Shown here: piece by piece, positions 1 through 16,821 of the stretch | Numbering within the stretch: position 1 is the first letter of the stretch | Layout: each line of letters opens with the position of its first letter | Source of the DNA: a virus | Taxonomy: Duplodnaviria > Heunggongvirae > Uroviricota > Caudoviricetes | Strand: one strand, 5' to 3' | Length of the DNA stretch: 16,821 bases | Virus record (IMG/VR): IMGVR_UViG_2671180758_000023 | The notes under the pieces: model-generated | What the model was told of the DNA's origin: nothing | The model's input: the letters and a program-made list of their open reading frames with translations, nothing else | The model's database searches: none | Translations under genes and position numbers: made by a program

Positions 1-1461
1 ATGAAAAAATTACTGCGTCTTTTTTTCCCGCTCTCACTGCGGGTACGTTTTCTGTTGGCAACGGCTGCGGTAGTACTGGTGCTTTCGCTTGCCTACGGAA
101 TGGTCGCGCTGATCGGTTATAGCGTCAGTTTCGATAAAACTACGTTTCGGCTGTTACGTGGCGAGAGCAATCTGTTCTATACCCTTGCGAAGTGGGAAAA
201 CAATAAGTTGCATGTCGAGTTACCCGAAAATATCGACAAGCAAAGCCCCACCATGACGCTAATTTATGATGAGAACGGGCAGCTTTTATGGGCGCAACGT
301 GACGTGCCCTGGCTGATGAAGATGATCCAGCCTGACTGGCTGAAATCGAATGGTTTTCATGAAATTGAAGCGGATGTTAACGATACCAGCCTCTTGCTGA
401 GTGGAGATCATTCGATACAGCAACAGTTGCAGGAAGTGCGGGAAGATGATGACGACGCGGAGATGACCCACTCGGTGGCAGTAAACGTCTACCCGGCAAC
501 ATCGCGGATGCCAAAATTAACCATTGTGGTGGTGGATACCATTCCGGTGGAGCTAAAAAGTTCCTATATGGTCTGGAGCTGGTTTATCTATGTGCTCTCA
601 GCCAATCTGCTGTTAGTGATCCCGCTGCTGTGGGTCGCCGCCTGGTGGAGTTTACGCCCCATCGAAGCCCTGGCAAAAGAAGTCCGCGAACTGGAAGAAC
701 ATAACCGCGAATTGCTCAATCCAGCCACAACGCGAGAACTGACCAGTCTGGTACGAAACCTGAACCGATTGTTAAAAAGTGAACGCGAACGTTACGACAA
801 ATACCGTACGACGCTCACCGACCTGACCCATAGTCTGAAAACGCCACTGGCGGTGCTGCAAAGTACGCTGCGTTCTCTGCGTAGTGAAAAGATGAGCGTC
901 AGTGATGCTGAGCCGGTAATGCTGGAGCAAATCAGCCGCATTTCACAGCAAATTGGCTACTACCTGCATCGTGCCAGTATGCGCGGCGGGACATTGCTCA
1001 GCCGCGAGCTGCATCCGGTCGCCCCACTGCTGGACAATCTCACCTCAGCGCTGAACAAAGTGTATCAACGCAAAGGGGTCAATATCTCTCTCGATATTTC
1101 GCCAGAGATCAGCTTTGTCGGTGAGCAGAACGATTTTGTCGAGGTGATGGGCAACGTGCTGGATAATGCCTGTAAATATTGCCTCGAGTTTGTCGAAATT
1201 TCTGCAAGGCAAACCGACGAGCATCTCTATATTGTGGTCGAGGATGATGGCCCCGGTATTCCATTAAGCAAGCGAGAGGTCATTTTCGACCGTGGTCAAC
1301 GGGTTGATACTTTACGCCCTGGGCAAGGTGTAGGGCTGGCGGTAGCCCGCGAAATCACCGAGCAATATGAGGGTAAAATCGTCGCCGGAGAGAGCATGCT
1401 GGGCGGTGCGCGGATGGAGGTGATTTTTGGTCGCCAGCATTCTGCGCCGAAAGATGAATAA
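1..1461 (+). CDS. phoQ: Sensor histidine kinase PhoQ (complete, 486 aa)
   Basis: Full-length ORF starting at window base 1. Two N-terminal TM segments, acidic periplasmic patch (EDDDDAEM), HAMP, H-box ([10 protein letters not shown]) and HATPase motifs ([16 protein letters not shown]). Matches E. coli PhoQ as I recall it. Stop TAA at 1459-1461. Confidence 0.95.
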
Positions 1462-1970
1462 ATATGTCCTTTTATCACCACAGCAAGGCAACCCATTGAT
1501 TTAATTAAACAACTCACACTGCAAAAAGTGCTAAAAACAGCAAATTGACTACACCATTAACTACACCGTTCGGTGCACTGTATGAAACAACGTGGAACAA
1601 ATAGACACAAGAAATATACAGGCGGGTAATCTTTCCAGGGGGATGCGCACCAATTCATGAGGGGCGTTAATGTCGATATGGGGATCCCCATAACGGGGCT
1701 ACCGGATTTTTTTCCGGTTAACTGTTAATCAGGCTGGTGGGTTTTACCTGTTCGGTAGGTGTTATGATTATCGTAATACTTTTCCCCCAATGGGGTAAAA
1801 GCATCAACCGTAACGGAAGTCGTTATGGTTGCCTTGATGATCTGCGTGGTCATTATGACCATTCAGTCAATGACCTTAATCAGAGCTTTTCGCTAAAAAT
1901 GACGTTGGCCACGTCATCCGGAAAGCACAAAATCCCATCGATTTTTAATTAACGGTTAAACCGTCTTTTT

Positions 1971-2010
1971 GTCACGTCGTGTCACTGGTTGTCACTCTCC
2001 GTCACGATCT
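1971..2010. repeat. Four direct GTCAC repeats at exact 10-bp phasing (gtcacgtcgt gtcactggtt gtcactctcc gtcacgatct)
   Basis: Read directly in the sequence. Preceded by a small hairpin plus T-run (acggttaaaccgtcttttt). Helical-phase spacing suggests a protein-binding array (arm-type or Xis/Cox-like sites); function unproven. Confidence 0.55.
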
Positions 2011-2033
2011 CCGATAGCCTGGCTGCAAATTAA

Positions 2034-2052
2034 ACTACGAAAATTTCGTAGT
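2034..2052. promoter_or_regulatory. 19-bp perfect palindrome actacgaaaatttcgtagt (operator or terminator-like hairpin) downstream of the PerC-like gene
   Basis: 9-1-9 perfect dyad read directly. About 45 nt 3' of the minus-strand ORF ending at 2098. Followed on the minus strand by a moderately U-rich tract (ttaatttgc). Confidence 0.35.
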
Positions 2053-2097
2053 TCTGGCTTCTTTCAGATAGTCGGTTGCCTGGTTACACGAAAAAAA

Positions 2098-2406
2098 TTA
2101 CTTCCTGCGTTTATCCCGCTTTGTATGTCCGTGCTGAATGCCCCGCAGTGGATCTTCTTTTTTCAGGTCGATCCCCATGTCCGTTAGTGTTTTTGTGGCG
2201 GCGGTTCTTATGGCACAAATCAGGTCTCTTTCCGGTTCCCGGGTTATGGTTGCCTTCCGGATACATGCCGTTCGTCGTTCCGTTACATACTGACGCGCTT
2301 CATCACTTGCCGCCTGTTTCAGTAACTCACCCCAGCGATTAGCCGCCCGTCGCCATAAGCCTTTCGCTTCCAGTTCTTCCGCTTTGTCATCATGCACCAT
2401 AAGCAT
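2098..2406 (-). CDS. PerC-family transcriptional activator-like protein (about 100 aa; start at 2406 or 2400)
   Basis: Motif MVHDDKAEELEAKGLWRRAANRWGELL and C-terminal MGID motif, as in PerC/Pch-family proteins. Paralogous to the ORF at 9833-10105. Weak RBS. Confidence 0.55.
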   Translation of the reverse strand: MLMVHDDKAEELEAKGLWRRAANRWGELLKQAASDEARQYVTERRTACIRKATITREPERDLICAIRTAATKTLTDMGIDLKKEDPLRGIQHGHTKRDKRRK

Positions 2407-2452
2407 AATCCCATTGATACCTGTTAAATCTGAATGGTTGGTTTCTGTTCTT

Positions 2453-2484
2453 TTGATAATTTTCCGTATAGCTTATTGTATGAC
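2453..2484 (+). promoter_or_regulatory. Candidate sigma70 promoter for the plus-strand cargo gene (TTGATA -35, about 17 bp spacer, weak -10)
   Basis: TTGATA at 2453-2458 followed about 17 bp later by TTGTAT/TATGAC, upstream of the AAGGAG RBS at 2501-2506. Pattern match only. Confidence 0.25.
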
Positions 2485-2514
2485 AGTACTGTCCCACAAT
2501 AAGGAGTTGCACGC

Positions 2515-2805
2515 ATGAGAATGACCAGACACAAAAAACAGATCCTTGAACTCTACAAACCTGAGTATCGCGATTGGGTGCGGGTGGAGGCTGGAGATCC
2601 ACCTTTTGATGTTCGTGGTGTTACAGTGCTGCTCTATGGTTCCGAATATCAGCGATATCACATAGAGGCAACACGAAGGACGCTAAACGCTATGGTTCGT
2701 GATAAGTTGCTGGAGCGTGTGAAAGTCCGTGAGCCACGTTTTGATGTGCGTATTGGTGGCGATGGTGCGCATTGCACGGTAATCCGCTATGGCCTGGTAA
2801 GGTAA
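2515..2805 (+). CDS. Hypothetical small protein (96 aa) with an internal tandem repeat; convergent cargo gene
   Basis: Strong RBS AAGGAG 8 nt before ATG 2515. Internal duplication PPFDVRGVTVLLYG / PRFDVRIGGDGAHCTVIRYG. Own hairpin plus T-run terminator downstream. Opposite strand to the rest of the element. No family recognised. Confidence 0.6.
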   Translation: MRMTRHKKQILELYKPEYRDWVRVEAGDPPFDVRGVTVLLYGSEYQRYHIEATRRTLNAMVRDKLLERVKVREPRFDVRIGGDGAHCTVIRYGLVR

Positions 2806-2835
2806 GCCATCGGGTAAATCAGATGATTAAATCAC

Positions 2836-2900
2836 CAGAATGTAAATTTACATTCTGCCAGCCACCAGCTACCCTCCTCAAAATTGAGGAGCCTTTTTAT
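2836..2900. terminator. Bidirectional terminator region between convergent genes: 22-bp palindrome cagaatgtaaatttacattctg and hairpin ctcctcaaaattgaggag followed by CTTTTTAT
   Basis: Two perfect dyads read directly. The second (2874-2891) is followed by a T-run on the plus strand. The first (2836-2857) is followed by a U-rich tract in the minus-strand direction. Confidence 0.55.
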
Positions 2901-2907
2901 CAACTGG

Positions 2908-3189
2908 TTACCGCCGTAACCGCTCCGGCTTCTTCCAGTGGTACGTGATTTTCTCCTTCTCCCGATACATCTCCACGCGGCGACGGTATGCCAGCAACTC
3001 AAGGACTCTGGTTCGTATATTGCGCATATCCGCATCGTTAAGTTCAATACCATCACGGCGCATCACCTCAGCAACAACACGCGCATAATTTTCGGCGGTC
3101 ACGCTGTCCGGCTGCGTGGCCTGTTCGTCATGCTGCTGGCTGATTCCAGAGACGCGGCGGATTAATCGCAGTATTTCGGCTTCTGTCAT
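2908..3189 (-). CDS. Hypothetical protein (93 aa) immediately downstream of the large terminase
   Basis: ATG at 3189 with GAGGT about 9 nt upstream. 13 nt after the TerL stop. Charged, helical-looking sequence. No family recognised. Confidence 0.5.
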   Translation of the reverse strand: MTEAEILRLIRRVSGISQQHDEQATQPDSVTAENYARVVAEVMRRDGIELNDADMRNIRTRVLELLAYRRRVEMYREKEKITYHWKKPERLRR

Positions 3190-3202
3190 GCTGCTGACCT
3201 CA

Positions 3203-4864
3203 TTACACCCCGCTAAATTCTTCCAGTTTCTGGCGGTGGCTGTCGCTTATATCAAAAGCAAAATCCTCATGCTCTGCCTGGAATGTACCAAACGCCATCA
3301 GCGCCGCTACGCTCGGGTCTATCTTGTTCGGTGATTTTTTCTTGTTCGGCTTGATATTGGCGTTCGCGTCACTCTGCATCACGACGTTACTCATCGACCA
3401 GGACAACACCGGATCGCCACGATGCACAATCACCCTGCGGTTAACAAAAACTTCGAACGATTTCGCCGCCGGACTGAATCTGAGGTAGGTTTGCGGGAAC
3501 GGCTCCACCTCAAAACCAGCCCCCTGTAATTGCGTCCTGAGATGCGTGGCGTTCCACGTATCAAAGCCCACCAGCCTGATATTAAATTTCTCCGCGTCCT
3601 GCATGATGTCATCTCTGATCCGGTCGTAATCAATGCAGTCACCTGGCGTTGTGCGTATCCAGCCCGCTTTAGCCCACTGGCGATAGACAGCGCGGTTTTT
3701 ATTGGCGGGGTTCTGTAGCTGGAACTCCGGCAGATAATGACGGGAAACCAGCATAATGGTTTTACCTACCGGAAAGGCATAGCACACGCTGGAAATATCG
3801 CTTGTGGATGATAAATCCAGCCCCGCGTAACACTCCTGGCCGTGTAAATCTTCCTCCGTGAACGTTCCGGCACACTCAGCCCATGCGCCGTTACCCATCC
3901 ACGGGGTAGTCCCCTGACACCAGATATTAAATCGCTTTGTCATCATCTCCACCCACTGCGACGGAATACCCCGCGCTTTCTGGATGGTTGAGGCCAGTTT
4001 TTCACGATCCACGGAAACATCGATGTTAGGGTTAGCCTTTATCCACATCGCCGGATCATCAACCTCGTTTTCGTCGTCCAGTTCGTAAATCAGTACAAAA
4101 ATTGAATCGTTGACCTCTTCGCCGTCCAGGATCTGGCAGCAATAATCATAGTGCTGCTTACAGGCTGAAACGACGTTACTGCCCGATGTAGTAATGGCAA
4201 ATAACAGCCCTTCGGGACGTGCGCCCATCCCCAGCTCAAGCGCGGAATAAACGCCGTTATCGGGGTGTAGGTGGTATTCGTCCACGATGGAAAGGCTTGG
4301 GTTTGTGCCCTCGATGGTTGCCGCTTTTGCTGCCAGCGGCTTTAACAGGCTGTTGCTTTTCGGGTGCATCACCTTGTGGGCCTGAATATTCACCCGCCTG
4401 CGTAACGGTCGGGATAAAAGGCACATCTGACGCGCATCATCAAAAACGATCCGCGCCTGGTCACGGCTCACCGCTGCGGTGTAAATATCCTGCTGCCCGT
4501 TCTCCATAATCAGAAACCAGTTAGCCAGAATCGCGGCGGTCGTGGATTTCGCATTTTTGCGTGGCACTTCGATAAAGGCGCTCGTGTATTTGCGCCGTCC
4601 GGTGGCCTTAACCTTAAAGCCGAGGATGCACGCAAAGGCGAACTGCTGCCACGGCTCCAGCTCAATGGGTCTGCCACGCATCGGCCCTTTTACGTGCGGA
4701 CACACCCTGGAAAAGGCAATAAACCGCTCCACAACCTCACGATCGAACGTGTAAAGGGGGCTTTCAAGGTCCGAAAAGTACCGTTTAACGGCCTGTTTCA
4801 GCCGTTTACAGGCCGGAATTTTGCCCGTTTTTACGTCTTCTGCGTACTTATTCCAGGCGGTCAA
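3203..4864 (-). CDS. Terminase large subunit (553 aa), probable TTG start overlapping the terS 3' end
   Basis: Typical TerL N-terminus (MTAWNKYAEDVKTGKIP...) and ATPase/nuclease-like length. First codon in frame is TTG (plus-strand CAA at 4862-4864) preceded by AGGA. Overlaps terS by 17 nt. Confidence 0.9.
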   Translation of the reverse strand: MTAWNKYAEDVKTGKIPACKRLKQAVKRYFSDLESPLYTFDREVVERFIAFSRVCPHVKGPMRGRPIELEPWQQFAFACILGFKVKATGRRKYTSAFIEVPRKNAKSTTAAILANWFLIMENGQQDIYTAAVSRDQARIVFDDARQMCLLSRPLRRRVNIQAHKVMHPKSNSLLKPLAAKAATIEGTNPSLSIVDEYHLHPDNGVYSALELGMGARPEGLLFAITTSGSNVVSACKQHYDYCCQILDGEEVNDSIFVLIYELDDENEVDDPAMWIKANPNIDVSVDREKLASTIQKARGIPSQWVEMMTKRFNIWCQGTTPWMGNGAWAECAGTFTEEDLHGQECYAGLDLSSTSDISSVCYAFPVGKTIMLVSRHYLPEFQLQNPANKNRAVYRQWAKAGWIRTTPGDCIDYDRIRDDIMQDAEKFNIRLVGFDTWNATHLRTQLQGAGFEVEPFPQTYLRFSPAAKSFEVFVNRRVIVHRGDPVLSWSMSNVVMQSDANANIKPNKKKSPNKIDPSVAALMAFGTFQAEHEDFAFDISDSHRQKLEEFSGV

Positions 4865-5204
4865 GCTCGTCCTCTTCTTCTGTTTCCGGTGGATTTTTAC
4901 GGCGGCTTATCGGGTCAAAACCGAGCAAAGAGGCCATTTTTATCATCACTCTTTCAGCGTCGGATTTTGCGCTTAATGCGGGGTTTCTGCTCTCTCCGCC
5001 CTGACTGTTAACAATGCTGAACCCGCGCGCCGCAAGGTCTGCGACGGCTTTCCGGTATATCGAGTAATTGACGCAATACAGTTCCAGATTACTCCAGTCG
5101 GCGGGAGTCAGGTCACCCCGTTCCGCAAGCTGCCGCGATTTTTCCCGCCACTGCTTCACGGCGATATCATCCAGGTAGGCGGGGGCTTTCGGTGGTCTTG
5201 CCAT
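4848..5204 (-). CDS. Terminase small subunit, P27 family (118 aa)
   Basis: MARPPKAP...LELYCVNYSIYRKAVADLAARG pattern typical of P27-family TerS. Position immediately 5' of TerL. Weak RBS. Confidence 0.8.
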   Translation of the reverse strand: MARPPKAPAYLDDIAVKQWREKSRQLAERGDLTPADWSNLELYCVNYSIYRKAVADLAARGFSIVNSQGGESRNPALSAKSDAERVMIKMASLLGFDPISRRKNPPETEEEDELDRLE

Positions 5205-5494
5205 GCTTATTTTTTCGCCAGATTATTTTTCAAAAAATTCCCGTGCATAAAAATTTGAGGAGGCGTTCGGTGCCCGGCGGGGTCGGGTTTGTCCTGAAAA
5301 CGCCCCCCCACCCCGTCATACAGCCTCATCAGCGATTGCGGAAACATTCCATAACCTCGCGGTCACGGTCGGTTAATCGCTTCGCTGTGATGCGTTCTGC
5401 GCGTCCTGACGCTTTATCTTTATGCCCTGTTTCCTGTGTCTTCCATGCGTCACGCTGCCTTATAAGTCCACGGATAAGGCGGTTTTGTTCCCGC
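5205..5494. other. HNH-terS intergenic region; candidate cos/packaging site (G-rich tract tgcccggcggggtcggg at about 5271-5287)
   Basis: 290-bp non-coding gap in an otherwise tightly coupled operon, between an HNH endonuclease and a P27-family TerS, which is the arrangement of cos-type HK97-like phages. The G-rich tract is only loosely similar to lambda cosN (GGGCGGCGACCT). Confidence 0.3.
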
Positions 5495-5935
5495 TCATTC
5501 ATCAGCGTCATACATCCAGTTATTGCGGTTAGCGGCCCGTTCTTCCTCCTCACGGAATCCGCCAGCGGCACGCTTGCTTTTTGTTGCCGGATCAAGCCAC
5601 TTCGTTTTCTGGTTATGACACGCCTGGCACAATGGCTGATGGTTCCATTCGGGCCAGAAGAGAACATCATCACCGCCATTAATCGGGATAATGTGATCCA
5701 CCACCACGGCGGGCGTATATATCCCCTTCTCAAGGCATCGCACGCATAACGGGTTTTTACTCAGATACATGGCGCGGTATTTGTCCCACTGTCTGGAGTA
5801 CCCACGCGCGCGGCGGTGTCCTCGTCTGGCATCCTCTGCACGCCATGCCGCCCGCCTGTGCTCCTCACACTTGCCGGACTTCACGCGCCTGTTACAGCCT
5901 GGTTCTGTGCATCGTCTTAATGGTTGCCACGGCAT
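5495..5935 (-). CDS. HNH endonuclease (146 aa), terminase-associated
   Basis: Cys-rich zinc-finger-like N-terminus (CTEPGCNRRVKSGKCEEH, CVRC) and HNH core (DHIIPINGG...NHQPLCQACHNQK). Start overlaps the connector stop (TGATG). Confidence 0.85.
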   Translation of the reverse strand: MPWQPLRRCTEPGCNRRVKSGKCEEHRRAAWRAEDARRGHRRARGYSRQWDKYRAMYLSKNPLCVRCLEKGIYTPAVVVDHIIPINGGDDVLFWPEWNHQPLCQACHNQKTKWLDPATKSKRAAGGFREEEERAANRNNWMYDADE

Positions 5936-6231
5936 CAGTACACCCCCACATCACGGTAAGCCGTCCAGAGTGCACCAATCGTCATGGGTACGCGTGTTTT
6001 TGCGTTATCCGCGACAATCTGGCGATTTTCATACAGGTGAGCGATAAACATCATGCAGCCAATCTTTATGGCTGGCGTGAACGCCAGCCCGTCATCAAAG
6101 CGCCTGCCTATGTGTATCTGGCACGCCTCAAGCGATGCGGCAATGTATCCGCTGATTAACTGGTCTTCCTCGTCGCCATCGATGCGGCAATGGAGTTTCA
6201 CTTCTTCCAGGGTGATAAGTTCTTCTGTCAT
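5935..6231 (-). CDS. Head-tail connector protein, gp6-like (98 aa)
   Basis: MTEELITLEEVKLHCRIDGDEEDQLISGYIAAS...AHLYENRQ matches the gp6-like connector pattern (LxEVKxHLRID...DxLI). ATGA overlap with the upstream gene. Confidence 0.75.
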   Translation of the reverse strand: MTEELITLEEVKLHCRIDGDEEDQLISGYIAASLEACQIHIGRRFDDGLAFTPAIKIGCMMFIAHLYENRQIVADNAKTRVPMTIGALWTAYRDVGVY

Positions 6232-6566
6232 TTTTCCGCGCCCTCACGACAAAGAATTTCAAGGCGTGTCCTGGCGGCATCCGGCAGCGGCTGCCCGATG
6301 ATATTCAGTACACGCCCCGCCAGCGGCCCCGTATTGACCTTTATCCGGCTGGTGGCGTTGATGTCCTTCCTGTAGCGTATCCATATCCTTACCGTTCCAG
6401 TCGCCAGTTCTGCACCCGATGAAATGGCCTCCTTGCTGCTGATCATGTTCACGCTTGCCCAGAGTGTGTGACCGTCCACCCACGTTTCGAGTATTTCGCC
6501 GGTTATATCCCTGGTCTGTTTCAGGGTCTGAATCGTTACCCTGTCACGCAGTCGCCCTATGTTCAT
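6228..6566 (-). CDS. Head closure / head-tail joining protein (112 aa from ATG 6566; ORF extends to 6608)
   Basis: GRLRDRVTIQ...TWVDGHTLWASV...VRIWIRYRKDI...RIKV matches the head-closure family pattern. ATG at 6566 forms an ATGA overlap with the portal stop. An alternative ATG lies at 6608. Confidence 0.7.
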   Translation of the reverse strand: MNIGRLRDRVTIQTLKQTRDITGEILETWVDGHTLWASVNMISSKEAISSGAELATGTVRIWIRYRKDINATSRIKVNTGPLAGRVLNIIGQPLPDAARTRLEILCREGAEK

Positions 6567-7774
6567 TCCGGTTTTTCTCCCTCGCTGATTTTTACTTCCT
6601 GTTTCCATGCCTGGCTGAACTCATCACCACCATCACGCGGGGACAGCCCTTCACGTTCGCGGGCTTCGTTCGGGCACATAACGCCGGATTTGATGCCGCG
6701 TTCATAGGTGGCAAAGCGTTCGCCAGGTGTGGCCCGTAACAGGTCCGCGCTGTCAAACTCCACCTGATACCGGATACCAGGTACAGGTGAGGCCACCAGC
6801 AGGGCGTTTTTTATCTGCTGCTCAAAGTTCGCCAGCCACGGGCGCATCGTCATGGTGAGAAATGCGCGGCTTGCCTCGCTGAAATTGCTGTAGGTGCTGT
6901 TGCTGTATTCCTGCAAAAAAATCGGCGAGACGTTGAACATTCGGGCGATGTCTTCAATGGTGAAGCGACGGGAGGCCAGCCATTCAGCATCCTGATTACT
7001 CATGCCCAGCTGCTGATAGCTCATACCCCCTTCAAGGATGGGCGTTTTTCCGGCGTTTCTGGCCCCTTTGTAGCGTTCCAGTGCGGCTAATGCCTGTTTG
7101 CCCTTCACGCCGTCCAGCCATTCGCCTGACGTGATAACCCCTGCCGCCATCATGCCATCACGCATCACGCTCGCGCCGTGGCGTTGTTGGGCCAGCCCAA
7201 GCCCCAGCGATTCGCGGCAGATGGTTACAGGTGAGCGCCCCATAAAACCGTCATCCGTGGAGTAACGAAGGTGGAGAACCTCCCACGGTAAATAGTTGCG
7301 GGTGTTTCCGGTGTAGGCGTCAGTGATGCAGTAGCGCCAGTTATGCTCACCTGTCTGCTCCACGTTCACCGACTGCGGCGGGTAAGGATGCAAAGCCACC
7401 GGAAAACCATCACGCCCCCACTGAATCACCGCATAAGCATTACCGTTTAACAGGCAGTGGCGGATCATCATTCGCTTAAACTGGTAGGGGGTTTGCCATG
7501 CGTTCGGGCGCTCGTTGAGGATGTGATCGACCGGATGAGAATCAAGCCACTCTCGGGCCTCCTTCCCCTTCTCATTGCGTACCAGGTACAGGTAACACGG
7601 CATGGTAGCCACCGCCTCAGAGATGACCGTGACGGCGTTCATGACGGCGGGCAGTGATTCCGCTGTCCCCGATGATACGTACTCACCCGCCCCCGTGTTC
7701 GATGTGCCGGCCAGCGCCATAAACTCATCAAGCGTCATGCTGCGCTGCTCTTTTTTTCTTCTGAAAGGCCACAT
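6563..7774 (-). CDS. Portal protein, HK97 family (403 aa)
   Basis: Length and sequence pattern typical of HK97-family portals. RBS GGGGGTG 7 nt before ATG 7774. Sits between the protease and head-closure genes. Confidence 0.9.
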   Translation of the reverse strand: MWPFRRKKEQRSMTLDEFMALAGTSNTGAGEYVSSGTAESLPAVMNAVTVISEAVATMPCYLYLVRNEKGKEAREWLDSHPVDHILNERPNAWQTPYQFKRMMIRHCLLNGNAYAVIQWGRDGFPVALHPYPPQSVNVEQTGEHNWRYCITDAYTGNTRNYLPWEVLHLRYSTDDGFMGRSPVTICRESLGLGLAQQRHGASVMRDGMMAAGVITSGEWLDGVKGKQALAALERYKGARNAGKTPILEGGMSYQQLGMSNQDAEWLASRRFTIEDIARMFNVSPIFLQEYSNSTYSNFSEASRAFLTMTMRPWLANFEQQIKNALLVASPVPGIRYQVEFDSADLLRATPGERFATYERGIKSGVMCPNEAREREGLSPRDGGDEFSQAWKQEVKISEGEKPE

Positions 7775-7775
7775 A

Positions 7776-8348
7776 TCACACCCCCGCTAAATCCGCCCAC
7801 CAGCGGCGATTATCCGCACGCGGCATTTTTTCGGGGTGCTGCTCGTACAGGGAGCGGCGGGCCAGCTCCACGCCGGAATCAGGGTAAGCCGGTACGGATG
7901 TAACGGTAATTTCGTATAGTTCCGCCACCAGCACGGTGCGCACGCATGGATCTGTTGTGGTATCCCATACATCCTTACGGGAACGAAAGCCAAAGCTCAT
8001 GCCGGATATATCACCTCGTTTAACCAGTTCGATAACGTCGCGCCCTGTACTGGTATCCGGTGGGGTCAGTTCAAAGCGTAACCCTGTTTCGTCCTCTTCC
8101 AGTTTCAGCGTGCCGGAACGGGTGCGCCCCAGTAACATGCTGTGGTCATGCTCATACAGGCCGCGAACGTCATTACCCGCCGCAAGCCACTCAGTAAACG
8201 CCCCCCGCTGGAATTTTTCGTAAAACTCCCCCCATAGCAGTTCTGAAAGCTTATCCCAGCGAACAACGTAGCCCGTCAGCGTACCGGCTCCGCTGGTAGT
8301 GATTTCCGATGACCGGATTTCCATACTCTTCATAATTTTTTCACCCAT
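7776..8348 (-). CDS. Prohead maturation protease, HK97 family (about 180-190 aa)
   Basis: Conserved pattern GYVVRWDKLSE...GLYEHDH...LGRTRSGTL...ISGMSFGF typical of HK97 prohead protease. Start may be ATG 8348 or the downstream ATG at 8333. Confidence 0.85.
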   Translation of the reverse strand: MGEKIMKSMEIRSSEITTSGAGTLTGYVVRWDKLSELLWGEFYEKFQRGAFTEWLAAGNDVRGLYEHDHSMLLGRTRSGTLKLEEDETGLRFELTPPDTSTGRDVIELVKRGDISGMSFGFRSRKDVWDTTTDPCVRTVLVAELYEITVTSVPAYPDSGVELARRSLYEQHPEKMPRADNRRWWADLAGV

Positions 8349-8377
8349 AAAACACTAAAGGGGCTTTTAAGCCCCTT
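8345..8377 (-). terminator. Intrinsic terminator/attenuator hairpin between the major capsid and protease genes
   Basis: Dyad aaggggctt/aagcccctt (8358-8377) followed in the minus-strand direction by a GTTTTAT U-tract. Placement immediately after a capsid gene is common for stoichiometry control. Confidence 0.45.
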
Positions 8378-8387
8378 CTGTATGCTG

Positions 8388-9545
8388 TTAATCGTCGTCC
8401 TGTGGCAGTTCCAGAATCTTGATCGCGTTCGAATCCACCACGCCACCGCCTAAATATTTCTGCGTGAAAATTTTGATGAAGCCCGGCTCTGTGAGGTTGT
8501 CCGGTCTGGTGCGAACACCTGTTTCGTGATCAACAATGTAGTAACCGCGTTTGAAGTCACCCAGGGCAATAACGTTATCAGGCATAAACTCCAGATATTC
8601 GACCGGAAGGCCCAGCAACGTATCAGGATCACCCGCCTGTAAACGGTCGCGCCAGATGTAATCACCGTTCGCGTTCTTCACCTTCTGAAGTTTTGCCGCC
8701 GTCGTGGAGTTAACCACCCAGACCGCGTTTTTGCGGTATTTTTTACGTAATGCAAATTTCAGGTCGATCAGCGGGTCCGCAGATGTCCACGCCAGAGATT
8801 CGGAAGGTTTAATTACCTGCAACGTACCAAAATCACGCTCTTTGTCGTTCTTCTCTGCACGGGGTACGGATAAAAAACCTTTTGCTTTTTTGTCACCGTC
8901 GCCCACAACCAGATCGCTTTCTTCGGTTTCCGTGAAGGTGTCGCCAATCTCACCCGTCAGCCATGAAAGGATGTCCACATCGGAAAAATCCACGATTTCC
9001 TGTGTGGTGCGCGGGTACGCATAGACCGGATACAGCTTAATGCTCACCTCGTTAATCTGCGGGGTGCTGGTCTGTTCGCGTGTCTTACCCTCTTCACCGT
9101 GGTTAACGGTCGCACCGCCAGCGGAAACAAGCTGCTTAAACTCGTTGCTGCTGATTTTCTTCACGGTACAGATGCGGCGCATGGTGGATTCATCCGTCAG
9201 CATTCGCATGATTTCGGTGTTCAGTTCGGGGATAACGGTATAACCACCATCAGCGGGAACGCCTGTACTTAATGCGCGGGTTTCACCTGTCAGAATGTAG
9301 TTGCGTAGTTCTGCGGGGTCAGTGGTCTGGCTGCTTTTACCTGGCTTGCTGCGCTCTTCGTCTGCAATGGCTTCAAGGCGGGAAATGTCTTTATCGAGGG
9401 ATTCAGCTTTAGCGCGTAATTCGTCAAATTTTGCGCCCTCAGCATCGTTAAGACTGCGGTTTTCTTTTTCCGCGTTCTCCAGCATGTCGCGCATCTGATT
9501 TTTAATGGCGGTTTTCTGCTGGCGTAATTCGATTATTCTCGGCAT
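8388..9545 (-). CDS. Major capsid protein, HK97 fold (385 aa from ATG 9545; ORF track extends to a GTG at 9593)
   Basis: N-terminal coiled-coil delta/scaffold-like domain (IELRQQKTAIKNQMRDMLENAEKENRSL...) followed by a typical HK97 MCP body. AGGA 8 nt before ATG 9545. Confidence 0.9.
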   Translation of the reverse strand: MPRIIELRQQKTAIKNQMRDMLENAEKENRSLNDAEGAKFDELRAKAESLDKDISRLEAIADEERSKPGKSSQTTDPAELRNYILTGETRALSTGVPADGGYTVIPELNTEIMRMLTDESTMRRICTVKKISSNEFKQLVSAGGATVNHGEEGKTREQTSTPQINEVSIKLYPVYAYPRTTQEIVDFSDVDILSWLTGEIGDTFTETEESDLVVGDGDKKAKGFLSVPRAEKNDKERDFGTLQVIKPSESLAWTSADPLIDLKFALRKKYRKNAVWVVNSTTAAKLQKVKNANGDYIWRDRLQAGDPDTLLGLPVEYLEFMPDNVIALGDFKRGYYIVDHETGVRTRPDNLTEPGFIKIFTQKYLGGGVVDSNAIKILELPQDDD

Positions 9546-9634
9546 AAAAAAAGTCCTGGGGTTAAGTAAGGAACTCCAGGACGCGGCAAACACTCAACCG
9601 TTTTTCATAAGGAAATCAGTAATCGCACCGATCG

Positions 9635-9684
9635 TTTTCCCGCCTGGTAATGAATATTGGCGAGCACATTAACAGGCGGGAAAA
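9635..9684. promoter_or_regulatory. Large imperfect inverted repeat (18-14-18: ttttcccgcctggtaatg ... cattaacaggcgggaaaa) in the capsid-operon leader
   Basis: Read directly; the arms match at 17 of 18 positions. Lies 90-140 nt upstream of the capsid ATG on the transcribed strand. No adjacent U-tract, so more likely an operator or leader structure than a terminator. Confidence 0.4.
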
Positions 9685-9689
9685 TGGCC

Positions 9690-9800
9690 CCAGCGTCCTG
9701 GCACCACGGGCGAGAATAATCATGATTCAGGTCGGGTAAAATATGCCGTTCCGGTCAGCGAGCAACGTGGAACAACCACGAACAAATAATTTACAAAACA
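9690..9800 (-). promoter_or_regulatory. Candidate late (capsid-operon) promoter region containing the 13-bp motif CAACGTGGAACAA (9763-9775) and TTGCTC-N16-TATTTT on the minus strand
   Basis: Only sizeable non-coding gap upstream of the head operon. The motif is repeated at 1588-1600 with conserved flanking ACCGRAACGG. Promoter hexamers are a by-eye match. Confidence 0.35.
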
Positions 9801-9826
9801 TGACAAAAAGCCGGATTGCTCCGGCT
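9801..9826 (-). terminator. Rho-independent terminator after the PerC-like gene (hairpin agccgga-ttgc-tccggct followed by a U-run on the minus strand)
   Basis: 7-bp GC-rich stem with 4-nt loop at 9809-9826. Five A on the plus strand (9805-9809) equal a U-run 3' of the hairpin on the minus strand. 7 nt after the stop at 9833. Confidence 0.6.
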
Positions 9827-9832
9827 GTGTGA

Positions 9833-10105
9833 TTATCTGTCCTGGTAATTTCGCCATATTTCATCGCTTACACCATCTATACCCATTTCAGCATAAGTGC
9901 GATCTACTGCCTTTCTCAGGTCTCCGAAGTTATCCGGCGGCTCCGGTGGCTTCTGTGCCTTCCTGGAACATTCCAGCCGTCGCATCGTAACCTGATGCCG
10001 TTCCTTGTCTGTCTCCACCAGCAGCATGACTTCACCCCATCGCGCCGCCGCCCTCCGGTAAAAGCCTTTCGCCTCGAGTTCTTCCGCTATGCGGTCATGT
10101 ACCAT
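9833..10105 (-). CDS. PerC-family transcriptional activator-like protein (90 aa from ATG 10105; ORF track extends to a GTG at 10225)
   Basis: MVHDRIAEELEAKGFYRRAAARWGEV and C-terminal MGIDGV motif. GAGGGGG RBS 5 nt before ATG 10105. Last gene of the early/replication operon before the terminator. Confidence 0.6.
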   Translation of the reverse strand: MVHDRIAEELEAKGFYRRAAARWGEVMLLVETDKERHQVTMRRLECSRKAQKPPEPPDNFGDLRKAVDRTYAEMGIDGVSDEIWRNYQDR

Positions 10106-10115
10106 CGCCACCCCC

Positions 10116-10526
10116 TCAGAACGGAATACCGTCACCGTAAGGGTCATCGCCTCCCGCTGGTGGCTGATTACCCTGTGTGCCTGTGGTTTTGCGTCTGTTC
10201 CCGCCAGGACGTGCCGCACGGGCACTGATTACGCTGTCTGCAATAACCTGATAACCCTGCCGCGTTTCCCCGTTCTGTCCGGTCCACTGGCTGACCTGCA
10301 TCGTGCCGGATACGCTGGCAACGTCGCCTTTTTGATGTTTAGCCAGGAAGTCGGCCTGCTTACCAAATGCGATGACCGATAGCCATAACGTAGCCTGCCC
10401 ATCCTGCGCCTGACTACATGGCAACGATACCGCCATACGTGCCAGCGTCATTGGTGTGCCCTTGCTGGTCTGTTTTACCTGCGGGTCGTCCACCAGCCGC
10501 CCGTAAGCTGCTATCTGTGCTGTCAT
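10116..10526 (-). CDS. ssb: Single-stranded DNA-binding protein (136 aa)
   Basis: OB-fold-like N-terminal region, Gly/Gln-rich linker and C-terminal acidic tail ending DDPYGDGIPF (SSB DDDIPF-type tip). Strong RBS GGAGAGGTGG. ATGA overlap with the upstream ORF. Confidence 0.8.
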   Translation of the reverse strand: MTAQIAAYGRLVDDPQVKQTSKGTPMTLARMAVSLPCSQAQDGQATLWLSVIAFGKQADFLAKHQKGDVASVSGTMQVSQWTGQNGETRQGYQVIADSVISARAARPGGNRRKTTGTQGNQPPAGGDDPYGDGIPF

Positions 10527-10774
10527 GATTCCACCTCTCCGGTTTTAACGTTGATGGTTGTCACCTGTTCAGCTTCCGCAATCTCCCGCTCTGTCAGCGT
10601 GGCAAAATTTGCCGCCGTCGTGGTCATGAATGCGCTTATCAGTTCGGGATGTGCTTTCGCGTATCCTTCCCCCGCGTGGCGGTCTATCGTTCTGATTGCC
10701 ACCTTTAAGGCGTGCTCTGTCATGTCTAACGCTTTATATTTTGGCTCTGTTCTGTCTCTGTGTTTTTGAGTCAT
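10523..10774 (-). CDS. Hypothetical small protein (83 aa from ATG 10774; ORF track extends to a GTG at 10906)
   Basis: GAGGTGGG RBS before ATG 10774. The ORF portion upstream of 10774 coincides with the iteron array, so it is probably non-coding. Confidence 0.45.
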   Translation of the reverse strand: MTQKHRDRTEPKYKALDMTEHALKVAIRTIDRHAGEGYAKAHPELISAFMTTTAANFATLTEREIAEAEQVTTINVKTGEVES

Positions 10775-10777
10775 TTG

Positions 10778-10985
10778 CCCACCTCTACCCACTTTTTTCG
10801 CCCACTTTTTACGTTTTCCCACTTCGTCCAACGTGGGAAATTTGGGATTTATATCATCTTGTTTCATAGGTATTTTTTTAGTGCCCACTTTTTGGGATAT
10901 ATACACGTGGGAAAGTGGGTAATTTTGTTAAAATTCCGTTAAATCGCCCACCTTTCCCACTTTTAATGCCCACTTTTTACAGTGG
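10778..10985. repeat. Iteron array (about 10 copies of CCCACTT(TT), both orientations) flanking an AT-rich core; candidate replication origin
   Basis: Copies at 10778, 10788, 10801, 10818, 10884, 10947, 10956 and 10969, with inverted copies at 10833-10838 and 10907-10919. AT-rich spacer at 10838-10883. Immediately 3' of the replication ATPase gene, as in PICI/SaPI origins. Confidence 0.55.
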
Positions 10986-12377
10986 TCCTACATCATCACC
11001 GTCAATGTAGATCACGTCGTCTTTTTCCAGTTTGGCTAACCATCGTTTAAGGTGTTTTGTGTCATACCCCAGCTTTTTCATATCGTCACGTAACAGCGGG
11101 ATCGTGCACTTGTCGCCGTGCTGTGTGCGTGAACGTATGCATCCCCATAGCGCGGTATGGTTTTCCGTCTTGTTCCCTGCCTCCTCGATGCGCTCCAGTT
11201 CAACAGGAGGGCGCGGATCATCCACCACCACCAGCGACGTGATTAATTCACCGTCAGCGTCGGTAAAAAGCTCCACCACGCGTAAGTCATATGCGGCTTC
11301 TTTGAGTTCCTCCGCGTCCTTCATTTTGGTGCATGAGATAACCAGCGCTTCGCTTCCTGCGTCCTCCCTGCGTATCCGGTATTCAGCATCCAGCGAAGCA
11401 CGAAATGCACTGGAACCGCGCGCGCCTTTCGTCTCATCCTTGCCGGAATGGTGAACCACCAGCACCGTGGCCCCTGTGCGTCGTTTCAGTTCGTCACAAC
11501 CACGGATAAACGCCCCCATATCACGGGAATCATTTTCATCATTCCCACCAAAGCAACGCGCCAGCGTATCCAGAATAATCATGCGTACAGGTTTACCCGT
11601 TTCCCGCTCCACCTGACGGGCAGCGATAACCATTTCATCAACATCAAGCGGGGCAGCCGGAAAGATGGGGCGGTTTACCAGATACAGATTTTTCACCTGC
11701 TCATCGTGCACAACCTCCCAGGCTTTTACACGACGCGGAACACCTATACCGCCTTCACCAACCACATAGAGAACCGCACCATGTGCAACCCTGCGGCCTC
11801 CCCACTGGCGACCAGTGGCAACATGGCACGCCCACGATCCGGCAAGGAATGATTTATAGGACCCGCTAGCCCCGTATATGCTGCATAGCGATACCGCCGG
11901 AATAATCCCCTTAACCACGTAATCCAGTTGCGTGTCGTATCCGGTAGATCCAACGCTCATCGGTAGCGTGGTTTTTCGCTGGTGGTTTTTTTCTTCCGCC
12001 GGCTCTTTCCCGCGCACCCGTTCCAGGTATTCGCGCCAGTTCTCCCGCATATGGCTGTGCATCCCTTCGGGGTAATAATTCGCATCAGTTACACCCGCCG
12101 CCGCCAGCTTGTGCGCAATGGCATTAATATTTGATGGCCTGATGTGGCCTGCCTTGTACAGCCGGACACAATAGCGCCCCTCGTCGATGATTCTCAGGTC
12201 TGCCAGTTCATCCAGTTGATCATCAGCCAGCACAACGGGAGGCACATTATCGCCAGCCAGTCGCCCGTCCTGTTCCTGCCACTGTTTCGCATGTGCCCAG
12301 GCATCACTACCCGCAAAAATAATGACTTCGGTCATCTTGTCGTAAGGCTGTTTTTTTAAGTTCGGTGCGCTTTTCAT
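10977..12377 (-). CDS. Replication protein, RecA-fold ATPase (RepA/AAA_25-like helicase, pri-rep analogue), 466 aa
   Basis: Walker A-like YGASGSYKS, Walker B-like VRMIILDTLARCF, and VLVVHHSGKD motif typical of RepA-like helicase ATPases. Unassigned N-terminal domain and a C-terminal winged-helix-like tail. A canonical primase domain is not evident by eye. Confidence 0.8.
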   Translation of the reverse strand: MKSAPNLKKQPYDKMTEVIIFAGSDAWAHAKQWQEQDGRLAGDNVPPVVLADDQLDELADLRIIDEGRYCVRLYKAGHIRPSNINAIAHKLAAAGVTDANYYPEGMHSHMRENWREYLERVRGKEPAEEKNHQRKTTLPMSVGSTGYDTQLDYVVKGIIPAVSLCSIYGASGSYKSFLAGSWACHVATGRQWGGRRVAHGAVLYVVGEGGIGVPRRVKAWEVVHDEQVKNLYLVNRPIFPAAPLDVDEMVIAARQVERETGKPVRMIILDTLARCFGGNDENDSRDMGAFIRGCDELKRRTGATVLVVHHSGKDETKGARGSSAFRASLDAEYRIRREDAGSEALVISCTKMKDAEELKEAAYDLRVVELFTDADGELITSLVVVDDPRPPVELERIEEAGNKTENHTALWGCIRSRTQHGDKCTIPLLRDDMKKLGYDTKHLKRWLAKLEKDDVIYIDGDDVGPL

Positions 12378-12673
12378 TTCTTGCCCCTGAATCCGTTAAT
12401 CATGGTTTTCAGCTTCTGGATGTTTGCCCGTGCCCTGGCGTTGCTGGTGGGCACGTTATGCGGCGCGGTCTGTACCAGAGAAAAATCACGCCGGAACTGA
12501 TAAACAGGCATCACGCAATCATATTCGTAACCTTCACGGCGGTAAGTTACGCACCGTCCCGCCACGCCCTTAATCATTACCGTGCCGCCGTACTGGTCGC
12601 GGTAAATATCACCGCGCGTAAATTTAGGGTGAGTGTTGCCACTGGCAGTTAAGCCAGAATATTTAAGTTTCAT
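12374..12673 (-). CDS. Hypothetical protein (99 aa)
   Basis: ATG with GGAGA RBS. ATGA overlap with the replication gene start. No family recognised. Confidence 0.5.
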   Translation of the reverse strand: MKLKYSGLTASGNTHPKFTRGDIYRDQYGGTVMIKGVAGRCVTYRREGYEYDCVMPVYQFRRDFSLVQTAPHNVPTSNARARANIQKLKTMINGFRGKK

Positions 12674-12678
12674 TATTT

Positions 12679-12912
12679 TTATTCTCCGGTGTGCTGTTCT
12701 TTATATCTGTCGTGCAATAGATCTATTTCTTGCAGTTCCATTATTACAGGCTCAAGAAGCGTTATTAATGCCGTGGCAATTCTTGATTTTTGTTTGTCGC
12801 GTTCATTGTCGCCAAGTGTTTCAAGCCATATGCGCAATATTTCCAGCATGTTTTCACTGTGAGAAAGTGCAAGAAATGCGCGGTCTATTGTTTGGTGGTA
12901 AATATCACGCAT
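12679..12912 (-). CDS. Hypothetical protein (77 aa)
   Basis: ATG 12912 with GAGGA RBS. 5-nt gap to the next gene. No family recognised. Confidence 0.5.
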   Translation of the reverse strand: MRDIYHQTIDRAFLALSHSENMLEILRIWLETLGDNERDKQKSRIATALITLLEPVIMELQEIDLLHDRYKEQHTGE

Positions 12913-13369
12913 GGCTTACATCCTCAGGAAATTTTCTTCTATAACGCGCCTCTGCCACATATTCCGCATAATCGGCGGCGATATTCAGTACATCAAGCCC
13001 CGTTGATTTATATTCTCTCGTGGAAAGTAAGAAAAAAGCCGCTCTAATAAGTTCTGGCATTGACGAAAGCGCATCAGCCGCATCATCAGGAACGCCGGAA
13101 AATTCCTGTTTCAGGGAATTAAAACGATCATCACGCATAACCCCCCCATTTTCACAATCAGCAATCAGGATAGCTTTGGCCTCATTCAGCGCCGTATCAG
13201 CACTAAATTGCATGACAGCCAGTGAGTGAGGAACGAAAGCACCGGCATATTCTGTTTCGCTGGTGGCGTGCTTATGTGCCCTGTCCGCGATAACAGAAAT
13301 ATCAATCAGCGCGTGCATCAGCGTTTTGATGGCTTCGGCGGCTGCGTCCGGTGTGGTTTTATTGTGCAT
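12905..13369 (-). CDS. Hypothetical protein (154 aa)
   Basis: ATG 13369 with AGGGGA RBS. Acidic, helical-looking. Overlaps neighbours by a few nt. No family recognised. Confidence 0.55.
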   Translation of the reverse strand: MHNKTTPDAAAEAIKTLMHALIDISVIADRAHKHATSETEYAGAFVPHSLAVMQFSADTALNEAKAILIADCENGGVMRDDRFNSLKQEFSGVPDDAADALSSMPELIRAAFFLLSTREYKSTGLDVLNIAADYAEYVAEARYRRKFPEDVSHA

Positions 13370-13571
13370 AAAGCATCCCCTGAATATTCGTGTTAATCAT
13401 TCCGGCACGTTTTGTGATTTCCTGTAATGATTCCCTTGTGGCGACAATTGCTTCATCTGGTAAGTGGTAATTACACACCACGCGACCTTTATCCACATTG
13501 ACCAGTAGCTGCCCTGTGAATTTCTCACGAAACTGAATGCGGTTAAGGTCAGTAAGTGACAGATTAATCAT
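13359..13571 (-). CDS. Hypothetical protein (70 aa)
   Basis: ORF in the coupled operon; overlaps the upstream gene by 8 nt. No family recognised. Confidence 0.5.
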   Translation of the reverse strand: MINLSLTDLNRIQFREKFTGQLLVNVDKGRVVCNYHLPDEAIVATRESLQEITKRAGMINTNIQGMLYAQ

Positions 13572-13767
13572 GGCGCACCTCCTGACGAATACGGGCAGCG
13601 AATACCATCACGCAGCCAGCCGGAGATTGCTGGCGTGCTTCCTGTTCGCTGGTGGCCTCAATGGTAATCACGCGCGGTTGTGCCGTGCTCAGGGCGATAA
13701 AACGCCAGATGTATTTATTCAGGTTGTGCGAGTCCCGCCCTTGCGGGTGTGTGGTATTATTTCTCAT
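13564..13767 (-). CDS. Small protein (67 aa) resembling Icd-like (host cell division inhibitor-like) proteins of P4-family elements
   Basis: GAGG RBS 5 nt before ATG 13767. Motifs YIWRF, IEATSEQEAR and FAARIRQEV recall P4-family Icd-like proteins (from memory, not searched). First gene after the divergent promoter region. Confidence 0.45.
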   Translation of the reverse strand: MRNNTTHPQGRDSHNLNKYIWRFIALSTAQPRVITIEATSEQEARQQSPAGCVMVFAARIRQEVRHD

Positions 13768-13802
13768 AGCTACCTCGATACTCTCGTTATCGTTGGTGGT
13801 TA

Positions 13803-13837
13803 GAAGCCCCGTTACTGCTCCAACAGTGCGGGGCTTC
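13803..13837 (-). ncRNA. Leader stem-loop (gaagccccg ... cggggcttc, 9-bp stem, 17-nt loop) in the 5' UTR of the early operon
   Basis: Dyad read directly. Lies between the predicted minus-strand promoter and the Icd-like start codon. Not followed by a U-run. Confidence 0.3.
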
Positions 13838-13874
13838 GTCGTTTCAATTGCTGAATTGCATGTATCAGCACTTG

Positions 13875-13929
13875 TGGTATTCACATTACATTTAGGTGAA
13901 TACCATTTCAAGTCTTTTTTGGTATTCAC
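13875..13929. promoter_or_regulatory. Operator array in the divergent switch region: three copies of TGGTATTCAC (two form a 10-11-10 palindrome), overlapping back-to-back promoters
   Basis: Copies at 13875-13884, 13896-13905 (inverted) and 13920-13929. Minus-strand promoter candidate TTGAAA (13906-13911), 17-bp spacer, TAATGT (13883-13888) overlaps copies 1 and 2. Plus-strand -10 candidate TATTAC (13935-13940) lies just after copy 3. Confidence 0.45.
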
Positions 13930-13972
13930 TTTTGTATTACACTGCATCCCGTTATTAATGGGAGGTGCAAAC

Positions 13973-14278
13973 ATGTCCAGGAGTTCTGTTAACAATAAGT
14001 CACAGCAACTGAATGCCAGATTTCCACATGAAGTAGTGAGTGGCATTGAGGCATCCCTACAGCCAGGGGAAACTAAAGCGAATTTTATAGTTACGGCTGT
14101 ACGCGGTGAGATCGCCCGGCGCCAGGCAGAAGGAAGTGGAGAAAATCCCCTGGTTTCTTCGCTCGATGCACTGGCGCAGGTGGAAAAACTCGGAATCAAA
14201 GCCGCCGAGGAGATCGGGCAGCTCGTCACTGTCGCACGTGAAGAACTCCAGCGCCGCAAGACCAAAGAACCAGAGTAA
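13973..14278 (+). CDS. Ribbon-helix-helix-like DNA-binding protein (101 aa); candidate repressor/regulator of the switch
   Basis: Strong RBS GGGAGGTG 5 nt before ATG 13973. N-terminal beta-strand-helix-helix pattern (LNARFPHEVVSGIEASL...ANFIVTAVRGEIARRQ). Divergent from the early operon. Followed by a clear intrinsic terminator. Confidence 0.6.
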   Translation: MSRSSVNNKSQQLNARFPHEVVSGIEASLQPGETKANFIVTAVRGEIARRQAEGSGENPLVSSLDALAQVEKLGIKAAEEIGQLVTVAREELQRRKTKEPE

Positions 14279-14335
14279 TCACCATCAGCGCCGTGGTGTA
14301 AGGTATTACGGCGCATTGCTATGCAGGACAACACA

Positions 14336-14509
14336 ATGACCGATAAAGAATTGACCAAAACATTATCACCGGCACGGAAAAGACGGCGCAGAAAGATAGA
14401 GCATGAATCAGAAAGATTCGCGCCATGTGCTTTTGCCCTTGAGCAATTCCTTAAAGAGTACAGGGAAAAGCGCTCATTGCAGGTATGGCAACGAACTGAA
14501 CCAGACTGA
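14336..14509 (+). CDS. Hypothetical small basic protein (57 aa)
   Basis: AGGA 8 nt before ATG 14336. Basic patch RKRRRRK. Same transcription unit as the RHH gene, ending before the terminator at 14589. Confidence 0.4.
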   Translation: MTDKELTKTLSPARKRRRRKIEHESERFAPCAFALEQFLKEYREKRSLQVWQRTEPD

Positions 14510-14588
14510 TTGCATTGCCCACCAGCCGCAAATGTGGCATTGTTGGCAATGCTCATGCGTTGGGGATAACGTGTAGCTTGTGTCGAGG

Positions 14589-14617
14589 GGCCACCGTAGC
14601 GGGTGGCCTTTGTTTTG
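14589..14617 (+). terminator. Rho-independent terminator (ggccacc-gtagcg-ggtggcc followed by TTTGTTTTG)
   Basis: Perfect 7-bp GC-rich stem, 6-nt loop and U-run, about 80 nt after the stop of the plus-strand operon. Confidence 0.7.
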
Positions 14618-14985
14618 CCCGTTATTCGGCAATTGTGGCGCTTCTCCACATGGTTGATATAATCCCACTGCTCAGATTCATTTTTTGCGCAGTAGGTTAA
14701 TTGTTCACAAAGGCGCTCCGGCAACGGGGCGCTTTTTGTTTTTATTAGTTTGTAGAAACCTGACTCAGAGATAATGCTCATATTCTGATTGCCGTCAGGG
14801 GTGTAAGTTAAATTTACTCCCTTTTTATCATCAAACATCTGCAACGCTCTGGCGTTAACAATATTGGTTTCACTCCCGCCAGTAAGGCCGGAAATAACCG
14901 GAATAATTTCGGCAAAATTTTGCAGATTCTGTTTTTCAGGACGAACGAAGCCCCGCCCTTGTTCGGGAGAATATCCAGTATTCAT
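14618..14985 (-). pseudogene. Bro-N-like antirepressor N-terminal domain, probably a gene remnant (no in-frame stop before running antisense through the plus-strand operon)
   Basis: Residues DDKKGVNLTYTPDGNQNMSIISESGFYKLIKTKSAPLPERL align to the Bro-N pattern (DEDEKGV...GG.Q...IISE.GLY.LI..S..P.A..F). Weak RBS. The frame stays open for 473 codons to 13564, but the middle section is Ser/Cys/Arg-rich antisense of a well-supported plus-strand gene. Confidence 0.3.
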
Positions 14986-15037
14986 GGTTAGATCTCTGTA
15001 TTAGTGGATGGGTGGCGGCTGTGTGCCGCCAGCCTGA

Positions 15038-15226
15038 TTAGTGAACTGCCTCGCAGCTGTCCTTCCATGCCAGAACTTCGGATAAAGACCAGCCAACGGA
15101 ACGACCGCCCAGCTTACGCCGTGATGGGAATTGTCCGGCTTTTTCCAGGCGGTACCGACATGAGCGGCTCAGGCCTGTAAGTTGCTGACATTCTTTTTCA
15201 CGTATAAAGCGATCTGTGCTTAACAC
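15038..15226 (-). CDS. alpA: AlpA-family transcriptional regulator / excisionase-like protein (about 62 aa, GTG start)
   Basis: Motif QLTGLSRSCRYRLEKAGQFPSRRKLGGRSVGWSLSEVLAWK matches the AlpA winged-helix pattern. AAGGGGG RBS 4 nt before GTG at 15226. Confidence 0.8.
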   Translation of the reverse strand: MLSTDRFIREKECQQLTGLSRSCRYRLEKAGQFPSRRKLGGRSVGWSLSEVLAWKDSCEAVH

Positions 15227-15256
15227 AATTCCCCCTTTGTTGTTTCTTAAAGAGTC

Positions 15257-15310
15257 ATTGGGTGGATTATTGGGTTGGGTTGTGTCGGATTGTGTCAGGG
15301 TGTTTGTGGA
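15257..15310. repeat. Degenerate direct repeats with about 10-bp period (ttgggtgg, tgggttgggt, tgtgtcggat, tgtgtcaggg, tgtttgtgga) immediately upstream of alpA
   Basis: Read directly. Lies in the alpA 5' region on the transcribed strand. Function unknown. Confidence 0.4.
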
Positions 15311-15510
15311 ATGGCAAACACTGGCGGCGGTCGTTTTACAGAAGCAGGGGGAATGAGAATAAAAACTCTTTTAATTCATTATGATGCAAAGGCATAAAAT
15401 TTTACTTTTACGCCTTTTTTACATATTTTTAAGAGTGATTCGCCAGTGTATAAAAAAACAGTACACCTATAAAAATCAAATGGTTATTACGATGGCTGAT
15501 TTTTAACCCG

Positions 15511-15570
15511 TTGTTCCATTTTGTTCCTTGTTGTTCGTCGTTGTGTCTCGTTGTTTCACGTTGTCCGCAT
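15511..15570. repeat. Six tandem 10-bp-phased repeats (ttgttccatt ttgttccttg ttgttcgtcg ttgtgtctcg ttgtttcacg ttgtccgcat) just 3' of the integrase gene
   Basis: Read directly; every 10-mer starts with TTGT. Exact helical phasing over 60 bp. Shares the GAACAA/CAACG core with the late-promoter motif (reverse complement). Confidence 0.55.
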
Positions 15571-15591
15571 CCTGAAAAATCGCAAAAAAAA

Positions 15592-16821
15592 TTATATTTC
15601 TCTGGCTATTGGCAATGTGGTTACGTTTTCATGTGTTCCCGCCAGTATCCCTAACCGCTCCGTCCACATATCCAGCGCGTCACGTTTCGCATCCAGATAA
15701 CGGGAATGGTTATAGACTCGTTGCATCCCTGGCATCTGATGACCTGTAAGCTGCTCCACGACGTGAGGATCCACGCCTAAATCGTTCAGCATCGTTGTAA
15801 AGGTGCGCCGGATGTCATGCAGTGACCAGTGAGGGTGTTTTAGCCTCCTGTGCGCTAATCTGCCGTACTGCGACACGCTTGTTTCCTGTTTCAATTCCCC
15901 CAGCAATAAGCCCGTGTGCCTGTTCTGCTCCACCAGCTGCGTGACGAACGGCAGTATTGCTTCCGGTATGGGCCGGAATATTGCCACCTTCGTTTTGCTG
16001 TGTTCTTTCGGCACGGTCCAGAGCATTTCGGTAAAATCCCACTCGCTGATCTCCGATAACCTCAGTTCTACCGTCCGGCATCCGAAAACAATCAGGAGGC
16101 GGATTAGTGCGACGTAGTAAGGGGAAAATATTTTTTTGTCCAGTGCCTGCAATAATTCGCCAAGTTCTTTGGTGCTTAAGACACGCTCGCTTATATCCGG
16201 TTTTTTCCCAACGTCCGCCACACTCATATCATCAAGAACGTTGCTGATTGCATAGCGCCGCCTCCGGCAGAACTTAAGCGCCTGTTTGCACGTCTGTAGC
16301 AAGAATCCGGCAGTAACAGGCGTTCGCTTTGCCACCTGGTCAAAACAGGCCAGCCAGTGCCGTAGCTCGCATTTATCCAGCGGCATAGCACCAATGTGCT
16401 GTATTACGTGATTATTAAGGCGCTTTTTCAGGGCGGCATAATCCACGCGGTTTTCCTTTACGTAAGACTCAAGCCAGTAGGTAAGCGCATCGCCAACCGT
16501 TACGGGCTTTAACGCTTTCTGTACGGTGTAATTCATCTCATGACGTGGATTTTTCCCCTCAGCAAGCCAAGCGCGACACTGTGCCGCTTTTTCCCTGGCA
16601 GCTTTCAGACTCAGATCAGGATAATTTCCCAGCTTAATCCGTTCCGGTCGTGCTCCCCTTCCCGTTCCGGCCCTGTAGGTGAAATACCAGGTTAAAAGGC
16701 CGCTGGTTGAATGCCTGACGCTCAGGTTTCCACCGTCATTAAGAAAAGCTGTTTTTTGGGCGGGTGTGCCGTTGATTTTCCTCAGCTGTGTATCGCTCAG
16801 TTTGTTAAGTGCTCTGCTCAT
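15592..16821 (-). CDS. Tyrosine integrase, P4-type (409 aa); start codon at the window edge
   Basis: N-terminal arm-binding-like domain (LSDTQLRKINGTPAQKTAFLNDGGNLSVRHSTSGLLTWYFTYR) and catalytic motifs (HDIRRTF, C-terminal Y in GMQRVYNHSRY). ATG at 16819-16821. Confidence 0.9.
   Translation of the reverse strand: MSRALNKLSDTQLRKINGTPAQKTAFLNDGGNLSVRHSTSGLLTWYFTYRAGTGRGARPERIKLGNYPDLSLKAAREKAAQCRAWLAEGKNPRHEMNYTVQKALKPVTVGDALTYWLESYVKENRVDYAALKKRLNNHVIQHIGAMPLDKCELRHWLACFDQVAKRTPVTAGFLLQTCKQALKFCRRRRYAISNVLDDMSVADVGKKPDISERVLSTKELGELLQALDKKIFSPYYVALIRLLIVFGCRTVELRLSEISEWDFTEMLWTVPKEHSKTKVAIFRPIPEAILPFVTQLVEQNRHTGLLLGELKQETSVSQYGRLAHRRLKHPHWSLHDIRRTFTTMLNDLGVDPHVVEQLTGHQMPGMQRVYNHSRYLDAKRDALDMWTERLGILAGTHENVTTLPIAREI

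Follow-up and report, generated by a model that had tools for sequence, protein, structure and literature searches.

Genes and overlapping frames of the satellite

The sequence analyzed here (16,821 nucleotides; hereinafter, the window) represents an E. coli satellite inserted next to phoQ, namely, a capsid-forming PICI (cf-PICI) that encodes an integrase, AlpA and replication proteins along with its own capsid, protease, portal, connector and terminase proteins, and lacks tail genes; for comparison, we used the published description of the gene content of cf-PICIs of the EcCIEDL933 type (10.1101/2022.09.08.507074). Identity with EcCIEDL933 itself was considered and dropped: the O157:H7 match that we examined shares the regulator allele of the window, but its PICI backbone is another one. 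The window is assigned here to the EcCIEDL933-type cf-PICIs and to nothing more specific.

The tyrosine integrase gene (15592..16821, minus strand) is located at the end of the island and is followed by alpA (15038..15226, minus strand; Pfam Phage_AlpA, 3e-18), the known activator of Gram-negative PICIs. Past alpA, on the opposite strand, lies the gene for a 101-aa putative regulator of the YlcI/YnfO family (13973..14278, plus strand) and, beyond it, back on the minus strand, a gene for a 67-aa Icd-like protein (13564..13767; NCBIfam NF033153, 1.4e-19; phrog_6196) that is the first of the leftward operon. The order int, alpA, regulator (on the opposite strand), Icd-like gene and, further on, primase is the same in all loci compared. 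The set used throughout consists of 22 related loci from about 10 enterobacterial genera, of which 20 were aligned (from Escherichia, Yersinia, Enterobacter, Klebsiella, Cronobacter, Erwinia, Pantoea, Serratia, Xenorhabdus and Photorhabdus) and 17 were scanned for the positions of the operator sites described below.

The regulator gene forms a real transcription unit, with its own Shine-Dalgarno sequence and -10 element, both conserved across the aligned loci, and two plus-strand terminators downstream. The first of these, a terminator-like hairpin past the regulator operon (14589..14617, plus strand; GGCCACC..GGTGGCC, then TTTGTTTT), is preserved via compensatory changes in four other loci (L012, L017, L020 and L032); the second is a strong intrinsic terminator with a 12-bp stem followed by a T run (14709..14746, plus strand). 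The same unit includes, downstream of the regulator gene, a 57-aa basic open reading frame (14336..14509, plus strand; phrog_21027) that gene calling recovers in no more than a few E. coli loci; the gene calls of L014, L017, L020, L023, L027 and L029 lack it.

A 473-codon open reading frame (13564..14985, minus strand; open from 15000) traverses the regulator operon and the switch region in antisense orientation and ends as the Icd-like protein, the gene of which is the in-frame C-terminal part of the long frame. The 205-bp region of the original prediction (13768-13972) separates the leftward operon from the regulator gene but is more than an intergenic spacer, being stop-free in one minus-strand frame, a point that had been overlooked. 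The long frame has no stops, compared to 2 to 25 in the other frames, and is open across the regulator gene and the switch in 18 of the 22 loci; elsewhere, parts of it are annotated by NCBI PGAP as an Icd-like pseudogene. Its translation is of low complexity, and outside the regulator gene its conservation is limited to a terminator and a Chi site, which are elements of the DNA or RNA. Two apparent protein motifs of the long frame, 'KTKA..GR' and 'AAGGQ', were discarded, being the plus-strand terminator and the Chi site, respectively, and a weak similarity to Ant/Bro-N is limited to the far N-terminus. With wobble positions shared between the two strands, conservation is unable to assign protein-level selection to one or the other of the overlapping frames. 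Given that about 50 nt separate the alpA stop (15038) from the first ATG of the long frame (14985), translational coupling between the two is not evident in the window; a number of other loci have the frame adjoining the upstream gene or overlapping with it.

Operator sites, divergent promoters and the regulator protein

The three copies of TGGTATTCAC that had been noted in the region are present as described, with a 10-11-10 inverted pair, R1 (13875-13884, plus strand) and R2 (13896-13905, minus strand; GTGAATACCA when read on the plus strand), and a third, direct copy, R3 (13920-13929, plus strand). With up to one mismatch to TGGTATTCAC allowed, the window contains 6 matches compared to 0.86 expected, and none of 200 shuffled sequences contained 6 or more. 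All three copies are perfect, but the unit conserved in the family comprises four sites at fixed positions, and the fourth, degenerate one had been overlooked: R4 (13942-13951, minus strand; CTGCATCCCG compared to GTGAATACCA) was placed by alignment to the other loci. With 4 mismatches, the R4 of the window is probably weak or non-functional; a well-kept example is CTGAATACCAC in Yersinia.

Counted from the ATG of the regulator gene, the four sites, of about 10 bp each, are located at -99, -77, -54 and -31, and this scaffold is fixed across the related loci. The homologues of R1 are found at -99 or -100 in 14 of the 17 scanned loci and at -103 to -105 in the remaining three; the first two sites lie at about -104 and -81 in 3 of the 17, and the family positions of R2 and R3 are -76/-77 and -54/-55, respectively. 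The full four-site complement went undetected in some of the 17 loci. The orientation of the sites is + - + - in the class to which the window belongs and + + - - in the KN-type classes, and the operator cores are almost confined to the switch of their own locus. Two near-copies within the Icd-like gene (13598-13607 and 13662-13671) were considered as additional operators and rejected, being allele-specific and missing from the other classes.

The sites are intertwined with two divergent promoters. The predicted promoter of the leftward operon (13883..13911, minus strand) consists of a -35 element, TTGAAA (13911-13906), a 17-bp spacer and a -10 element, TAATGT (13888-13883), from which transcription would start near 13876. 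Its elements had been recognized before and are found here shifted by one base; the earlier description of this promoter as good was generous, with only 3 of the 6 positions of the -10 matching the consensus. A consensus-based promoter scan of the switch called no promoter, the leftward one falling under the threshold, and conservation was therefore used to judge the promoter elements: in the 20 aligned loci, the TTG of the leftward -35 and the T, A and final T of its -10 are invariant or nearly so. The -10 of the regulator gene (13938..13943, plus strand) is TACACT in the window and TATAAT or TATACT elsewhere, with positions 1, 2 and 6 of the hexamer invariant or nearly so; no recognizable -35 was found for this promoter. 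As had been proposed, the repeats overlie the -10 and the spacer of the minus-strand promoter: R2 is situated within the spacer and adjoins the -35, and R1 covers the last 2 bp of the -10 along with the expected start. R3 is found upstream of the leftward -35, from which 8 bp separate it, and occupies the -35/spacer position of the regulator promoter; R4 lies directly past the regulator -10. The region thus has the layout of a divergent switch, with R1 and R2 on the leftward promoter, R3 and R4 around the -10 of the regulator gene, and the positions of the promoters conserved.

The regulator protein contains an Arc-like motif near the N-terminus, KSQQLNARFPHEV, and a long C-terminal helix. Over residues 9-50, it scores 60.8 bits with the curated N-terminal domain model NCBIfam NF041551 (the cut-off being 30), it also matches phrog_6522, and an identical protein in RefSeq is named YlcI/YnfO family; one distant relative matches DUF3950 of Pfam (1.5e-6), and the names of relatives in UniRef include 'Arc-like DNA binding domain' and 'CopG family'. 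Members of the family also occur as short, 59-67-aa forms and in other settings. Among 45 family members scanned, none matched a Pfam ribbon-helix-helix (RHH) family; the regulator itself shows a weak Pfam match to the VapB-type family PSK_trans_fac. An AlphaFold model of the monomer from a single sequence was poor, and the model built with an alignment (pLDDT 79.5) contains a coil at residues 13-18 and helices at 19-28, 35-52 and 59-98, a pattern compatible with RHH. Comparison with P22 Arc using hhalign yielded E = 0.006 with a low probability, in the expected register (QFNLRWPREV aligned with QQLNARFPHEV). Searches of PDB sequences with the protein and the family profile produced only weak helix-hairpin-helix-like matches of the C-terminal half, to DNA polymerase beta and Hef, and these were treated as a hint. 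The RHH fold is plausible, and the most likely reading of the regulator is a putative Arc/Mnt-like RHH protein with a C-terminal oligomerization helix. A tblastn search with the regulator against 50,697 phage records retrieved no match; the sole related 'phage' record surfaced via the Icd-like part.

The sequence of the operators varies from locus to locus, in step only with the first 26 or so residues of the regulator and independently of AlpA, the integrase, the Icd-like protein and the replication proteins. Across independent lineages, the site sequence tracks residues 9-18 of the regulator. In E. coli, Yersinia and a metagenome, the motif QQ[LI]NAR[FV] is paired with (G/T)ATTCAC; E. coli and Xenorhabdus/Photorhabdus combine QLTTVRV with GTGTGTTTCA, Klebsiella and Enterobacter combine QSLTARI with GTGTAAG, and in Cronobacter and Klebsiella the partners are S[KR]QISIRI and GTGTGATT(T/C)A. 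Unrelated hosts thus share an operator along with the strand residues. Two natural swaps make the same point at closer range. Between the window and L014, AlpA is 94%, the integrase 97% and the C-terminus of the regulator 95% identical; the N-termini share 47% identity and the operators differ. Between L020 and L026, where 95 of 105 residues of the Icd-like protein and 54 of 56 residues of the regulator C-terminus are identical, divergence is restricted to the operator region and regulator codons 1-26. In RHH proteins, the residues of the N-terminal strand decide which bases are recognized. The co-variation of the operators with residues 9-18 and the two natural cassette swaps lend indirect support to such recognition by the regulator, and the pattern speaks for an immunity switch of the repressor/operator type that comes in several specificities. 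The prototype PICI EcCICFT073 has the switch as well, and among complete E. coli genomes, at least 15% carry the module.

Plus-strand hairpins and a candidate antisense RNA

The hairpin with a 9-bp stem that had been assigned to the leader of the early operon is real (13803-11/13829-37), but it is conserved as a structure of the plus-strand RNA; with an inner 4-bp helix, it reaches about 14 pairs. A function in the early leader is not supported because the G.U pairs of the plus-strand structure become A.C mismatches on the minus strand. Instead, the hairpin at 13803-13837 looks like the terminator of a candidate antisense RNA of about 80 nt (13767..13846, plus strand) that would consist of a 5' extended hairpin (13768-13801), the terminator-like hairpin and a U-rich tail, and is complementary to the 5' UTR, the Shine-Dalgarno sequence and the AUG of the Icd-like mRNA.

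The predicted structure has a minimum free energy of -36.2 kcal/mol (z = -6.5), the plus strand gives the more stable version of both hairpins in each of the 20 loci, and RNAalifold yields -22.1 compared to -7.4 kcal/mol. A covariance model detects the candidate RNA in all 22 loci searched; in the alignment, 94% of the cells are paired and compensatory changes are seen in 12 of 26 pairs, a result matched by none of 500 shuffles. Upstream, within the first codons of the Icd-like gene, there is a candidate extended -10, TGgTATTAT (13752..13760, plus strand). Three of its positions (T13755, A13756, T13760) do not vary among the 20 loci, which include two different Icd-like N-termini, and the conservation of G13753 is 90% or more; opposite A13756 and G13753, the minus-strand codons have wobble positions. 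All 20 loci fit TAnnnT at the hexamer, and no -35 was found for this putative promoter. Together, the two hairpins and the invariant -10 suggest an antisense RNA of about 80 nt over the Icd-like ribosome-binding site.

An Rfam scan of the whole window at E values up to 1 found no C4, CI or IsrK RNA and returned only a chance match to RsaJ. Pairing of the 3' arm of the hairpin with a 12-nt copy at 14945-14956, in the manner of P4 seqA/seqB, was considered and rejected, being unconserved in the other loci.

The proposed immunity switch, its alternatives and its relatives

We interpret the region, with good though not full confidence, as a control switch in which a small repressor and its operators would govern both the Icd-like/replication operon and the repressor gene itself. 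The repressor-controlled switch of the original prediction is thereby upheld in its central part, with comparison to the related loci supporting a divergent small protein that acts through the repeats, and is corrected in its details. Under this proposal, the 101-aa protein would bind four sites of about 10 bp, spaced by about two helical turns, and occupancy of R1 and R2 would cover the spacer, the -10 and the start of the leftward promoter and would in this way silence the operon with the Icd-like, replication and packaging genes. R3 and R4, flanking the -10 of the regulator gene, would provide for negative autoregulation, which may differ between the window and other loci because the R4 of the window is degenerate. 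The N-terminal 26 or so residues would set the DNA specificity and appear to be exchanged between satellites jointly with the operator region, as a small cassette; as part of this explanation, we distinguish at least eight putative specificity classes, much like the immunity types of phages.

The main competing explanations attribute the repeats or the small protein to other functions. The repeats could be AlpA sites that activate the leftward promoter, with the divergent protein irrelevant to them: AlpA is the only regulator that has been shown to control genes of Gram-negative PICIs (PMC6092414), and EcCIEDL933 is induced by overexpression of AlpA (10.1101/2025.02.11.637232). We consider this very improbable, given that the AlpA proteins of the window and L014 are 94% identical but the repeat sequences are unrelated, that no copy of the motif is present in the window upstream of alpA, where AlpA autoactivates, and that positions in the spacer, the -10 and the start site are those of a repressor rather than an activator; binding of AlpA to the switch fragment is accordingly deemed unlikely. 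Still less credit goes to the notion that the repeats are replication-origin iterons for a satellite initiator, which the presence of several repeats of about 10 bp spaced by about two turns near replication genes would fit. Different replication proteins accompany one and the same repeat class: the window has a RepA-type helicase, whereas L023 and L029 have Zn-ribbon/DUF927 or D5_N primases. Moreover, the repeats coincide in part with conserved promoter elements, and the mapped PICI origin lies downstream of rep (PMC6092414).

Somewhat greater, if still low, probability attaches to the small protein being a mere autoregulator, such as an antitoxin paired with the product of the 57-aa frame, that would leave the early operon ungoverned. 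RHH antitoxins autoregulate via repeated sites, and the PSK_trans_fac match and the small basic frame downstream of the regulator gene would fit such a pair. Against this, the 57-aa frame is uncalled in most homologous loci, such that no conserved co-transcribed toxin gene is apparent, whereas the scaffold of sites is universal; the best-kept sites, R1 and R2, are on the leftward promoter and not on that of the regulator itself, and the module is always located between alpA and the replication genes. Between these in plausibility, and likewise improbable, is the view of the 101-aa frame as a non-functional shadow of the long minus-strand gene, with the repeats bound by another factor (such as the Icd-like protein, the product of the long frame or a protein of the helper phage). 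That the minus frame is kept open is clear, the Icd-like family is labelled 'transcriptional repressor' in PHROGs, and, with coinciding wobble positions, conservation of one frame can mimic that of the other. The plus-strand gene, however, has a conserved Shine-Dalgarno sequence, ATG, -10 and terminators, it is intact in three loci in which the minus frame is broken (L003, L004 and L026), and its family is also seen in the short forms and other settings mentioned above; furthermore, the Icd-like proteins of L020 and L026 are 90% identical despite different operators, and the conserved bits of the low-complexity minus-frame translation outside the regulator gene are the terminator and the Chi site.

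Two further layers can be envisaged on top of the repressor/operator switch. The candidate RNA (about 13767-13846) might pair with the Icd-like ribosome-binding region and block leaky expression, a possibility to which we assign slightly less than even chances. More speculatively, AlpA induced by the helper might drive transcription from the alpA promoter through the kept-open frame, antisense across the regulator operon and the switch. Such a transcript would bypass the repressed promoter and interfere with expression of the regulator, and ribosomes following the RNA polymerase along the open frame would prevent premature termination, by analogy with P4 eta/kil. Overexpression of AlpA alone drives the reproduction of EcCIEDL933 (10.1101/2025.02.11.637232). 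Because AlpA alone suffices to induce such islands in published work (PMC6092414; 10.1101/2025.02.11.637232), any repression must be bypassable.

The closest parallels to this arrangement come from temperate phages and other satellites. In the immI region of phage P22, the RHH repressors Mnt and Arc act along with the divergent promoters Pant and Pmnt and the sar antisense RNA. The present locus resembles immI in having a small repressor candidate with an Arc-like N-terminal strand motif, which, as in Mnt, combines a DNA-binding N-terminus with a C-terminal helix, operators that overlap back-to-back divergent promoters, and a short candidate antisense RNA that spans the ribosome-binding site of the first gene under control. 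In contrast to immI, with its two regulators, each with one 17-21-bp operator, and its control of an antirepressor, here a single regulator has four sites with two-turn spacing, the genes under putative control are the Icd-like gene and the satellite replication and packaging genes, and the whole module is antisense inside a long open frame; sequence homology between the regulator and the immI proteins was undetected at the Pfam level. The omega protein of plasmid pSM19035 is an RHH regulator that binds arrays of short non-palindromic repeats in direct or inverted orientation. The sites described here are similarly short, asymmetric and present in both orientations, but are about 22-24 bp apart, unlike the contiguous heptads of omega, and belong to a different biological setting.

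In satellite P4, the nested eta/kil genes, which follow the AlpA homologue Vis, contain an internal early promoter and the CI immunity RNA (PMC10111431). The module of the window occupies the same position, after int and alpA/vis and before the primase, and as in eta/kil, a long frame with an internal promoter ends in an in-frame, small protein of the cell-division-inhibitor type, allowing for two routes of expression, upstream and internal. Unlike P4, with its trans-acting RNA encoded on the same strand, no CI/C4/IsrK-type RNA was found here by Rfam, and the candidate immunity factors are an opposite-strand protein and a cis-antisense RNA. In Gram-positive PICIs (SaPIs), the Stl/Rpr repressor keeps the island quiescent until the helper phage acts (PMC6092414). 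There, as here, a divergent repressor gene is located between the int side and the excision/replication operon; the protein families are unrelated, however, and in the present case, activation by AlpA coexists with the candidate repressor and can override it.

Taken together, these parts could amount to an overlooked, many-specificity immunity of Gram-negative PICIs, including EcCICFT073 and the cf-PICIs, built from an Arc-like repressor, four operators and a cis-antisense RNA, nested antisense in a long frame that would stay open solely for the sake of its translation, and flipped by helper-induced AlpA through translated, convergent transcription across the repressor operon. We put forward this combined reading tentatively, as a possibility well short of an even bet; if true, it would join the logic of P22 immI and P4 eta/kil in one module of about 1.4 kb.

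[quoted passage not shown] In the searchable literature on YlcI/YnfO, on RHH proteins with PICIs or satellites and on cf-PICIs, we found no description of the switch module. In addition to the module itself, the analysis brings to notice a candidate small RNA that had gone unannotated and an unusual overlap of two antisense frames, and the defined sites, residues and natural swap variants make experiments concrete and cheap. The module is also of practical relevance, given that PICIs are being engineered as delivery and diagnostic vehicles (PMC10460865). With AlpA activation alone as the model of the field, a conserved module between alpA and the replication genes changes the question: Gram-negative islands may be held by a repressor too, and allelic 'immunity types' could govern cross-talk between co-resident satellites as well as helper specificity.

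Island setting and conserved scaffold

The window covers a chromosomal segment of E. coli type that begins within phoQ (1-1461) and ends in a minus-strand tyrosine integrase gene (15592-16821), with a capsid-forming phage-inducible chromosomal island (cf-PICI) between the two. Besides alpA (15038-15226) and an Icd-like gene (13564-13767), the minus strand of the island carries small ORFs, a DUF4222 gene, and genes for a RepA-type helicase and a PerC-like protein, as well as structural and packaging genes (major capsid, prohead protease, portal, head completion and connector proteins, HNH endonuclease, and small and large terminase subunits), a gene content that matches the published cf-PICIs of the EcCIEDL933 type (10.1101/2022.09.08.507074). 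The gene for the PerC-family transcriptional regulator occupies positions 9833-10225 (minus strand); in another E. coli PICI, PerC-like proteins reportedly influence the expression of LEE virulence genes (PMC11773190). On the plus strand, the regulator gene (13973-14278) encodes a 101-aa protein with the RefSeq product name 'YlcI/YnfO family protein'; the 205-bp switch region (13768-13972) separates it from the Icd-like gene.

The three copies of TGGTATTCAC on which the original prediction was based are present, at 13875-13884 (plus; R1), 13896-13905 (minus; R2) and 13920-13929 (plus; R3); with at most one mismatch allowed, the window contains six matches compared to 0.86 expected, a number reached in 0 of 200 shuffles. 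The Icd-like gene contains two one-mismatch copies that face opposite ways at a distance of 64 bp (13598-13607, minus, and 13662-13671, plus); these are found in this allele only, are absent from the other specificity classes and could be auxiliary sites or chance occurrences. The elements of the proposed leftward promoter are also in place on the minus strand, namely, a -35 TTGAAA (13911-13906) and a -10 TAATGT (13888-13883), with R2 inside the 17-bp spacer and two bases of the -10 shared with R1. The description of this promoter as good is doubtful, however, because the -10 matches the consensus at only 3 of 6 positions and the consensus promoter scan reported none in the switch region; the window sequence by itself would support no more than a guess at this promoter.

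Relatives of the regulator (about 130 close ones, and 445 by profile search) belong to Enterobacterales. The related loci (denoted by L numbers) were collected from a one-genome-per-species scan, exact-protein look-ups, annotated E. coli records and one 'phage' record. The gene order is constant, with integrase, alpA (or an HTH_17 protein), the opposite-strand regulator, the Icd-like gene, DUF4222, and a primase or helicase, the remainder of the island being that of a classical PICI or a cf-PICI. The switch scaffold is fixed as well: in an alignment of 20 switch regions, the leftward -35 is TTGAC(A/G) in most loci, with TTG invariant, and the T, A and final T of the -10 are invariant or nearly so. 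The regulator's own -10 is TATAAT or TATACT in most loci (TACACT in the window, 13938-13943), with the key positions conserved, and a Shine-Dalgarno sequence precedes the regulator ATG; no -35 for this promoter is apparent in the 20 aligned regions. In most of the 17 loci scanned, four sites are located at -99/-100, -76/-77, -54/-55 and -31/-32 from the regulator ATG, with the first two shifted to about -104/-81 in three loci and not all four detected in some. The proposed three-operator unit thus holds for the three perfect copies but is part of a four-site scaffold, the fourth site in the window being degenerate (R4, CTGCATCCCG, 13942-13951, minus).

Operator specificity and the regulator protein

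Against this constant scaffold, the site sequence varies between loci, following regulator residues 9-18. The residues QQ[LI]NAR[FV] go with the core (G/T)ATTCAC in the window, a Yersinia locus (L023) and a metagenome contig (L029); QQIGARF with GTTCAC in Enterobacter asburiae (L030); QLTTVRV with GTGTGTTTCA in E. coli (L014) and six Xenorhabdus/Photorhabdus loci; QSLTARI with GTGTAAG in Klebsiella and Enterobacter soli; and S[KR]QISIRI with GTGTGATT(T/C)A in Cronobacter and another Klebsiella. The KN-type strands (Q[VLI]KN[VI]R[IV] and QMKNIRF; L003, L004, L011 and L017) are accompanied by GTGTGTATTT, GTGTGCATT and GTGTRTR-type cores, and in these classes the site orientation is + + - - rather than the + - + - of the window's class.

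Two natural swaps separate the regulator from its neighbors. Between the window and L014, AlpA, the integrase and the C-terminal half of the regulator are 94%, 97% and 95% identical, respectively, whereas the N-terminal 45 residues of the regulator are only 47% identical and the operators differ, which also disfavors the possibility that the repeats are AlpA sites. Between L020 and L026, the Icd-like protein (95/105) and the C-terminal part of the regulator (54/56) are largely identical, with the divergence confined to the operator region and regulator codons 1-26. Furthermore, the repeat cores are almost absent from the rest of their own loci. Taken together, the co-variation, the two swaps and the confinement of the cores exclude the possibility that the specificity partner is AlpA, the Icd-like protein or a replication protein, and provide strong indirect evidence that the regulator binds the repeats via its N-terminus. 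Interpretations of the repeats as iterons, of the regulator as a toxin-antitoxin autoregulator and of its gene as a 'shadow ORF' are similarly disfavored. Positions within the spacer or overlapping the -10 and the start site are those of a repressor. On comparative sequence evidence, the regulator quite probably binds the repeats and represses the leftward promoter.

The regulator clearly matches the NCBIfam model YlcI_YnfO_N and is plausibly a ribbon-helix-helix (RHH) protein: its motif KSQQLNARFPHEV is in register with PQFNLRWPREV of Arc (hhalign E = 0.006), residues 9-18 would be the place of an Arc-type strand, and UniRef names of its relatives include 'Arc-like DNA binding domain-containing' and 'CopG family'. 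The Pfam RHH models matched neither the regulator nor its relatives, and fold searches were uninformative. The AlphaFold model built with the alignment (pLDDT 79.5) leaves residues 13-18 unstructured, followed by helices 19-28 and 35-52 and a long helix 59-98; Mnt has a C-terminal tetramerisation helix, which the modeled long helix recalls. Residues 47-86 (window 14111-14230) show weak helix-hairpin-helix-like matches to DNA polymerase beta and Hef (E = 0.007, family profile) although AlphaFold renders the C-terminal half as a single long helix. In the short forms of the regulator (59-67 aa), found in EcCICFT073 and LR881103.1, a basic tail replaces this helix.

A maintained antisense frame and a candidate antisense RNA

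Divergent genes indeed flank the switch, as originally described, but the region is not simply intergenic: it lies inside a minus-strand frame that is open from 15000 to 13564 (478 codons without a stop, 473 from the first ATG) and runs antisense to the regulator operon, through the switch and, in the same frame, into the Icd-like gene. In 18 of 22 loci, an equivalent frame of 300-700 codons stays open across the regulator gene and the switch; that of L020 stops 8 nt short of the Icd-like ATG. Among 13 loci, the distal, regulator-antisense and switch segments contain no stops except for one switch-segment stop each in L005 and L007, compared to 2-25 stops per segment in the other frames. The frame mostly starts where the preceding minus-strand gene ends, or overlaps that end, and NCBI PGAP labels parts of the frame as an Icd-like pseudogene. 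The translation is of low complexity and poorly conserved, with weak Bro-N/Ant similarity limited to the far N-terminus (real in L030), and the conserved patches are DNA or RNA elements, namely, a plus-strand terminator and a Chi site. Downstream of the regulator operon, there are two plus-strand terminator-like hairpins, both within the long frame: the terminator just mentioned, at 14589-14617, with compensatory changes in other loci, and another at 14709-14746. The Chi site (GCTGGTGG, 14526-14519, minus) is found in the same place in most related islands and explains the 'AAGGQ' peptide motif of the long ORF.

This arrangement resembles eta/kil of P4, where a long frame follows the AlpA homologue Vis, contains an early promoter and yields a small toxic product in the same frame; translation of the P4 frame prevents premature termination (PMC10111431). 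By analogy, we suggest that the absence of stops in the window's long frame serves to ensure continued translation of transcripts that start at the alpA promoter. Such transcripts would reach the replication genes, bypassing the repressed internal promoter, and would collide with regulator expression. This AlpA read-through induction route, which we infer with considerable doubt, fits the report that AlpA overexpression by itself drives EcCIEDL933 reproduction (10.1101/2025.02.11.637232).

The predicted hairpin is real (13803-11/13829-37) but was assigned to the early leader, whereas it folds better as plus-strand RNA. It is more stable on the plus strand in 20 of 20 loci (mean -24.1 versus -16.8 kcal/mol) because its G.U pairs correspond to A.C mismatches in a minus-strand transcript; the RNAalifold consensus has -22.1 kcal/mol and 19 pairs (11 compensatory) for the plus strand, compared to -7.4 kcal/mol for the minus strand. 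The stem is followed by a U-rich tail, resembling an intrinsic terminator, and a second, 5' hairpin (13768-13801) has the same strand bias (-10.4 versus -5.2 kcal/mol). Fifteen bases upstream of the latter is a TAnnnT hexamer with invariant T, A and T across loci (with the upstream G, TGgTATTAT at 13752-13760 in the window), the G at -14 being kept in at least 90% of the loci. The hexamer persists although it lies inside the first codons of two different Icd-like N-termini, with the A at -11 and the G at -14 opposite the wobble positions of these codons. A covariance model built from eight loci detects the two-hairpin element in all 22 loci searched (32-100 bits); in the model-fitted alignment, 94% of the cells are paired (slid controls, about 40%) and 12 of 26 pairs show compensatory changes, a result reached in 0 of 500 shuffles. 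The window's element has a folding energy of -36.2 kcal/mol (z = -6.5), and Rfam contains no family matching it.

The element (13752-13846) can tentatively be read as specifying a rightward antisense RNA of about 80 nt, from about 13767 to about 13846. On the Icd-like mRNA, the 5' UTR, Shine-Dalgarno sequence and AUG would all be perfectly matched by this RNA, which might act as a second lock against leaky early transcripts, a role comparable to that of sar in P22 or c4/icd in P1. Alternatively, the element could combine an upstream promoter with an attenuator, both serving the regulator gene. Near the long-ORF start (14945-14956, minus), the 3' arm of the hairpin (13827-13838, plus) recurs as a 12-nt copy, GCGGGGCTTCGT. 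In read-through transcripts, this copy could base-pair with the Icd-like leader; most other loci have not conserved it.

Distribution of the switch among PICIs

A DNA search identified the regulator gene in 807 of 5426 complete E. coli genomes, of which only 57 match the window's N-terminal third, the others matching from about codon 38 onward, a pattern that would be expected for exchangeable specificity cassettes. In E. coli O157:H7 MB41-1 (L035, NZ_CP039834.1), the identical regulator (WP_001403025.1) and switch are embedded in another PICI backbone, whose primase is of the DUF927 type and whose integrase also differs, which shows that the switch module moves between islands. The prototype EcCICFT073 (L034, NC_004431.1, 8474-8853) carries, on the opposite strand, the gene for a short-form regulator of 59 aa (WP_000190587.1) and has the same scaffold with GGTGTGGCCCAC sites. 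The 16.5-kb record deposited as 'Escherichia phage vB_KppS-Ant' (L032, LR881103.1) looks like a cf-PICI; at about 2600-3120, a gene for a 67-aa regulator, missing from the annotation, runs antisense within an annotated 324-aa ORF, and the same scaffold is present with GTG(C/T)ACCC(C/T)CAC sites.

The founding paper of the Gram-negative PICI field calls a repressor in these islands 'unclear' and reports an activating role for AlpA (PMC6092414), the cf-PICI papers name only alpA and 'a gene of unknown function downstream of alpA' (10.1101/2022.09.08.507074, 10.1101/2025.02.11.637232), and the four-zone survey reports mostly unidirectional genes, with RNA immunity in some islands. The searchable literature, of which coverage was partial such that a prior account elsewhere is possible, contains no description of the switch module and nothing relevant linking RHH proteins with PICIs or satellites, in line with the original view that such a feature is not generally described for Gram-negative PICIs. 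The core of the repressor-switch reading is borne out by the co-variation of the sites with the regulator N-terminus, with the number of sites, the strand of the hairpin and the intergenic setting revised. Overall, the module is best viewed as a divergent switch of Gram-negative PICIs with a small repressor and multiple operators; it has exchangeable specificities, is nested antisense in a maintained open frame and may also include an antisense RNA.

Follow-up and report, generated by a model that had tools for sequence, protein, structure and literature searches.

A candidate RHH repressor cassette antisense to an eta/kil-type open reading frame in a capsid-forming phage satellite of Escherichia coli

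The left operon of P4 reportedly consists of vis and eta, with kil nested in eta and with PLE and the CI RNA immunity determinant also inside eta, an arrangement said to have been described by Forti et al. in 1999 (J Bacteriol 181:5225). When eta is translated on transcripts from the late promoter upstream, Rho is kept from terminating them (PMC10111431). In the P4 vis-eta-kil region that we compared with the locus described here, Eta is 198 aa long and matches Pfam Phage_ASH, and Kil makes up its last 65 aa. P1 carries c4 RNA, icd and ant; there the small icd ORF has to be translated if Rho is not to terminate the transcript ahead of ant, and this is the source of the name "Icd-like". In the immI region of P22, the RHH repressors Arc and Mnt control ant, together with the sar antisense RNA; immI regions have small RHH repressors on divergent promoters beside an antirepressor (Bro/Ant-network) gene, a layout that the present locus, with its RHH-like protein and predicted promoters, would share.

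YlcI and YnfO (DUF3950) are known from the cryptic lambdoid prophages DLP12 and Qin, where their genes lie near the small terminase gene and not in an alpA-kil switch region; the literature lists YlcI/YnfO merely as an accessory gene. Antisense overlapping genes that have been proposed in E. coli include nog1, laoB, asa and pop. For Gram-negative PICIs, the global repressor has been called "unclear" and control described as fundamentally unlike the Stl/Rpr paradigm (PMC6092414), and our literature search retrieved no description of an RHH repressor for these islands. AlpA is the activator in EcCICFT073, where its overexpression alone is sufficient for induction, in an account that mentions no repressor (PMC6092414).

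The DNA analysed here (hereafter the window, a stretch of 16,821 nt) is, by gene content and integration site, a capsid-forming PICI (cf-PICI), a phage satellite of E. coli. Its minus-strand genes with Pfam matches are int, alpA and those for a DUF4222 protein, a RepA-like helicase, SSB, capsid, protease, portal, TerS and TerL; as known from these genes, it has the properties of the EcCIEDL933 type of cf-PICI, with its own capsid, protease, portal and terminase in addition to int, alpA and a replication module in ~15 kb. The integrated island adjoins phoQ, and the phoQ/roxA site is common to the window, EcCICFT073 and an O157:H7 island, which contains int, alpA and a RepA-type helicase and which we infer to be of the EcCIEDL933 type. 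An initial annotation had described a self-contained plus-strand unit, set opposite to the rest of the element and overlapping a 473-codon minus-strand ORF. ORF, RBS and fold checks bore out every one of these elements and its position: both genes of the cassette, their RBSs and the terminator are on the plus strand, and all other called genes are on the minus strand. The features of the region are the following.

13564-14985, minus strand: long eta-like ORF of 473 codons counted from the ATG, in a stop-free stretch of 478
13564-13767, minus strand: nested kil/icd-like ORF of 67 aa with its own GAGGT RBS, the first gene 3' of P_left
13776-13874, minus strand: kil mRNA leader, structured, in which hairpins form at 13845-13874, at 13803-13837 and, proximal to the SD, at 13776-13792
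13875-13905, no strand: O_L, candidate palindromic operator, a perfect 10-nt inverted repeat, TGGTATTCAC-N11-GTGAATACCA
13883-13911, minus strand: P_left, predicted sigma-70 promoter (TTGAAA-17-TAATGT) of the kil/icd-like gene and replication operon, within the long ORF
13915-13943, plus strand: P_right, predicted weak promoter (TTTTTT-17-TACACT) of ylcI-ORF2, back to back with P_left
13920-13951, no strand: O_R, second candidate operator, its left arm (13920-13929) a perfect TGGTATTCAC, its right arm degenerate
13973-14278, plus strand: ylcI-like gene, 101 aa, ATG at 13973 and TAA at 14278, YlcI/YnfO family with RHH-like features
14336-14509, plus strand: ORF2, a 57-aa basic protein with an RKRRRRK stretch, ATG at 14336 and TGA at 14509, AGGA RBS
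14586-14616, plus strand: T1, intrinsic terminator of the ylcI-ORF2 transcript, a GGCCACC/GGTGGCC stem and UUUGUUUU
15038-15226, minus strand: alpA, 62 aa, Pfam Phage_AlpA (PF05930, E 3e-18)

As in P4, an AlpA/Vis-family gene is directly followed by a long ORF that ends, in frame, in a Kil/Icd-like peptide of 65-67 aa, after which come the replication genes. The nesting is that of eta and kil, with 13564-13767 contained in 13564-14985, and the long ORF begins 52 nt past the stop of alpA, which ends at 15038. Also as in P4, the long ORF would span the early promoter and the immunity elements, both of them predicted in the window. The nature of these elements differs, however. The immunity factor of P4 is CI RNA with its seqA/seqC targets, whereas Rfam, searched for C4/isrK RNA (the P4 CI type), gave no match at gathering score anywhere in the window and, at E <=1 in 13300-15300, only two chance matches. 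In place of an RNA, the window is predicted to carry an opposite-strand, protein-coding cassette with its own promoter, operators and terminator, so that the read-through ORF is antisense to real genes. The long ORF is also larger (473 codons against 198), with a Bro-N-like rather than a Phage_ASH N-terminus. The plus-strand unit is best explained as an immunity (maintenance) cassette that belongs to an early operon of the P4/PICI type but runs against it, within a read-through ORF of the eta/kil type.

The same layout is found in the prototype PICI EcCICFT073 and in the O157:H7 island, and a unit flanked by alpA and kil is present in the window, in these two islands and in one helper-embedded PICI, with further relatives from Yersinia, Enterobacter, Serratia, Klebsiella, Xenorhabdus and Photorhabdus. 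The window and EcCICFT073 share 99.1% identity over 14248-15700 (alpA being 99% identical) and 97% over 13577-13809, but the operators and most of ylcI are a different allele. A blastn search of a phage collection with the plus-strand unit as query gave no match.

The kil/icd-like end of the long ORF (aa 425-468) matches NF033153 (E 3e-18), and the short ORF also matches phrog_6196 and phrog_1743; PGAP annotates Icd-like genes of 65-67 aa in five related loci (L002-L004, L018 and L020). P4 Kil and the Icd-like peptides gave a weak pairwise BLASTP match (25% identity, E 0.63), and the Icd-like peptide may well be a homologue of P4 Kil, a relatedness read mainly from a shared motif recognized by eye. 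The kil mRNA leader folds at -32 kcal/mol (z -4.7), and RNAalifold analysis of nine diverged loci retrieved 17 pairs, six of them with compensatory changes; this structured leader falls into no known RNA family.

The first gene of the cassette, with a GGGAGG RBS 7 nt 5' of its start, encodes a member of the YlcI/YnfO family: NCBIfam NF041551 (YlcI_YnfO_N) matches aa 9-50 over the whole profile (positions 1-42/42) with 60.8 bits (cutoff 30; E 1e-16). There is also an end-to-end match to phrog_6522 (E 2e-45) and a match of the N-terminal domain to phrog_949 (E 1e-19). Homologues of ~101 aa form 128 clusters across Enterobacterales, with 52-100% identity, and their pairwise differences by codon position (763/612/1631) indicate that in ylcI the plus frame is the selected one. 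The 42-residue N-terminal domain is common to this protein and to YlcI/YnfO of DLP12 and Qin, but the prophage proteins have only ~60-77 aa and lack the long C-terminal helix. A longer plus-strand version of ylcI, with 208-231 codons (13586/13652 to 14278), was rejected; it is open in the window only, and other loci have 2-4 stops there.

Alignment of the homologues revealed an allele-variable N-terminal part (~aa 1-53) and a conserved long C-terminal helix (aa 59-98). The variable part is the predicted DNA-binding part, which makes the protein a candidate repressor of the early promoter of the island. In an AF2 monomer model (pLDDT 73) helices were formed at 19-28, 35-53 and 59-98; the first two are placed as expected for an RHH protein and are preceded by a conserved KSQxxxxRxP segment, and the N-terminal strand was not formed. 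The Pfam match to an RHH-type family (PSK_trans_fac, E 0.008) is below the cutoff, Foldseek of the model against the PDB retrieved no hit at E <3, and searching the PDB with a profile of the protein gave chance matches only. We consequently call the protein RHH-like, a term that stops short of proven family membership. Unlike the repressors of P22, it has no detectable sequence relationship to Arc or Mnt; the window also differs from immI regions in gene order, in the antisense embedding and in that no antisense RNA family was found in it.

At the O157 locus the gene has undergone non-orthologous replacement by a 57-aa Arc-like RHH gene (the Arc match being marginal, E 0.04), which has its own GGTAATTACC palindromes and around which the minus-strand frame is still open, over 333 codons. 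Monocistronic RHH genes are seen in Enterobacter soli, Serratia, Xenorhabdus, Photorhabdus, Klebsiella and Yersinia. A plus-strand terminator lies 3' of the RHH gene in every related locus; the predicted T1 hairpin of the window has ~-17 kcal/mol and stands before a T-run, and in L021 its stem is conserved and its loop changed.

A consensus promoter scan found no promoter in the region, and promoters were scored with our own PWM against a background distribution, in 12 loci. P_left scored 12.6 (background median 7.9, 99th percentile 13.3), and its position relative to the ylcI ATG was kept in 12/12 scored loci, with the -35 box at -62 and the -10 box ending at -90 (L010 and L015 have a spacer of 15 bp, and their -10 box ends at -88); the -35 box in these loci is mostly TTGACA or TTGACG. 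We regard P_left as the predicted analogue of P4 PLE. P_right scored 6.8 in the window, and in 9/12 scored loci a TATAnT -10 box ending at -30/-31 was among the two best plus-strand promoter candidates.

The candidate operators lie on these two promoters. O_L overlaps the spacer and -10 box of the predicted leftward promoter, and equivalent palindromes, with allele-specific half-sites, occupy the matching position in 11 other loci. O_R overlaps the spacer and -10 box of the predicted rightward ylcI promoter; its left arm is a direct repeat of the left arm of O_L, 45 bp apart. In the window O_R has one good arm only, and in the Yersinia locus (L023) both arms are kept (TGGTATTCG...TGAATACCA). 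An operator spacing of 45-46 bp also recurs in L002, L005, L008, L010 and L015. Across loci, a different N-terminal allele of the RHH protein goes with different operator half-sites. This co-variation, and the placement of operators over both predicted divergent promoters, make a switch repressor, one of the options raised initially for the RHH protein, its best-supported function as judged from sequence.

On the minus strand, the long ORF runs through an N-terminal peptide and a partial Bro-N domain, then antisense to T1, ORF2, ylcI and the promoters and operators, and finally through the kil leader to the Icd-like/Kil end. Homologous long ORFs of 385-540 aa number over 1700. Of 20 loci, which come from eight genera, 17 have no stop in this frame: it has 285-695 codons in the window, L002-L005, L008, L010, L012, L013, L015, L018, L020, L021, L023 and L024, while the frame of L009 and L011, also open across the cassette, stops 15 nt short of the next ATG. 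In every locus examined its start overlaps or abuts the stop of the upstream gene, which encodes an AlpA, ORF6N or AntA protein. The N-terminus in the window reached 17.1 bits against Bro-N (PF02498; gathering score 25.6) over profile positions 35-85/96 only, and a mosaic alignment showed that the first half of the domain is absent. In the relatives P0189 and P0218 the domain is above threshold (54 and 53 bits; E 2e-14 in relatives), and since these relatives encode bona fide Bro-N there, translation most probably starts at the 5' end of the long ORF. The suggestion that the cassette was inserted into a once larger Bro-N gene was thus not supported: the domain is partial in the window though full in relatives, and the frame behaves as one selected to be open, like eta/kil of P4.

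It is possible, though unlikely, that the long ORF is conserved as a functional fusion protein, with a Bro-N- or Ash-type N-terminus, a linker and a Kil C-terminus, perhaps an antirepressor or a regulator directed at the helper phage; the RHH cassette could then have arisen inside a tolerant linker, and the open frame would benefit the protein and not the passage of ribosomes. Full Bro-N or Phage_ASH domains are indeed in frame among relatives, the frame is in phase with kil in most loci, and satellite Bro-network proteins can be regulators (PMC10111431). However, the ~300-aa middle of such a protein would be a mere antisense translation of ylcI, ORF2 and the promoters, and it changes wholesale with the RHH/operator allele. 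The N-terminal domains are swapped or absent, with none in the O157 type or in P0160, and in Xenorhabdus a Bro-like ORF stands by itself, ahead of an ORF of 300-400 aa that has no such domain. The frame in L009 and L011 is unfused and yet open across the cassette. Because of the changing middle, the swapped domains and these unfused frames, "keep translating" fits the data better than "keep this protein".

A second alternative is that the long frame is an untranslated by-product of how the plus-strand genes are composed and use their codons, and of conserved regulatory DNA; the plus-strand genes and the short kil ORF would then be all that is expressed. In many cases PGAP annotates just the short Icd-like gene or calls the long one a pseudogene, and, with coinciding wobble positions, the frame antisense to ylcI would be open with a probability of 20-44% for a given protein, and that of ORF2 with 85%, so that the ylcI segment alone is weak evidence. 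The case for selected openness rests instead on the intergenic segments and on replication across alleles. The AT-rich promoter segment (200 nt) has a probability of 0.008-0.023 per allele of being open given its composition, yet it is open in 8/8 alleles, whose operator sequences are unrelated and whose lengths differ. In a composition shuffle of the window alone, the non-plus-coding parts of the minus frame were all open with P ~3e-7; this value and the recurrence of the arrangement in diverged loci exclude a chance origin. Within ylcI, stop-creating wobble bases were 0/96 as against 23% T elsewhere (Fisher 4e-11; 3e-5 with six clade representatives).

The other five frames mostly contain 1-14 stops per segment of 200-300 nt. 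Over three segments in the 12 loci with the alpA/kil context, the long frame has six stops (one each in L009 and L011 in segment B, three in L008 and one in L010 in segment C), whereas in the three loci without that context (L006, L007 and L014) segments B and C of the long frame have 3-11 stops, which is a normal density. The start codon always coupled to the upstream gene and the real Bro-N domain at the 5' end in relatives also speak against a by-product, which we consider very improbable. Altogether, the sequence pattern indicates that selection keeps the minus frame stop-free over its whole length, which begins directly behind alpA (or a Bro-network gene) and extends through kil.

Our preferred reading, in which we have moderate confidence, is that the RHH protein is a repressor both of the kil/replication promoter and of the promoter of its own gene, replacing the CI RNA of P4, and that the frame is kept open so that ribosomes prevent premature termination. 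In the quiescent island, P_right would drive the RHH protein, whose dimers, bridged by the C-terminal helix, would bind O_L and O_R, shutting P_left (and with it kil and the replication genes) and autoregulating P_right; the RHH protein would thus be the protein counterpart of CI RNA. When a helper phage turns on alpA, transcription from the alpA promoter would proceed leftward through the entire cassette. The long ORF would be translationally coupled to the upstream gene, ribosomes would trail RNA polymerase across ~1.4 kb that would otherwise be untranslated, and we propose that Rho could for that reason not terminate, as for eta in P4. Kil and the replication genes would then be expressed whatever the state of the repressor, and convergent transcription should silence ylcI too, committing the switch. 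Expression of the 473-codon frame had been seen as a contradiction of a plus-strand unit; the evidence suggests instead that both strands are used, and the two need not be mutually exclusive.

This repressor-and-bypass model resembles Stl/Rpr of Gram-positive PICIs (SaPIs) in having a divergent repressor gene near the int side, facing the replication operon (PMC6092414). The protein families are unrelated, however, and Stl is inactivated by binding of a helper-phage protein, whereas the published Gram-negative inducer route is alpA activation (PMC6092414) and the model for the window is a transcriptional bypass and not anti-repression. Since EcCICFT073 is induced with AlpA alone (PMC6092414), the RHH protein may be dispensable for the assayed phenotype. 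In P. aeruginosa, AlpA-family proteins can themselves be antiterminators (PMC9371919, PMC7969949), and for that reason ribosome coupling could be unnecessary. Enrichment of C over G along the minus-strand RNA, which we checked as a signal of Rho utilisation, is patchy, and we give it no weight.

The second gene of the cassette, ORF2, which has an alternative upstream ATG at 14321, matches phrog_21027 (E 1.6e-15). Its homologues form 36 clusters, all from Escherichia or Shigella, with an invariant ERFAPCxFxL core. Differences between codon positions are weak (112/103/160), so that ORF2 is probably, but not certainly, coding. Its model is a two-helix hairpin (pLDDT 72), with which a PDB search gave no match. 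Another plus-strand ORF of 57 aa, at 14403-14576, has no family match and was rejected as a gene. The two-gene unit had also been read as an antitoxin-toxin pair, and a type II toxin-antitoxin or addiction module (RHH antitoxin, small basic toxin) that stabilises the island is the least probable of the alternatives: although an RHH gene followed by a small gene in one operon, operators suggestive of autoregulation and the weak match to PSK_trans_fac, an antitoxin-type RHH family, would all suit it, ORF2 matched no toxin, defence or other family among the Pfam, NCBIfam and PADLOC models, is absent outside Escherichia and Shigella, where the RHH gene persists alone, and occurs in identical or near-identical copies 3' of three different, unrelated RHH alleles (CFT073, O157 and L021), which leaves no co-evolving pair, and one operator lies on the neighbouring kil-operon promoter, beyond the pair's own. 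We infer that ORF2, co-transcribed with ylcI, is an Escherichia-specific passenger of the repressor operon.

These results suggest that Gram-negative PICIs have a repressor switch that has been overlooked, and that the overlap of sense and antisense genes found here is supported unusually well. More tentatively than the mechanism itself, we suggest that Gram-negative PICIs carry an allele-variable RHH master repressor with matching operators, which would define immunity groups, in a dual-coding cassette of ~0.5-0.8 kb whose antisense frame is kept for translation itself, for Rho shielding and for ylcI silencing. If this is true, a conserved repressor/operator cassette in prototype islands would change the picture of Gram-negative PICI control and account for both the immunity and the diversity of alleles among satellites that reside together.

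The long ORF resembles nog1, laoB, asa and pop in being fully antisense to annotated genes with coinciding wobble positions. Those cases come mainly with single-strain expression data and are debated, whereas the overlap described here has comparative support across genera and unrelated alleles, as well as the precedent of P4. It is among the cleaner comparative cases of a long antisense overlapping frame in bacteria, with a testable mechanism, and bears on the long debate over the functionality of such frames.

The master-repressor reading takes in both the prototype EcCICFT073 and the EcCIEDL933-type cf-PICIs, and the frame is preserved across Enterobacterales. The overlap also creates an annotation problem: PGAP names the frame "Icd-like protein" at 65, 161 or 385-540 aa, or calls it a pseudogene, and sometimes drops the RHH gene or ORF2 entirely.

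The 16.8-kb window comes from the E. coli chromosome; the end of phoQ, at its start, is followed by a 15-kb island whose genes (int, alpA, an Icd-like gene, DUF4222, a RepA-like AAA_25 helicase, SSB, major capsid, prohead protease, portal, TerS and TerL) are the set of a capsid-forming PICI (cf-PICI). All called island genes lie on the minus strand except a cassette of two genes, ylcI (ORF1) and ORF2, with their predicted promoters, putative operators and terminator. The cassette is the sole plus-strand unit identified on the island, which bears out the initial annotation; its placing of both genes and the terminator within one minus-strand ORF was also correct, since all three fall inside 13564-14985. 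The features are as follows.

1-1461, plus strand: end of phoQ
13564-14985, minus strand: long ORF, 473 codons, starting 52 nt past the alpA stop and ending as kil
13776-13874, minus strand: leader between the predicted leftward promoter and the kil start
13973-14278, plus strand: ORF1 (ylcI-like), 101 aa, Shine-Dalgarno GGGAGG
14336-14509, plus strand: ORF2, 57 aa, matching phrog_21027
14586-14616, plus strand: intrinsic terminator (stem-loop and U-run), rated good
14655-14663, plus strand: extended -10 promoter TGaTATAAT, nearly perfect and about 45 nt before T2
14707-14745, plus strand: T2, a very strong intrinsic terminator (-20.5 kcal/mol, z -5.35)

ORF1 scored 60.8 bits against the NCBIfam YlcI/YnfO N-domain model (cutoff 30) and is matched over its full length by phrog_6522. 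Its homologues (128 clusters, ~101 aa, 52-100% identity) come from Escherichia, Yersinia, Salmonella, Citrobacter, Enterobacter, Klebsiella, Erwinia, Serratia, Xenorhabdus and Photorhabdus. Pairwise differences at the three codon positions number 763/612/1631, and the plus frame is therefore under protein-level selection. It is solely by family name, helix pattern and sub-threshold matches that the product is classed as a putative RHH protein; structure searches with it returned no informative match. Homologues of ORF2 (36 clusters, Escherichia or Shigella only) share an invariant ERFAPCxFxL core and a basic RKRRRRK stretch; because the codon-position signal is weak, we regard ORF2 as probably coding, not as proven. 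In the Enterobacter asburiae locus, two unrelated small basic ORFs (49 and 40 aa; L024 2816-3091, plus strand) occupy the ORF2 position after the ylcI homologue, a hint that small, non-homologous basic proteins may repeatedly follow the repressor. The ylcI frame also stays open upstream, antisense to kil (13586-14278, plus strand; 231 codons), which we attribute to chance since this occurs in the window only; the same region carries 2-4 stops in that frame in other loci.

Matches of the long ORF to known families are confined to its two ends, namely a partial, below-threshold Bro-N domain (residues 44-90) and an Icd-like domain (residues 425-468; NF033153, E 3e-18); in related islands, PGAP calls the latter as an ORF of 65-67 aa. 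This frame has more than 1700 counterparts among database proteins, 385-540 aa in length. These relatives are mosaics, with a full Bro-N, a truncated Bro-N or no domain at the N-terminus and with differing RHH-antisense middles.

We compared the frame across 20 loci, comprising the window, L002-L004 (E. coli), L018 (O157:H7), L020 (CFT073) and L021 (a helper-embedded PICI), together with loci from Yersinia (L023), Enterobacter (L005, L024), Serratia (L008, L014), Klebsiella (L015), Xenorhabdus and Photorhabdus (L009-L013) and Erwinia (L007), and L006; L016, a partial match, was left out of this count. In 15 of the 20, the RHH-antisense frame opens at a start codon adjacent to the gene upstream and runs across cassette and promoter region into kil without a stop (285-695 codons); in L009 and L011 the open frame stops 15 nt short of the next gene's ATG. 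Stops were counted per frame in 15 loci, over the RHH antisense, the 200 nt upstream and the 300 nt downstream. In the 12 loci with alpA/kil context, the long frame had 0 stops in the RHH antisense, 2 upstream (one each in L009 and L011) and 4 downstream (three in L008, one in L010), and the remaining five frames had mostly 1-14 stops per segment. The three loci outside this neighbourhood (L006, L007 and L014) showed an ordinary stop density in the long frame, 3-11 in each upstream or downstream segment.

Composition-preserving shuffles gave the AT-rich promoter segment a probability of being open of 0.008-0.023 per allele, and it is open in 8/8 alleles despite unrelated operators and lengths differing by multiples of three; for the non-plus-coding segments of the window, the joint probability is about 3e-7. 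Within ylcI, sense and antisense frames share wobble positions, and an antisense stop requires a T-ending codon before CAN, or a T- or C-ending codon before TAN. Stop-creating bases occurred at 0/96 of these at-risk positions, compared with 23% T elsewhere (Fisher 4e-11; 3e-5 using six clade representatives). In every case, the start of the long ORF overlaps the stop of the preceding minus-strand gene or directly adjoins it; that gene encodes AlpA or a Bro-network protein (ORF6N or AntA domain). From openness across loci, shuffle odds, wobble avoidance, the coupled start and the database relatives, we conclude that selection maintains the long frame open and translationally coupled. The earlier idea that the cassette was inserted into, or overlaps, a former larger Bro-N gene gives way to a selected frame, not a decayed one. 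In Erwinia psidii, one of the three loci where the long frame is not maintained, a phage Q-type antiterminator (L007 4229-4684, minus strand) is the upstream gene in place of alpA or a Bro gene, which is anecdotally consistent with read-through secured by other means.

It is possible that the long ORF product is a functional Bro-N-linker-Kil fusion protein; against this, its middle part is replaced wholesale with the cassette allele, its N-domain is swapped or missing among relatives, and the frame is not fused to kil in two loci. That the plus-strand pair forms a toxin-antitoxin module, one of the options initially proposed, is unlikely: ORF2 matches no toxin or defence family, is limited to Escherichia/Shigella and is found after three unrelated RHH alleles, and the RHH gene stands alone in loci without ORF2. 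An accidental, non-translated long frame is contradicted by the intergenic statistics and internal controls.

In 12 loci we scored the 200 nt that precede the RHH gene and found a predicted leftward sigma-70 promoter (P_left). Its -35, at -62, is TTGAAA in the window and mostly TTGACA or TTGACG across the loci; its -10 ends at -90, except in L010 and L015, where the spacer is 15 bp and the end lies at -88. A promoter-like site in the rightward direction, weaker than P_left (P_right; TATAnT -10 ending at -30/-31), was among the best two plus-strand candidates in 9/12 loci. The two predicted promoters stand back to back at conserved positions, each core covered by a palindromic element, with 45-46 bp between elements. 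The putative operator half-sites vary by allele and follow the N-terminal segment of the protein, the behaviour expected of a candidate repressor/operator specificity module.

N-terminal segments and putative operator half-sites
KSQQLNARFP: TTCAC/GTGAA core (window, Yersinia, E. asburiae)
KSQSLTARIP: GTCTTACAC (E. coli L002, E. soli L005)
KSQL(F/T)TVRVP: GTGTTTC (Serratia, Xenorhabdus)
KSRQISIRIP: TGTGATTCA (Klebsiella)
KSQALKARVP: GTGGCCCAC (CFT073)
KSQTVAARVP: GTGTTGAACAC (L021)

The O157 island carries at the ylcI position a non-orthologous 57-aa Arc-like RHH gene (L018 2813-2995, plus strand; MSTPLEKRSPPYQMRLPEDF...) with two GGTAATTACC palindromes of its own, one across its start codon. 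The C-terminal tail of its product, ELQQRGIEPKG, is common to Klebsiella YlcI-like proteins.

The phoQ/roxA site of the window island is also occupied by the prototype PICI EcCICFT073 and by the O157:H7 island, whose replication genes are likewise of the RepA-helicase type. Over 13569-15700, compared with L020 and L018, the window and EcCICFT073 share 99% identity to either side of the cassette (99.1% on the alpA/Bro-N/ORF2 side) and differ in operator and RHH allele, with breakpoints near 13809 and 14248. The O157:H7 island matches the flanks at 13400-13605 and 14281-14527 with 98-99% identity, and the operators and most of ylcI (about 13810-14247) form a third allele, making the island a mosaic. 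The leader hairpin contains one breakpoint; ylcI contains the other, which separates the DNA-binding part from the C-terminal helix.

In the satellite phage P4, kil is the 65-aa in-frame 3' end of the 198-aa eta, which begins directly after vis (an AlpA homologue); the long ORF has the same topology, following alpA and ending in kil. The pairwise match between P4 Kil and the Icd-like peptides is weak (25% identity, E 0.63), and their relatedness is judged mainly by a shared motif seen by eye. Forti et al. reportedly found in 1999 that P4 eta covers the constitutive promoter PLE and the CI-RNA immunity elements, and that its translation blocks Rho-dependent termination. According to the summary in PMC10111431, it is eta translation from the upstream late promoter that prevents this termination. 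No C4 or isrK RNA was found here.

We infer a switch in which, on the quiescent island, P_right would produce the RHH protein, which would repress P_left (kil and the replication genes), autoregulate its own promoter and act as a protein substitute for the P4 CI RNA. Helper phages would turn on alpA; EcCICFT073 is induced by AlpA overexpression alone (PMC6092414). Transcripts from the alpA promoter would then cross ~1.4 kb, with two reversed terminators and two promoters, before kil. On the open coupled frame ribosomes would trail the polymerase and prevent Rho-dependent polarity, as in P4, allowing expression of kil and the replication genes, and the convergent transcription should also shut off ylcI. 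AlpA-family proteins in P. aeruginosa can be processive antiterminators, according to PMC9371919 and PMC7969949, and such antitermination might be an alternative or additional read-through route. The proposed switch fits published data, in which AlpA is needed for induction and repressor inactivation was not noticed; if true, it would account for the 2018 study terming the global repressor 'unclear'.

Each component is of a known kind: an RHH-type repressor with operators, the 'Bro zone' of PICIs (PMC10111431) and, as in P4, nested eta/kil genes. Their combination, a candidate protein immunity cassette antisense in a read-through ORF, is conserved from E. coli to Photorhabdus and occurs in experimentally used prototypes. 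In the part of the literature covered (PMC6092414, PMC10111431, the cf-PICI preprint, PMC11773190 and PMC13612085), no description of this combination was found, and the listing in PMC13612085 has YlcI/YnfO as an accessory gene only.

Two RNA candidates accompany the long ORF. The fold of the leader (-32 kcal/mol, z -4.7) has three hairpins, two of which are kept in nine diverged loci, with compensatory changes at 6/17 pairs; one of these two is small and abuts or encloses the kil Shine-Dalgarno. The leader, whose position is held in P4 by CI and seqA, may regulate kil translation in cis or represent a processed RNA. The extended -10 promoter and T2 (14633-14745, plus strand), both conserved in CFT073 and L021, would yield a ~75-nt RNA antisense to the long ORF in its 5' third; it matched no Rfam family and could regulate the eta-like ORF as an antisense RNA.

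RefSeq/PGAP calls of the Icd-like gene are inconsistent, at 65-67, 161 or 385-540 aa (L001, L002, L018, L020 and database proteins). The 161-aa version overlaps the ylcI start, elsewhere the gene is labelled a pseudogene 'missing C-terminus' despite an intact frame, and the annotation of some genomes omits ylcI or ORF2.

Follow-up and report, generated by a model that had tools for sequence, protein, structure and literature searches.

Recombination directionality factors (RDFs) bind DNA as monomers ordered head-to-tail on direct repeats that follow each other by one helix turn, and binding requires three or more neighbouring sites; the RDF gene opens an early operon, and the same boxes are found at att and at a distant promoter (PMC7498355). 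This binding mode was shown for 186 Apl and has been summarised for lambda Xis, P2 Cox and P4 Vis (PMC7498355). Apl of coliphage 186 is both an RDF and a lysis-lysogeny regulator, and its direct repeats lie 10-11 bp apart: a promoter region distant from att carries seven of them, and attP has similar repeats. P2 Cox is a single protein for excision, repression and activation, which acts through phased boxes (at least six per target), and the box orientation, which differs between targets, decides between repression and activation (PMC3936717). In P4, three TTAAAG-type cox-boxes with 10-bp spacing are located about 150 bp upstream of vis, a homologue of alpA, and P2 Cox activates the P4 promoter upstream of vis (PMC3936717). 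In KplE1 (CPS-53), where the RDF TorI also regulates transcription, five TorI sites (GTTCG/GATCG/GTCCG) are divided over two blocks, which are located between the core and the arm sites of Int beside the int ATG. Three of the five are 8 bp long with 2 nt between them, which results in 10-bp phasing. Thus, phased RDF operators are an already known mechanism in P2, 186, P4, lambda and KplE1.

AlpA is the master switch of Gram-negative phage-inducible chromosomal islands (PICIs). In EcCICFT073, which is the experimental prototype among E. coli PICIs, AlpA activates an alpA-promoter reporter, overexpression of AlpA alone causes int-dependent excision and replication, and a Pint reporter is unchanged by AlpA (PMC6092414). 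The helper phage induces alpA in an SOS-independent manner, and no repressor of alpA was identified (PMC6092414). In EcCIMP1, alpA is required for excision. Because the helper phage induces the alpA reporter of EcCIMP1 even in an alpA mutant, another factor must also act on such regions. Furthermore, AlpA is necessary and sufficient for excision of the Vibrio satellite PICMI (PMC10803314). These excision data leave the direct RDF role and the regulatory role of AlpA unseparated. In the literature that we searched, there was no description of phased operators or DNA targets for the AlpA of a PICI. Here we describe phased boxes between int and alpA of an E. coli satellite, which we propose to be operators of AlpA. 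The finding is useful rather than surprising, given that the mechanism is well known.

The satellite and its int-alpA module

The DNA analysed in this study (16,821 nucleotides; hereafter, the window) contains a phage satellite between phoQ (1-1461) and roxA, and every satellite gene is encoded on the minus strand (Table 1). Because the gene set includes an HK97-type capsid, a portal, a large terminase, a RepA-type helicase, int and alpA, this satellite is a capsid-forming PICI of E. coli. Within this unidirectional operon, alpA is the gene next to int. When the int-alpA module was compared with that of EcCICFT073, only 3 of 1784 nt differed, and none of the three differences falls in the arrays described below. 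The module is therefore essentially that of the laboratory prototype. Among 5426 complete E. coli genomes, 878 carry a version related to the 365-bp int-alpA spacer, which is annotated in none of them. An Rfam search for a known RNA family in the spacer gave no match in the window.

Because an Int scan of representative genomes gave a single locus, the diversity of the family was collected from E. coli genomes and IMG/VR instead. Twelve int-alpA spacers (359-376 bp) were aligned. The islands concerned are integrated at four sites (roxA, abgR, ilv and tqsA) and carry three kinds of replication protein (RepA helicase, primase and DUF927).

Table 1 Features of the satellite, with positions numbered from the first nucleotide of the window
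Feature	Position	Strand	Description
attL core / left junction	1458-1469		ATAAATATGTCC; placed by comparison with the empty K-12 site
IHF-consensus match, P' arm	1489-1501	-	AATCAATGGGTTG; between the att core and the P' arm sites
Doubled motif, P' arm	1548-1567	+	ACTACACC-N4-ACTACACC, 12-bp period; read as integrase arm-type sites
P' arm boxes	1582-1611	-	CTTGTGTCTA TTTGTTCCAC GTTGTTTCAT, 10-bp spacing
HK97-type capsid gene	8388-9593	-	
Late cluster	9757-9786	-	Three boxes, 10-bp spacing: TTTGTTCGTG GTTGTTCCAC GTTGCTCGCT
RepA-type helicase gene (repA)	10977-12377	-	Start at 12377
alpA	15038-15226	-	62 aa, winged-helix excisionase-type; Pfam Phage_AlpA, 3e-18; candidate box ligand
Isolated strong box	15239-15248	+	GTTGTTTCTT, 11.3 bits; in the alpA leader, immediately upstream of the ribosome-binding site
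Array A	15257-15308	+	Degenerate boxes, same orientation as array B
Predicted alpA promoter	15289-15317	-	-35 TTGCCA (15317-15312), 17-bp spacer with TG, -10 CACAAT (15294-15289)
Conserved hairpin between the arrays	15388-15417	-	Folding energy -16.6 (minus strand) and -9.5 (plus strand) kcal/mol
IHF-consensus match, spacer	15474-15486	+	AATCAAATGGTTA; AT-rich spacer, between array B and the hairpin
Array B	15510-15569	+	Six boxes, exact 10-bp spacing: GTTGTTCCAT TTTGTTCCTT GTTGTTCGTC GTTGTGTCTC GTTGTTTCAC GTTGTCCGCA
int	15592-16821	-	P4-type tyrosine integrase; N-terminal Arm-DNA-bind_3 and catalytic domains
DUF4222 gene		-	
Portal gene		-	
Large terminase gene		-	

Two arrays of phased TTGT boxes between int and alpA

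The starting point of this study was a prediction of two phased 10-bp repeat arrays in the spacer, of which the first should consist of six consecutive TTGT units. This array (array B) is exactly as predicted: TTGT occurs on the plus strand at 15511, 15521, 15531, 15541, 15551 and 15561. It begins 22 bp past the int stop codon. When all 4-mers were examined at periods of 6 to 15, array B was the only run of more than three in the window. In 200 dinucleotide shuffles of the whole window, the longest run was 3, and in 5000 shuffles of the intergenic region, a run of four appeared once and no run was longer. TRF also calls a period of 10 at array B.

The second array (array A) is also real but is more degenerate than was claimed. 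The exact 10-bp register is kept by three boxes at 15279-15308 (GTTGTGTCGG, ATTGTGTCAG and GGTGTTTGTG, which start at 15279, 15289 and 15299), and two further units, at 15257 and 15269, are of the TTGG type. Direct head-to-tail repeats with the spacing of one helical turn are therefore present at least three in a row in both arrays, with six units in array B versus three to five for array A.

Arrays A and B are kept in 12 diverged family members. The aligned copies of array B have a near-invariant TTGT(T) core every 10 bp, and the remaining positions of the box are variable; three to six boxes are present in every family member. The consensus from 36 distinct boxes is rTTGTtcCac. We regard both arrays as genuine, conserved and clearly functional features.

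Boxes in the attachment site and upstream of the capsid gene

A motif search through the complete element and its relatives, which had been suggested together with the prediction, was carried out with a box matrix trained on array B alone. A run was defined as at least three boxes at exact 10-bp spacing. In the element, runs were found at only four places besides array B: one is array A, two are in the P and P' arms, and one is at 9757-9786. Dinucleotide shuffling of the element yielded 0.025 runs per 17 kb. No run was found in 80 kb of flanking chromosome and prophage, and about 1.9 Mb of other viral loci gave approximately 7 unrelated matches.

When the insertion was compared with the empty K-12 site, the island junctions (ATAAA(A)TATG(T/C)CC) were located at 1458-1469 and about 180 bp beyond the int ATG. 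Therefore, both attP arms are inside the insert. The P' arm contains three boxes (Table 1), and the P arm, just outside the window, contains four boxes and about three weaker ones. The boxes of the attP arms are oriented opposite to those of arrays A and B. The P arm is conserved even among islands whose cores differ, and the boxes of both arms are kept in the family.

In both arms, the boxes are accompanied by a different motif. A second pair of ACTACACC, co-oriented with the pair in the P' arm, is located outside the window, 22 bp before the int ATG, and the two pairs are at about 84 and 129 bp from the att core. This companion motif, not the TTGT box, corresponds to the doubled motif of helper-embedded PICIs (HE-PICIs; tgTGTATTGCantgTGTATTGCa) and to the attP arm repeats of P4, which are 12-bp tandem pairs, co-oriented, on each side of the core. 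In HE-PICIs, the pairs are at about 81 and 132 bp, and the int-proximal pair is just upstream of the int ATG, as is the case with ACTACACC. Thus, the TTGT boxes lie in the attachment site beside the putative integrase arm-type sites. The order of the elements in KplE1 is the same as that in the P arm here; the KplE1 integrase is also of the Arm-DNA-bind_3 type, and the TorI core GTTCG/GTCCG resembles the boxes TTGTTCG and TTGTCCG. In contrast to the arrays described here, TorI sites are known only at attL, where TorI represses intS, and no distant arrays are known.

The original prediction also stated that the TTGTTCC core is the reverse complement of GGAACAA in a late-promoter motif, and suggested a common protein for the two. 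The sequence relation holds: GGAACAA is found upstream of the capsid gene, within the phased cluster of three boxes at 9757-9786. This late cluster directly follows a terminator (9809-9826). It is an invariant island within strongly diverged late regions and was found in all elements that possess this capsid module. It is absent from EcCICFT073, which has a different late module. A simple sigma-70 scan downstream of the late cluster detected no consensus promoter, and the capsid-operon promoter at this position is putative.

Because the boxes are present in both attP arms and Int possesses an Arm-DNA-bind_3 domain, we considered whether they are arm-type sites of the integrase. The lambda arm sites P'1-P'3 are likewise arranged in tandem at about 10 bp. 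On this view, alpA would be repressed, as long as the island rests, by Int occupying arrays A and B, in line with the literature, in which no repressor of alpA was identified (PMC6092414). However, the arm-type role is probably filled already by the doubled ACTACACC motif with its 12-bp period: one pair on each side of the core holds the positions of the annotated P4 arm repeats, and the motif also matches the HE-PICI doubled motif (about 84/129 bp here versus the published 81/132). Furthermore, the boxes of the arms are within about 200 bp of the core, as expected for arm-type sites, whereas in the excised circle, about 1.4-1.7 kb separate the core from arrays A and B. The boxes of the late operon persist together with a different Int clade and a different arm motif. 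In other words, the TTGT boxes do not follow the integrase clade, whereas the 12-bp doubled motif changes with it (in one lineage). In addition, an integrase site has no obvious role before a capsid operon. We therefore regard an integrase that reads the boxes as improbable, and the arrays are probably not integrase arm sites.

The alpA promoter and the AT-rich interval between the arrays

The interval between the arrays had been predicted to be an AT-rich, promoter-like stretch. It is indeed AT-rich (23-33% GC over 15330-15509), but the best promoter candidate is located at its alpA-proximal edge and overlaps array A. This predicted promoter is the top minus-strand candidate in all twelve of the family members, with the family form TTGCCA-17-(C/A)ACAAT. 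Its -10 hexamer is the reverse complement of one array A box. In relatives with 10- and 11-bp deletions, the adjoining box provides the -10 hexamer and the 17-bp spacing is retained. Array A spans approximately -26 to +26 of the predicted promoter, whose transcription start is expected near 15282, and the box in the alpA leader (15239-15248) is at approximately +35 to +44. Thus, array A is placed at a predicted promoter away from att, and the gene behind this promoter, alpA, encodes the candidate RDF and is the first of its operon. The sequence TGGCAAA is invariant in the family spacers. A sigma-54 reading of this sequence was rejected by eye, as the spacing and the -12 element do not fit.

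Upstream of the promoter, the hairpin, the IHF-consensus match and array B follow in this order. The A.C mismatch of the plus-strand hairpin is replaced by a G.U pair in the minus-strand form, and the stem includes one compensatory pair. Because the hairpin is better conserved as a minus-strand RNA, we read it as the int terminator, which insulates alpA from int read-through. A short plus-strand transcript, from a TTTACA-19-TAAAAT promoter to the hairpin, was considered and rejected: the hairpin favours the minus-strand RNA, and the -10 sequence is poor in the window. IHF-consensus matches in the window number 4 versus 0.69 expected; besides the one in the AT-rich spacer, another is in the P' arm (Table 1). 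The AAAATCA portion of the match in the spacer is invariant in the family.

Two sets of repeats on both sides of an AT-rich region have the superficial appearance of a replication origin. We therefore considered whether the arrays are an origin or a second cis-acting iteron site. A textbook ori is found elsewhere, however: about a dozen CCCAC(T/C)TT iterons form two sets around an AT-rich core at 10775-10980, immediately 3' of repA, which agrees in position and architecture with the origins demonstrated for E. coli PICIs; the ori of EcCICFT073 was mapped at the corresponding position (PMC6092414). In contrast, the arrays are not immediately 3' of the initiator gene but 2.8 kb upstream of the repA start (12377), and the box motif differs from the iterons. 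Moreover, the sequence of the arrays is not tied to the type of initiator, since identical arrays occur with the RepA helicase (this window) and with a primase (NCTC86 and CFT073), and related arrays occur with DUF927. Because the ori is 3' of repA and the arrays are independent of the Rep type, we rejected this idea, which we regard as highly improbable.

AlpA as the proposed ligand of the boxes

The original prediction left two options for a phased nucleoprotein site, AlpA/Xis-like binding and integrase arm-type binding. The computation and the comparison with known systems favour the former and disfavour the latter. We favour AlpA because the boxes are present in the attP arms and before the capsid operon, because the layout is RDF-like, and because AlpA acts at this locus in EcCICFT073. 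We consider it rather probable, from the sequence and by analogy, that the arrays are phased operators of AlpA and that AlpA belongs to the dual RDF/regulator class. The element encodes a small winged-helix protein of the excisionase type, as this idea requires: the best PDB match of the AF2 model of AlpA (pLDDT 88.5) is the GIsul2 excisionase 8c3t (TM 0.79/0.85), followed by RdfS and TorI. A literature search on the PDB entry 8c3t gave nothing relevant.

The boxes track the type of AlpA and not the clade of Int. The late cluster is kept in elements with an Int of only 42% identity and with TGTATTGC in the arms; they retain an AlpA paralogue with the recognition helix TGLSRS. The cases with an Int of the HE clade (L032, L282 and L291) form one lineage. 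Complete HE-PICIs that possess only the other AlpA type gave no phased runs with the array B matrix; their int-alpA spacer is 60-75 bp and has no phased arrays. This co-variation between AlpA and the boxes is weak because both Int and AlpA are present in every close family member.

By analogy with known RDFs, we propose the following mechanism. Each box (about 8 bp within the 10-bp consensus) would be bound by one AlpA monomer per helical turn, head-to-tail, and cooperative binding of these monomers would bend or stiffen the DNA. AlpA alone might thereby have three jobs: excision at attL/attR, feedback at its own promoter, and switching on of the packaging operon. The six near-consensus boxes of array B would be occupied first. 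Array B, together with an IHF-type bend in the AT-rich spacer, may then contact the promoter region, which would bring about the published positive autoregulation. The weaker array A, which covers the -10 hexamer and the transcription start, might limit expression when AlpA is abundant. What this study shows is the boxes with their phasing, distribution and conservation; that AlpA reads them, and whether a given site activates or represses, is what we infer.

Several observations count against AlpA. The Pint reporter of EcCICFT073 is unaffected by AlpA although seven boxes are located between the core and the int ATG; in KplE1, in contrast, PintS is repressed by TorI. The positions of array A and the leader box predict repression, whereas the published net effect is activation. 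Furthermore, TorI is only 26% identical to AlpA and is outside of Pfam Phage_AlpA.

In 186, two face-to-face promoters are repressed by Apl, whereas the reported action of AlpA on its own promoter is activation, and there is no detectable sequence relation between Apl and AlpA. Unlike in 186, the two arrays are separated by about 200 bp, which include a putative terminator and an IHF-like site, and there is an additional cluster in the late operon. The P2 Cox box (TTAAAG/CNCA) differs from the TTGT box, and Cox is supplied by the helper, whereas the ligand proposed here is encoded by the satellite.

The example of P4, in which phased boxes with the same 10-bp spacing precede the alpA homologue, suggests another possibility, namely that the boxes are read mainly by a protein of the helper phage, e.g., the helper excisionase, and that binding of this protein to the arrays switches on alpA. 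The SOS-independent induction of alpA by the helper, which in EcCIMP1 occurs even without AlpA, agrees with this idea, and excisionase cross-talk of a PICI with its helper has been reported. In addition, the array B matrix gives 6.7 bits for the lambda Xis site X1 (GTTGTGTTTT) and 5.6 bits for X2 (GTAGTCTGTT). This likeness is modest, however. To our knowledge, the known helpers lambda, phi80 and HK106 have no single Xis in common. The presence of boxes in the satellite's own attP arms and late operon fits better with a ligand encoded by the satellite. Moreover, AlpA without a helper suffices for activation of the reporter and for excision (PMC6092414). A helper protein as the main reader of the boxes is therefore unlikely in our opinion. 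A combined version, in which the arrays are a sensor for a Xis/Cox-type protein of the helper that fires the satellite and AlpA then takes over the same boxes, seems to us similarly doubtful. If it were true, a helper RDF would be the unnamed inducer of Gram-negative PICIs, and the principle of P2 Cox and P4 PLL would be extended to lambdoid helpers.

Another protein, for example, the DUF4222 protein, the PerC-like protein or a host nucleoid protein, might also bind the boxes. DUF4222 is encoded in all family members examined, and in many members the PerC-like gene is located just upstream of the late cluster. However, DUF4222 is part of the replication module and occurs in a lambdoid prophage too. 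Because several members keep the arrays without PerC, the boxes are probably not PerC sites. We know of no host protein that reads TTGT at 10-bp phasing. Thus, we give little credence to a ligand of this kind and return to AlpA as the preferred one.

If AlpA is the ligand, boxes at the sites of excision, self-induction and capsid expression would tie all three to one protein. The defined box and the five mapped arrays make autoregulation by AlpA, its role as an excisionase and the switching of the capsid operon directly testable. The arrays are also a concrete place to seek the inducer of the helper phage.

The AlpA of Pseudomonas aeruginosa is similar in name and in action at a promoter only. 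It is a Q-like antiterminator of more than 140 residues, which uses a single GGGACG element (ABE) between the -35 and -10 hexamers. We rejected it as a model, as the AlpA described here is an unrelated 62-aa protein of another fold class and the locus contains no GGGACG element. During the study of co-variation, one locus (L269) appeared to be a counterexample but proved to be a second element nested in a capsid-forming PICI. The apparently long int-alpA spacers of HE-PICIs, which were tried as a test of co-variation, hold not arrays but a second alpA paralogue.

Layout of attP and its conservation

By comparison of window 1458-1620 and L001 (NCTC86) 18823-19003 with the empty K-12 site, we rebuilt the complete attP layout. 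The core is ATAAA(A)TATG(T/C)CC, and the arm motifs, which are doubled ACTACACC sequences, lie about 84 and 129 bp from it; attP also contains IHF-like sites and phased TTGT boxes. The P arm is kept among islands with differing cores (roxA, abgR, ilv, tqsA). The ACTACACC pairs are also retained in the relative L237 (regions 1490-1945 and 1-300), of which the integrase and AlpA are 77% and 59% identical, respectively. In L237, the arm boxes (CGAACAA) and the spacer array (GTTCG-phased) change in parallel.

Mosaic islands and AlpA paralogues

The int-alpA module of the window (15038-16821) is identical or nearly identical to those of L016 (CFT073) and L001. The modules joined to it in these three islands differ, both for replication (RepA helicase or primase) and for late functions (HK97-type or lambda E-type capsid). 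Judged from these sequences, the three are mosaic islands. L269 is a case of nested or tandem elements: in a capsid-forming PICI, a second integrase/AlpA-like element (5087-6790) has inserted beside a large terminase gene that is truncated.

Two tandem alpA paralogues were found in L032 (6640-7215), L282 and L291, where the integrase belongs to the helper-embedded PICI clade. One paralogue is of the helper-embedded type with a C-terminal GEW motif, and its partner is of the TGLSRS type, as in the window. This arrangement hints that the roles of RDF and regulator are split between them. In L056, a helper-embedded PICI, three copies of GTTTTTCGTA form a perfect 10-bp tandem (3942-3971) approximately 1 kb downstream of alpA; this tandem may be the box of the helper-embedded-type AlpA.

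Other features of the window

Further features of the window
Feature	Position	Strand	Remark
TTTTGTAAATTA	9787-9800		invariant; immediately upstream of late cluster
Replication origin	10775-10980	both (iterons)	directly 3' of repA
473-aa ORF	13564-14985	minus	no Pfam match

A fourth TTGT within TTTTGTAAATTA is spaced 11 bp from the first box of the late cluster, the three boxes upstream of the capsid gene. In the replication origin, about a dozen CCCAC(T/C)TT iterons form two sets flanking an AT-rich core. The 473-aa ORF overlaps plus-strand ORFs (13652-14278 and 14321-14509). Within it, hairpins that resemble plus-strand terminators lie at two places, about 14585-14610 and about 14709-14736. 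In relatives, this zone carries annotated BRO-N or Icd-like pseudogenes and, on the opposite strand, a YlcI/YnfO gene. The 473-aa ORF is possibly a composite, or spurious in part.
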